Below, in pieces: positions 1 to 64,000 of a stretch of 64,000 nucleotides of DNA. Positions within the stretch are counted from its first letter, which is position 1. Each line of letters opens with the position of its first letter. Under the pieces are notes generated by a model. The model ran no database searches, was not told the DNA's origin, and was given only the letters and a program-made list of their open reading frames with translations. The translations under genes and the position numbers were made by a program. Source of the DNA: Picochlorum sp. SENEW3 (taxonomy: Eukaryota); NCBI GenBank assembly GCA_034226945.1, contig CP120456.1, positions 372,001-436,000 of the forward strand, written 5' to 3'.

Positions 1-93
1 ACCGCCATCGAGACTGGTCGATCGCGTCTCCACTCTCCCAGTCCGGATCGGTTTCAAACTCTCTTGTTTTGCCTTTGAAGCTTTCTTTGGCAT
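1..93 (-). CDS. possible 5' end of a gene running off the window (MPKKASKAKQESLKPIRTGRVETRSTSLDGG...)
   Basis: ATG at 93 on the minus strand, open to the window edge, basic N-terminus; no family recognisable. Confidence 0.35.
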   Translation of the reverse strand, partial: MPKKASKAKQESLKPIRTGRVETRSTSLDGG

Positions 94-392
94 ATTTGTC
101 TCCCAGGATCAGACGCCTTTGAACAGGAAATGATATATACCCGGAGTGATTGCGTGCCGAGCACTCTGAACGAGGCCCTACCTACCGATATGGCCTTATA
201 TACAGTCACACACGCATACAGTATAGTAGAAGGATGTACCTGGTTGCTTGGACGGCCACAGTAGATTGATTTGTTCTGTTTGAATGAATATTTCAGACAG
301 ATGACTTGTCTCATCTTTGGTTTTTAAATCTCCTTGTACGGAATTTAAAAGGTTTTTACATTGAAACAATAAAAACGGACGTGCGGCTGCCG

Positions 393-976
393 ATGATGGA
401 TCCGATATCAACGATCAGCATCAGTAATTGCCGTGTACGACCTCTTCATTGTCCACATGGTATTTTAATATATAGTTTCTTTGAGTATCAAGCCATAGAG
501 CGTGCTATCTGCAGCAGTATGGCGAGTGAATTTCTAGGAAGACCATTCCAGGGGCCACCCAGTGTTCCCCATGCATCTGAAGAGTTCTTTAAAGTCTATT
601 TTCTGGGAGCACATGTACGTTTTATTGATTGAGCAATTTATATTGGTCGACGTGGAAGGCATCCGCAGAGGGAATGATGAGTTTTTGTTGACACGTTGTG
701 TATGGTTGTGTGTAGTTGGCTATTGCCATTTCATCCTTCCCTGGCCGTGTATTAGGTACTGAAGCTCGTCCTAGAAAGTTTAACAGAGAGTATGTGATCA
801 ATGTGACGAATGAGCATGCTAAAAGAAGGGAAGCTGCCAGTGGAAAGGTTCCACGGCAATGGTTCAAGGGGCGTCCAAGATTGACGGACCAGTCTTGGGA
901 GAAGATGTGGAATGCGCACTTGCATTGGAAGAGATGGACGCAGGAGAGAATGGGCCCATACAACAGCCCGATATAA
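393..976 (+). CDS. small spliced hypothetical protein, exon structure uncertain
   Basis: Donor-like GTACGA (435) and GTACGT (615), acceptors at 668 and 755, protein-like last exon 756-976 (TEARPRKFNREYV...WKRW); TGTAA at about 1026. Confidence 0.35.
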
Positions 977-1057
977 GAATAAAGCATAGCAGTGATAGTA
1001 GTATTAGTAGTAACAAACATAAGAATGTAATAAGAAGATAAAAGCAATAGACCATTT

Positions 1058-3040
1058 TCAAGCTTTTGCATACTTGCGTTTGGAAGGAGCAACCTTGACT
1101 CGAGATGTTCCAAAGGGTCCCTGTACGTACTGGCCATTCAGATGGGCCATGGCATGCCGAGCCTCCCTTGGGTGGACAAAGGTGACAAATGCATACCCGT
1201 AGGACTCGGAATTGGAGTCTTTTATTTTCTGTACGTCAAACACTGTTCCATATTTTGCACATATCCATCGCAAAGAATTCTCGTCGATACCGTATGGAAG
1301 ATTTCCAATATATACTGTTGTGTCAGAGGGGTGATGCAAGGGGGGATGGGGCACCTCAGAGTCTCCATTCGGCAGTCTCATCTTGGATGATGATGACGAC
1401 GAGGATGAGACCATATCATGCATATATCCAGGCATATTCCTACTACTTGATCCTTTAGAGAGCTGCTGTGAGGGATATTCCATCAGCATTTGAGAATACG
1501 CAGGTCCATGGAAATACCCTGGGCTGTGACTGGGAGAAAAAACAGGTGGTGATGTAGCAAATGGACTCCCTATTGCTGGCATAAACATCATTGGTTGGGA
1601 TGTATTCTCATATGATGGGGATGGTGCGTGCTGGGTGGTGTTATCCGGTTTACTCTTGACATGCTCTAGAGACAACCGGATGGGTGTGTTGCAATCCTCT
1701 GCGTCCTCAGACACACCTTCGCCGGCACTACCCCCTGAATCCTCCAGCCCCAGCACTTCTGCTACATTCCATGATAAAACACCACTCGGCGTGCAGATGT
1801 AGATGAGTCCATCATCATGCCACATCACATCAGCATGCGTAACCTTTTCATTCTCCAGTACCTGAATGCTTAAAATAGGTGCACGGACGCCACCTTTCCA
1901 AAACGGGTGTATACCATGAAATGATAATAGACCATCAGACCCGAGCATAGCAAGCATATCAGACGTTGCATGAAAACACTGATCCAAGATCTCTGGGCTC
2001 TCATAACAGCACACCATGGACTGACTTGAATCACTATGAGCCCCAGCCATCATCGTATCGAGATCCCATACCATTGTATAATTAGAGGCTTCCGAGGTCG
2101 CGAGAAATCGACCGGACACAGACCAGCACAATCGCATCACATCAGAATCAAAGCCAGTCAGTATGCATGGCGTACAACATCCATCAACAACGCCTTTTTC
2201 TATATATAATGACCGTATCATATTCATATCCCATACGTGAACTTCTTTACCTTGCATTGCAAACGCAACTCGTGCACCCGGCTGATTCATTGCCATGGCA
2301 AGACTCACTCCAAACTGTGCATCACTGTCCTCCTCTTCCTCTGCATACAAGGCCATAAATGCCTTCCCGTCGCCCAATTGACCAACATAACAGTTCTTTT
2401 GTGTCTGAACAACCAAGTACTCTTCATTATCATGTCCAATAAATGTTGTACACCCTTCAAGCTCACTATCAAACCTCCCAACCGATGCCAGCATGGCAGC
2501 AGCATGTTCATCATGCGAATGCGGATGCCCTATCAAATTACTCGGTCGCATTCGAACGACATGCTGCCTTGTTGCTATCAAAAAGGCATCCTGTGGGCTC
2601 ATCTGCCGCCGAGACGGCACACACGCAATCACAGTATCAAACTCTGAGCACAGACTCTCAGGCAACAAGACCCGTGTCGTGGTTCTCGCGCCACGCCCCA
2701 TAGTATGATACCAAAGACGATCATTCTCATCAATAAGTAATATGGACGTCTCATCTAAGGAAAATACAGCGAATTTACATCCACAACCAATGTCGAGCTC
2801 AGTATATTCGCAGTTTTCGCCACTGTCAGTCGACAGTGCCAGCCAACTCCCGTCACTCGCGACACGACAACATGCACTCCCGCTGGAAGAATGTGACAGT
2901 AACGAAGCTGCTGGATTGTGACCTTTATCTAGAACCCCAACAGGACCAACCAAGGCTGGCCACACTGCGTCCTGAGACATATCAAGGTCAACGTACCGTG
3001 CTCCCCCAAGACTGGTTTGAATATCTGTCGTAGACACCAA
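1058..3040 (-). CDS. WD40-like beta-propeller protein with C-terminal RRM (start probably the ATG near 2980)
   Basis: WD-like repeats (EVHVWD; LCWSVSGRFLATSEASNYTMVWD); S/P-rich linker; RNP2 VYIGNL and RNP1 YGYAFVTF. Confidence 0.8.
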   Translation of the reverse strand: MVSTTDIQTSLGGARYVDLDMSQDAVWPALVGPVGVLDKGHNPAASLLSHSSSGSACCRVASDGSWLALSTDSGENCEYTELDIGCGCKFAVFSLDETSILLIDENDRLWYHTMGRGARTTTRVLLPESLCSEFDTVIACVPSRRQMSPQDAFLIATRQHVVRMRPSNLIGHPHSHDEHAAAMLASVGRFDSELEGCTTFIGHDNEEYLVVQTQKNCYVGQLGDGKAFMALYAEEEEDSDAQFGVSLAMAMNQPGARVAFAMQGKEVHVWDMNMIRSLYIEKGVVDGCCTPCILTGFDSDVMRLCWSVSGRFLATSEASNYTMVWDLDTMMAGAHSDSSQSMVCCYESPEILDQCFHATSDMLAMLGSDGLLSFHGIHPFWKGGVRAPILSIQVLENEKVTHADVMWHDDGLIYICTPSGVLSWNVAEVLGLEDSGGSAGEGVSEDAEDCNTPIRLSLEHVKSKPDNTTQHAPSPSYENTSQPMMFMPAIGSPFATSPPVFSPSHSPGYFHGPAYSQMLMEYPSQQLSKGSSSRNMPGYMHDMVSSSSSSSSKMRLPNGDSEVPHPPLHHPSDTTVYIGNLPYGIDENSLRWICAKYGTVFDVQKIKDSNSESYGYAFVTFVHPREARHAMAHLNGQYVQGPFGTSRVKVAPSKRKYAKA

Positions 3041-3508
3041 TGCTATACATTGGATGGTTACTTAATGATACATGAAGTATCAAAATTAAAATGGTAAACG
3101 CAGTAGAATATGTCAATACCTTGTAGACTCTAGGCGCATTTTGGCGTGTGTCTCCAGCAGAATGTCCGTGACACGTCAGACAGAAGAAACCACATTTCTT
3201 GGCATCATCAAACTGCGATGGCTTCCTGAAAAAGATCTCTGGTGAAAGATTCGTCGGTAGCAGTAGACATGCACGCAGTGCTGCTTGTATTTTGTTTGTT
3301 TCCAGGAGGGTATTCAAACAACAAGTGTTCTCCATGCAATCACCAACAGCACCAAGATCTTTGTGACGAGTGAATCTCGGTCAACACTTGCGTTGATGGG
3401 CAATCCAAATGGAACAAGGGGACCCTTCCCCAAGTCGCATGAATACGTGCTTGAGATGCCTCACACAGATATTTTTATATTCCATAATTTTTTTAAATAC
3501 AAAAGAGG

Positions 3509-5233
3509 ATGTCGTTGCGCCTTGTTCTGGGAAGAGGGGCCAGCGTTGGGAGAAAACTGGTTGGTCGGTTGGGTGGGTTGGTTGGGCATACTGGTATTCT
3601 TCATGCACCACTGCGTGATAGATTTGGATACAATAGACCGTTATATTCTTCGTTGAGGAGGAGCATAGTGCCAGTTCGAGCAGCATCGACATCGTCTCGT
3701 TCGAAACAGTTGTACAAATGCACCGAATGTGGGGAGACGACGCTGCAGTGGAGTGGGCAGTGCATGTCCTGTAAGAAATGGAGTACATTGGAGAAAGTTC
3801 AGGTGGCTCAGCAGCAGGAGGGTGGAGGTGGGGGTGCGAGGGCTGCTGCCAGGTTTGAGCAACAGGAAGGTGGTGTTCGTCGTGACCGAGGTGGGTGGGT
3901 GGCGGATTCAGATGCTCCCAGAAAGATACGAGATGTGTCAAACTCGATTCATTCATCAAAGAAGTGGAGGTTGCGGCTTCCTGGTGCGAATGGAGAGGAG
4001 TTTGGGAGGGTGTTAGGTGGTGGTATCATGCCTGGGTCGTTGATTCTAGTTGGAGGAGAGCCTGGGGTTGGTAAGAGTACGTTATTGCTTCAAGTAGCAG
4101 AGATGATGTCATGCTCAGGAAAGGATGGAGACACTGGCCCAGTGCTGTACGTATCTGGGGAGGAGAGTGTTGAACAGATTGGTAGTCGTGCTGCGAGAAT
4201 GGGTATGGATTCAAGTGAGAGTGTGTACCTGTACAGTTCGACTCGGTTGAATGTTATCTTAGACGCTGTATTAAAGTTGAATCCATCGGCGTTGATTGTT
4301 GATTCAATTCAGACGGTATACTTGGATGATTTACCATCGAGTGCTGGGAGTGTGGTTCAAGTGAGGGAATGTGCCTCTGCATTGCTTCAAGTGGCAAAGA
4401 AATCTGGCATTCCGGTGTTTTTAGTGGGTCATGTGACCAAGAGTGGAGATATAGCAGGTCCTCGTGTGTTGGAGCATATCGTAGATGTGGTTGTGTATAT
4501 GGAGGGTGGACGGCAGCAGGCTGTAAGGCTTGTGCGATGTGTCAAGAACCGATATGGTCCTACGGATGAGGTGGGGGTGTTTTCCATGGAGGATGAAGGA
4601 ATGGTTGCTGTGAGCAATCCAAGCGCATTCTTCTTAACGTCAAAGGATGCTCCTTCGGTGTGCTCGGCTGTGACTGTGATTATGGAAGGAACGAGACCTT
4701 TGATGATGGAGGTGCAAGCATTGTGTTCACGGACCCAGTCTGGCACAAATGCACCGCCATTGCGAGTTCCTTCTGGTGTGAAGAAGGAACGTCTATGGCT
4801 GATTCTTGCTGTGCTATCAAAGCACACGCGAATAAGACCGTTTGGAGTGGATGTACATGTAAATGTGACTGGAGGACTGAATGTGTCAGAACCGAGTGCA
4901 GACTTGGCCATTGCGTGTGCCATTGGATCAAGCTATTATGAGAAACCACTATCATCTGATACAGCTGTAGTGGGAGAAATTGGCCTCGGGGGTGAATTGC
5001 GGCCTGTTATTCAGGTAGAACGCCGAATCATGGAGGCTCAAAAGTTGGGATTTCGCAGGATTGTGGTTCCGAAATCATCAGACAGGAATAAACTTACATC
5101 TCGCGACGACGTACACATTGACATAATACCATGCGATACAGTAGAATCGGTATTTGATATAGTTCTTGGCCCAAGACGACGGAAAAAATCAGACTTCAAT
5201 ACGACAGATGACAATGACAATGGTGATGTTTAG
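3509..5233 (+). CDS. RADA: DNA repair protein RadA/Sms, organelle-targeted
   Basis: C4 zinc finger CTECG...CMSC, Walker A GEPGVGKS, KNRYG motif, Lon-like C-terminal domain (GEIGLGGELRPV); R/S-rich transit-like N-terminus. Confidence 0.96.
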   Translation: MSLRLVLGRGASVGRKLVGRLGGLVGHTGILHAPLRDRFGYNRPLYSSLRRSIVPVRAASTSSRSKQLYKCTECGETTLQWSGQCMSCKKWSTLEKVQVAQQQEGGGGGARAAARFEQQEGGVRRDRGGWVADSDAPRKIRDVSNSIHSSKKWRLRLPGANGEEFGRVLGGGIMPGSLILVGGEPGVGKSTLLLQVAEMMSCSGKDGDTGPVLYVSGEESVEQIGSRAARMGMDSSESVYLYSSTRLNVILDAVLKLNPSALIVDSIQTVYLDDLPSSAGSVVQVRECASALLQVAKKSGIPVFLVGHVTKSGDIAGPRVLEHIVDVVVYMEGGRQQAVRLVRCVKNRYGPTDEVGVFSMEDEGMVAVSNPSAFFLTSKDAPSVCSAVTVIMEGTRPLMMEVQALCSRTQSGTNAPPLRVPSGVKKERLWLILAVLSKHTRIRPFGVDVHVNVTGGLNVSEPSADLAIACAIGSSYYEKPLSSDTAVVGEIGLGGELRPVIQVERRIMEAQKLGFRRIVVPKSSDRNKLTSRDDVHIDIIPCDTVESVFDIVLGPRRRKKSDFNTTDDNDNGDV

Positions 5234-6333
5234 AGATGCTGTTGTAACAACTTGAGAACATTGCCGGCGCACCCCCATGCGAGGGTGAGACCGGAACCAC
5301 CGTGACCATAATTGTGAATGACTGGTATAGTTGTGCCATCCAGCATTTCTGCCTCCAGACGGATGCCATTCCTGCCAGGCCGCAGTCCCACCCAACTGGA
5401 GAGAATTTCAGCAGATGAGAGGCTAGGAACTATGGCTTGACATCGATCAAAAATTTCTTTTCTTTCTTCTTCTGTCGAGGTTGTATTTTCGTCCCCAGGA
5501 ACTTTCGTCCCTCCAAGCACAACAGTGTCTGTGTTGGGAATAATGTAGGCAGGCTTGGAGGCATCTAGGGAATGAGACTCTACGTGATGTCTCACCCATG
5601 GGGCACGAGCTCGCAAGACATGGCCTCTAATGCCGTACATGGATTGATCGTTGAAGAGCTCTCGGGCGCCAAGGCCGGTGCAATTGATGACGACCTGTGC
5701 GTCACCAATCTCACTGACATGTTCAATCCTCTTGCGAACAATATCGACATTGCCTGCTTCCTGGAGTTTGGATAGAACCCATTGCATATATAGCCTTCCT
5801 TCTGCTATAATAGTTGTATAGGCTATGCCATGAACATGCGTACCTGAGTGATCATAAAATGCGATCTCCTCTTTAGTAAGGTGTCGAAACTGAGGGACCA
5901 GTGTTGCCCAAGCAGGGTCGTCCACCTTCTCTTGGAACAATTCATACGCGGAGGTAAGAACTATTCCTGCTTTTGGGGCTTCAGGAGACAAATAAATACC
6001 CATGTAGTGATCCAGCGTCTCTTTTCCCCATGCATTAACAAGACTGTCTGGAGTGCCAGTGAGTGCAAATGGTTTCCATAATCCACCAGCTCCTTCGCTC
6101 GTTGTCTCTGTAGCAATTTTCTCCCCAACAATTGTCACCGATGCATCAGGGTATTGCTGTTTGATACGAAGGGCAGATGTTAAACCGATCACACCGCCAC
6201 CAAGGACAGTTATTGATGGTTTCTGCTGTGCTTGTGCAATAGTAGACAGCCTTTGGCCCTTGCTTGACAAACCACGGCGCAACATCGGCCGTGGTAAACC
6301 CACAGATACATATTCAAATCTAATCTGAGTCAT
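5230..6333 (-). CDS. DAO: D-amino acid / D-aspartate oxidase
   Basis: FAD-binding GGGVIG, VINCTGLGA, WVGLRPGR, HNYGHGGSG signature. Confidence 0.93.
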   Translation of the reverse strand: MTQIRFEYVSVGLPRPMLRRGLSSKGQRLSTIAQAQQKPSITVLGGGVIGLTSALRIKQQYPDASVTIVGEKIATETTSEGAGGLWKPFALTGTPDSLVNAWGKETLDHYMGIYLSPEAPKAGIVLTSAYELFQEKVDDPAWATLVPQFRHLTKEEIAFYDHSGTHVHGIAYTTIIAEGRLYMQWVLSKLQEAGNVDIVRKRIEHVSEIGDAQVVINCTGLGARELFNDQSMYGIRGHVLRARAPWVRHHVESHSLDASKPAYIIPNTDTVVLGGTKVPGDENTTSTEEERKEIFDRCQAIVPSLSSAEILSSWVGLRPGRNGIRLEAEMLDGTTIPVIHNYGHGGSGLTLAWGCAGNVLKLLQQHL

Positions 6334-6722
6334 ATCAGCCTCGTAGCGTGCTATGTAGGGCTATAATCAGTAAAAAACCCTAGAAAACACCAGCAGAAAG
6401 CCCTGTTCTTTCCCACGCGGCCTCACCCCTGAAGGTTCAAAACTCCGCGTTTCCCGATCACCAGAGCCTCTAGCGCCCTATAAAAGAATTATGTTGAATA
6501 CTGAAAGTGTTTGGAAGCCATTTCTTGGCCAATGTGCCCATGCAGCATTGGTAATCGGCCAAATGGGATTTTGTGGCCATCCTGGAACAGGATTGCTCCA
6601 ACTTGGGACATGTGCCCATGATGATTTTTGTCGACGATGCCCTCCTGAACACAGAGATATCTTTTAATTGTTTCATTTCATAGACATCGTGCAATTGTGA
6701 GGGAAGATCAAGTCTATTGACG

Positions 6723-7874
6723 ATGGAAAAGAAAGAGGGTTTATTGAGTTCGGCTTACAACGCGGCTTTTCGGCAGGTTTTGGGGGTTGTTGAGAGAGAT
6801 ATTGTTCCTGATTTCATGATTAGGAGAGGAATTCGGTATTTATTGAGTAAAAGGGCGGCAACGGTACGCTATCGGTGTATGCAAGGTGGTTACCTCAGGG
6901 AGTAATAAGCAAGTGTTCTGTTGCAGAGCTCTCCCAAAGATGGAACTGAATTCTACGAGAAACTGCAAGACTTCGTTGAAGAGTTGAAGGAAATGCCTGT
7001 AGCAGTGCAAACAGATGCTGCGAATGAGCAACATTATGAGGTTCCAACAGAGTATTTTACAGATGTGTTGGGGAAATATCGCAAGTATTCTTGTTGTCTG
7101 TATACTAGAAAAGGGATGAGCCTAGAAGATGCCGAGGTTGAAATGCTTCAAGTGTGCTGTGAGAGGGCAAAACTATGTGATGGGCAGTCTATTCTAGAAC
7201 TCGGCTGTGGCTGGGGCTCACTGTCATTGTACATGGCAGAGAAATATCCAAAGTCCACCATTACAGCAGTGAGCAATTCGAAGACGCAGAAGAAATACAT
7301 TGACGAAATGGCTGAGAAGAAGAAGTTGAAGAATTTAACCGTGATAACGGCTGATGTTGTGCATTTCTCGCCCCCAAGAGGCTCCAATTATGACAGAGTG
7401 GTATCCGTTGAGATGTTTGAGCATATGAAGAACTACAAAGAGCTTTTGCGGCGAATATCTACCTGGTTGAAGCCGGGAGGGTACTTATTTGTGCATATCT
7501 TTGTGCATAGACTTGGCTTGCCCTATCATTATGTGGTTGAATCTGAAGAGGACTGGATGACAAAATACTTTTTTGCAGGAGGCACAATGCCTTCCTCTGA
7601 CTTGCTGCTGCATTTTCAGGACGATCTGAGTATCGAAAAACAATGGTATATAAATGGAAACCATTATAGTAAAACTTTAGAGGATTGGCTTGTGCGCCAT
7701 GATACGAGCAAGAGCAAGATCTTGCCCTTGTTTGAGAAGACATACGGAAAAGGACAGGAAGTGAAATGGTTTGTGTATTGGCGACTGTTCTATTTAGCCT
7801 GTAGCGAACTTTTTGCGTACGATCGCGGAGAAAGATGGGGAGTCGGTCATTATTTGTTCAAGAGGAGAGACTAA
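6723..7874 (+). CDS. SAM-dependent methyltransferase, coclaurine N-methyltransferase / CFA-synthase-like; exons 6723-6863, 6927-7874
   Basis: ANEQHYEVP, KYSCC, motif I ILELGCGWG, VSVEMFEHMKN; 63-nt GTACGC..TTGCAG intron joins the two ORFs in frame. Confidence 0.92.
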
Positions 7875-7878
7875 GAAA

Positions 7879-10800
7879 TTACAATATTTCGCAAATTTTT
7901 AGACTATCCTTGAGATGTTGCAAGGAGAATGAGATTCTCCTAAAAGTATCAATCTGTGCGTTTGCGAGATTTTGAAGACACGCAGATCCATCAAAATGAT
8001 TCATTTTGTCTATTCCTATGATATCTGTAAATGATTCTAATGTGCCTTGGTATTCTTCCGTGATATACGTACGTACGTCCAATTCCACTACTGCAGTTAC
8101 CGTGTCGAGCAATGTGTCTGTTCCGTTCAAAACAGCTGCAACGCATTTCTTCAAGTCATCTCTCATGAAACCCAACGTAGACCATGGTCCATCAGCATTT
8201 GAATTTTTTAACAGATGATGCAGTGTGTACGCAAGCCAAACATATTCCTCTGACACTAGCCTTGAAAGCAAAGCCACCCCTGCATTCCCAGGAAAGCACG
8301 AAGAAACAGCACCAGAATCAGATCTCACGCCGTTTAGTAAAGAGATACAGTGCTCTATGGACTTTGATGCAATATTTTCCAGTTGTCGGAGAACATTGGA
8401 CATCAGGACGTTTCCTTGATGAGTTCCCTCTGCCATTGTTTGGTGTACCTGATACATGAGCAAGATGATTGCTGTTGAAACAAACTCTGGAACCTTTGGC
8501 ATCGATGTTTCGATTTCAACCCGATGTGCAATTGCAGTCATCATATTTAAAGGCCAAAGGGCATCGCTGTCAAGCGAGTCTGCATTCAGGCCCAGACCTT
8601 CAAATGCCTGCCTCAGCCAAATGTATACCTCATTCTGGCTCTCGGAATTTGGCTGCCTCTCACAGGCGTGACTAAGAATACGCGGAAAGTTCGCACGCTG
8701 AATGATTTGATTGCTCACAGTATTCTCCCAAGATGCGCGAGAGTCGGACACGCCTTTTGCATTGGACTGATATGACCACCAGGCTCCACTGCGCCCACCA
8801 ACCGGGATGTTATCCACCCCATTGTTCCACCAAGAGATGGTTGAACACGCTGGGCCAAGAGCACAGGGAGGATACCAGATTGGTCTCACAGTAAAGTCGT
8901 GATTGTGTACTAAATCTTCCGATTCAAGGAGGTCATTTTCGGCATGGATCTTTTCTGGACTTTCCCTTGACAAGCATGAGAGGCGGCACTGCATTATAGT
9001 GGTCTCGCTCTTGTACAGGTGATAGGTCGCTGATTTATCCAAACGATTGATAAAATCAACAAACTCGGGAACTTTAGATAATGTTGCCTGTTCATACGCT
9101 GAATATAAAGCTTCTCTAGCTTCCATCTCCTGAACAGTGTGCAAATTCTCAATGCCATCAAACCATTTGCAGTGCCCACTTTCGTCAGGACAGGATGCCA
9201 TGATTATGGGGATCATCCAATGACCAGTCATACTGTCATGCAAAACTCCTTTGATATCAAGCGTGGCAAATTGCTCGGAGGAGAGGGATGCAGCTCCTAA
9301 TAAACCATACAACGCTGATGCAGCCAACCGAAGTGGAGCAGATACCTTTCTCTCCACTTGTGCACATTCGATACAAAGCAAGGCCAAAACAAGCAAATGC
9401 CATGGGTGTTCCCTAAACTCTTCCATACCTTGGCCGTCCATGGGTTGATCTTGGACAAGGGCCATGCTGCATAACAATGGGACAATAGCCAAGACTAGAA
9501 GCTCCTCTCCCAAACCTCTATCTTTTGGATCAAAGCTGCTGCAAAGATGCTCATTCTCAAAGTACAATTTCATCATATGCAAAGCATGATGGAGCATATC
9601 CGACCAAGACTCTTGAATCTCATACCCAGCCTCTGACTCCAAGAGATACCCATTGACAAGGCACATGAATGCTTCCTGCTCATCCTGGAGAGAGACATTG
9701 CTTGAATCTCCCTTGGCCTGTTTATACACATCTCGACAGTGCTTCATCCCTTCTTTAACTATGTATTCTCGCTGTTGCGAGTCCAGGTGGCGCAAATAAT
9801 TTCTCAAATCTGCAGCAAGGCTTGAGCTATGTGCCAACCCCTGGATTGCATTCAGCATGGCAGGCATCATGGATTCAAATGTGCCATCGTGTAATGATAT
9901 ATACTTTTGTACTTCTAATCCTGCTAAAATAATGGAGCGCTTCATTTTTATAGCATCACCAAAGCGAGCCCTCATTGCATCCATCCTTGACATGACATGA
10001 GACATTCTATCATCAAATGATGCATCCATGTCTGCTGCAACACTCTGCCATACTTTCAGCATATGCAACGAATCCCATACTTCTGCTATTCCACCATCTA
10101 TTCTATATAGTGGAAAGTAAAAACCATTGTATCGTTCCAACTCGTCTAACGCCAACTCTGGAAACGTCGAGGCAATAAATAAATGCCAGCACAACCAATT
10201 CTGGGGATCTTCCAAAGCAGCATCGCCAAACACACGGCTGGCAGCTGAAAACTCGCCTAGCCGCAGATACATGGTACCGATAAGCATTGATTTCTCTGAA
10301 TCTGGAATCTTATCCTCGCACACGCTATCAAACGCCTGTGCAAGGTCTAAAGCCTCTGCATGCTTCCCAAGGCCACAGAGAACATCACACAGAATGAGAA
10401 ACTTTTCAAAAGACAACTTGCCTCCGTTTGACTTTAATCGCCTCTGTTCAATCATTGAATACGCAAGAGTCAATAACCTCTGCACCACAGCATCATCAAA
10501 ACTTTGCAGCTTGTTCACAGCATTCTGTGACTGCATCAGCAAGGAGCATATTGACCACCAAACATATGTATCAGCGTTAGGTGCATCTAATTTCGCCAAC
10601 TTGAAGGACTCTTGCTGCTGATGAATGTAGTCCAAGTTTCGCACATAGCAGCCGAACAATCCAACCCGAATACCAGGATCATTTGGCCGCTTCTCAACAG
10701 CAGCCACATATGCATCTAGGATCCCCTCCTTTTGGTCAAGCGCCCTGTAGACAAACATCATGGTATGCAACACTCGATCATCCTGTGGCCCTTCTTCTAC

Positions 10801-11091
10801 GACACTCTTTAAAACAGCCTCGGCAACCTCCCTCTTATTCAACTTGGCTGCACAATATGCCTTGAGTGTCAACACCAACTGACTCTTTGGGTACTTCCTG
10901 AGCAACGCCTCGGCCAATTTAGCTCCACTCTGCAACAGATTTAGGGCATTAAAAATCAGATGGAATGCTCAGAAATGCAGGCAGGCAATGGTTGAGCGAC
11001 GTATTTCCTTGAAATCACGTACTTTGTAGTTCTGGGTCTCGATCGCCCCATATATAGGCCCTAATTTCCTCTCTAATGCTTCTGGATACAT
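7879..11091 (-). CDS. NAA25: N-terminal acetyltransferase B auxiliary subunit (NAA25/MDM20); exons 11023-11091, 7879-10929
   Basis: Exon 1 MYPEALERKLGPIYGAIETQNYK matches the family start ERRLRPIYD; TPR-like helices; WWSICSLLMQ; LDIKGVLHDS motif. Confidence 0.88.
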
Positions 11092-11441
11092 TATAAATGA
11101 AATAAAATCGGTTCTAGTGATGAAATGCCGTCTGCTGTGACGACTACCTCAGCAAAACACTCATGCAATGTACAATTTCGAGCGATCCATCCACAATACA
11201 GCACAGCAATGGATTACCGATATTTTCAAATATTCTATAGCAATATTCCAGTAGTCTATGACCATATGCATGGTTATTTGGCCGCGAAGATTGGTTGGCT
11301 TCATAAAATGGGTGGTATGCTCGGTCAAACGCTGTTTTTAATGGGAGATGTCCCACATGCGTACTGTACAGTATGTAGACTGACGCATTTTGAATTTGGA
11401 GCTAGCATCAGGATCCTTCCCCACCGAACGATTGCCATTAA

Positions 11442-14400
11442 TTGTTTATATTTTGGGCAGGCCATAAATTGCGAATAGGAAATGTGTATATGCCAACAAC
11501 CTCTACGCCAGATCATTGGTCCATCAGCACTACCTTGATCACTCAAATAAAGGCTAACATACATGCTAACACAGGCATTATATATGCAGGAGACTGGAAC
11601 TTTATTGAGGACCAATGCCTCGATACTACATCGAAGAGGAGAACCAACAACAAACAGGAACAGTATCTAATCAAATATTGGCAACAAATGATGGGTAACA
11701 ACATTCAGGAATGTCAACAAGAGACACTCCGCCAGAGAGGCAGATACACACAACATCATGGTACTCCAGCCGGCACCATACACAGTAGACTGGACAGATA
11801 CTACATATCTCCAGATATAGACCGTTATATCATACAGCCTATCAAGACGATAGAAATACATAGCTATGGACTGACATCTGATCATAAGCCTGTTATAATG
11901 AGTGTGGTGAGCAAAACACCAACTCCTGCAACCTCCACCAATGAGCACAAAAAAGTCTATATGAGAAGGATCAAAACTGCTGCCAAATGCCATCACGACA
12001 CAATGGAAGAAGCACGAAACCAATTCCATAGGTTTCTCACAAGATTTCAAGACGGAATATGGTTGGATACCCACATGGACGAATCTGACCGCTACAGCAG
12101 AATACTGAAACACTATCCACATATCAAGAAGGAATTGGGCAAAATCTGGAACCAAGCATCTCATAAAGCATTGGATATACTAAAAAGGGACCTGGAGCAC
12201 GCTACACATCAAGGAATCGACAGACATATTAAAGACTGCAAACGAAGGTTATCTCAAGGTCAACAGGCAAACCGCTTAGATTCCCACAGCTGCATCCCGA
12301 ATGATTCAATGGATATCTTATCTTATCAGTTATTGCAGAAGCCAAAAAGCAAAAACTTCATTGGAGCACTGAAGGACCCAAAGTCAAACTACACGTATAA
12401 TAGCCCCAAAACGATAGCAAACTGCTTAGTCAATACAATAGCAGATGTATCCCAGATGCCAGACACAACTGCAGCAGCTCAATTTGACATGTTACATCTC
12501 ATCACTGCAGACGATGAAACTATATTTCCAAGATTCAGTAATCCCTCATCAGAGATTACCCCCCAAGAAGTCTCCAAAGCACTCAGGAAAATGCGTAACT
12601 CTAGCCCAGGAGATGATGGTCTTCAAATTGTTCACTACAGAAAGTTCAGTAAATGGATGTGCCCAATCCTGGCTACACTATTCTCAGCGATCATACAAAG
12701 AAGAGAACTACCAGCCAACTTCCATAATGGTACCATTAGAGCAATCGAAAAGGGAGGAAATATTACTGACCCAGCAAACTATAGACCTATCACCTTGCTA
12801 AACGTGGACTACAGAATATTTGGGTTCATTCTTAAAGAACGAATGACATTGAGTCTCCAGCATTTGATTCCCCCAACACAGACAGCATTCCTTCCAGGCA
12901 GACAAGCAGCAGAAAACATCTGGGCAGTTCAAACAATCCCCTACCTCCTCCACCAGGAAAACAGAGAAGCCTTAATTGCCCTCTGTGACTTTCGTAAAGC
13001 CTATGACACCATCGACAGGCACTTTTTATTTCAGATATGTCGCAAGCTACAGATGCCTGAATATATGATTGGATGGATTGAAGTAATGCTGACAGACACA
13101 AAGAGCCGAGTCTATGCAAACCACTGCTTCTCAGATTACAGATCTTTTCTTGCAGGACTTCGACAGGGATGCCCTGCTTCCCCAACTCTCTACTTACTAA
13201 TCGGATATATCCTTGCTCGCTTGATTCAGAAATCTAAATTAGGAATAACAGTGCAGTGCCCACTACAGACTACCCCTGACTTAGATGCTACAGATATGAA
13301 GATATGCTTATTCCAGTTCGCAGATGATAGCAAACTCATCATTGAAGAAGATCAGGTCCCATTATTCCGGACAGTTATGACACGATTTGCAGAGGCAACA
13401 GGCCAGCATTTGAACAAGGCGAAAACCAAACTCCTGCCAATAGGCATGACAAACCGACTGCAAACCCTGCAACAGATCGATGAATTTACAGTCACAGACC
13501 AGGCGAAGATACTTGGGATAACTCTCCATAGTGGCATTGATCCACCAACATACCAGTGGCAAACTAAAATGAGACAACTACAGAAGCTCACGGATAAAAT
13601 CAAGCGTATGACAGGACTCTCCATCTTTGCAAAAATGGACCTATTCAACAAATTTGTCACCTCCAAACTACTTTATGCTGCAGAGTTCATCCATACTCCA
13701 CCCTCCATTATTGAAGGTATAACCAAGCTGGCCAAACAACTTCTCCCACCTGATGCTCGTTGTTGGAAAACTGAAGGAATACAAACTAGGGCTGACCTCG
13801 GAGGACTGGGCATGCTCCCCTTTCAGAAACATATTAAAGCGCGACAATATAAATGGCTTATTAGACTTCTAACCCTGGGCACCACCACCATATGGTCCAC
13901 CCTCATCTGGAATGCAACGGCGTACTACAAACAGACAACCAGAGAACACAAAGTTATGGCGCTTCAACTCCTCACTCAACCATGTGATCTTCCAGGGGTC
14001 CATCCAGCAATGATGGAATATGAAGAAGCTAATGCAGTTTCCTTTAACTCTCTTATTAATACGGTATTCAGCAACCCAACGGCCATACAACACTGGAACT
14101 TCTGCTGGTATAATTACAAGGGCGACAAAATGCCAATCCAGAAATATACAGTAAAAGCAGGCACAAACCTTCTGATCTTAAACTCAGCAGACCCAGAAAC
14201 ATGGAGACAGAATATTGACACACAGCGCAATTGGATACACAAACTCAGTGAGATTAAACCAACGTTGGGTACCATGCTCGGCAACCTCAGAAAATGGTGG
14301 CGGGCGAAAGTACCCAACCCTTGGAAAGAGATTATCTGGCATATAAACTCAGGTGGGCTTCTAGTAAGCCATATCCCAGAAGAGAGGCTCAAAGCTTGTG

Positions 14401-14885
14401 CCTGTGGTCATGCACAGGCCTCAATGGAACATTGTGCCAGAGATTGTCCAATTGCCAAGCATGTTTATAGCCTTCTCAAACCGGGCATTTTGTATGAAGA
14501 CATCAACAGCCACTTCCAGCTTCTTGTTCATAACATATGGAGCAATACAGCTCCCAAAGATATTGACCCACATATATGGACAGTGATCAGTATTCTCACA
14601 ATCAATGCGTTGGATGTGGGACGCAAAACGGCTTATAGGATGCTACATCACAGTACCAGAGAACAACGACAACACCCACAGGAGATCGTCAGAAAAGCCA
14701 GTCAAACAGCAGAGCAATACTTCTGGGAAACGCTGCAACACAGAAAATCTCAGCTCCCACCACGGTCCAACAACAAGCAAGATTTGCCCTTTCTAAAATG
14801 GCAATCTACCACACATCGATGGAAGATTCAGAAACCATTGGTATGGACTCTCACCAGAAATAACATTCTCAGCAACAGCCGCTAA
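11442..14885 (+). mobile_element. non-LTR retrotransposon (L1/Tx1-like) ORF2: partial APE endonuclease, reverse transcriptase, C-terminal Cys/His knuckle; 5'-truncated
   Basis: EN motifs GNVYMP, AGDWNF, SRLDRYY, SDHKPV; RT motifs SPGDDG, NYRPITLLNVDY, DFRKAYD, GLRQGCPASP, FADD; CACG..EH..DC; intronless, A/C-rich sense strand. Confidence 0.95.
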
Positions 14886-15293
14886 AACAGACAGTACGTT
14901 CAGTTCAACAGTATTTTATAGTCAGTAGAAGTCCAACATCAGATTTTGCCTGAAGTATGATGGCCTCCCTGCTCCTGTTCGGTTTAGTGGTACCAAGAGT
15001 AAAATATTCACAACCTGGAGCAGTCGTCATATGAATGGCCAATAAAATCTGTTTTCTAACACCCAGCAACCTTATCGTTGAACAGCACTATAGAGAAGTA
15101 TGTCCAATGGACAGCATTTGGGTCAGGAGGTTTTTTTCATCCCTACGTAAATCTCTAAACATTTTATTTAGGGATTTCCTCCTGGGGGCCTGATTGTCTT
15201 GGATGATATTCGTCATATTTTTCGCCTGTGTAATATATCCCAAAAAAAAATTTTTTTACATCAATTTCGGAACAAAACAGCAGATAAACCAAA

Positions 15294-15680
15294 ATGTCTC
15301 TTGAATGGGAGGTTGGCATCTGGAACCCTTGCGCAGATATCGGAAACTGTCTTTGGGGTTGGTTCATCCCATGCTGGCTTCATGGCAGTACTGTTGTGAA
15401 ACTTGATAAAGCTCAGGGGAAGATCGATGATGGTTGTACGAAACCCTGTCTGATATTCTGGTTGCTGCACATGTGTTGCCTGCAGGGTTGTGTTGGGTGT
15501 TCTTCTCGTCGTCAGCTCAGAGATCGTTTCAATTTGGAAGGAGACGACGTGAATGCGTGCTTATCATATACAATCTGCTCGTGTTTGTCGGTGATTCAGG
15601 ATGCAAACGAATTCCGCGCCCAAACAGATGCAGCTCTGAACAAGCCAACCCAGGCGCCTGCTCAGCAAGAGATGAAATAA
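15294..15680 (+). CDS. PLAC8 family Cys-rich protein
   Basis: WxxGIWNPC.D...C..GWFIPC, RRQLRDRFNLEG, CSCLSVIQDANE pattern. Confidence 0.88.
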   Translation: MSLEWEVGIWNPCADIGNCLWGWFIPCWLHGSTVVKLDKAQGKIDDGCTKPCLIFWLLHMCCLQGCVGCSSRRQLRDRFNLEGDDVNACLSYTICSCLSVIQDANEFRAQTDAALNKPTQAPAQQEMK

Positions 15681-15913
15681 ATGCGCTCGATGCCTCTCAT
15701 CGAGCCAGAGAATAAAAACAGATAAAATAAAGTTTTGATCTTTGGTTGCATATAATACTGCAGAGCACTATTGTATGCATCTTCTGTAACAACTCATTTT
15801 GACCACTGTCTGTACTACGATAGTCGAAACCGTGTTTGATCCTTGGAGTGTCGGAACCCGCCCCCATACAGGTATAGACAAACTGTATTTAAAAGATTTC
15901 GATATCGATAGAA

Positions 15914-16312
15914 ATGAATGTCTGCAATGCCCTTGTATTGCTGCTTCTCGTCGCAGCACAAGCAAGGCAGCACAAGAGAGATTTACGACAGACTCAGGGG
16001 TGTGAAAACTGTCCACCGGGGACGGAATGTATATATGAAATGTGCTATACAGTTGTAGCCAGTCCACCTGGGTTGGAGAGTGCGTGTAATGAGGCAGTGT
16101 GTAAAGTTGAATCTGGAGGGACCTGTGTCGAGGACAAGTGTGTTGTACCGGTTAGCATTGCAAGCACGGATACGAATGGTACCCAAACAACAGATGATGA
16201 TAATGATGATGATTCAGTGAATGAAAAAGTATCTGCATCCTCGGCAGTGACACGTTCAATATTGTTGTCTGCTACCATGGCACTCATTGGGTGCCTTGCT
16301 CTTGTTCTGTAA
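15914..16312 (+). CDS. small secreted Cys-rich protein with probable GPI-anchor or TM tail
   Basis: Signal peptide (ALVLLLLVAAQA), 8-Cys domain, acidic S/T linker, hydrophobic C-terminus. Confidence 0.7.
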   Translation: MNVCNALVLLLLVAAQARQHKRDLRQTQGCENCPPGTECIYEMCYTVVASPPGLESACNEAVCKVESGGTCVEDKCVVPVSIASTDTNGTQTTDDDNDDDSVNEKVSASSAVTRSILLSATMALIGCLALVL

Positions 16313-17516
16313 CAACAGCCCATCCTGGTCTATCGTTCTCTTCTACAGTTCCCCACAGCTCCACAAGCTTTCCCTTACTCTGCGGCAGCAGAATTTCTAT
16401 GTATGAATACGTCTCTAAAGGACACATGTCACCATCCTTTTGATAATCGAAAATAACATCAGGGCTCCTTTGATGCCTCAACTCTATATTCTGTATCCTA
16501 TCAATTGCTCTAAACATGTACAGCGTGAGATGAGATCTTCTCACATATTCAGAATCTTCTTTTGCGATTGTATTATTCGGTTCCATCCAAACCCAGGTCA
16601 AATTCTCAATGTAGGCATACCCATGTGTCTGCATCAACTTGCATACAGGATGTACAAGTTCTTTTGGGGTCCATACGAAAATGAATCCATACGGTACAAG
16701 AGATTTGAACGATACAGAAGAGATTCTATTCATTGCGTCGTCATGCGTGTACCCTTTATACCACGTTGAATTCACCAACACAGCCTCTGCCACCGATTCA
16801 GGCAGGATGGATGCAGAAAGCATCTTCATATCTGGAACCTTGATACAACCCGCCGTCCTTTCCTGTTTTGGAGGCGTATATGGAGCTATGATACGTCCCC
16901 AAGACAATGGAATGGGTGGAGGTGGAATCCGAATGAACTGAATAGCATTGGGATCTGCAACTTTGATCCTTCTCCTCACAAGTGCTTGTGTCGACGGATT
17001 ATACGCCGTCACCACCCTGTGCCGTACTTTGGACGACAGTTTCTGTCGAGCTGGTTTCTTTCCTCTCGATCGACCCCCCTTCTTCTTATACTCTGCTTCC
17101 TCCCAGTCATCGTCATCCGACCAAAAGGACCGAAGCATATCCTCATCATCAGAGATGATGTCATCTTCCCCATACCTTTCATGCGTCAACTCCAGAACAT
17201 CATCAATACCTGCTAGCATGGCGTTATTCTGCAGAGCAGTTTTCACGTTGAACATACTTGTCTGCTTGAACACCTGAAGCAACTGATCATCAGTGAGCTG
17301 ATGATCTCCATCCTTGTTTGTCTCTCCATTCTCCTCCAGCTCTTTCGACTTTTCCTCCCGTCTCTGAATCTCTTCCAACTCTTGAAATTTAGACATGATC
17401 ATTTCGGGAGTCTCATCGTCCTCGACATACCCAACATAGTGAACAGCAGAGGGAACTGTGGTTGTCCCATAGCGAGAATTGGTTCTACGCCTCGGCCGCC
17501 GCTCTTCTTTCGACAT
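16284..17516 (-). CDS. MT-A70 family protein, MTA9/AMT6-7-like with degenerate catalytic motif
   Basis: GFIFVWT, YIENLTW, RRSHLTLYMFR, ELRHQRSPDVIFD, LVELWG...RPGW; NSTW at the expected DPPW position. Confidence 0.82.
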   Translation of the reverse strand: MSKEERRPRRRTNSRYGTTTVPSAVHYVGYVEDDETPEMIMSKFQELEEIQRREEKSKELEENGETNKDGDHQLTDDQLLQVFKQTSMFNVKTALQNNAMLAGIDDVLELTHERYGEDDIISDDEDMLRSFWSDDDDWEEAEYKKKGGRSRGKKPARQKLSSKVRHRVVTAYNPSTQALVRRRIKVADPNAIQFIRIPPPPIPLSWGRIIAPYTPPKQERTAGCIKVPDMKMLSASILPESVAEAVLVNSTWYKGYTHDDAMNRISSVSFKSLVPYGFIFVWTPKELVHPVCKLMQTHGYAYIENLTWVWMEPNNTIAKEDSEYVRRSHLTLYMFRAIDRIQNIELRHQRSPDVIFDYQKDGDMCPLETYSYIEILLPQSKGKLVELWGTVEENDRPGWAVVTEQEQGTQ

Positions 17517-17850
17517 TTTATATAAAATGGTATATAAATGACTATTTGAGATGAAATATATCAACTAGGGAGTGTATAAGCGCGGAAGTGAGGAATCTCA
17601 ATTCAAAATATAGGTACGCGTGAAAACCTTATAGCAGCGAATAAAGCACCTCATTAAAGCTTTATTGACATACTATAAGCATTATAGAGCTGCAATTTCA
17701 TCCTATGAACACGATCGCCCTGCCAGGATGATTTTTTGTGTTTTTTATACGGAATTCTGAATGGAATTTGCATTCACTCTCTCTCGGAAGCAGATACTGT
17801 TTCCCTCCTTCAAAAAGAAACAATATCTTCTTTTCATATTCAATACAAGG

Positions 17851-18660
17851 ATGCGGCATGGGCCTCTTTTGAAGCAAATTCAAAGACTTTGGGTTTCGAA
17901 AAGAGTGACGGGTTCCAGTGGAAACAACAGCGTCATCTCGATAGTACCAGGCTGTGCTGCACACATGAGTACGAATTATGATCGTGGGCATGGTGGAGTG
18001 TCGGAGATTCGTCATCAGAAGCGACTGTTGCGACGAGAGGTGAAGAAAGTCTTGGCACAGTTGACTGACAAGGAGATGGAAGCGCAAAGCATGCGGGTAG
18101 CATCTCGTGTGGTTGATGAATTGCGTATGATCGATTCGATAGAGTCAATGACTCTCTTCATATCGTGTCCAAAGTTGAAAGAGGTTGATACGTCGTTGAT
18201 ACTGAGACGAGCTTTGGAGAGCTCATCGGCAGAAAAAAAAGTGTATTTGCCACGAGTATTGGATTCGGATTCCAATATGCATTTCCTGCGAACTCGGCAG
18301 GGCGATACGTACGATATTGTTCCACCTTTTGGTATTCAAGAACCTACGCTGTATGCGCCTGATGGGTCGAAGAGGGAAGATATTGTAGAGTCAGACACAC
18401 CCTTGGATGTCATCTTCATGCCAGGGCTGGCATTCAGCCCACGGGGTGAACGGCTTGGGCGTGGTGGTGGGTACTATGATAGCTTTATAGAAAAATACAT
18501 GACTCATGCGAAGGAAAAGGGCTGGGATACAAAGCCTACGTTGGTAGGGTTGGCATTTGATGAGCAGATTGTGCAAGACCCTATTCCGACAGACAGCCAT
18601 GATCAGTTGGTGGATCTAATCATCACGCCAAGCTGCGTGTACAAGTGCTCCCATTCATAA
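17851..18660 (+). CDS. 5-formyltetrahydrofolate cyclo-ligase (start at 17761 or 17851)
   Basis: KRLLRREVK, EVDT, FGIQEP, DVIFMPGLAF, RLGRGGGYYD. Confidence 0.93.
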   Translation: MRHGPLLKQIQRLWVSKRVTGSSGNNSVISIVPGCAAHMSTNYDRGHGGVSEIRHQKRLLRREVKKVLAQLTDKEMEAQSMRVASRVVDELRMIDSIESMTLFISCPKLKEVDTSLILRRALESSSAEKKVYLPRVLDSDSNMHFLRTRQGDTYDIVPPFGIQEPTLYAPDGSKREDIVESDTPLDVIFMPGLAFSPRGERLGRGGGYYDSFIEKYMTHAKEKGWDTKPTLVGLAFDEQIVQDPIPTDSHDQLVDLIITPSCVYKCSHS

Positions 18661-18722
18661 ATATACAATACTAGTATGACCCTGTGAACAGATAAATTGA
18701 GTACTGGTGCTGCTGAATACAT

Positions 18723-19316
18723 CTATGGTCTCCTATCAAACGGCGCAGTGTCCTCAAAGCACACTGCAAACGCCTCCTCAACTGCCTGTTCAGCCTGTCC
18801 AGGCTTTTGGCAATATGGATTCATTTTCACCGAAAGCAACGCACGCCTCTTCACACATGTTTGATGCTGCTTTCCTACTTTAAAATGCCCTCGAAGCATT
18901 TCCATCTTGTAATTGCAATCTCCAGACAGGGATGCAGCTCGAATCTCACTACATGCATGATGTGCACAGTTGCACCAATCCAAATCCTTGGCCCGACAAT
19001 GATCATACGCATGAATGAGTTCATGTGTCAACGCATGCGTTACTTCTTCCTGTGACCCGAGGTGATTATGGCAGAGGATCACTCCATCAGGAGCGCGGAA
19101 TCCACCACCCACCTCGGCATTGCACTGCTGTACTTTGATAAAATCCTCCTCAATCGTGCATCCTGCCTCTGCTATTTTATCAAGCATGAATTTCACCATT
19201 GGTTCCCTTCTTTTAGCATAATCTACCATTCTCTGGCAGTCTTCAAAGGGCATACCAAACCATTTGGGAGGTTCCGACTCCACAGGCTCGGCAGAAGTGG
19301 TCTGTTTGGTTTGCAT
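18723..19316 (-). CDS. ATP23: mitochondrial inner membrane protease ATP23
   Basis: LTHELIHAYDHCR metalloprotease motif, HHACSEIRAASLSGDC, CFEDTAPF. Confidence 0.95.
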   Translation of the reverse strand: MQTKQTTSAEPVESEPPKWFGMPFEDCQRMVDYAKRREPMVKFMLDKIAEAGCTIEEDFIKVQQCNAEVGGGFRAPDGVILCHNHLGSQEEVTHALTHELIHAYDHCRAKDLDWCNCAHHACSEIRAASLSGDCNYKMEMLRGHFKVGKQHQTCVKRRALLSVKMNPYCQKPGQAEQAVEEAFAVCFEDTAPFDRRP

Positions 19317-19401
19317 CGAGAACCGGTGTTGCAGCTATACTATATCCATTCTGTGCTCATTCGTTATACATAATATAATTTAGAATATATTTAATGACTC
19401 A

Positions 19402-21499
19402 TTAGTGCCATCCGACGAGGGGAGATCCATGGCGCATCATACCATGCCCAACCTGATGGTGATGGCGCCGGTGAACAACAACCCGTGGTATCCTGGATGG
19501 GGGTACCCTATACGCAGGCATCCTTGATCTATCTGCGCATGCTGATGCTTGGCCTGGACGAGTTTGTCCATCACTCGAAGAGCTACGGGGTCCCTTGTAC
19601 ACCATTCTAGTAGTTCGTTTGTAAAAGTCAGACTCTGCTGTTGAACCATCATCCATCGAGTGCAGCATGGAAAATAACCACACGATACATGGGGTTAATG
19701 CGAGAGCCACTGATAATGATAGAAGAGAAGCCTGATTTGCGGCAAAGACAAGCCCGCATGCAATCGGTAATGCAATGCGGAAGCTATACCTGGTGGTTGC
19801 GGCAACCAAATTCTCATTCAATCGAAACAAATGGGCCAATGCCAAGGATCTCGAAGGCAGTGGTGATCCAGTTGCAAGCGCCATAGCGACAAGTGTACTT
19901 GTTGTGACGAGGGCTCCACCCATGGAGTGCGCAAGGAATGCAGCCAGAGAATAGATGAGAAACCCTGGAACCATTCTCGCGGCCAATGTCTGAGTGACTG
20001 TAGGAATCTGCAACAATCATCGGTAACAATCAATACATATTGATTCGTATGCAAAAGCGTTATAGATGCAATGCAGTAGTCTCGTGTCAATAGTGAATCC
20101 CTCAGATTTCATAACAAATATTCATAGAGCGCAACACCGCTCAAACGCAGCCTTCTCTGTTTCTCATCAACAGACACGCAACAATAATACAGGATGGAAG
20201 AGGAATGATGGGCACGATGGAGATGATATCGTATTGTGTCCTATTGAGTCCTCGAAACAAATACTCGTCTGCTCGCATAGTTGCATCAACGTGCTCTCAA
20301 CAGCAACTATCGTCATCGGGAATCAACACGCATATCACACGCATACCTGTCGCGTTTCCACTGGCATTGTTTCAAACAACATGCCCATAGATAGTAATGC
20401 AAGAGGAGCATGCGCTTTTGAGAGCTGCACCGTCGCATACTCCACAAGCGGAGATGGGGTTTTCCCAAGCATCATCATGGCTCCAGCAGCAACACACGCC
20501 CACACCACTGGCTGCGAGATCAAATTCCGCACAATTTCATCCATTCCAATAGGCCCTACAAATACTCTACGTGCGACCAACGCAGCTTCGTTCGCATTCG
20601 CCACAACCAATGCACATTGAGATTCATCAATAGACTTGACCAATCTCCCAGCCTCCCAAACTCCCGCGGACACTTTCCCCGTCGAATACGTCCGCACACC
20701 CACCCCTTCCATCCTACCATTCCTCCATTCTCCTTCATATACACCTCCTTTAGCAAATTTATACACGCCTCTCCCTTCCTTGGTCCCATCCAACCATTCT
20801 CCCTCGTACACAGCACCGCTGGGATAGGTGTACACACCAAACCCATCCTTGAGAGCTCCCTTCCATTCACCATTATACCAGCCCCCGTCAGTATGCTTAA
20901 AATTCTTAGGAAACGCCGGCCCAGCAGTGGAAAAATAAAGAGGCGCGAGAACCTGCGTCGCCACCATATTGACCAACAGACACACCAACCCAGCATGCAT
21001 CGCCTCCTGGCCAAAACACAAGGACACAATAGGAAGCGCAAACAATTCCATCGAAGACCCCAATGACATACCAGCCAACACACCCCGCTCCTTTGGATGT
21101 AAATATCGTGTGCTAGCCCATGAGATGATACCAGGAAGAATAACAGATGCAGAATAGAGCGACGCAGTCAAGAGCACTTGGGCAGGAGTAAGAGTAAAAC
21201 CTCTGCAGGACCATTACTACTAATTCGTCACCACGCAGTATTTTCTAGTTCTATGAGAATATATACACGCACGTGATACATGTTTGAAGAACCACAGAGG
21301 GAAGAGTCACGTAAACAGCCAAACGTCTCAGTGTCTGCACATGAATTCCAACCAATTCGTCATCGCCCATCCTCACCCATCCAATACAAGTTTACCAACG
21401 AACCATTCCATCGACTTCTGTGCACACAGATCCACGCAATGCCATCCCAATGCCATACGAGATGACACAAGGCAGTATGCCTTGGACCACAGACAGCAT
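19402..21499 (-). CDS. auxin efflux carrier (AEC/Mem_trans)-like membrane transporter with MORN repeats in the central loop; exons 21404-21499, 21273-21334, 20347-21202, 19402-20007 (539 aa)
   Basis: Spliced N-terminus ILPCVISYGIGMALRG...LRRLAVYVTLPSVV; ELFALPIVSLCFG; about 4 MORN repeats (YEGEW..G.KEGRG); QPVVWA..., APLALLSMG, RMVPG, SPLP..SLALA; three GT-AG introns in consistent phase. Confidence 0.8.
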
Positions 21500-21559
21500 G
21501 GTATGATTTCCACACAATTACACCATCACAGAGTCACATCAAATATTTATTTAATAAAA

Positions 21560-23137
21560 CTACCAGGTGCCCCAGTCATCCGGATCATCTGTAGCCAAGG
21601 CATCCTTCTTCTTGTTCTGATGTGATGCTCCATCATCACCATCCTCCCACCCATCCCACCCAATCAGATCATCATTCTTCTTCTGCTGACTACTACTGCT
21701 TGTTGTCATGGATGATTTCTGCTTCTGCGTTGATGATGTCCGTTGATCACCCCAATCTGCCCAATCATCAGCATCATCATTATCAAAATTCAAAAGGTCT
21801 TGCCCGCCTGCTGCTGCTGATCCTTTTCCCACACCACCACGAGCTTCAGTATGGAGGGATTCTGATGTCTGACGAGTAAATGACGATGGAGGATCACTAT
21901 ACACTGTCGCTGGTTCCTCAAACCCATGCCCAAGAGGAGGTGGGTTGTCCAAACTGGCATATCGACCACCCCCACCACCAACCTTGACACCGTCAGCAAT
22001 CTTCTTACTACCTAAATCAACTTGATACCCCTGCTGCGCAGCAGTCTTTTCAATCGTCGACGCCGCAGAGGCATACGCACTCCGCAACAGCGCCCACCCC
22101 TTGACACCATACTCTTTTGTCCTCTCAGCAACCCCAGCTTCCTGCAACGCATCATTCATCTCATTCGCTTTTGTCTTCGCCACCGACGCCGCATTACTCG
22201 CAAAAACAGATAAATCGCTCAACCCTTTGGTCACCATCCCAGTCACATCATCAAACCCGCCATCATGCCGCCCCGACGCCTGTGAACTCTGTGGTGCCGG
22301 TGTCGACCCAAAACCCACATACTTCCCCCCTTGACTCGGCGGAACCCCTTCAGGCTTCATCGAATTCTCTCTCTGTTTACGAGCAAAGAAATCCTCCTTG
22401 GCAGCAGCCGACCTCTCATACGCATCCAGCGTATACTCGCTGTTACTCTGATGCATTGTCTGAGCCCCAGATGCCTCACCCTCCCACGAATCCCAATCAC
22501 TCGCCCCATGCACAGCCCCTCCAAAACTCTTATTCTTCTTACCCACATGCCTCGATGCCGACGACCCCCTCCCCTTTGCAGCTGCAGAAGAAGGTGCAGG
22601 AGGTGTATACTCCCTCCCTTCCACTTCAGCCTTGAGCTTCTCCCTATAAAACTCCGCAGCAGGACTATTATACTTATCTCGCACATCCGTATGCTTCTGC
22701 ACACCGTACTTGGCAAAGAATGTATTCATCACAGAATTCCCTCCGTGCTGCATTTTGGCCAACTGATCCTGATTCCACGCGTCCATTGTCACGCTCCTAC
22801 ACACCACAGTCTCTTTTCTCTTGTGTGACTTGCAATATTATTATTACTAGTACTACTGGTACTACTTTTGTTGTGTTAAAGGAAGACGAGAGGGAGATTG
22901 CGCTCTTCTTCCTGTCATAATCGTTAGATTTTTTTTTTCGTTCAGCTGAATGACGCACCTCACAAAGCTTATATGCACCCCAAGACCCCGATGTTTACCA
23001 CTACATTCTAAGCACATGAATATCCCATACGACACAGACGCCCATTGCGGATTCTTCGTCTCACAGTCCACGCAGACCTTGTTTTCTGGCTTTGACTGCA
23101 ATTCACGCAGAATCTTGAGACTCTCGGCACTCGCCAT
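21560..23137 (-). CDS. ADP-ribosylation factor GTPase-activating protein (ArfGAP1/AGD6-7 type); intron 22797-22958
   Basis: [54 protein letters not shown]-terminal WxxW motifs. Confidence 0.95.
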
Positions 23138-23425
23138 GAGTATTTTTTACTCTATTTCTTTCTGACATGAGTAGCATCTACTGGCAGCAGTTTCTGGTGG
23201 AACACGAGGAAGGGATGATCTGTGTTGTTTTTAATGTTCTATTTAGGATCACAATCCTGCACCAACAGTCATCATGGTTGCATTCTTTCCATTTGTTCCT
23301 TGCTCGCATCTTCTTTATTTGTTACGCTTCAATGCATGTCAGAAAAAAAGAAACAAGAAGAAGGAAAGGATTGTGGTATCACATAGTAATAATAACAATG
23401 ACAGTGGGACATTGAGTGATTCGAC

Positions 23426-24377
23426 ATGAGCGATTTGTGGGAATACGGAGGTAACACGGACGATAGCGAAACATCGTCGAATAGTTCTGGTACGTTCTTC
23501 ATCACTATTGTCAACAAATGCAATACATACTACTAGTACCACTATAGCGTATTGAACAAGTGGGTTCTGCTGTCTTGGTGACATTCTCAACTCTCGACGT
23601 GATCCATATGCAATTTTGTTACTACTGTATATGTATGTACCCATGTACGTGTTTATTCTTGATGCACATTCATTGGCTGTAGATGGAGCGGTGGGTGGTG
23701 CTGGTTTGGAATCATATATTGCGCCAGAGAAATTAAAACGGATGCAGACGTATTTTACAGCGACAGGGGGGGCATGTGGTCCTTCTGGGTCGAGGGGGTT
23801 GGGGAGGAAGCGGGAGTTGGCAGAGGTGGTGAATGAGTTTGAAGAGGATGAAGAGGAGGAGCGGGGGTGGGCTGCTGGGTTTGGGGCAGGGGGTGGTGAT
23901 GATGAGCTTGGGAGTATACCAGCGTATGCGGATGTGGTTGATGAGGAGGCTGCCAAGGCGCAGCATGTGCTGCAGAATTGTTTGCGTGGAGGCCATGAGG
24001 AGGAGGAAGAGGAGGATGAAGAGGATGAATATAGTGATATAGAGGATGATGATGCTATATTGTATACGGGGGGGACGACGAGTGGGGGTGTGCAGCAAGG
24101 GAATGGGGTGGTGGATGATGCGAGTATACGGTCGATACGGTTGCATCTGATTGATGCAGACAAGCATGAATTTTATGTGAATGCGGTTGTGGAGTCGACG
24201 TTTGAATATCCGTTTTCGAAATTTGAAGAGCATGCGAAGCAAGAGGGGTGGTTGCAGGAGACACAGGGTGTCAAGTATGTATTGGAGGGGGATCCGATTG
24301 ACCCAGCAATGAATACGCCACATGACTTTGACTTGGAGGATGGTGACATTATAGAAGTATATTATTATACCCGATGA
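23426..24377 (+). CDS. acidic protein with C-terminal SUMO-like domain (Rad60/Esc2/NIP45-like); exons 23426-23489, 23683-24377
   Basis: Beta-grasp C-terminus VKYVLEGDPI...TPHDFDLEDGDIIEV with no terminal diglycine; acidic tracts; phase-consistent intron. Confidence 0.75.
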
Positions 24378-24454
24378 AACAATTTGACATGTAAACGTAT
24401 ATATACTCGACGTGGTTTTTTATTTCCTGTACAAGTCACAGCATCATGATGCGC

Positions 24455-25294
24455 TCACCACGGAAAGGAAGCAGAAGTGGATAGATCAATAATGGCGTCG
24501 CCAGAGCAAAACATGCATGGCACGGTCCCACCTCCATCACACACGTCGCATGATTTGGTAACAGCATGTTGTCTCGATTGAATAAGCGATTGCAGCTCTG
24601 ATTTCTGCAACCACCCAGCAGCCCAAAGCTCTCTGCATTTCAACATACTGATGGGACACCAGAGTTTGACTTGGTCATCACATGTTGCCACTAGCAACAC
24701 ATACACTGTCTTTTTCTTCTTATTTTTCTTTTGAGCATCTTTTTCTGGTGTAACAAAGAGATTCATCGTCTGGGTGACATGAAAATGCCGCCATCCACAT
24801 GTCCGCTCCATGGCAGTCCATTTGCTGTGAAGTATTCGATTCACAACGACTGGGTTCATTCGTGCACTATGATACAATGAAGAGGAGTCATTCCTATCCT
24901 CAATCACACCAGATCCACCGCACTGTCGGCATGCTATGCGCTTTGACGAGTCGCAGTATGCGCATCGTCCAGGTCCTCGTCGTCGTTGGAGAGGAATGGC
25001 AAACGACGACCCTCTCGTCTCTGCTGTGCGTACCAATGACGCATTCTGCTTTGTCTTCTTCGCAGTTGATGAAACATACGCGGCATTCACATCATCATTA
25101 CTACTTTTTTCTTCTTCTTCTACGTGTTTCTCTGTATACTGGTGATGATGATGGTGATCAGAAGAAGAAGAAGAGCACAAAACATGGAGGGGGACATGTG
25201 GCTGGTGAGTTTGCTTGTGACAAGGAGGAGGACGAGGAGCAACACCATGCCATGGTGTCACTACCATGCGCATTGTGTCATGTTTACCATGCAT
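24455..25294 (-). CDS. DnaJ-type zinc-finger protein with inserted Trp-rich DUF2389 (TIGR02450-like) domain, probably plastid-targeted
   Basis: CAYC, CRQCGGSG ... CDVCDGGG, CMFCSG flanking SKWTAM..GWRHFHV...LWAAGWLQ. Confidence 0.75.
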   Translation of the reverse strand: MHGKHDTMRMVVTPWHGVAPRPPPCHKQTHQPHVPLHVLCSSSSSDHHHHHQYTEKHVEEEEKSSNDDVNAAYVSSTAKKTKQNASLVRTAETRGSSFAIPLQRRRGPGRCAYCDSSKRIACRQCGGSGVIEDRNDSSSLYHSARMNPVVVNRILHSKWTAMERTCGWRHFHVTQTMNLFVTPEKDAQKKNKKKKTVYVLLVATCDDQVKLWCPISMLKCRELWAAGWLQKSELQSLIQSRQHAVTKSCDVCDGGGTVPCMFCSGDAIIDLSTSASFPW

Positions 25295-25891
25295 TCATTC
25301 ATTATAGTGTGAATGGAGTTAGCGAAAGCTAGACTGAATGATGATTGGTGCACGTCGAAGACCCACATCTTTTTAAATAATACATGATGCATCGATCAAA
25401 TGCTCTGCTCGACCGAGAGAACTGCCTCGATACATGTGTTATATGATCCGGTCAGAGGGTTTGTTTGACCGGATCATGTGATGTTGCCCTCAGGGTTTCA
25501 CGTGGATAAGCCTATCCATCGTGGATAAAGTTGAGCATCATCAATAGTCCCTTGAGTCGTATAAAGCCCAGGGATACCGTATTTTTAAACCGGGATATAT
25601 TCTAAACCGGTTTCAGACGACGGTGTCTCGTTCTTTCTAGTTGACAGTGTCTGTTGTCGACGAGATTTCCAGTATAATTGAGTTAACCAAGGAACTCGTC
25701 GATCGCGCGTCTTGTCGCTGATATAGTATATCTAAGCAACTAAAGTATTACGATATACTCTATATTTGGAGAGAACTGATCATTTTCACTGTGTCTAGCG
25801 TCAGTCAACACGTCGACGTGGGGCAAGACCCAGTCTCTGGAAGGAACGAGAGCAGTATATATACTACCACTATTGCCAAGGGCCATGGTCC

Positions 25892-26731
25892 ATGCGTGTG
25901 GATATGGTTGCGACGACAACGAATAAAGGTGTCAGTAATGGAGGTATCAGTACAAGGAAGCAGAAACGACAGGGTATAGGTGAAGAGAGCAGTATGGCAC
26001 AGCAGAATACTGCAGACAATGATGCGAATAATAATGTCAATAGTACGCGTGGAGAAGAAGGAGGAGAGGGCGAAGCGAAATCGTCTGTATCAACAGAGGA
26101 TATTCAGCTGGTTCAGAATTTGATAGAAAAGTGCCTGCAGCTGTATCTAACAAAGGATGAGGTGGTGTCAGTCCTGCGTGAACAGGCAACTATTGACCCA
26201 GAGTTTACGCAGTTGATTTGGTCCAAGTTAGAGGAGCAGAATCCGGATTTCTTCAAGTGTTATTACACGAGGTTGAAACTGAAAGCTCAGATAGTCATGT
26301 TTAACCATTTATTAGAGCAGCAGGTACAGGTGATACAAAAGATGCAGCGAGGGTGGCAGGGAAATAATGGAAGTTCAACGGCGTCTGGGATTCCATTGTT
26401 TTGTCAAACTGGTGGACCTGGGGCGAGGATGCATTCAAATGCAGGCCAAGTTGGGATGGATGATCCACGAGGATCAGCCATGATGCCACATCATAGTATG
26501 TATCGGCAAGATGGTGCCACCCCAGAGAGGGATTTGAACATTTTTTCCGCTGAAACTGGCGGTTCTAGTCCGTTGAGTCATTTCAATGGTATTGACAATG
26601 ATATAGGTGATTTTGGAGGTATGCTGCCCTCGTCAGGCGAGCAGCGTGGGATGGGTTTGCCTCGGAATATATCCATGTCTGATTTGGATTTTGGCGACGG
26701 CAAATCCCCTTTGAATGATCATGGGACATAG
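25892..26731 (+). CDS. A_thal_3526 (TIGR01589) family plant protein
   Basis: DIQLVQNLIEKCLQLYL...WSKLEEQNPDFFKCYYTRLKLKAQI..FNHLLEQQ. Confidence 0.9.
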   Translation: MRVDMVATTTNKGVSNGGISTRKQKRQGIGEESSMAQQNTADNDANNNVNSTRGEEGGEGEAKSSVSTEDIQLVQNLIEKCLQLYLTKDEVVSVLREQATIDPEFTQLIWSKLEEQNPDFFKCYYTRLKLKAQIVMFNHLLEQQVQVIQKMQRGWQGNNGSSTASGIPLFCQTGGPGARMHSNAGQVGMDDPRGSAMMPHHSMYRQDGATPERDLNIFSAETGGSSPLSHFNGIDNDIGDFGGMLPSSGEQRGMGLPRNISMSDLDFGDGKSPLNDHGT

Positions 26732-26789
26732 AACAAGATTTGATATCAACAATAACTACTGCTTATTTATTATTATTAGTATTTTAATG

Positions 26790-27805
26790 TTATCTAAATG
26801 GTGATTTGCCCTCTCCCCACACATCTCTTCGGTGCAGTGTAGGGCGATTTTCTTCGTCAATGTACAGCAATTCTTGGCATGTATTCGAGCTATTTGAGTT
26901 GAAACTTATTCCGTTATCCCATCGTGTCCACTCTGATCCTGATCCACCTACGTGACAGTCGAATTCTCTGTGGTTTGCTGGTCCATTCCTGGTGAGGCCG
27001 TTCAACTCCTTCTCGCTAGGTACTTGCAGCACCCTGTTGGATCCAGATTGCCATGCTACGATTGCCATTTTCCGTGTAATCTTTTGAACATCCGGTGGAG
27101 ACGTGTCCGGGTGTGACCTATAGGTATAATCAACTGTGCCTTCTGCATTTGCATTCACCTGCTGTGTCCAGTCTTGCTCTTCCAAAATGACATACTTGTA
27201 CTCAACCTTTGACCCTGCTGGCAACTCTACTTCAACAGCCCAGATATCATCGGGCTCCCAGCACATTGGAACCTTGGCAATGGACAGAAATGACCATCCA
27301 AAAGGAATGGCTGACCCACCAACACACAACATTTGTCTGCTGTGTACTCTATACGCCACTGTTAAGCGAACACGTACTAGGGGAGGTGTTCGTTTTAATG
27401 CTGATGTGGATCTGCATAGGAAATATACAATCGGTGAGCATCAGCTCGGTCTAGACTCGGGTTGATTGCAAAGACTCGAGCCATTGATCGTTGAGAATTG
27501 CTCTTAGGAGGCTAGATGGCATACAGAGTTGCATCATACCTGACTGGGAATTTAATAAACGATCCAGCGCTCGCCAACCCTCTCAAAAAGTCTCGATCCG
27601 GTTGTCCACCCTCTGACATGAAAAGTGGGCCAGGAATTGCCTCATTTCTTACAACCAGCCCTTGAGATTGCCGTTTTGTACGTTTCTTATGATCTATTGA
27701 ATAAGATATGATTGATCCATGGAAAGATGTCTTCAGGTTTGGGTGCTCCTGATAGTTGGCAGACCGTGCCTTTGGCGAGGCTGAAAGGCACGCTATTCCA
27801 ACCAT
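26790..27805 (-). CDS. CBM20 starch-binding domain protein, probably plastid; exons 27540-27805, 26790-27411
   Basis: VRVRLTV, LCVGGS..FGWS, PMCW...IWAVEVELPAGSKVEYKYVI, WQSGSNR; transit-like exon 1. Confidence 0.82.
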
Positions 27806-27982
27806 ACGGGCGAAGCAACAGAATCAATATTTCAATAATAGTTATTGATAATAACTTAATGGATCGGTGGGGGGAAAGGGTGCATGGTGGCGCGAGTCGG
27901 ACGAGTACGGAATTCAGATGTTGCCATCTCCAATGTGTTACAGGTGGGCTTACGGCGCAGTACTGCAGTACGGATGTTGATC

Positions 27983-30900
27983 CTACTTTGATTTGCGCTG
28001 TTCGTCCATCCACTGGAGAATTCTATTCTTGAGATCAGGGAGTTCCTCGAGATCATCTTCGGTCATCATTTCTCTGCTGAAGGGGTCTCGATTATCTGTC
28101 AAGAGATGCTGAAGGATTGTTGTTCGATCCAAAATTTGACCTGATGGGAGCTTGACTGGATCCTTCATAATTCTACAGGAGAGAGGATCTTCGAATTCCT
28201 CTGGCGCATCTTCAAAGTTTTCATCATCTGCTGCACTTGCCTTGACAGCCTCTGCGGCCTGTATGCGGAGTTGGTCAATGCTTTGTACAATATCACTGGG
28301 AGCCCCAAGAGAGGATAAGATGCTGATGAGATGCTCAAAGATGCTTGGATCTGATCCATAGTAGTCAGTATCTGCAGCAACAGCCTGGGCCCATTCCTCG
28401 TTGTTCGCCTTGAATAAATTTGCATGGATGCGGGCCAGGCTGGAAAGCAGTTCCCGGGGCTTCCACCCATATTTTTCCGGATTCTTCAATTTTAATCGCT
28501 TTCTTTCTGTTGGAAGTGTCATATATCTGAGGAAGAAATCTAAAATCCTCGCCTGGCGATCGCGAACTTGGAGATCAAAGAAGCGTGCACAGATTTGGGG
28601 GTCATCTGATGTAATCTCCATGAGCTTCAGATACACCGATGACAAACCAAAGTCGCTCAGGAGATGCCTTCGATGACTATCTAAATTGCTAGTGAGCTCA
28701 TCTCGAGTACTATTCGGCAGAGCATGCCATGTCTGCTCATCTGCCATTTGCATTTCAATATCCCTGACTTCTGGGAGTGCTTCCAAAGCCTCTTGCAAGA
28801 GATGCTGGCTGTCATTGATCATCATGTTGACAAATCGAACATATAGTTTTGGATCATTTTGGACCACTCGTGTCCATGCTTGTCTATGGCCTGGATGGTC
28901 CCACAAATAAATCATCACCTCTCCAATTTGGTAGCGGGTATTGAACTTTTCATAAAAGGCATTGTGTCGGTCTGTTCGTTCGATTTCGACAAACAACAAG
29001 ACGAGAGCTTTTACCAAGTTTTCAACAACCAGTGGGTGTGCGTTGATCATCGCTGCTACTTCCTGTGAAGCTTGTGGAGTAAATCTTCTGCTTGACCAAG
29101 GGTGTGCATCATCCCTGTCTTCATCATGAGGCATGTATGAGGAGAGCGTCTCGACCATCTTCCCACGCAAATATGGATTTTTCACATAATCATTGCTCCC
29201 CAAGAAAAATGCAAAGAATAACATGAACTGTTCCACAAGATTGGGCGTGAGCAGTTGAGTCCCAACGTGTCCAATCCATGTCAAACCCATGCAAAGGTTC
29301 TCCACCAGGTATTCCTGCAAAAATTCATCGTATGGTGATACACGCATCTATAAATCTCTTGATTGAATCAAAAATATTTCGTACCGGTAAAGAGAGGAAT
29401 TCCTTTGGAGCTGGTGATGGTAGTGGCAGGGAAAGATGCTCCCCAGTTGCTGACATGCCAAATGCGAGTTTGGGCAGATATGAAGACAATAGACCATAAT
29501 ATGCCACAAAGTCGTCCAGAAACTCTCTCTGTTGCATGCTAACTTCAAAGCACATCGCCATACTTCTCAATCGAGACGATACCTTTCTGAGAGAATCCAC
29601 ACGCATGGACATGAATGGATCAGATGGTGCCATGGAGGCCTCGCGATCATACTCACGGGCAGCACGGACAAGCTGTTGACAATTCTCCAGAGCTTTGAAG
29701 ATACTTAGCCTTAAAGCATTCCCTGTTAAGAAGAAACATTCGCAGATGAAGTGATAGGCACAGTCCTCATTCAATATGTGCTCTTGAGTCCACTGTTGAA
29801 GCTCTTCATGAGTGAGCCCCAACCTGGTGTCATCATCAGAAGCACATCCCCTTGCACGAGAATCAGACAGGTACCGCACATCTAACTTGGACCATGCCTT
29901 CCCGGTAGAAGGATCTAGGAATGGTCTACAAAGACGCAACAAAACTGCGGAAACATTAAGCATAAAGCCATCTGTCGATGCCTTCTTCATGTCTGGTCTC
30001 ATTTTTGTCCGCTCCTTGTTCACTGACAGAACTGCTGCGAACCAATCCAATACGCGAGTTTTTGCGTCTTGATTCTTTAACAAAGTCATAATTATTCTGT
30101 GCAACAAAGCGTGTGCCTGATCCAGCGACGTTTGGATTGTCGTGGCAGCAGTTCGAATATCTGCCTTCCTGCCAGCATCTCCTCCAGGGAAGCATTTCTC
30201 TGCAACGTCCGGAGACCTACCATTGTCACTAGCAGACAATGGATTCTCCATAATATCTGGTATACTCGATATTCCAAATGCAGCCCCTAATATTGTTTTA
30301 TTTTCTATAAATCTTCCGTCAACGTCACTCAACGCATCACTCCCAGGCAAGAATAAAGCAGAGTTGCACACATGTGCCGCGACCACCTTATTGGCCATAA
30401 TATTCATCAATGCAGACAGAGCGGATGAGAAATCGCCCAGGATGCTAATTTTAGACATCACATTGATCAAGCACCCCCCAATCTGCTCGATAAGGTCTCC
30501 TATATTCTCATCTTCAAACCGAGACACATAGTCTGGCAAGAACTCTGGGTGAATGACTTCCACCTTTGTACTATTCCTCACCTCTTCAGGAATCAAACTC
30601 CCAAAAACACCACTATATGGATCTCCAGATTGCACCAGGTAGGAATCGACAATCTGCCCGCCTCCTCGGAGCTCAGCTTGCTCTGGCTGTGGGAACATGC
30701 TCATCTGCAACATAAACCCCACATATGAAACAGACAACTGCCTTGACAGTGCCAATGCCTCTACCGCATCATTTTTCTCTGCATCAGGCAATGTAGGATC
30801 ACTCTGAACTTTGGAATACAGATCCATTGACCGACGATGGCATCCAATCAGATACTGAACAGGCCAGGGAGTCTTGTTTGAAACGCTACCAGCCCCTTCC

Positions 30901-31166
30901 AACAAACGACACATAATTGCCCGTTCAAGTGTACTCTGTTCCAACCTAAGCGCCTCTTTTGATCCATTATTTTCAGATACAAGCTCCTGCGCAGCATAAT
31001 AACGTCAGAAGAAGAAGAACATCCAGCGAAAAGTGTTTCCCCAAATCCGTACCTCCGCTAAGGATTTTAAGAAGGTGTATGGCTGCCCATCCTCGTTATA
31101 TGACTGATTTGTTTCATCCAGAGTAAAATGGAATGTTTGTTCGAGTATACGGTTCGTTGACGACAT
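27983..31166 (-). CDS. UFD2: U-box ubiquitin conjugation factor E4 (UFD2/UBE4), three exons
   Basis: STDGFMLN, YHFICECFFLT, KNPYLRGK, FYEKFNTRY, LKNPEKYGW, U-box PEEFEDPL..IMKDPVKLPSG..DPFSR; introns near 30990-31050 and 29315-29385. Confidence 0.95.
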
Positions 31167-31325
31167 GGTTTGTCCTTTTTCAAACAAAAAAGCCACTGAT
31201 TCCTGTTTTGAAACTCTGAATCGCTCTAATAAGTCTTGTTTATGAGATATGGACCATATTTAATACGTATATTTACCCAATAAATAAAATTAAAGTGGGA
31301 ATGCCTGTATCTGGTCCAATTAGTA

Positions 31326-33837
31326 TTAGACCAGATCAATGCCATGCTCCATGGGAAGACCAGCAGAGGAGCCTTGACGAATGACTCGACCAATCTTCCG
31401 AGCCTGCTCAAAACCAGCCCGCCTCAGGTCTTCCAAGCACTGCTCTGTGTTGGAGGGATCCAGTGTGAGAACCAAACCACCGCTTGTCTGTGGATCCAAG
31501 AGAGCTCCCCAGATGTTTTTCTGCTTGGCTGCATCAATCCCTGAAACACAAGGGGCAGACCTTTCCTCATTCCCTTGTGACAGGGAGCTCGAAATGCCTT
31601 GTTCGAGGCAGTACTCAACACCAGAGAAGAGTGGAATAGATTCGATATCGAGCTGGCATCGTGCATGTGAAGCCTCGCACATTTCTAGAATGTGTCCCAG
31701 CAGGCCAAATCCCGTGATATCTGTACATGCTGTGATGGAGTGCTTTTGGCATGCTGTCCGGGCATTCATGTTGCTAAGACACATTGATTCAATTACTGCA
31801 GTATACCAATGTCCTATTGGAAGTCCAGTGTCTGCAGCTGCAAGAAGAATGCCAGTGCCCAGAGGCTTTGTGAGAATAATGTCATTGCCAGGAACCATCC
31901 CAGACTTTTTCCACATGTATCCATCCTGCACAAGCCCCGTGATGCTAAATCCCATCGACATATCGTTACCTTCACTTGTATGCCCACCAATAAGCTTACA
32001 ATCTGCTTCAGCGAGAGCATCCATGGCACCGCACATCATATGATAGAGTTGCTGCTCCATCTTCTTTGGAAGGGCAAACGGAAGTACTGCAAGGGCAAGT
32101 GCGGATGTTGGCACGCCATTCATCGCATAGATATCGCTCATCGAGTGTATTGCTGATATATAACCAAATATGTATGGGTCCTGCAATGCCGCGGGTGACT
32201 TGAAGAAATCTATTGTCTGCAACAATGTGGTGCCAGCCGGTGGAGGGGAGATTACGGCAGCATCATCACCCCATTCAATCGACACAGATGCCTGCGGCCT
32301 CGTCCTTGCCTCCACCTTTTTCAGAACGGAAGAAAGTATATTTGATCCTATCTTCGATCCACAGCCGCCACAGCGCATGGCAGCTTCTTGCATCAGACTC
32401 TTGTATGCATCATTGTCTGGCATTTCCTTGGGCATGGCGGGAGCCATGGCAGAAGACATGAAATCCAGCCCATCCCCGTATTTGTGCATGAACGTACGGT
32501 CGATATGATCTTTCCATTTCCATAATAACGCAGCATCAAATGCTATGAATTGTTTCACCATGAGAGCATACTGGTCTCCACATGCAATCAAGTTGAGGTG
32601 AGAACTTTGTGGTTGCCATGGGCGGAGGGCCTTGCCTTGAAGCGTCCTCTCAATATTGTCCGCAATGATTGGACCCTGCGCATCGAACAAACAAGGTGAT
32701 ACGGTATACAATAAGGGTAAACATGTTGATAGATGACGCACCGCTCGGACTGCATACACGCCAGCTTTAGGCCTAGGGCTCTTGGCCAATGTCACACAGT
32801 CTCCAGCACCAAATATATTCCCTGGACCATTGCAAGCTAGCAAATATTCGTCTACCAACATATATCCATTGTCATCTAATTCCAGCCCTGTAGTTTTAAA
32901 CCACTCTGGTGCCTTTGCATGCGTGCACCATAAACAGTCATCAAATTGCAACACATGGCCATTGCTCAGCACAAGAGATCCATTATCCACGCGCTCAACC
33001 CCACCATCTATTTCGAAAAGTTGTATATCTCTTTCTTTGAGCAGTCGTAGCATACGTATTCGAGCATTTGGATGAAGAGATGAGAGAATGTGTCCCTTCG
33101 ATACAAGGGTTACATGCATTGTTCGAGAGTCATGCTGATACTCTTGAAGCCTGTATTGCAGAGCACATGCCAACTCAACTCCCCCCGCTCCTCCCCCGAC
33201 AACCACAATGTGGTGTGATGACGTATTTTTTCTTATGCTATCGAATATACGTTGGATTTTTGCGGCAAAAGAGGCAATAGGCTTGACTGGGGTGGCATGC
33301 TCCATAACCCCTGGGACTAAACTCTCTGATGGGGTTATGCCTACATTTACTGACAAGATATCGTACTCCAGCGGCGGTCTGTTACCTTCCAGTAAGACAC
33401 TCTTCTCCGATGTATTTATTCCTACGGCAGACGAAACGATGACTCGGGCATTCGCGTACTTGGCCAATCTACACAGGTCAATGTGGCAATCCTGCAAGCT
33501 GTAAAACCCAGAGACAAATCCAGGAATCATTCCACTGCACGGCATATATGTAATAATCTCACAATGAGCTCAAACTGGATGCAGTCCGACACATGTAGAT
33601 ACGTGACCGTAGCTTACCTATACGGAGCCGAGAGCGTGGGCGTGACAACGGTGAGCCGTACCCCTGGCTGAGGCTTCATACCAAACCGTCGAAGGACTTC
33701 GACATGGCTATGACCTCCGCCGAGTAACACCACATCCTGCAGCAGAATATGCATCCTTAATATTTCGATGATATTAAAATCCATCTCCTGGGCCAAGATC
33801 GCACCTTGTACACAGGCAACGCTGCCATGCTCTTCAT
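31326..33837 (-). CDS. selD: pyridine nucleotide-disulfide oxidoreductase (NDH-like) fused to selenophosphate synthetase; three introns including 32676-32741
   Basis: VLLGGGHSH, YSGMIPG, VVGGGAGG, PKAGVYAVR; SelD half MRCGGCGSK, GDDAAV, QTIDFF, SDIYAM, IGGHT, LTKPLGTG, TDITGFGLLGH, DPQTSGGL. Confidence 0.95.
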
Positions 33838-34049
33838 TGGGTGGTGCACGTGTACCTCGTCTTGTCCTCAGATGGTCTCGTATTCGTCAGACCCTAATAT
33901 TTAGTACTTTAGTTTCGATATGACATCGATTTAATGGCTGACGTGTTTTATTGCTATTGTAATTGGAGAGTTACAGGGCATTCATGAATTTTTTATCACT
34001 TGAGAGATGAATGATCACATGCATGTGATCATTTCCTCGCCGAGTAAAA

Positions 34050-36222
34050 TCATGGCATCTCAAGCTTTCTTTGCTTTGTTGGAGACTTTGTCTTTCTCCG
34101 CATGTATGCAGCCAGTTTCTTAATGGGGCTCTTCTTCTTCTGTTCTTTTGAAATCTCTTTGAGAGCAAGGTCCTGTTCATTGAACAACCACTCTTCCTCA
34201 TCTGCATCTACAACACTGTTTGCCCTTGAGAGGGCTTCTACGCGAGCTGTCAGTAGAGCCTCGACCTCATCTTGAGCCTCGAGGAGATCAGATTTCGCCT
34301 TTTGCATCTGTTTCTTTGTTGTGGTCGCTTCTTGCTCTGCAGCCTCTGCCCTTTTCAGAGCTTGATTGAATTTGTTTTTGAAAAAGTTGCATTCACTTGT
34401 CAATTTGTCCACCTCTTCTTGCTTTCGTATCAGAACATCTTCCAATTCTGCGATTTTTTCTTGATTTATATGGCTCGTCTCCATGGCTTTTCGTAATTGT
34501 GATGTATGGACAGTTTCCAATTCTCCCACGGCCTCCATGTGCCTGTTATTCCGCTGCTCCATTTCAATGGCCATCTCCTCTCTCAGAGCATCCAGAGCCT
34601 GTTGCACTCTCCTCTCCTCTCGCTCTCGTAACTTTCCTGGCGTCTTCTCTTCATGTATTATAATAGGAACAGATATTTCGGCCGACTCGTTGTACAATCT
34701 CTCCGCAGTGTCTGCCCTGTGTTCCAAATGATTGATCACCGACTCTTGCTCTTTGCATGTGTGCCTGAGAGTTTCTATCTCATCCTCGTATTTGGCCTTT
34801 TCACTCGCCCACGATAATTTTGCTTCTTCATACTTGGAAGTCACGTGGACAAGCTCTTTATCTTTCATCTGTGCTGATGCCGTTACGGATTGGAGCACCT
34901 GTTGCAATGCTTTTAGTTCTGTTGCCTGCTCAGAGCTAATACTCACATGTGCCTTCAATTTTCGGCACTCAGCCGTTGCTTCAGCAGCCATTTCTTCAGC
35001 CACATCTACACGATGTCTATATGATTCGATTTCTGCTTTCGCTTGATCGAGCTCGAGATGCAGCGCCCTCTGAGAAGACACAGCATCATCACGCTCACTC
35101 ATGACGGCAATCAAGCTTTCAGCCTTCTCGGCAGCGTATTTCTTTGATGACAATGCTTCTCTTTGCAATCGATTCATCTCTCTATGCAACGCATCAAACT
35201 CTGCCCGGAACTCCTCCACATCAGCCTCGTGCTTCTTTTTTGAACCAGATAATTGAAGTTCAAGTGACTGGAACGAGTCCTGTACATCTACAAGTCTCTG
35301 TTCCAACTCCAACCGTCTATTCTTCTCATTTCTCATCAACTCTTCGGCTGTACTGGCACGAGCCTCGGCCTGATCAGCAGCAATCTGAGCATTCTCGACA
35401 TCCTCCCTCAATGCCTGCATGGACGTTGACTCACGATCCAAAGATGCCTTGATGGTCTCCAGCTCTTCCATCGAATGCTCGGCTTCCCTCTCTGCCCTTT
35501 CCTTCTTCACCCGAGTATCCTTCAGCTCGGCTGCCATCGACACCAATTTATCCTGGAGATTTGAGATTTCTGTCTTCAACTCGTCCACAAACACATCCCG
35601 CTTCTCCACCTTTGATGCATATCGCGCGACTTTACTTTCCAACATTCGAATCGTCGCCGACATCTTTGAATTACTCTTTTCCAACGAATCATACGAGTCT
35701 GCCCGCCTTGCCCTCTCTGCAAGCGCCAAATCAACATCCCTTCTCTTTGAATCACTACGAAGAGCCAAGATCTCTCTTCTCAACTGCCCCACACTCTTTG
35801 TTGTTGGTACCACCCCGCGTTTCACGCCTTGATCTACTGGGCTGGCGTCACCATGGTGGTGGTGATGCTGATGATGCACAACATGCTCCAAGTCTTGTGC
35901 CATCTTTTGCCTGCACATAAAGCACACACAACGATCAGTCAACTCCATACACAGAATGCCCAGACGATTGATTGACATACCACGTAGCCAGCTTTGCCTT
36001 GGCCTGTTCAAATCCATTGTATCGCGTGCTATTGCTTCCATCATGGCCCATGGTTTGTTTCAACCTCTCACGCCTGGAAGAGTCAGCTGCGGACTTGAAT
36101 TCCCTCCACGCAGATATAAATCCACTGTTGTCATCATATTCCTTATTTTTCATATTTGTACCTATTTTCTCAATGCCATTTGTGGCATTCGCGGGGCTGT
36201 CAAAGACGTCAACAGTCGTCAT
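34050..36222 (-). CDS. long coiled-coil protein of unknown function (intron at about 35911-35980)
   Basis: About 600 aa of E/K/A/Q heptads; upstream exon joined by GTATGT..GCAG. Confidence 0.75.
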
Positions 36223-36608
36223 GGCGACAATGTCAGTTGGTAACGGTCAACACCGGGTATTGCCGCAATACCTATTCTCGGAACCCGGCAATATCATAAA
36301 TCATATAAATACCAGGTATGCTGCTCTTTGTATCCGGTTTCCTTCATGTTTGAGATGTCTTGGCGAGAGAATCACCTCTCATGAAATGGTCCCGGTAGAA
36401 TGTATGATTTGATGGGACATATTCACATCATACATAGTCGAACCACGGGATGGCACATTTTCTCTCACAGGGATGCACACGAGGACAACTCAATCAATTA
36501 TGATGCATCAAGATGAAATCTTTAGTTCAATTCATCTGCCGGATGTAGATATGTCATGCATGTAGCAGTGCGCCAGAAGAAGCAGGTAGTTATGGTCTGT
36601 TGCATACC

Positions 36609-38666
36609 ATGGTAGTGAGGACGCACTATCGTAGGCCACGGAGGCATGGAAGTCGATTATATATAGCATTATGTTTGTTTGGGTGCATTGTAATAGGTGC
36701 GTGTGGCTGTTATGGTTGGTGCTGCGTGGTTTTGTGAAACCAAGGGATGAGGACAAGGCCCTGTACTCTACTGACGAGCGTGTGGTTTGTAGGATACCAC
36801 ATGGTGGTGGGATTCGTGTCGAATCATCACTCCTATAGTGGTGGGAGTGGTCATGGGAAAGGTGGCATGTATAGTGCGGGGAGAATGGATGCACTGATGG
36901 AAAGGCAGGATGGGGTACAAGGCACATTGCGTCAGGATACTCCTGAACGTCTGCATCAGGATGGCCGTGCCACCACTCGATCGGGTGTGCAATCTTCCAT
37001 TACGCGTCACGATCATGTGGACGAGACGCGTGGAAAGAAGAATCCTGTGCCGGTGATGGTCTCTCCTGCTGCTCGACCACAACCACCGAAGAGCCCTGCA
37101 AGGAAGAAAGAAGAGGCAGCGCGCGAGCCACCGTCTATTCATGACACAAAGCAGTATTCTAGTAAACGTATACATGAGGGAAAAGAGGATATGTACCCAC
37201 CCCCTCAGCGCTCTGTAGGTGCCAAGAAGAAGAAGGACCCACCTGCATCCTGCAGGATTCATGTATGGGATGCAGAGAGAAAGGCCCCAGGCCTTGGTTT
37301 CTCTGCATGCAATATATCTGATGTATGGCCTTTTGATCATCCTGGCAGTGGTATTGATGGCATGTATAGGACTGCCCATCAAAATGCTCCGCATGCTATT
37401 GGCTATTGGCTTGCTGAGGCTGTGAAAAAGAGTGCACTGTATGAAGAGAATTTTGATAGGGCTGATTTAATTCTTCTGAATACGTACGTTTTATTAGGTT
37501 GCGTCATCAGTAAAGGAGGTTGTGTGCTGACATATTTGTTCATTTTGCATTGTAGGCATTGTTATGAATCATGGTACTACATTTTACAAAACCGTCAGGC
37601 TGATGTTCGGGATGGTGCCCTTGATCCCATCAACGAAGTTTCTTTACAAATTTCCAAGATTTTGGTCGAGGGATTGATGACCTCGACGCAATTTGTTCGC
37701 TCCAAGGGGAAAAAGTTTGTCTTGGTGAGGCCAACTTTGGGTGCCCCACCTGGTGTAATGTTGGACACGTGTGCCAAATTCAAGTCGTCATTTATTGTGG
37801 CAACGGAGCGAGGCACCTTCTGTGATAATGATAGAGACAGAGCATTTCGAGGTGATTCCGTCATTCTTCCTATGGTTGCAGAGGGCGGAAAACATAAGAT
37901 ATTGCCTCTGGAGAAGAGAGACACGATGCTGTACATTCATATACCATGTCACTCAAAAGGAAATACCAAGTCACCCGGGATGGTGCTGCTTGATTCTATT
38001 TCGAATGAATTGAAGAAAACAACCAACAATAAGGAAGGCATTGTCGTGGACTATATGGAAGATAGCTGTAAAGCCATGGCATCTTCGGGTGGGCGGGCAT
38101 CAATGATTGACCGGATGAAAAGGTCACGCTATTGTGCCATCCTACCTTCGGCAGATCGACAGGCAACTACCCAATTACCACTTGCAGTTCAACAAGGATG
38201 TATTCCAGTGTTTTTAGGCCCTCCTTTTCATGCCATGCCGATGGTTCTAGACGTTGAGTATTCAAACATTGCCCTGTTCATTCACATGGTTGACCACACA
38301 CGATCACTCTGGGCATTAGATGAAATGTCTATGGCGGATGGTGACTTGGAACCTGATGCAACAATACGATCAAATCCAATAGAGGTGCCAAATATTGTTG
38401 ATGCGATCAATCATCTCAGGAATATTCCCGCACCTCTTGCTCAGAAATTGCATCAAGCAACTCTTCAGGAGTCCCATAAATTCTCATACCATAGTACTGG
38501 AGGTGAACAAGAGTCTGCAGTAGATATCGCTATAGGCCTGATGTGTGATTACTCTACAAGAATGCAGGAAGAGAATAAGCGCAAGGCTCTCGAGAGAGTA
38601 AGCAGCCCTGATGGTTCCATAGAGAAAAAGTCCCCAGGGAATAAGAAAAAGACAACACATGCATGA
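36609..38666 (+). CDS. exostosin (GT47)-like glycosyltransferase, type II membrane; introns 36697-36792, 37484-37555
   Basis: Spliced N-terminus RRPRR + hydrophobic anchor; ADLILL, MKRSRYCAILP, AVQQGCIPVFL motifs. Confidence 0.8.
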
Positions 38667-38700
38667 CATGTCGGGCAATTACATTCGTATTTATTGTAAT

Positions 38701-40575
38701 CTATGCTTTAATAAGAATATCTTTCAAGATTGGTATGCTGGAAAGGGCCATCCAAACATCGTCTTCACTCACTTTGAGCTGTACTCTGGTTCTAGCCATG
38801 CCAGAATTGCCGTGACCATTGTTCAACTGAATCAATCCCAAAGTGGACAAAACTTCCATCGCTGTTACGAACTCACTATGCGAGTACTGCTCAACGCCAG
38901 ATTTTGAACAGAGAGTCCTATGATTACTCTCGATTTCTGTCAAGGTGACAATGCTCTTGGCTTTGGATGTGTCCACTCGACCAATGCTAGTATAGGTCGG
39001 CAAGCTGACCACATTATGGTTTAATTTCATCCCCATCAACTGCGACTCTCTTTTCTCAGATGATTTGAGCCCCCGTGCTTTCAGATTTTCCCCGATCATG
39101 GCGCCAACGACACACATGATGAGCTGCTGAGGTACAGGCAGTGTGCGGATAGAATTCACATGCTCATTGGATGCACCAATTCCACCAGACACTTTGCTCA
39201 ATGCTCGAGCCATATGGGTCATACCAACTAAAGGCTTTGGTGACGTAGTTTGATCTTCTCCATCCACGGATCGATTATTGAATTCTTTTGTAGCAAAATC
39301 TACTGCCAAGGAAGCTGCACTGAGTGCGCGCCTCATATCACCTGTTCCATTGGCAATCTTTCTGGCGCAGAATTCTATCGCTCTATTGTCAAATACAGGT
39401 CCTGGAAGACGTCCAAGCCTCTCTCGAATCAATTGAGACACTTGATCCCTCAAGTATGTGGGAAATACTACATTTTTTGGCTTCAAGTTGAATCTATGGA
39501 GGATTGCCCCCGGCCTCATGAATTGCTGCATCAGGTCAATACTGTTCGCAATACCAATGATGACCAGTCTGGATTCTTTAGCAGAAGCTAGAGAAATAAG
39601 ACTACCGACAATCTCCTCGCAATCCTTGCCTTCAAGCATGCCATCAATTTCGTCAAGAATCAACAAGATCATCCCAGTTTGTTTCACCAGATCAATCTCA
39701 CTGATACTTGAACGTCTCCTTTTCCCAGATATTTTCCCTATTTCATGTTTGGCAACTACTGGAGAATGTATGATGTTTTTGAGGTGCTCCTGAGGGGATA
39801 GGTCTGCCCATGGCCCTGACAAGACGACAGCCTTGTCATCATTATCTGGCACTTGCACCACCGGGTCTTCACCCAGCTGCCCACTTACAGTCTTTAATGC
39901 TGCAGTTTTAAATGCATCTATGATTCTCATGAGGACATCCTTCGCAGTCTTGCTTCTCATGCAGTTGATCGAGAGAGCAACAGGTGGTGCACAATCTGTT
40001 TGGTTGAGCTTTTCGACAGCTTGCCGAACAATGGATGTCGCAGCAAGTGTTTTACCGGTACCTGGGACACCTGATAGATAAATGGCGCCCCCAGCATGAC
40101 GCGACGTGCAGTCATCTAACCATTCAGTGATACACTCTACTTGCTTTTCTCGACATGACGGAATGCAATTCGTCTCTGCACTGCCCACATGCAGGCATGT
40201 TTTTACCTCTCTCACAATATCCTCATCCCTTGGATTCCACCAGAGTGGGTCATCTCCTTGTGCTGGAGAGTCCCGACTCAAATGCCCTACATGGGTACTG
40301 TTCTCTGGGGCCTCTTCTGAAATCTTGGTCCTCTTCTTCTCTGAATGGCCATGGTCTTCCTGACAAAGCTGATCATCTGATGTATCTTCAGGACGCTGTT
40401 GTCTTCTCTCAGAACACTGCCTCTTCTTGCCTGCAGAGGTTTCTCTTTTGGACGTGGCCACAGCGTTCCTCCTTTTCCTTTGTGACGCAGGATTGCCATC
40501 CACCTGAAAGACCTCACTCAGCCTTCTATTCCTTCTTGAGCGGACTTGAACACCGGATGATCGTGTCGTAACCAT
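38701..40575 (-). CDS. CDC6: cell division control protein 6 (replication licensing AAA+ ATPase)
   Basis: CREKQ, IYLSGVPGTGKT, INCM, ILDEID, IGIANSIDL, AIEFCARKIA..TGDMRRAL, winged-helix C-terminus. Confidence 0.93.
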   Translation of the reverse strand: MVTTRSSGVQVRSRRNRRLSEVFQVDGNPASQRKRRNAVATSKRETSAGKKRQCSERRQQRPEDTSDDQLCQEDHGHSEKKRTKISEEAPENSTHVGHLSRDSPAQGDDPLWWNPRDEDIVREVKTCLHVGSAETNCIPSCREKQVECITEWLDDCTSRHAGGAIYLSGVPGTGKTLAATSIVRQAVEKLNQTDCAPPVALSINCMRSKTAKDVLMRIIDAFKTAALKTVSGQLGEDPVVQVPDNDDKAVVLSGPWADLSPQEHLKNIIHSPVVAKHEIGKISGKRRRSSISEIDLVKQTGMILLILDEIDGMLEGKDCEEIVGSLISLASAKESRLVIIGIANSIDLMQQFMRPGAILHRFNLKPKNVVFPTYLRDQVSQLIRERLGRLPGPVFDNRAIEFCARKIANGTGDMRRALSAASLAVDFATKEFNNRSVDGEDQTTSPKPLVGMTHMARALSKVSGGIGASNEHVNSIRTLPVPQQLIMCVVGAMIGENLKARGLKSSEKRESQLMGMKLNHNVVSLPTYTSIGRVDTSKAKSIVTLTEIESNHRTLCSKSGVEQYSHSEFVTAMEVLSTLGLIQLNNGHGNSGMARTRVQLKVSEDDVWMALSSIPILKDILIKA

Positions 40576-41066
40576 ATCGCCCGTCCGATTGTCAGGATTT
40601 ATTGTCAATTCGTTTCAGTCAACAATGAATTCAACGAGCGAAGGACCACTTCCACACTTAATGGGTCTACACAGCCGTTCAGTGATTAAGTAATGTCTAA
40701 AATAGTCAAATGTAATCTGAAAATAACAAATATGCGTGAGATCATGCGTCTTTGATCAGATTGTGCTCTCTTAGATCTGCTCACACGGAGCAATTTGAAT
40801 TTGAAATTGTCCCGCCTGCAGCCACGGAGTATTTACGTACCAGAGTGTCTTTAAAGTCAATAACATGTATTAAAACGTATATTAGGTGATTAGTCACTGC
40901 ACAATGAACCGTGGAATGCGAGTTTAATGACACCCTCTTCAGGCAGATTCTGCTCCAGGTGACTACCTAATCAAGGAACATCATTTCATTGATACTGATG
41001 ATGATCATCATACAGCCGGGTCGTGCTTCAACTCTTGATCGCTTTGGACATTGAAATACAGCGGCG

Positions 41067-42116
41067 CTATTCGTTCGACTTGGTCTTTTCTAATTCAGCT
41101 TTTAAGACGGCAACTTCTCGCTGAGCCTTCTCAACAAGCTCTACTGCTCGATCTTCAACTGTCTCTACTAGAAGTGCAGCCTCGGCTCTAATTTCATACG
41201 ATCTCTTTTTGGCTTCTGATGCGACAGCTTGTGCAACCTCTGCGGCATCCGAGACATCGTCACGAACGACTGATGCATCATCCACCACTTGCACCTTCCT
41301 AGGTCTGCCCCTCTTTCGCTTGGGTTTCTCCTCAGCGTCACCACGCAATGATACCTCGGTCTGTAATTGAATCAATTTATTCCGCAGCTTTTCGTTTTCT
41401 TGTCGCAATGACGCTGAAATATCCTTTTCCATTTCTATGTCAGCCAAGGCCTTCATCTCTTTCTGAAGATATTCTCTTGCATCATGAGCTGCCAGCACAA
41501 TATCCTCCTCCAATTTGGATATTACCTTCTGCTGCCTCTTTATTTCTTCGAGAGCTTCATCTCTTTCTTGCTGAGCCATCTTGATCCCCTCCAATGTCTT
41601 TTCAATGTAGGCATTGGAACTGTCAAGAGTCTTCTCAGCAGCAAGACGCCCCAATTTCTCGTCAGCGAGCTGCTCTTCATACATCTGTAAAGAATTTGAA
41701 TGAGACTGAATTTCATTCTTCAAGGATTCATTCTGACGAGACAAATATTCAATATCCTCATACGCTTGCTCTAGTCTGAACAGCATCTCATTCTGCTCCT
41801 TGAATACCAGCTCAATCTGGTCATCTCTTTGATGCAATTCATTCGTCACAGCATCCAACTTTCTGCTCAGAGCCATATTGTCCTCTTCAAGACCCGATTT
41901 GATCGATAAGAGCTCGTGAAGGTGCTGTTCCAGATCTGTAGTATCCCCTGACGCCTCAGGCGTCGCCAAGGCAACGACAGGTGGTCGTCGAAACCCTTTG
42001 CCGCATCTAGAAATTCCACACGCCACAGTATATCCCCTTGATGGATCAAAAGACACATTCCCCATGATCTGGGGTTGAGAGGGGGGTCGCAGGTATCTCG
42101 AGGCCAGACTGCACAT
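41067..42116 (-). CDS. coiled-coil protein with AT-hook, transit-peptide-like N-terminus
   Basis: Long heptad region followed by KRKRGRPRK. Confidence 0.7.
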   Translation of the reverse strand: MCSLASRYLRPPSQPQIMGNVSFDPSRGYTVACGISRCGKGFRRPPVVALATPEASGDTTDLEQHLHELLSIKSGLEEDNMALSRKLDAVTNELHQRDDQIELVFKEQNEMLFRLEQAYEDIEYLSRQNESLKNEIQSHSNSLQMYEEQLADEKLGRLAAEKTLDSSNAYIEKTLEGIKMAQQERDEALEEIKRQQKVISKLEEDIVLAAHDAREYLQKEMKALADIEMEKDISASLRQENEKLRNKLIQLQTEVSLRGDAEEKPKRKRGRPRKVQVVDDASVVRDDVSDAAEVAQAVASEAKKRSYEIRAEAALLVETVEDRAVELVEKAQREVAVLKAELEKTKSNE

Positions 42117-42223
42117 GTTCAAAAACACTCGGCACACAGACAAAAAGACTGATTACTATCCCCTCAAATCCCCAATTTACACGAATTTGAATATTAAAAA
42201 GTATTAAAAGTGCACTATGAGAG

Positions 42224-43312
42224 TCAATCAGTGACTTTTTTGACAGCGGAAAAGTCCTCATCTCCAAGCTGCGCATCCAAGGCCTTTTCAAACGTTTCCG
42301 TCGCTGCAGCTGCCGCAGGAACCCGTGCCCCCGTCTCTTTCGCAAGCTCCATGGCGAATCTCATATCTTTGAGCTGATGCTTGAGTGGGAATGCCGTGGG
42401 GTACTCATCCTTCAACATGGCCGGGCCTTTCAGAGCAAACATGGGGTTGGCCATGGCTCCGTTGGCCAGCACGGCAAGCAAATCTTCTGCACTCAGGCCC
42501 GAGGCCTCGGCCAATTTGATTCCTTCCGCGAAGGATTCCATCATCGTTCCCATAATCATATTGACCACAATCTTCATATTAGCAGCGTTGATAATATCAC
42601 CGAGATAGACTGTCAACTTTCCCATGATATCCAACAGAGGGAGTGCTGCTTCATACAAGCCCTTGTCTCCTGCTGTCATGAATATCAACGTTCCCGTTTC
42701 TGCTGGTCCTTTAGACCCAGAAACAGGGGCAGCCAAATATGTCCCACCTGTGGACGAGATCTCTTTCGAAATTCGCATGGATGTCTCTGCCTCAACAGTA
42801 CTCACATCCACATACCCTTTGCCTGGGCCCATCCCTTGCAGCAACCCATCATCACCAAATGCAACCGCATCGAATGATGCTCCATCAACAAGTACACTGA
42901 TTATAATTTCGCTCTGTTCTACAACATCGCGCGGTGTCTTGGCGACAGTGACAGACTCTCCATACTGGGAAGCCATCTTCTCACACTTTTCAGAACTTCT
43001 GTTCCAAACAGTGACATGATAACCAGCCTTGAGCAGATTTTCCGTCATTGGGTATCCCAAAATCCCTAATCCAATGAACCCAACCCGAGTTTCTCCAGGT
43101 TCAGCTTTTTCAAAAGTTGCCATGGTGGACATGTGAACTCTTCTCAATCTCTCAGCGCTGATGAATCGATCCGATCGTTTGGACAGAGTATGCCTAGTGT
43201 ATGATTGTTTGAAATACGCAGGCGTACGTTGCGTGAAATTCGCCTGATATGCTGGTAGTCTTGTTGAAGAATAACAGTCTGTCAGTGATCTCTGGATTTG
43301 AGCCACGTTCAT
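42224..43312 (-). CDS. GLYR: glyoxylate/succinic semialdehyde reductase (beta-hydroxyacid dehydrogenase family)
   Basis: GFIGLGILG, VWNRS, GKGYVDVSTV, APVSGSKGPA, MKIVVNMIMG, FPLKHQLKDMR. Confidence 0.92.
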   Translation of the reverse strand: MNVAQIQRSLTDCYSSTRLPAYQANFTQRTPAYFKQSYTRHTLSKRSDRFISAERLRRVHMSTMATFEKAEPGETRVGFIGLGILGYPMTENLLKAGYHVTVWNRSSEKCEKMASQYGESVTVAKTPRDVVEQSEIIISVLVDGASFDAVAFGDDGLLQGMGPGKGYVDVSTVEAETSMRISKEISSTGGTYLAAPVSGSKGPAETGTLIFMTAGDKGLYEAALPLLDIMGKLTVYLGDIINAANMKIVVNMIMGTMMESFAEGIKLAEASGLSAEDLLAVLANGAMANPMFALKGPAMLKDEYPTAFPLKHQLKDMRFAMELAKETGARVPAAAAATETFEKALDAQLGDEDFSAVKKVTD

Positions 43313-43612
43313 GCCTTGCCCGCGCGTATCCGTATTGATCCGGGTGGGATATATCTAGTAAAATAATATATAAGTTTTTAAGGCAGCTTGAGACACAATG
43401 TGTAACATCATAGCTGATGGCTCATGTCTACCACCACCACCAGTCATGTACCGCCAGGGCATGGCCAAGAAGAACCCTACCGGCCACATGAGCATCTCAT
43501 GATTCATCGTGTGATTACTTTTTAAATAGTAGATACTATGGATCACATAGTTGGGCAGTTTTCTCTGCCAACACGTTCGTTAACAAAATACAAGTCGATG
43601 ATTCCTAACCAA

Positions 43613-45433
43613 TTACTTCTTACGGGAGGCAGATGCAAGTCTATCTTCCTCAATCATCTGTGACAACTCAAACATTCTCTCCAAAGCCTCCATATTTGCC
43701 AGAGTCTGTGTTACAGCCTCTGGGTCAGCTCCATCACAACGCAGAGCAGTCATTGGGCCGTGGAGCAGCTTGTTCACAATACCCTTGCTAAGTTCTTCTA
43801 TGGCCTTTTTCTGCTTGTTGGTCAATCCATCCCCAAAGCTGTTCAGTGCCTTTTCAAGTTCTGCACTTCGCACAGACTCTGCTTTTCCACGAAGTGCCTT
43901 AATTGTTGGAACAGTTTCCAAAGAATCTCTCCATGCTTCGAAAGACATTTGCTCTTCATTCAGGAGAACCTCAGCCTCTGCAGCAGCCTTGGCACGGGCT
44001 TCTGTGTTGGCAGCGACGACTTCCTTCAAATCATCGACATTGTACACGATGGAACCACACGAGTCGACGGAAATATCGGCAGCGATGTTACGAGGTACAG
44101 AAATGTCAACAAATCTGCGGACTCCTCCCACTGCATCTGGTGCTGCTGGCATGTTTGCAACATCTGATGCATGGATGAGCAATTCCTCTGATCCTGAGGC
44201 GGCAAAAATAACATCAGAGTTGGCAACACACTCCATCAACTCTGGCATGAGGTGGATATCAAAATCAACCTCTGGGAATTCCTCTGCGAGAGCCTCACAA
44301 CGTGGAAGAGATCTGTTCAAGAGGGTGATTTTATTGCACCCTTTTGAATGCAAGTGCTTGACCAACAACTTTGACATCTTTCCAGCTCCAATAATGCACA
44401 CGCGAGCATCATCGAATGTATTACCAGGGAGTTTCAACTGAGCCAATTCTGCGGCGGCAGAAGACACGGACACAGCACCAGATGCAATGGAGGTCTCTGA
44501 ACGCACCCTCTTGCCTGCTGTCACAGCCTGCTTGAACAATCCATTCAAATGGCGCCCAAAGCCAGGGCAGTTTTGACCAACCTTGTGCACCTGCTTCACC
44601 TGAGCCAAAATCTGGCCTTCTCCCATGACAAGAGAGTCCAGCCCACCGGACACGCGGAGAAGATGAGAGGTGGCATCTCTGTCCCTGAGCAGGAAGAGGT
44701 GAGGCCTCAGTTCATCAAGAGGAATGCCGCTCGCCTTGGACATCCATTCTTCTACTTCTCTCACACCTCTGTGGAAAGAAAGCCCGACCACGTAGATCTC
44801 CATGCGATTGCACGTCGACAAGACAGCTGCCTCTTCGATGTGTGGATAGGCACACAGTTCCTCAATAGCACGAGGCCACTCTGGCTCTGGCACTGCCAAT
44901 TTCTCACGCAACTCGACTGGGGCATTATGCACAGTGAGGCCGATAGCGATAATACTGCTTTTCTTTTCCATCGCATATCCTGCGTAGGTCAGACGTGAAC
45001 AGAGTGAGTGAGCACGTGAAAACAATTGACAAGGTTGCGGATCGCCCGCCTTATCCTGATCCAGTCCCGGCCACTCCCTTCCGAGAGAGCCCCAGACCGG
45101 TCAAGTTGGACGATCAAATCCTTTCGTCCAAGATACGTCAGTAACCACGAGGACACCCCGTCCCAACCCCTGCGATACTCATTGACATCTCAACGTACTG
45201 TTAATTCCTTTCCCATTGCTGATCTCAATCTGCTTGAGGGCATTTTGAGAGGCAGAGACGTGAGTCGCTGGCAGTTTGACACCCACGCCAGCAGACTCGG
45301 TCCCGACGTCTTGTTCTACCGCTGCTGCTCGAACATATGGACGAATCACTTGCAAATGTGGTGTACTTGTCTGAGATTTGCCATATGCATGCTTGTTGGC
45401 AGCTACATGACACCGTAACATGTGGCTCGCCAT
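43613..45433 (-). CDS. HEMA: glutamyl-tRNA reductase, plastid; exons 45199-45433, 43613-44979
   Basis: APVELREKL, LSTCNRME, GLDSLVMGEGQILAQVK, IIGAGKM, DISVPRNI, NKLLHGP. Confidence 0.97.
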
Positions 45434-45673
45434 GGCGCTCGATATATTCACGCGTTATCACGGCACCAGAAGCAAATACAGAGATCCTACTCTAGAGATA
45501 ATGGGAATTGGAATATTAAATTATTCCACAGTCTTTATATACAGCCATGAATGGCGCGGTTCAGGAGTGTTCTACCAGTTGTGATCCACATTCCAATCCG
45601 GATTCGGCTTTGGAGAAGGCGCCCTTTTTTTGGATGATGATGATCAACAACTCACAAGTTACACGTCATTCAT

Positions 45674-48514
45674 TCATTCATTCGTCATACTGTCATTCAG
45701 GTCGGAGGAAAATGGAAACCATGACATAGTAAGAACTATTCTTCCGATATCTAATCGTTGCTCATCATTGACACCTGCCAGTTTTTCAGTTTTGGCTTCT
45801 CTGAGGCGATAGTTGCCTTCAACAACACCCTTTGTGAGGACAGGCTTTAATGGTATGTTTGCTGACGCTTCCACCTCAACATCGTCATCGAATGACGATC
45901 CACTGCTTGCTTCTAAGAGAAAGAGTTCCGTGCCATAGGAAGACAGCTTGAGGGAACTGGAAATGTTACCGAGTTCAACTCGGACCCTGGCATTTTCTGC
46001 ATCCCAGACTGGGACATGGAACACCTGCCCGCCCCAGTGGAGCACTCCTGGTCGAGATCCGGATTGGCAGTCCGTACTAAAGACTCTGTGATTTCCAAGG
46101 CTGTTTTGGGAGGCAGTGGTTCTCTGTAGCATGGAATAGAGGCCGGACTGGGACTGGTCTACTTGCTGGGCTGGTCCTCGTACCACAGAGAAGGACAGGA
46201 CTGGATTGGGTGGGCTGTCACCGTAATCAATCTTTGTGAATCCTACACGGATGCCCAAGACGCCGGCGTAGTTCTGGTCCGTTAGTCTCTTTCTACCCTT
46301 GGGAACTGGTGGCGGTAGCGACGGATCGATGGGAATCCACTTGAATGAGACCTTGACCTTTGCAGACTGTGTTTGAGTGGCAAATGAAGATTGTTCTAGG
46401 TTCACTGCATTATTGTCATCGGCAGTCGACTCATTATCTGAATCGTGGTCCATAAATGCAGACTTCATCATCAATTGCTTGATAGAATTGAACCATGTCG
46501 CCGAGTTTGTCTCCGAATAAGATGGCTCGAATGGAGCAGGTGTGCCACCAGCTCGGGGCAACAGAGCACCAGAGACAAGGCCCGACATGGTCATGACCGG
46601 CGATGAGTTGATGTCAATCCACGCTGATCCTTGCTGGCACGAATTCTTGAGGCTTGATTTTGATGTCGACGTTTTAAGCCTTCTGACGCCTGCAGATTCT
46701 GCTTCGCCTTCTGATTGCTGCTGCCAAGGAACAGCCTTGGTTGGTGGAGTCCATGGGCATGCAATGCCATGCCCATTCTGTTTTTTGGCGGCAAACACCC
46801 TCGATTCGACAGAATTTGACGATTCGTCCGACTCGAGCAGCATGTCAGCAAGGGGATTTGTTCCGCAAGCACGTGGCTCAATAAGCTCATTCTGTGCATC
46901 TGCATGAGGCCCTGCATCAATTGATGGCGATGCCCATGCAACGCGTTTCATCGGGCTCAAATGTACAGGCGTGCTACTCGCGCTTTCAAATTCATCAGTG
47001 TCAGTTTCCTTGAATGAAGATTTTCCTGACAAACATGATTTGAATGACTTGCCTGATGCATTATCTGCACACAGCATGAGTAGATCTGACACATCCACCT
47101 CTGCACTGCCAAGAGGCATGTCTGCTCCAAAGAAATTTTCAACCCTTCGATGCGACAGTAAAAATCTAAGTGGTTGAATCTCCGAGCCAATGACAAAGAC
47201 CCTACTGTGATGCCACACTGGTGCCAAGGTCTTTTCCTGGACTTTTGTGAGCGTCATCTGCGGCACTCCATCCTCCGAATCCTTTGGTGTCACAAGGCCA
47301 ATCCTGGGATTTGGAAGTTTATATCGACCCAAGAATGTACTCCTACGCTTTTGAAGCTTGGCTTCCTCCACTTTGATGACAAGAATCCCTAGAGGAGCTT
47401 TCCATGAATGAACTGGCATCATGTTCTTCTGTCGCAATGACGGCACAAGCGGTACAGACACTTCTTTTGGCCATACAATAAATCTATCAGTCACATTTAA
47501 AATGGCTGCATGAAGCCAACTCGAAATAGCCGGCAACGACATGATGTCTGGTCCTCCAAGTGCCCTCAGGTTGAAGTCAATCAATGGTTTATTCAGTAAA
47601 GATACTGTCATTCGTTGCAGAAAGGGAGGATCTTCAATAATAGGGCTAAAAACAAGACGAACCATCGCTGAGACTTGCAAATTCTTGAGTCCAAGTGATG
47701 CCCTGGACATCTTTGTGAGGCGCAGCACAACATCAGGTTCCCCAGCCCAGCGCAGATCAACATCCACAACAAGCGCCAGCAAATCTTCTTCATGCAAAGG
47801 AACTGCCTTGATACCACAAATGACGGGAGGATTTCTTCCCAAGGAAAACCTTGAAAACTTTATATGGCCATACTCTGCACTTGACTGCATCCTGTCCTCT
47901 ATAACATTTTTCAAAGCCAAGCAAATTGTGGAATTCAGTGCTGGCCATAATAGCCCCAAAAGTTCTTGCACCGGCTTACCAGCTTCCCATTCTGGAGAAG
48001 AGATCCAAGGAGGCAATTGACCAAGCAAATACCGCAAATCATCTGCTCGCTTCAGATCCTTCACCACCCGTACAGATGCAGCAAACCTTGCCCGCTTCAG
48101 CGCAGTCAGAGCCGTCTTCACCAGAAATATGTTGAGCACGACTAGAGATGTTTGAACCGGTTTACCGATCACAAACCCTACCGCGGTATTGAAGAACTGC
48201 CGAACACCAGAATTCCGAAAACCACCAAGGATACTCCCTACAGCATGCTGTACACCCCCCACAATACACACAAGAGCATGAGCATGTCTACCCGTGTGCC
48301 GCCTCTTTCTCCTCCTCCTCCTCCTCCCCCTACTCTTTGTTTCATTCCGTATTCCACCAACGCCGCTATCTTCGCCATTGTCTCTCATCTGAGGAGACGC
48401 TGACTCTGGTTCACCACCTTGTTGACGCTCCAGTTCGACAACGTTTTCAACTCTTTCTGCCACGTACGGTGGACTCTCCGGGGATTTCTTTTCTTCTTGA
48501 TTACTATGCAACAT
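45674..48514 (-). CDS. synaptotagmin-like SMP + C2 domain lipid transfer protein
   Basis: Hydrophobic anchor, LPPWI, SMP-like FSLGRNPP..DVDLRWAG..WPKEVSVPL, C2-like GILVIKVEEAK..KTLAPVW, second degenerate C2. Confidence 0.85.
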   Translation of the reverse strand: MLHSNQEEKKSPESPPYVAERVENVVELERQQGGEPESASPQMRDNGEDSGVGGIRNETKSRGRRRRRRKRRHTGRHAHALVCIVGGVQHAVGSILGGFRNSGVRQFFNTAVGFVIGKPVQTSLVVLNIFLVKTALTALKRARFAASVRVVKDLKRADDLRYLLGQLPPWISSPEWEAGKPVQELLGLLWPALNSTICLALKNVIEDRMQSSAEYGHIKFSRFSLGRNPPVICGIKAVPLHEEDLLALVVDVDLRWAGEPDVVLRLTKMSRASLGLKNLQVSAMVRLVFSPIIEDPPFLQRMTVSLLNKPLIDFNLRALGGPDIMSLPAISSWLHAAILNVTDRFIVWPKEVSVPLVPSLRQKNMMPVHSWKAPLGILVIKVEEAKLQKRRSTFLGRYKLPNPRIGLVTPKDSEDGVPQMTLTKVQEKTLAPVWHHSRVFVIGSEIQPLRFLLSHRRVENFFGADMPLGSAEVDVSDLLMLCADNASGKSFKSCLSGKSSFKETDTDEFESASSTPVHLSPMKRVAWASPSIDAGPHADAQNELIEPRACGTNPLADMLLESDESSNSVESRVFAAKKQNGHGIACPWTPPTKAVPWQQQSEGEAESAGVRRLKTSTSKSSLKNSCQQGSAWIDINSSPVMTMSGLVSGALLPRAGGTPAPFEPSYSETNSATWFNSIKQLMMKSAFMDHDSDNESTADDNNAVNLEQSSFATQTQSAKVKVSFKWIPIDPSLPPPVPKGRKRLTDQNYAGVLGIRVGFTKIDYGDSPPNPVLSFSVVRGPAQQVDQSQSGLYSMLQRTTASQNSLGNHRVFSTDCQSGSRPGVLHWGGQVFHVPVWDAENARVRVELGNISSSLKLSSYGTELFLLEASSGSSFDDDVEVEASANIPLKPVLTKGVVEGNYRLREAKTEKLAGVNDEQRLDIGRIVLTMSWFPFSSDLNDSMTNE

Positions 48515-48800
48515 TATAATCCGTGTCAATCTATAGGACAGGCAGGCATACTTTTCTGTTACACTTGCAAAGTCGGTAGAGCGTTCCTCCGTCTATTCTG
48601 GCCGACGGACATCGGATGATGATTACTAGAATAGGTTTTTATTTCATTCAGTCCAATTGTAAGCACCGTAGCTTCAAAACAAACGCTCAGTTGTCTGAAT
48701 GAACTTATTGTGTCGAATTAATATGTCCACCTCGAAAGCATTCGCCATCAACATGACATCCTCATTGCGCAGTATCCTGCGTGAAAAATAAACAAAAAAT

Positions 48801-49706
48801 ATGAGAATCGACTCTACTATCACAGCATTACGAGCGTTACAACGCTCCTATGCTGGGTTTTCCATTTCTTCTGTTCCGCGGGTCGCAACAAACCTCGGTA
48901 GTCAGCATACAAAGCATGATGCCTGGAATAGCATAGCATGTTTATCATCTTTATTTTCGACCATGGGGAAGAAGGATCCCATTCCTGTTCGTTATCAGCG
49001 TGCACCACGTTTCAGCACCTCTGGTCCAGTGTGGCGAGGAGAGCACGTACCCGTTCGTGACGACGGTGCATCGCAATACGGAACGAGAAATGATGATGCT
49101 AGTATAACGTCAGACAGGACGTATCCTCCTGAAAGCTCATCGTATGCTGGGCATCAGAGGGATCCTGGTATGCTGGTGGACACATTGTCCATGATGAAGC
49201 GGTATGAATCCTTGGGTCTTTCCAGAGAGCAGGCCGAGGCACTGACTCGAGTTGTTACAGAAGTCCTGGTGAAAAATAGAGAAATGCTTGCCGAAACATA
49301 TGTGTCGATGGCAACTCTGGAAAAGTCAGAATTGAAGGCTGAAGCCTCGATATCTGGTTTCCGGGCAGAGGTATTAAAAAGTCAAGAACTTCAGGAAGCC
49401 ACGTCGAATAGAGAGACTGAACGATTGCAAGCGAATTTGGACAAGGTGAAGAGCGAGATTCGGTACGAAGTGGACAAACTCACTGCCAGCCAGAGGCTGG
49501 ATTTGAATTTGGAAAAGGGGCGAATGAGGGACGAGCTGCAGAGCTTGCGGGATAAAACAAACGAACTTGAAATCAAGGTAGACAAAGAAGTGAATTCATT
49601 GAAAGCAGCAATGGAGCAGAGCAAGAATGATACTGTAAAGTATATGCTTGGTGTGGTTATGGCACTCATCACTGCTGGATTGGGAGCGGCTCGCCTCGTC
49701 ATATAA
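48801..49706 (+). CDS. DUF1640 (CCDC90/MCUR1/FMP32) mitochondrial coiled-coil protein
   Basis: LVDTL...GLSREQAEAL, IRYEVDKLTASQRLDLNLEKGR, C-terminal TM helix. Confidence 0.93.
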   Translation: MRIDSTITALRALQRSYAGFSISSVPRVATNLGSQHTKHDAWNSIACLSSLFSTMGKKDPIPVRYQRAPRFSTSGPVWRGEHVPVRDDGASQYGTRNDDASITSDRTYPPESSSYAGHQRDPGMLVDTLSMMKRYESLGLSREQAEALTRVVTEVLVKNREMLAETYVSMATLEKSELKAEASISGFRAEVLKSQELQEATSNRETERLQANLDKVKSEIRYEVDKLTASQRLDLNLEKGRMRDELQSLRDKTNELEIKVDKEVNSLKAAMEQSKNDTVKYMLGVVMALITAGLGAARLVI

Positions 49707-50177
49707 TCATGCATGATAGAGGAATTGGTGACAGTAGACTTCATTCATTGTGGTTGTAACATTAAAGATATGTCGTTGTGCGCACTGACATGTAATAGGA
49801 TCATGCACTGTAATGGGACTGACAGACAGGTACTGTGAATCTGACGCGACGTGGTACTGCCAAATTCAGCTCTGAGTCAGACACGGGAATCCCCAGCTTC
49901 GCAACGCGGTAGAATGTATTCCTCAGACTTGGGCGTTTTGATTCAACTGAAAATCTATTTCAAACTCGATATTGGTTTAAGGGCCAATACGGTATACATA
50001 GAAGAGGTATTCGGATTGTTTTATGCCGTTGGAGCCTTTATTGGACGGCAGAGCGCACGAGTCAATCGAACAAGAACTGTCCAGGACGTTGGGCTGTACG
50101 ACATTCAAACCAGATTCCATACCGATTTGTTCAAAATTTTAGATATATACTAGCATATAACCCATCAATATAGTAGT

Positions 50178-51599
50178 ATGAGTGAGGCTGGAGGTGATGA
50201 TGCGAATGTCGCAGGTCGAGGAGCACCGCCAGCTTCTCCTCGAGGTACCATGCCACAGTACCAACAGCAACAGATGTATTATGGGTCGTACGGATATCCA
50301 AACATGGGAAATTTCTCTGCATGGGACATGCAGTATATGCAACAATATCAACAATACCAGATGGCTATGCAGCAGCAGCAGCAGCAGCAGCAGTACTATA
50401 TGATGTTGCAACAGCAGCAGCAGCAGAAAGAACAGCCTTCTTCTTCTTCTTCTATTGGTATGTTGCAGGCACGAGACATGGATCAGTTGCGACATTTTAT
50501 TTTGCAAGTACAGTCGGAAGATATTCGTAGAGTTTTGAAACAAGCGCAGTTCAAGCCACGACAGAATGCGTTTACAAGTTTGATTCAGATGGCTGGGAAA
50601 TACAAGCAGACCGACAAGGCTATTGCAATATTTGAAGCTATGCATTCCACGCATTCTGTCAAACCAAACACATACACATACACAGCATTAATTTCTTCAT
50701 TAGCAAGGACAGGAGAATGGGAATTGGCTGAACAGTATTTTGGTGAGATGAAGAAAAAGTATGCAGAAGAGAAGGATGAGAGTGTTGCTCCGAATAGAGT
50801 CACCTTTAGCTCCATGATCAGTGCATATGAGAAGGCGAACAAATTTGATAAAGCCCTACAGATATTTCAAGAGCAGATTGAATCTGGTATTGAGCCAGAC
50901 TATATATCATTCTCGTCTGTTTTGAACGCCTGCTTGAAAGGTGGGGATATGAAGGCTGTGCGGGATGTATTGGAATCTATGCACAGTCAAAGTATTGTGG
51001 GACCTCAGCAGCTCTATGATTGCGTGATTGCAGCATATAAAAGTGACTGGAAAGGCGCTCTGGAAGTCTTTCTGGGAATGCAGTGCGTTGGGGTTGAGGT
51101 TTCATCGGACACATTGAACTTGATCATGAAGTCTCTGTGCTTGGGAGAACAGAAGGAACACGCACTCTGGTTGGTCGAGGAGGCCAAGTTGGCGGATATT
51201 GAATTGAAGCCGCAGTCATATGAGTCTATTTTGGCATTGTGTGCCGAACAAGGTGATTATGAGTCTGCTGATAAGGTGTATGCGTGCATGCGTGAAACAA
51301 AAAGTGAACTGAATGGCAAGCTTGCAGGAATGATACTTTCTGCACACATGCAAGGAGGAAGTGCAGTGGAGAAGGTTCGAGACTTGAACGAACACTTTGA
51401 AAGTCTTGGAATTTCACCTGTACTTCCGGTAAAGCAGGAGGTTGTTGAACATGATGCGAGTCCCGTCTTGCCAGGGTCGGGGGAGGGGAGTAGTGTCCAC
51501 GCCCTGAAACACCTAGCCCACGTTATGGGACAGAAAATGTGCCAGGCATCCATTGCAAATGATAGCCTGGACAGTGCTCAGAGCGAATTTGATATGTAA
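50178..51599 (+). CDS. pentatricopeptide repeat protein with Q/Y-rich N-terminus
   Basis: 35-aa repeats (PNTYTYTALISSLARTGEWELA; PNRVTFSSMISAY; PDYISFSSVLNAC). Confidence 0.9.
   Translation: MSEAGGDDANVAGRGAPPASPRGTMPQYQQQQMYYGSYGYPNMGNFSAWDMQYMQQYQQYQMAMQQQQQQQQYYMMLQQQQQQKEQPSSSSSIGMLQARDMDQLRHFILQVQSEDIRRVLKQAQFKPRQNAFTSLIQMAGKYKQTDKAIAIFEAMHSTHSVKPNTYTYTALISSLARTGEWELAEQYFGEMKKKYAEEKDESVAPNRVTFSSMISAYEKANKFDKALQIFQEQIESGIEPDYISFSSVLNACLKGGDMKAVRDVLESMHSQSIVGPQQLYDCVIAAYKSDWKGALEVFLGMQCVGVEVSSDTLNLIMKSLCLGEQKEHALWLVEEAKLADIELKPQSYESILALCAEQGDYESADKVYACMRETKSELNGKLAGMILSAHMQGGSAVEKVRDLNEHFESLGISPVLPVKQEVVEHDASPVLPGSGEGSSVHALKHLAHVMGQKMCQASIANDSLDSAQSEFDM
50370..50426 (+). repeat. (CAG)8 and (CAG)5 microsatellites encoding polyglutamine
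   Basis: Read directly at 50370-50393 and 50412-50426. Confidence 0.95.
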
Positions 51600-52039
51600 A
51601 CGTATTCTGATTCTCCTTGTAAATTAATGAAGCAATTTATGCCGAGACCGTCTAGGTTTGATTCAACTCTTCATCGAGTTGGTCACCTCGGGCGTATCGG
51701 TATCGAATACCGTAAAAGTTGCACTGGCATGGGTTTCTGAAACCCCTTGTCGACCTTGTCGATGTTTTCATGACAGTACACCAGCAGAAAAAAAGGGGGA
51801 TACGAAAGATACCATATCCATCGATACGGATATCAGTTCATACAATCGATGAAGAATTTACATCTATACTTTATTTTCATAATACACATCGCCCATAGTG
51901 GCATCTTTTCCCACAGACACATGTCCAATCCAGAACAGTCATCATCATCCTCATGTATGGATACATGGATCACCACGTCGACCCTGGTCCTACTACTATT
52001 ACTACCTTTGCAAACAATACCTTGTTGACACGCAGTGAA

Positions 52040-52924
52040 TCATGCGGCAAGAGCCTCATCATGCACCTCAACACGATGGGACGCCTTTCTAGCCCCAACA
52101 CTCAGAAACCCCTTTTTCTTCTGCTTCTTTTCAGCTTTCGCATCATGAACAGCAGCAATAGTATCATTAGAACCAACACTACTCAACTGTTGAGCCCCAA
52201 GAAAAATCTTGGCAGCCCTCGCCGGAGATGAATTCAACCGAATATTATCCATCCACACATCACTCTTCTCATCAATCTTCAGATCAAGCCCCTCCACAGC
52301 CACCTTCCTCTCCTGCTCAGTCTGAGCCTTTTCCAATTCCTTCATCACCACCGTCTGCCCCTCTGGACACGCAAACTCCACACCCAACCGATGCAACTCC
52401 TCCCCCAATGCCGCCGCATCAATAAACCCCTGTGTGAACTTTTGCAGCACCGATGATACATTCTTCTGCAACTCTTTCAAAGAATTCTCAAACCCAGCCG
52501 TTTCCTCCTCATACTTCACCTTGAGTCGCTCAAACTGCTGGATCAACATGGAATTCTCCAACTGTAATGATTCCACGCACTGCTGAAGAATCTTCTCCCG
52601 TTCCTCAATCCTCTGCACAGTCGCCTCCAATTCTGTATTCTTCTCTGAAACCGCCTCCTTTTCCTTCTCCATCTTCGCCAGACTATCTTTCAGGTCAGAA
52701 CACACGCGCTCCAATGTTTCCCGCTCTGCCTCGCTCATCTCCCGCCGAGACGCACTCTCCTCCAATTCATGTTGAACCTGTTCTAATTGTTGTTTCAATT
52801 CCTCCTCCCGACGCTTCAACGCACGGATCGCCTTCCGACCTCCAACCGCTCCCTGAGGCCCGGTGATGGCCCTGTGAATCTCAACAACAGCAGCTCCACC
52901 CAGTACAGCCAGAAACAGCGCCAT
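52040..52924 (-). CDS. coiled-coil protein with N-terminal hydrophobic anchor
   Basis: MALFLAVLGGAAVV followed by E/K/L heptads; ATG start, clean ORF. Confidence 0.75.
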   Translation of the reverse strand: MALFLAVLGGAAVVEIHRAITGPQGAVGGRKAIRALKRREEELKQQLEQVQHELEESASRREMSEAERETLERVCSDLKDSLAKMEKEKEAVSEKNTELEATVQRIEEREKILQQCVESLQLENSMLIQQFERLKVKYEEETAGFENSLKELQKNVSSVLQKFTQGFIDAAALGEELHRLGVEFACPEGQTVVMKELEKAQTEQERKVAVEGLDLKIDEKSDVWMDNIRLNSSPARAAKIFLGAQQLSSVGSNDTIAAVHDAKAEKKQKKKGFLSVGARKASHRVEVHDEALAA

Positions 52925-53152
52925 ATTTATGGATTATTTACAAGTAATAATGTGATTGTCTATATATCCAGGCTGGATCCCTTGATTGGCAAGGTTGGAG
53001 CGCTTCCCCAATGCCATGATTGAGATGTGGCGCTCGTTTTCAAAAAACATGTTTTTTAATAATCATCTATTTAATTCCTCCATGCAGGGCACCTGATGGT
53101 CCATCTCCATCTCCACCGATTCGTTTCTTGTCATTACGATTGATCCGAATTC

Positions 53153-54055
53153 ATGGTGATGATGGAGAGGTCGGATTGGTTGTCTTCGCTTGTCGTTGGA
53201 GGAGGAGCAACTGTCGCAGCAGCAAGCTGCTGGCTTTTATGGAATCAGTACAGACGGCGATGCCAATGGGTCTCTGAGGATAGAAGAGTTGATTCAAATT
53301 TCCTATCAGCAGTGGTGATCGCGTTGAACGAAGAGAATACGATTGGAGAATGCGTGGAGCATTTGCATTCGCTCGATCCTCCTCTTCACGAGATTATCGT
53401 CTGCGATGGTGGGTCAACGGATGCTACTGTATCAATAGCAAAGAAACATGGGGCTACTCGGGTGATTACGAGTGCTCGGAAAGGGCGGGCTGTTCAATTG
53501 AATACAGGCGCAGGAAGCTGTACATCCAACAATGCCGTCATGTTCCTTCATGCAGATTCGAGACCTCATCGGAGATCTGTACTGCATGCATACAATGTGT
53601 TACAGGATCCCAGGGCTATCGTGGGTGGGTGGAAGACAAAAATCTCTACAGAGAAGGGGGTGTTGTGGTGGACAACGTTCCATGAATATGTAGCTTCCTG
53701 GTTGTATCCGTTGCTGTTGAGGCCTCTTGATTACATGTGTGGTCTCAGATGTCTATTTGGAGATCAGAATATGTTTTGTAGATTGGAGCAGTTTCATGGA
53801 GTGGGTGGGTTTGATGAATCTCTTGTGATTATGGAGGATGTTGATCTGTGCTGGAGAATGTGGCAGGCGTATGGAGGTCGAATTGTTCGAATAGGGTCGG
53901 TGTGGAATGAAACATCGGGGAGAAGGATTGCTGCGTGGGGTCAGCTTCGGACATTGTATATTCACGTGCGGATTGGGTTTGGCTGGTGGTGGGGTATGGA
54001 CCCTGAGGATTTGTATCAGTTGTATCATCGGCTATACACGGACGATTACCGATGA
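53153..54055 (+). CDS. family 2 glycosyltransferase, TIGR04283-like (rSAM/selenodomain-associated), N-terminal TM
   Basis: IALNEE, VCDGGSTD, GRAVQLNTGA, FLHADS, FGDQNMF, GGFDESLVIMEDVDL, TSGRR. Confidence 0.85.
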   Translation: MVMMERSDWLSSLVVGGGATVAAASCWLLWNQYRRRCQWVSEDRRVDSNFLSAVVIALNEENTIGECVEHLHSLDPPLHEIIVCDGGSTDATVSIAKKHGATRVITSARKGRAVQLNTGAGSCTSNNAVMFLHADSRPHRRSVLHAYNVLQDPRAIVGGWKTKISTEKGVLWWTTFHEYVASWLYPLLLRPLDYMCGLRCLFGDQNMFCRLEQFHGVGGFDESLVIMEDVDLCWRMWQAYGGRIVRIGSVWNETSGRRIAAWGQLRTLYIHVRIGFGWWWGMDPEDLYQLYHRLYTDDYR

Positions 54056-54459
54056 TTTTATCCAGAACTATATTCATAAAGATATGACGCAACCACGTAG
54101 GACGTATTGTCCAACACATCCCTGCTTTGTTTCTCCATTCCCTGGATTGTGCTTTTAGTTGTTCCTCGCCACCAATGGGTGGGCTTTTATTCTGCTTGGC
54201 AAGCGAACAATAGATTGGGCTGGTGAGTGAAGCGATGCCATGTATTTTTCATGGCCTTAGGCGTTATACTGTCATCATGAGAATGTAAACGTTTCACCTA
54301 TAGGTGATACTAGGGGTCTTGGCCGTCGTGCGGGGCCTTGTATCGGGTGGGCTTCGCCTTCCATGGCGATGGCCATCGTCGTTGCCAGTCGACTGGCAGT
54401 GCTGGTATCAAGGGTCCTTTGATCCAAGCGATGGTGGCGACATATCCATTTTGTTTGCT

Positions 54460-55110
54460 TCATATTCGTGACCTCGCACTTACAGTGCATAACATATAAG
54501 ATTCTACAGATGTTGACACCATGGAACATTCAAGGCCGCTCAGCCATCTGAATGATGCTGCAGCTGCAAAGTTTGCAACCTTGTTTTGGGCCCAGACGTG
54601 CTTGCCTAGTCGTAAGTCCTCGAGCAGCTCCTCGCCATCTTCATTTCGATCGAGTCCTACGTGGACCGTTCTTTTGCAGAATTTCGTCTCCCTGAGGTAC
54701 ATCACAACCATGTTGAGGGTCAGGACAACCTTGGTGATGGTTGTGACCATGCTTTGGGCCACTTCCCAGTGGTGTGAAATTGAAAGACTCCTGTCCTGCC
54801 CTAGCAGTTTGTTCACAACTTCTCCAATGATTTCCTCCTATGCTGCTGACCACCGGGGTTTTCCCTCAAGGATTTCACAGACCAAAACAAAAGAATGACT
54901 GCCCACAGCCGGGTGTGTCAATGAGATTGTCCCAAAGCAGCCCCGTGGTATCGATCAATCTGCATATGACTTCTTTTTTCTCTGAATTTGATTTACGCTC
55001 CTTTAGAGGGCTCCAAGCTCACGGGAGGAGAACCCGCAAGGTCGTTGCGCTACGACATTCGTGGCAGTTGAGCTCGGCTAACTCCTTGCGCAGGTTCTCG
55101 ATCGACACCT
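54460..55110 (-). pseudogene. decayed reading frame with weak OTU-like cysteine protease pattern, possibly a transposon relic
   Basis: Protein-like text across two in-frame stops and one frameshift: LIDTPGCGQSFF / VCEILEG..EEIIGEVVNKL / LLEDLRLGKHVWAQNKVANFAAA. Confidence 0.35.
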
Positions 55111-56131
55111 GCTGAATAGTGTGAGATTCTATACTTATATGACATTATTCTGGTGTTTGTGGAGCGTGATTTGGCCCTCTATCGAGAAAGCTGACTTTTG
55201 CACGACAAAAACAGGTGTTCGCATCGATGACCGATTTGGGGAGAGATGCCCCCATCCAGGGCTGTCGAGGACAGGCTGACGCAGTCGATTTCGCAGAGAC
55301 GCCAAGTCGACGTTCGTGCACGCTCGCATGGATATTTAGATGGGACAGATTGCTCATTTTCGGTAGCATTGTCGAGGTTTGCGTGCTCGTCGTGTTCTGC
55401 ACAGAAAGGATTTCCCCAATTGCGCAATACCGATATAGTATGTAGAGGAGTTATACGTAATTGTAGGACCATAAAAACAATTTGTCAAAAATATTTATAA
55501 GGCCGCTTTTACTTGATTCCTTGGTTCCCGTCTATCACCAAATCTCAAATCGGGTCGGTGACTCGGCAAAAAAGTAGATTTCCTCAAAAAAATAAACTTG
55601 GTCATACAAGCATGTAGTTGGGTGTATATCGTCAAATAGAGTGCTTTACAACAATATAAATGGAGTATAATCTGTTCAGAATCTAATCTAAGCTGGAGCC
55701 TGGTGATTGGTGGCCAAATGGACCAGTCTCTGAGGCCTCTCTCCTGGCTCATATGGATGCATCCATCAGGCTGGCACTGTTGTGAGGCTTTTCCCCATTA
55801 TTTCTCATCGATTATCTTATACCAGTACTGAAACACCTTCTTCAACTATCCGTTGTCGTCAGAGATGGTCAGGCGTGACTCAATCAAATTTAAATTTTGC
55901 CGACTGGCCCATCGGCCAGAGGCTCACTCTTGGGGCGAGAGCGATGCATCATGTTCACCATTTGGACCGAAAGTGGTGCCAATCGATTCCTTTTGAAGAG
56001 ATCTATCTCATAGTTACATCAAAAGTTGTAAATTCTTTGTCATTGGTGACTTGGAGCCGTTTCTATTTTTTTGGCCCATCTCGTCGAAAACTCAGTCACT
56101 CGATAGACGGGAACCAAGGAATCAAGTAAAA

Positions 56132-56227
56132 GTGGCCTAATTATTTAATAATTAGGCCACAGTTAAACTGTGTGAATATCCGACACGGCCGCGGCAGCGG
56201 CCGAGGGAGATATGATATATATCCTAG
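56132..56227. repeat. cluster of inverted repeats ending in CTAG
   Basis: GTGGCCTAATTATT-T-AATAATTAGGCCAC (56132-56160), CACAGTT-A-AACTGTG (56158-56172), CGGCCGC-GGCA-GCGGCCG (56186-56203), CTAG 56224-56227. Confidence 0.85.
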
Positions 56228-56421
56228 CCTTTCGGGCGACCCAACTGACAGGGGAGCGAAGCGATGCTTGCATAAGACTCATGGCGGCCATAGAGTGTGG
56301 CATTCGCCATACGGGTCAAACTATCCGGTAGTATGATCACAAAATAAAGAAGCTGACTTTCGGTATCAGGTATTTGAGCATCGTATTCTTGAAGACTGCG
56401 TCGAGAGAGAAAAAAACAAGA

Positions 56422-57320
56422 ATGTCTCAACGAGGTGGAATCTCGAAATCTCGAGTAAACCAGTTTCTGGTGCTGGTGTTTGTTTTCTGTCTCCCGTATT
56501 CAGTATCAGGTTTGGAAAAGTCTGTCAGAAATATTCAAAACTGCAACTATGAGGACAAAAATATCTGCTATGATGTACGGTTTTCTCTACTCTCGTGACA
56601 GTGCACCAGTACAACTAGTAGTGGTTGTAGTGACTATATAGTCATATATGATATCATGATATGTGATCGATCACAGGAGATGGCCAAGAGTTCAATTCTT
56701 CACAAGAAACTGACAACATGTGAATTTTTTTTTATGTACAGTGTGCTACTGGATATACAATAAGCAAGGATCAAAAACAGTGTATCAAATGTTCTATTAA
56801 AGACTGTTTCCAATGTTCAAACGATGGCAAGTCTTGTTTACGATGCAAGGAAGGTCTTTCCTTTGACAGCAAGACCAAAACTTGCAGCGGATGCAAAGTC
56901 GCCAATTGCCAGACATGTGAAAAGGACCTCTCCACGTGTACGAAATGTTTGTATGATCTGCGAACAGATACTTCGTATGGTCTTGTGGGCAATACATGTG
57001 TGTCATGTGCCAAGTTTGATAAGAATGCCATTGCCTGTGACAACAGCAAGGTTACAGCGTGCAAGGCTGGATTCTATGTGGACAAGACACGCAATGCATG
57101 TCCAGTGTGCGCCTTACCTTGCACTGCATGCGAAGGAAGTGCTACATATTGTAGTGTCTGTGACACTGGCTATGGTATCAATGCAGTCAATGGTAGATGT
57201 ATTCCCAAAGGAGACCTGGAATCGGATGCTCAAGCCCCAGCAGCGACCAAGAGCGCTGCAGCCTATACGAAAGTGGTACAGCATATCCTTGGAACCCTGA
57301 CATTGATCTTCATGATGTGA
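56422..57320 (+). CDS. secreted CxxC-repeat (furin-like / VSP-like) surface protein; exons 56422-56574, 56742-57320 (243 aa)
   Basis: Signal peptide FLVLVFVFCLPYSVSG, repeated CxxC..GY/F units, hydrophobic C-terminal tail; phase-0 intron. Confidence 0.82.
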
Positions 57321-57976
57321 GGAACCATGTGTGATGCTTAATAATAATGCGTTACATATGTGTGAATACACATGTGGATTCGCGGCATTGCATAGAGTCT
57401 GTGGTCTGTTTTTACATTCTTTTCCTTGGACTCGCCGAGTTTGAAAAACCATATGACTGTAATAAAGAAACAACATACCAAAAAACACACGTCATCAGAC
57501 CTGGCATAAAAAGGTGTACCATTGTCTGTGAAGTGGGCTATCGAGACTGATAATTTTCTGGAAAGTGCGTTTGGCATACTCCTTTTTTCATACACGGTGC
57601 TTAAGGATTTTGCTCCCCACGTGGTTCGTGGAAGGTATGTTTCAAAACCAATTCCTGAAGAGCAGGGTCATTGATCAACATTGCTTTGGTTGGGCCATCT
57701 GCACTTGTGATTAGCCTGAATGATTCTTTTCATGTGACCAACGTATGCATGTGAGGTAAAACCCGCTTCTGAAACTCCGTAGACTATAATATATTCCATC
57801 AACAAGTCCATTGATTTGCCCAACCTTTACAGCTTCATACAATTCCTTTACTTCTAGTGAAAACACTCTGCAGATTACTTCTATCTGAGCAACCGTTGAT
57901 TATCCAGCTCTGATTTTTATTATTATTTATTAAATAGTTAGACTCATAAATAGTGTGTAGATCGGATGATGCTTGC

Positions 57977-59023
57977 ATGATGGAAGAGTTTGGACAAGGG
58001 CTGGCGAGGTTGCGGCATGTCCTTGGGTACATGGTATCCACCCATGAGCCAGGCGCACCGGTGCGATACATGGTTGTTTATGGACATATATACATTCTGG
58101 ATGCCTAATACGGTTGTATTATATTATTGCAGTTGCCTCCTCCCCCGCTGGAGTTGAAAGAATTGGCTGAGAAGACTGTGTATTTTGCTAGTATTGGTGC
58201 TGTGCTGCAGGGTGGGCTGCGCTACGCGTATGAGAAGAGGTCTGGTGTGACAGAGGAGGGAAAACAACTGCAGCAGAGGCGTAGAGCGCTGGCAGAGGCG
58301 TATCGGAATAGGTTGATGCGGGTGGCGCATTCGTCGTTGCAGGGGGTGGGGAGGTTTGGAGGGATCTCAGCATTGTACTTTGGAGCAGAGTTTCTGGCTG
58401 CAGTGTTCAGGGATTGTCGTGATTATTATAATTCTACGATTGGTGGTCTTGTTGCTGGATCATTTGTGGGAGCATCATGTGCGTCGTATCATTTTTTTTT
58501 TCCTGGTTGCTCGCCTTGTTGTTGTCTTTTTATTTTTCCTTGGTTCATGTATGGGTGAAAGCATACAAGTGCATCTTCGATGCCTACTAGATGAATACAT
58601 GATATATTATACGACACACATGCGTGTGCAGTGATGGCCGGAAAGGGAGGTGGCAGTCTAGGGCGAATTCGAGGAATGATTCTTGGGTGTGCTCTGGGAG
58701 GAGCTCTTGGATTCCCTGCAGGATTGATTCAGGATGCATTGATAGAATCGCTACCTGAGGAAGAGGCTCGTGTCAGAATGATTGCAATAGAAGAGACCAG
58801 AAAGATTGCTGCTGGCCATGGTAATACTGTGACCCCATTTAGTCAGTACATGTCCTTGCAGAGTACACAGGACCCAGTGGGCAATGTGATTGCCCATTTA
58901 GAGCAGGGCTTGCGCGAGTCTAAGTCATCCCACTCAACTCAAAATGAAAAAGAAGAAGAAGAACAAGTGGGCGAGCAAGGCAGTCCTCGTGGCACGTCGC
59001 GATGGCGATGGCCGTGGTGGTAG
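57977..59023 (+). CDS. Tim17/Tim22/Tim23/PMP24 family membrane protein; exons 57977-58060, 58133-58478, 58632-59023
   Basis: GRFGGISALYFGAE, RDYYNSTIGGLVAGSFVG, GCALGGALG GxxxG helices; phase-consistent introns. Confidence 0.82.
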
Positions 59024-59155
59024 GGGGCGCCTCAAGGCGCGAGGGCTAGAGCGCTCTAGAGTCTCATTCCCCAAGTAGGTCAAAATCCTTTCAGCGTGGG
59101 ATATTAATATGAAATATTCGTTTTGAAGGTCATTGGAGACGAAATTTTGAACAAG

Positions 59156-60189
59156 ATGGCAATGCGAAAGTCAGCAACCCAGGTGTTGAAGAGATGTTTC
59201 GACTCTGGCAAGGGATTGTCTTGGAACCCCGCTCCTCTGGGTTCCAGCATGCGTGTGGTATGTTGACTGGATTTTTAGGTTCAAATATGAATGAATTCAT
59301 GTAAAAATGCGGTAGAAGAATCGGAGAATTGACCATGGGGCGTTTGTCTGTAGTTTGGGTCGACATCCGCGTATTCCAACTCTGCTGCTGCGCCAGAGCC
59401 AATTGTGAGTCCCACAGAGACTAGATCAAGCGCAGATGATGTTGATACCGTCGGATGGGGGTCTACGAAAGTTGGAACCCTTCTGAAGGCAAAGGTACGA
59501 GGGTCTCGGAGTTTCTCGGTTTGGACAAGGGTTCGGGAATTTGGTTGCTGTTGCATTCGGTCAGATTTGTGGTGTGATGGGGTGGATTGAGTTGGGTGTT
59601 GTGTGGGTTGCCTTGGACTGGCATCGTCATCGTGTCAGCTGATTATTATCTGTGATTTGTAGGCTGGAGAATCAGGAGCGTGGCTGTGGTGCAGTAAGGA
59701 CGAGATGGTCTTGGATGCCATTAGAAAGGTGGGTGAGACTGTGCCGGGCGTGTGAGGGTTGTTGCTCATCTATGTTTTGGTGTTTTTGTGTAGATGACGC
59801 ATGCGAACGTGGGGAGTTTGATGGTATTTGATCAAAAAAAGGTGGATCTTGAGGCGGAAGTGGAAGGGCATAAGGAGGACTCGGTTGTTGGGATTCTCAC
59901 AGAAAGAGACTATCTCACCAAAGTGGTTGTCAAGGGAAGGAACAGTTCCAGTACAAAGGTCTCTGAAATTATGACGCCAGCGAAGAATCTTGTCATGGTG
60001 ACACCCAAGCATAGTGTCTTGGATGTGATGGAGCTCATGGTGGAGAAGAATTTCAGGCATGTTCCAGTGGTGGAGAGCTCTGGTACCATGACTGGCATGG
60101 TGTCCATCAAGGATGTGGTTCATGTGATGTTGAAGGAGCACAGAGAGGAGGTTGGGCGCTTGAACGAATATATTCAAGGTACATTTTAG
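59156..60189 (+). CDS. CBSX3: CBS-domain protein, CBSX3-like, mitochondrial; four exons
   Basis: GAWLWC..VLDAIRK-MTHANVGSL, GILTERDYL, TKVSEIMT, FRHVPV, GMVSIKDVV, RLNEYIQG. Confidence 0.88.
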
Positions 60190-60399
60190 AGAGTGCCCTG
60201 GATTGGACACGATGATCGGACCACCTCTGCAGAGGTGGATGATGATAGATGTAATCGAGGTGATGATACTTCCACTTTCCAATAGATGCTTGATGTGTAC
60301 ATTATGTATGTGTGAAACTGTAATTCTGCGACTTTTTTTCATCTTCATTTACATATCTTGTGACATATATATCAGCGATGATGGCAAGACATGAGTGAT

Positions 60400-63300
60400 T
60401 TATACTGCTTCCACCACCATGGGGGCTGCAGCGGCTGTGCGAGCTTCACCCAGGAGGCAGTCTTGGCGGAAGCCGTTGGCAATGTCTCCAATATGAACAC
60501 CATTCATGATTTGAAGCACTGTCACATCTTCTGAGAATGGTAAATCTGGCAAGAGCTTGGGTGTGAGCAGGAAACACTGAGGGGTATCAGGTGCAGTTGC
60601 TGCATCAGCAAGGAGCTTGAACACTGAGCGTTCGTTAATACTGTCCATTCCTTGGTTGATCTCATCCACTACTCTGAATGGAGATGTTGTGACGCCTTGG
60701 AGTGCCATGAGGTACAAAATCGTGGATGTTGATGACTCTCCACCAGAGTGATAGGCAGAGTCCAGCGTTATGAGCTGTCCTTCCTCGCGGAATTTCACAC
60801 GAAGATCGATGGAGTACTTTGCAAAATCATCTCCATCCACTTCGTTAAAAACGACTTCTCCTGCAATACCAACGTGCTTGAAGGCTTCTGAAAAGTTTCT
60901 GTTGATTTGCTGCACAAGGCTTCTTACTTCAGGTGCCCAGGCCTGTTTCAACTGTTCAACCTTTTCAGAAATGGCGGTATACGTCTCCTCGTGCTCTGCC
61001 AACCTTGCTTTGTTGGTGGAAAGAATCTCTGTGATTCTCTCGTATCGTTGCTGTGCTCCTGGGTCACTGATGAGAATGCTGTCGTGCTGAGCCTTCTTCT
61101 CAGCCAAGCTCTCTTCAATCTCTCTCACATCTTGTGGAAGAAGACTGAATTCTTGCTTCAATTCTTCGGGGATTGGCAACCCGGTCTCCTCGACAGCATT
61201 CTTTTTCAACTGTTCAACATGCTCGCGGTGGCGGTTGACAGATTCTTGCAACTGATCCACCAGTTCAGCCATGTCATTCCTCTCCTTGAGTTTCGTCTTG
61301 CTTTTCTGTCCCAAGACATGAATTTGCTCTGTTAACTCTTTTGTGGCGAGGTCGCTGGTTGCATGCTTTAATAGTGCACTCTTGTACTTGTCCACAATGG
61401 TTGGCATCTTGACAGCCTTGTCCAATGCTTTCGCAAGATGTAACTTCAGGTCGTGCACGAGCTTATCCTTCTTCTTCAAAGGATCTTCTCTATTTTTCTG
61501 CATTTGCAACTGCTTTTCCTTGGTCGAAAGACTACCCTTGGCGTTTCTCAGTCTTTGTGCTGAATCAGATTGTGCCGAGGCGAGCTTTGTCCTTTCAGCC
61601 TTGATTTCATTCTTGTGGGTCTTGATCCGGTCAATATCGGGCTGCAATTCGTTCAAGTCCAATTGAACACGTTCTAATCTTGCCATTCGATCATCCAACT
61701 CCTTCTTGATTCTGACACATGCCCCACCAGCGTCACCTGATGATGATGCAGTCAAGATGCGTGCATCTTTCAGTTCTGTGATAGAAATAGTTGTGTTCGA
61801 GGCATCATATCGCGATACTGTCTTACGGACTTGATATTCCGAAGTCCATACTTGTTGAAGTTTTGGATTCGCATCAAAAACCTTCTGCCAACCCTTCTGA
61901 CCCTCAGCCATGACAAAGATGGATGAGATGAAAAAGTGATTGTCGAGAGCATGTTTGATCATGGGATGCGCTTGGAACGTTTCATCAAGAGTCGCTTCAA
62001 CTCCAAGAGATGCATATTTTGCGCTGTCACCACAAGTGCGGTTCAGAGGTGCGTTTACATCAGCCTCCACCACAGCAATGAGAGGCTCAATATTTCTGGC
62101 TTCCAATTCCCTCTTCAAAAGCTTCATATCCGACTCGTACTGTACAAATACATACGAAAGCCAATTGAATGGTAGGAGTTGTTCTAAAATTGACGCATAA
62201 TGCTTTTTCCGAACGTCAATTTCCATCACCAGTGGACCCACTACCTGGCCCTTGAACCTTCCCCTGTTTTTCTGCACATAATCATAAATTTCCCTCACAC
62301 CAGGCCTACTTTTCGCCAAATTATTCAGAGCTCTGTACTTTTTGTTATTTTCCTTTCCCAGCTGATCCTTCAAGGTGCGAATATTTTTCTGAAGCTTGTC
62401 GCGGGTGTCCTCCAAGTCACGTTGTGATCTGGCCACAGTGGATTCCTGGTTGATCAAGTCCTTCATCTGAAGGTCAAGCATTTGGATCTCTCTTTCAATC
62501 TTGGCGTCATTTTGATGCGTCAGCTGTTCAACCGTCTCTTTCAAATTTTGAACATCGTTCTCCATCATGCGAATTTTCGCCTTCCATTGATTCGAAGCCT
62601 CCTCCAAGTTCTGGATCTGATCATGCACACCCTGCGCAAGCGTCAAATGGTTCCCAACATCAGTATTCACTTTTTCAACATCATGCTTCCCCATCTCTTT
62701 GGCAGCCGTGTTTTTAGCTTGCTCTGCCTTCTTCTTCTGATCCGACTTGACCTTGACAGGACCCTTGGCAATAGAGTCTGCCTCCTTGTTCAATCGCTTG
62801 AGCGTTGCCATGGATTTCTTGAGCATCTCCTCATCCTTCTTGCCTTCTTCTACGCATTCATCATGCTCTCTCCATGCTTTATGCTTCTTCAGAACATTCA
62901 TCTGCTCTTGCAATCGCTTCTTCTCCCTCATTGGCCCCAAAGCCCTCTCAAGTTCTTCCAGCTCTTCTTCATGCCTTGCCACAGCAGCACCCTCCATGTC
63001 AACAAGCTTCTTCTTCTCATCCATATCCTTCTTCTCCTTGATCAACGATTCATGCAAATTATACAGATTTCCATCTCCAATCGCCATCTCTGTTGCCTTG
63101 AGCAACTCAATCGGCTTCATCCTTGCAAACTCACTGACCTTGTCCTGAGGCAAGAACTGACACAAGTTGTCCAGCTGAATGTTATACTTGGACACAATGT
63201 CCTTCACCTTGGTCATGGTTGACGTCTTCCCATTCACCCACCATTCATTCTGTGCCCCATTGGATGTCCTCCTCATTCTCCGCCGCACCACAAGCTTTCC

Positions 63301-63615
63301 CCCACGGTCATCCGCCAAGGTCACTTTAACCTCACCTTCATCAGTCCCCCGTCGGATAAAGGACGCAATATCGTCCGCTCGACCCAGCAATTTGGTGCTC
63401 CCAGCAAGGCCAACACACAAGGCACAGACAAATGACGATTTACCTGTCCCATTGGGACCCAACACCAGGTTCAATGTTGGACCAGGCTCAATAACACAAT
63501 TCGAATACGTCATAAAATTCTTCACCTCCACACGCATCACAGAACCTGGGCGATATCCAACAGTCATCCTCGCCCTCTTTCGTGCCTGCTCATCGGCCAA
63601 GGCCTCTTCTACCAT
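60400..63615 (-). CDS. SMC5: structural maintenance of chromosomes protein 5
   Basis: NFMTY, GPNGTGKS, NIQLDNLCQFLPQDKV, coiled coils with hinge, HSGGE signature, FRVVDEINQGMD, QCFLLTPKLLP. Confidence 0.96.
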   Translation of the reverse strand: MVEEALADEQARKRARMTVGYRPGSVMRVEVKNFMTYSNCVIEPGPTLNLVLGPNGTGKSSFVCALCVGLAGSTKLLGRADDIASFIRRGTDEGEVKVTLADDRGGKLVVRRRMRRTSNGAQNEWWVNGKTSTMTKVKDIVSKYNIQLDNLCQFLPQDKVSEFARMKPIELLKATEMAIGDGNLYNLHESLIKEKKDMDEKKKLVDMEGAAVARHEEELEELERALGPMREKKRLQEQMNVLKKHKAWREHDECVEEGKKDEEMLKKSMATLKRLNKEADSIAKGPVKVKSDQKKKAEQAKNTAAKEMGKHDVEKVNTDVGNHLTLAQGVHDQIQNLEEASNQWKAKIRMMENDVQNLKETVEQLTHQNDAKIEREIQMLDLQMKDLINQESTVARSQRDLEDTRDKLQKNIRTLKDQLGKENNKKYRALNNLAKSRPGVREIYDYVQKNRGRFKGQVVGPLVMEIDVRKKHYASILEQLLPFNWLSYVFVQYESDMKLLKRELEARNIEPLIAVVEADVNAPLNRTCGDSAKYASLGVEATLDETFQAHPMIKHALDNHFFISSIFVMAEGQKGWQKVFDANPKLQQVWTSEYQVRKTVSRYDASNTTISITELKDARILTASSSGDAGGACVRIKKELDDRMARLERVQLDLNELQPDIDRIKTHKNEIKAERTKLASAQSDSAQRLRNAKGSLSTKEKQLQMQKNREDPLKKKDKLVHDLKLHLAKALDKAVKMPTIVDKYKSALLKHATSDLATKELTEQIHVLGQKSKTKLKERNDMAELVDQLQESVNRHREHVEQLKKNAVEETGLPIPEELKQEFSLLPQDVREIEESLAEKKAQHDSILISDPGAQQRYERITEILSTNKARLAEHEETYTAISEKVEQLKQAWAPEVRSLVQQINRNFSEAFKHVGIAGEVVFNEVDGDDFAKYSIDLRVKFREEGQLITLDSAYHSGGESSTSTILYLMALQGVTTSPFRVVDEINQGMDSINERSVFKLLADAATAPDTPQCFLLTPKLLPDLPFSEDVTVLQIMNGVHIGDIANGFRQDCLLGEARTAAAAPMVVEAV

Positions 63616-64000
63616 TGTGACAAACAACACTCGCGTCTCCTAGTCGTTCGAGTGGTCTTCTATTCAAAATAACACGCAACCACCTGGCCACGCAAAACCT
63701 CCATACGAACGGACAACTCTGCATAACATTAAAATCATAGTATTTCTGCCAACAACGCGGAGCACAAGAATCAAGGAGCGAATCCGGACACCTGTCACCA
63801 GATTTCCTCACACGAGGCACACGCAACAACCAGAACAGGATATACCAAGATTAGAATCACTCAATAACAAAATACGCACCGTATACTACTGAATAAGAAT
63901 AAAAGTGCGCCAACCGCACCCTCACCTGGCAATCTACATCATTTGGTTGCCTGTTTGAATTTTCCATTGTTACGAACAGATATTTTAATGTCTTTATCAA

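Follow-up and report, generated by a model that had tools for sequence, protein, structure and literature searches.

A chlorophyte-wide PIN-fold membrane protein with a predicted MORN-repeat module in its central cytosolic loop

Introduction

Carriers of the PIN fold have a central place in plant development, as PIN and PILS proteins, and, via LYCHOS, in animal cholesterol sensing. Can such a carrier hold a folded MORN-repeat module as its central cytosolic loop, and what would the module do there? The question is raised by one gene in a 64,000-nucleotide stretch of Picochlorum sp. SENEW3 DNA (assembly GCA_034226945.1, contig CP120456.1, forward-strand positions 372,001 to 436,000), which is called the window below and to which all coordinates refer. 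A sequence-only reading had proposed a carboxylate- or auxin-type carrier of the AEC/PIN fold, with a MORN array between its two halves, and had supposed this architecture to be undescribed; in agreement with that, we found no description of a PIN-fold carrier with a MORN loop in the literature searched. The reading that we prefer, with a probability of roughly 0.6, is that the gene encodes an 11-helix PIN-fold carrier, or a sensor derived from such a carrier, which is controlled via a putative partner-binding MORN module. For the question of how cytosolic loops control elevator movement, the algal family would be a natural case in which the loop domain is small, rigid and well predicted.

Results

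Gene model and transcription

The gene occupies 19402-21499 on the minus strand, and in the gene model built from the sequence four spliced exons give a 539-aa protein. The start ATG at 21499 is the first ATG past an in-frame stop. The closest full-length orthologue, P0002 (Nannochloris sp. 'desiccata' cluster), is 42% identical to the window protein. Exons and introns are as follows:

21404..21499, minus strand: exon 1, 32 codons, with helix M1 and the beginning of the M1-M2 loop (gene model; gap-free alignment to P0002)
21335..21403, minus strand: intron 1, 69 nt, GT..AG, skipped exactly in X16/X17 contigs (shorter side 62 letters)
21273..21334, minus strand: exon 2, 62 nt, helix M2 with LAVYVTLP
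21203..21272, minus strand: intron 2, 70 nt, GT..AG, skipped exactly in X16/X17 contigs (shorter side 62 letters)
20347..21202, minus strand: exon 3, 285 in-frame codons from 21201, with M3-M5, a linker, four MORN hairpins, a capping helix and M6-M7
20008..20346, minus strand: intron 3, 339 nt, GT..AG (gene model)
19402..20007, minus strand: exon 4, 201 codons and the stop (19404-19402), with M8-M10, an extra helix M11 and a basic tail

Four sequencing runs were compared with the region, namely X16 and X17, which come from one study and are RNA by our guess, and X11 and X18, which are probably DNA. Contigs of X16 and X17, from a related strain, are 95-99% alike to the window and lack introns 1 and 2 precisely. 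They also show a 339-nt skip at 20006-20344, which equals intron 3 in length and lies 2 nt off in position; support for this third junction is weaker, the shorter-side overhang being only 25 and 30 letters. Read depth inside intron 3 is 22-42, versus about 280-650 in the flanking exons, and the intron is retained in one low-depth contig. No exon joints were seen in the region in X11 and X18. The donor of exon 1 (GTTCGT) is weak and is backed by the spliced X16/X17 contigs and by the gap-free alignment to P0002. The RNA-like contig X16 record 13 runs continuously from the interior of MORN1 into exon 2 and exon 1. The gene is transcribed as one spliced unit. The four in-phase exons and 539 residues of the sequence-only reading were thereby confirmed by the gene model and by RNA-like contigs that skip all three introns, the third junction less firmly, and all motifs that it had quoted (ILPCVI, LAVYVTLP, FALPIV, QPVVWA, APLALLSMG and SPLP) are in the translation.

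A MORN protein and a permease could in principle be two genes wrongly joined by annotation or assembly, and the public models of the locus are indeed inconsistent: some fuse it with the neighbouring ATP23 or ArfGAP gene, and others split it into pieces of 269-476 aa. However, a single open frame spans all of exon 3 (ORF 20335-21213), in which helices flank the MORN repeats, and this refutes such a joining; nor is the fusion an artefact of splicing, since helices, MORN repeats and helices again follow one another in one uninterrupted exon. X16 record 13, which ties MORN1 to the first two exons, and the same order of domains in orthologues of five algal classes speak against it as well, so that we give this explanation practically no credence.

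The membrane core

The membrane part of the window protein was divided into two repeats:

20929..21499, minus strand: first five-helix repeat M1-M5, residues 1-144, enclosing introns 1 and 2 (mapped from the P0002 AlphaFold model)
19732..20544, minus strand: second five-helix repeat M6-M10, residues 273-430, enclosing intron 3 (mapped from the P0002 AlphaFold model)

Evidence for the fold rests on P0002 as a stand-in, and helix positions were transferred from its AlphaFold model to the window protein by pairwise alignment, in which the helices map without large gaps. The model has a pLDDT of 82.2 and a pTM of 0.75, with residues 1-475 mostly above 90; the relative placement of its domains was judged from pLDDT and pTM alone. 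In this prediction for a protein 42% identical to that of the window, two inverted five-helix repeats were found with broken crossover helices M4 (93-102 / 108-119) and M9 (376-390 / 397-404). Structural comparison by VIA-align gave the best match to human LYCHOS (Z 26.7 over 311 aligned residues within model 6-442, at 3.3 A), followed by PIN8 (Z 20.6, 304 aligned, 4.0 A, model 3-448), PIN3 (Z 18.1) and PIN1 (Z 17.9). Foldseek agreed with VIA-align, with TM-scores by target of 0.56-0.71. Other crossover-elevator folds (SbtA, NapA and ASBT) also reached Z 17-19 against the model, and the fold is thus shared more widely than AEC. The comparison with PIN1 and PIN8 structures that the sequence-only reading had called for therefore gave, on the orthologue, a PIN-like match across both halves, and the 5+5 layout with the MORN array in the M5-M6 loop was upheld by AlphaFold, VIA-align and Foldseek.

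The Pfam search had a divided outcome. On window exon 3 the MORN family (PF02493) was found at 70.8 bits (E = 4.1e-20, cutoff 22.5, 3 stretches), and Mem_trans (PF03547) stayed subthreshold on this exon alone (12.6 bits, E = 0.053, cutoff 25.7); exons 1, 2 and 4, each searched alone, gave no hit. A word-indexed protein search with exon 4, the C-terminal membrane half, scored none of 7801 candidates, an outcome that carries no information because the candidate list is crowded by long proteins. Among the family proteins scanned, 12 of 33 reached the Mem_trans cutoff and 21 fell short. The best score was that of P0155 (77 bits), in which one stretch (18-438) matches profile positions 12-341 and spans the MORN insert. 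In the orthologues, N-half matches cover profile positions of about 6-155 and C-half matches 196-341; since the former stop near 155 and the latter start near 196, the MORN array occupies the canonical central loop. A family profile searched against PDB sequences retrieved LYCHOS/GPR155, with E-values of 6.5e-10 on its N half and 2e-7 on its C half, as well as PIN8 (E = 1.2e-8), the C half being matched in both proteins. By the models and profiles, the membrane part belongs to the Mem_trans (AEC/PIN-like) fold.

The MORN module and its linkers

Three features make up the M5-M6 loop:

20881..20928, minus strand: linker TAGPAFPKNFKHTDGG, 16 residues from M5 to MORN1, conserved, with H-x-D-G-G nearly invariant
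20632..20880, minus strand: four MORN hairpins, residues 161-243, the fourth degenerate in sequence (Pfam; AlphaFold of exon 3)
20569..20625, minus strand: post-MORN alpha-helix, residues 246-264, with conserved QCALxVxxAxEAAxxAR (models of P0002 and of window exon 3)

The earlier placement of about four repeats near 20640-20890 is thus refined to 20880-20632. AlphaFold modelled window exon 3 alone at a pLDDT of 89.7, with four hairpins and the helix; the eight MORN strands, at pLDDT 97-98, are predicted to form one elongated sheet, as MORN repeats do, in keeping with the Pfam score above cutoff. Solved MORN proteins matched this model at Z 10-19, the closest being junctophilin-2 (Z 19.4, 121 aligned, 2.3 A, 29% identity), with MORN4 at Z 17.9 and TIC100 at Z 17.3, and the post-MORN helix falls within the structural match to these three (model range 94-216). 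On the M6 side, about 8 residues tie the capping helix to a short helix leading into M6, and both linkers between module and membrane are modelled at pLDDT mostly above 90 in P0002. In the models, then, the loop is no floppy linker; four MORN beta-hairpins with a backing alpha-helix make up a folded module.

Conservation was taken as the share of rows with the commonest residue, averaged over positions and counted in the 31 alignment rows other than the window. The MORN module is the best-conserved part of the protein (0.66), with 0.56 for the post-MORN helix, 0.55 for the linker and 0.41-0.43 for the membrane halves. The MORN block contains 12 K/R and 10 D/E, a net charge of about +2.

It is plausible that the module binds a protein partner. 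Pairing of two subunits was addressed by predicting a homodimer from two copies of P0002 residues 1-480, which scored 0.29 against a mark of 0.32, in a run made without controls and without a family alignment; the score speaks neither way on dimerisation. MORN repeats have traditionally been tied to membrane association, and the sequence-only reading had proposed a tether to membrane contact sites or to a partner. As such a contact-site tether, the repeats might bind lipids of a second membrane, or of their own, and hold the carrier in place as junctophilins do. The closeness of the module to junctophilin-2 would fit such a role. However, the repeats number just four, the short linkers hold the module to its own membrane at either end and leave it little reach, and the charge of the block is near neutral; TbMORN1, moreover, showed no membrane or vesicle binding in the experiments described in PMC7725318. 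Judged on the models, a membrane-contact tether is unlikely.

M11 and the C-terminal tail

The extra hydrophobic sequence and basic tail noted earlier after the second half correspond to two features:

19639..19722, minus strand: eleventh hydrophobic helix M11, outside the 10-helix AEC core (P0002 AlphaFold helix 444-473; hydropathy)
19405..19638, minus strand: basic C-terminal tail, probably disordered, with a conserved [KR]-x-[RK]-M-V-Y motif

The motif is aligned across orthologues, with RMVY at 19608-19597 on the minus strand of the window. The tail has 14 K/R, 6 D/E and 7 H in 83 residues. No docking of the RMVY tail on the MORN module was seen in the P0002 model, where the tail is unstructured (pLDDT below 50).

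Residues of the putative substrate site

In PINs, M4 carries the motif P(N/Q)X-hydrophobic-hydrophobic with an essential Asn (Asn117 in PIN8), for which mutant data are given in PMC9477730, and the carboxylate of IAA is held by Asn117 in PIN8 and by Asn145 in LYCHOS (PMC9477730, PMC11525196). The corresponding codon in the window is:

21052..21054, minus strand: Ser103 codon in the M4 crossover, in the column of LYCHOS Asn145 and PIN8 Asn117 (profile alignment to LYCHOS 141-159)

The window crossover sequence is G-S-S-M-E, which is not the PIN motif with its essential Asn. In this column, where 32 of the 33 alignment rows have a letter, the states are S (12), N (9), D (4), A (3), G (2) and E (2); the crossover Asn is absent in 23/32 rows, window included, and the M4 proline of the PIN motif was not seen in the family alignment. 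Retained are the crossover architecture, the Pro-x-Pro motif of M9 and a polar Asn in M5 (23/32 rows, window included). Members of the Mamiellophyceae type keep the crossover Asn and score up to 77 bits with Mem_trans.

With Ser in place of the crossover Asn, the clade of the window probably binds its substrate in another way than PINs bind IAA. The carboxylate- or auxin-type substrate of the sequence-only reading thus found no support, the carboxylate-binding residue being replaced in the window protein, and an auxin-type substrate is not supported by the sequences of this clade. A bona fide PIN/PILS-type IAA exporter with an incidental MORN loop would accord with the PIN-like fold, the profile match to PIN8 and the 9/32 rows that have the crossover Asn. 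Besides the change to Ser, however, the predicted M3 of the window (residues 64-83, LTASLYSASVILPGIISWAS) contains no Asp and no Lys, and no counterpart was seen there of the essential Asp75-Lys79 pair of PIN8, which we take to be located in M3, the equivalence of the two M3 helices being one that we infer. A fold that SbtA, NapA and ASBT also match at Z 17-19 does not by itself show the substrate, and we consider such an exporter very improbable.

Loss of transport is possible, because the crossover Asn is lost in most rows and the M4 proline was not seen. The PIN fold of the core-chlorophyte clade that includes the window might then no longer transport, and might instead sense a ligand and anchor the MORN module in the membrane, in a LYCHOS-like manner. 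The residue changed is in the very column of LYCHOS Asn145, conservation is higher in the MORN module than in the membrane halves, LYCHOS is a better structural match than any PIN, and LYCHOS itself is described as binding IAA without transporting it (PMC11525196). However, the higher Z for LYCHOS may merely reflect conformational state, and high conservation is to be expected of MORN repeats, whose consensus residues are structural; the retained crossover, M9 motif and M5 Asn, together with the Asn-bearing Mamiellophyceae-type members, also point to a carrier. Loss of transport in this clade is therefore an explanation that we regard as doubtful, though it deserves to be kept in mind.

Family spread and annotation

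The architecture search across chlorophytes that had been suggested found orthologues from 18 named source organisms, all of which are Chlorophyta. A quick tree (SH-aLRT support) roughly tracks the algal classes, several rows, that of the window included, being long-branched or compositionally deviant. On these sequence comparisons, the window gene is a Chlorellales-type member of a chlorophyte-wide, vertically inherited family.

One relative, P0318, has no MORN repeats. The idea of an ancestral MORN-less sister was rejected because P0318 branches within the Mamiellophyceae-type clade of the tree (support 94); it more likely lost the repeats secondarily or represents a transcript isoform. Searched with phmmer against PDB sequences, P0318 found nothing beyond a cupin at chance level (E = 0.22), so that profiles were needed to reach solved structures, and its ESM Atlas neighbours were generic AEC/Mem_trans clusters only.

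Labels of the orthologues include 'hypothetical', 'predicted permease', 'MORN protein' or 'MORN repeat domain-containing protein', and 'PIP5K1'. The concern that automated annotation would be misled by this gene was well founded, as these labels and the fusions with ATP23 and ArfGAP show.

Discussion

A possible mechanism

In the elevator mechanism described for PINs, M1, M2, M6 and M7 form the scaffold, and M3-M5 and M8-M10 form the transport domain (PMC9477730); MORN repeats are described as modules of protein-protein interaction and dimerisation (PMC7725318). The algal protein would be a crossover-elevator carrier for a small solute, or a sensor derived from one. M5 would be part of the transport domain, which moves, and M6 part of the scaffold, which stays fixed, with the MORN module tied to both by short conserved linkers. 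The module would then serve docking or regulation on the cytosolic side, by binding a protein partner or by bringing two subunits together, and in this way may control the movement of transport domain against scaffold, or the placement of the protein. The C-terminal tail would be on the same, cytosolic, side.

A bolder version can be put forward tentatively. The protein may be an ancient, chlorophyte-wide 'transceptor' on the PIN fold, whose MORN module, bridging M5 and M6, reads out or locks the state of the elevator for a cytosolic partner, with loss of the Asn in the core-chlorophyte branch favouring signalling or docking over transport. If so, a control domain would have been attached to the PIN-fold core in a third, independent way, the two others being the long PIN loop and the GPCR fusion of LYCHOS.

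The family is conserved across green algal classes, small-genome species among them. Its natural MORN-less relative and its variants with and without the substrate-binding Asn would make loop control directly testable. The results also bear on the inventory of the AEC family in chlorophytes and on the annotation of members labelled as PIP5K1, MORN protein or permease, or fused to neighbours.

Comparison with known systems

The PIN-like domain of LYCHOS/GPR155 is the best structural match to the ten-helix core in both halves and is also matched by the family profile. In both proteins, a domain of the AEC fold is joined to a non-transport module. However, in LYCHOS the core is followed by a seven-helix GPCR and a DEP domain and has no folded central loop (PMC11525196, PMC9330825), whereas the algal protein has its MORN module inside the M5-M6 loop. 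The effector loop of LYCHOS (LED) is given as ICL3 of the GPCR, not the M5-M6 loop (PMC11525196). Pfam reported neither a GPCR nor a DEP family for the window pieces and the 33 relatives, and only one extra helix follows M10, so the algal protein does not have the LYCHOS layout of PIN-like domain, GPCR and DEP. LYCHOS also keeps the crossover Asn145, whereas the window protein has Ser.

Like the algal protein, PIN8, PIN1 and PIN3 of Arabidopsis have the 5+5 inverted repeat with crossovers in M4 and M9, and their central cytosolic loop occupies the corresponding position; identity in the structural alignments is only about 12-13%. PIN loops are either short, as in PIN8 (43 residues), or long, with 323-355 residues and regulatory phosphorylation sites (PMC9477730), whereas the algal loop is predicted to be a rigid beta-sheet module. 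Unlike PINs, the algal protein has M11 and a basic tail, and that of the window is without the M4 Asn. PILS proteins, like the algal family, belong to Mem_trans; they are reported in chlorophytes and have a short loop between two five-helix halves (PMC3470039). No MORN module is described for them in that paper, which does not contain 'MORN' as a whole word; the single PILS that it counts in Ostreococcus might or might not be the protein described here. Bacterial and archaeal AEC transporters (about 300 aa, Mem_trans only) are of the same Pfam family with a ten-helix core, and as described in PMC9330825 they are without a central domain, an eleventh helix or a tail; clusters of such transporters are among the ESM Atlas entries nearest to P0318.

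On the MORN side, junctophilin-1 and -2, MORN4 and TIC100 likewise combine a MORN beta-sheet with a backing alpha-helix. Junctophilins carry eight such repeats with a long spanning helix and are held in the membrane by one C-terminal anchor. With four repeats, a 19-residue helix and an 11-helix host protein, the algal protein is not a junctophilin, and the likeness is structural only. The matched MORN structures are of soluble proteins or of proteins with a distant single anchor, whereas in the algal protein four repeats are predicted to lie inside a polytopic carrier and to be fixed at both ends.

Gene structure and transcripts

Reading of the reverse strand gave a carrier gene with four exons that join in phase into 539 amino acids, the length also reported in the sequence-only reading. 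The carrier and its two neighbors are arranged as follows.

Features of the locus
21560-22837 and beyond, minus strand, ArfGAP-domain gene (E = 1.1e-7)
21499-21404, minus strand, carrier exon 1
21334-21273, minus strand, carrier exon 2
21202-20347, minus strand, carrier exon 3
20007-19405, minus strand, carrier exon 4
19404-19402, minus strand, carrier stop codon
18723-19334, minus strand, Peptidase_M76 gene (ATP23, mitochondrial inner-membrane protease; E = 1.5e-62)

In this gene model the introns (69, 70 and 339 nt) are each bounded by GT..AG, and the ATG at 21499 is the earliest past an in-frame stop. The first donor, GTTCGT, is weak; it is supported by the gap-free alignment of the N-terminus with orthologues and by transcript contigs. 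Exon 3 is one open frame (ORF 20335-21213) that passes from hydrophobic helices through the MORN repeats to further hydrophobic helices, so the membrane-MORN-membrane order is independent of splicing.

The search of public sequencing runs included DNA-like runs and four guessed to be RNA, and four runs were compared with positions 18600-22900 of the window at 90% likeness. X16 and X17 (one study, RNA by guess) were 95-99% alike to the window, indicating a related strain. In their contigs 21335-21403 and 21203-21272 are exactly absent (shorter side, 62 letters). A skip of 339 nt at 20006-20344 has the length of intron 3 (20008-20346) and is displaced by 2 nt; because of this offset and shorter sides of only 25 and 30 letters, the third junction is less firm. 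Depth dropped to 22-42 inside intron 3, from about 280-650 in the exons on either side, and the intron was retained in one low-depth contig. No joints were detected at the carrier locus in X11 and X18, both probably DNA. One X16 contig (record 13) extends from 20856, within the first MORN repeat, through exons 2 and 1, which puts MORN-coding sequence on the same RNA-derived contig as the N-terminal membrane exons. The refuting case set out in the sequence-only reading, that the MORN exon and the membrane exons belong to different genes, is thereby answered. The X16 strain carries an in-frame 6-nt insertion at 19453, in the His-rich stretch of the C-terminal tail, and further in-frame indels were found within the ArfGAP gene (21771-21772, 22177 and 22533); these are compatible with low-complexity, weakly constrained regions.

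The ArfGAP ORF ends (21560) about 60 nt upstream of the carrier ATG, a gap bridged by the RNA-like record 13 of X16, and the ATP23 ORF begins about 68 nt downstream of the carrier stop codon on the same strand, where another X16 contig (record 9) spans both genes. The coding regions of the three genes are separated by about 60-70 nt. The public model of Micractinium conductrix erroneously fuses the carrier to ATP23, and several Nannochloris 'desiccata' models (763-1188 aa), named ArfGAP AGD7, are ArfGAP-carrier fusions. These fusions indicate that Chlorellales share the gene order ArfGAP, carrier, ATP23 and that gene callers have difficulty with the locus. Other public labels are 'PIP5K1' (Scenedesmus), 'predicted permease' (JGI) and 'MORN repeat domain-containing protein' (Chloropicon, UniRef), the last being the very mislabeling that had been anticipated for automated annotation. 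The window has a GC content of 46%; the very short spacers around the carrier (about 60-70 nt), together with the length of two of its three introns (about 70 nt), suggest a compact picoalgal genome.

Domain content and distribution of the family

Searched alone against Pfam, exon 3 matched MORN (E = 4.1e-20, 70.8 bits, three stretches) and, weakly, Mem_trans (E = 0.053, 12.6 bits; residues 224-280 against profile 197-256 of 343), while exons 1, 2 and 4, each searched singly, gave no Mem_trans match. The putative assignment of the window protein to Mem_trans is drawn from its relatives. With exon 3 as a query against longer proteins, 162 matches at E <= 0.001 were obtained among 6469 candidates; the best 120 of the 162 included many MORN-only proteins and at least 12 proteins covering at least 84% of the query, both membrane flanks included. 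Precomputed PF02493 and PF03547 occurred together in at least seven of the proteins listed, namely six of the 12 with high coverage and P0007 (1113 aa, 47% coverage). P0007 is a EukProt gene model of an orthologue, extended at the N-terminus by TPR-containing sequence and with a duplicated segment that interrupts the MORN block midway; it looks mis-assembled or mis-called. When a profile was run against 1.84 billion cluster representatives, at least 48 of the 150 matches listed could be read as family-type by matched range (a single long stretch past the MORN region), and the others were multi-MORN proteins.

Of 33 family proteins scanned with Pfam, 12 reached or exceeded the Mem_trans cutoff of 25.7 bits. 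The best scorer, P0155, reached 77 bits in a single stretch across the MORN insert (18-438 against profile 12-341), followed by P0310 (68.6 bits) and P0165 (63.6 bits). Where single halves matched, the N half ended at profile 135-161 and the C half began at 196-197, so that the MORN array lies in the canonical central loop, as proposed from the sequence.

All named source organisms are Chlorophyta: Parachlorella, Micractinium (two species), Chlorella, Nannochloris, Apatococcus and Myrmecia; Volvox (two species), Pleodorina, Astrephomene, Edaphochlamys, Sanguina, Scenedesmus and Flechtneria; and Bryopsis, Ostreococcus and Chloropicon. Many additional members came from metagenome records. In a quick maximum-likelihood tree (31 rows, with SH-aLRT as the only support measure), the window protein grouped with P0002, its closest full-length orthologue, and P0004 (99), within a Chlorellales group (99), and the branching roughly followed the algal classes; class placement was looked up for Flechtneria and Nannochloris. 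The window protein has a long branch (1.41) in this tree.

The sole MORN-less relative found, P0318 (468 aa, transcript-derived), has a short loop and the core, eleventh helix and tail of the family, with an N half 49% identical to Mamiellophyceae-type members. Because it nests within the MORN-bearing Mamiellophyceae-type clade (94) of the quick tree, it probably reflects secondary loss of the repeats or an isoform, not the ancestral state.

Conservation was highest in the loop module, which holds almost all near-invariant columns, including H-x-D-G-G immediately before the first repeat.

Conservation by region (mean frequency of the commonest residue, 31 non-window rows)
MORN block, 0.66
Post-MORN helix, 0.56
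M5-MORN linker, 0.55
Membrane halves, 0.41-0.43
M11, 0.31
Tail, 0.23

The architecture is real, expressed and ancient within Chlorophyta. It is also undescribed as far as could be searched, in agreement with the sequence-only reading: no description of MORN repeats in an AEC/PIN fold was found in the literature searched, 'MORN' is absent from the main text of a preprint on AEC-family evolution (10.1101/2024.06.26.600818), whose supplements might bear on the point, and section 2.1 of PMC9330825 names DEP as the only added domain in Mem_trans architectures.

Predicted fold

An AlphaFold2 model was built for P0002 (42% identical to the window protein over 533 aligned residues; its 90% cluster contains Nannochloris sp. 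'desiccata' proteins) from the 33-row family alignment. Mean pLDDT was 82.2 and pTM 0.75, with residues 1-475 mostly above 90 and a disordered tail.

Elements of the P0002 model, in order
M1-M5, M4 broken at 103-107
165-247, eight strands forming four hairpins
250-268, helix after the hairpins
M6-M10, M9 broken at 391-396
444-473, eleventh helix

Foldseek against PDB returned MORN proteins together with PIN3, PIN1, PIN8 and LYCHOS, in alignments of 440-470 columns, and in pairwise comparison the PIN1 and PIN8 matches spanned both halves of this orthologue's model (3-448).

VIA-align comparison of the P0002 model
LYCHOS/GPR155, Z 26.7, 311 aligned, 3.3 A, model 6-442
PIN8, Z 20.6, 304 aligned, 4.0 A, model 3-448
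PIN3, Z 18.1, 309 aligned, 4.2 A, model 3-448
PIN1, Z 17.9, 300 aligned, 4.0 A, model 3-448
Junctophilin-2 (loop module), Z 19.4, 122 aligned, 2.2 A, model 151-273

SbtA, NapA and ASBT, which have related crossover-elevator folds, scored Z 17-19. By sequence, the family profile also matched the N half (E = 6.5e-10) and the C half (E = 2e-7) of LYCHOS, as well as PIN8 (E = 1.2e-8). Exon 3 of the window, modeled alone (pLDDT 89.7; MORN part 97-98), gave four hairpins and a helix as in P0002. This model matched junctophilin-2 (Z 19.4, 121 aligned, 2.3 A), MORN4 (Z 17.9) and TIC100 (Z 17.3), and MORN1 proteins far lower (about 10); the better matches reach through the post-hairpin helix (model range 94-216).

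As modeled, the protein has an AEC/PIN-fold core whose M5-M6 loop holds a folded MORN-plus-helix module, and the core is followed by an eleventh helix and a basic tail. The extra hydrophobic sequence noted earlier corresponds to the eleventh helix. The basic character of the tail is borne out by its composition, since its 83 residues include 14 K/R, 6 D/E and 7 H, and the tail carries a conserved motif [KR]-x-[RK]-M-V-Y.

Crossover residues and substrate

In PIN8, Asn117 beside the M4 crossover proline is described as holding the IAA carboxylate, and N117A abolishes transport (PMC9477730); Asn145 is the equivalent 'key asparagine' of LYCHOS (PMC11525196). When the N-terminal halves of the family are combined in a profile, the segment s-l-G-s-N-l-g-l-f-a-y-P falls on LYCHOS 141-152, which identifies the family crossover column with Asn145. 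Among the 32 lettered rows of the 33-row alignment this column holds S 12, N 9, D 4, A 3, G 2 and E 2. The Mamiellophyceae-type branch retains Asn, as do a few members outside it, and the window protein has Ser103 (codon 21054-21052); a polar Asn in M5 is present in 23 of 32 rows, the window among them. From these residues, an auxin-like carboxylate site is plausible for some family members and is not supported for the window gene, for which a carboxylate/auxin-type carrier had been suggested.

Possible role of the loop module

In PIN8, M5 is part of the transport domain and M6 part of the scaffold domain, and the two domains are reported to rotate by about 20 degrees relative to each other, a movement that transport requires (PMC9477730). 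The MORN module is joined to M5 via 16 conserved residues, and about eight residues lead from the capping helix to the short helix entering M6. Being rigid and shortly tied to both, it is well placed to act in either of two ways: by analogy with PIN8 it may sense or restrain movement between the two domains, or it may provide a docking surface that faces the cytosol. Protein-protein interaction and dimerisation are documented functions of MORN arrays, and TbMORN1 is reported to bind neither membranes nor vesicles (PMC7725318). With the central loop taken as cytosolic, as in PINs, the eleventh helix would bring the tail to the same side of the membrane as the MORN module. A junctophilin-like trans-membrane tether is unlikely, since the module is anchored at both ends in a single membrane, has only four repeats and carries a net charge of about +2.
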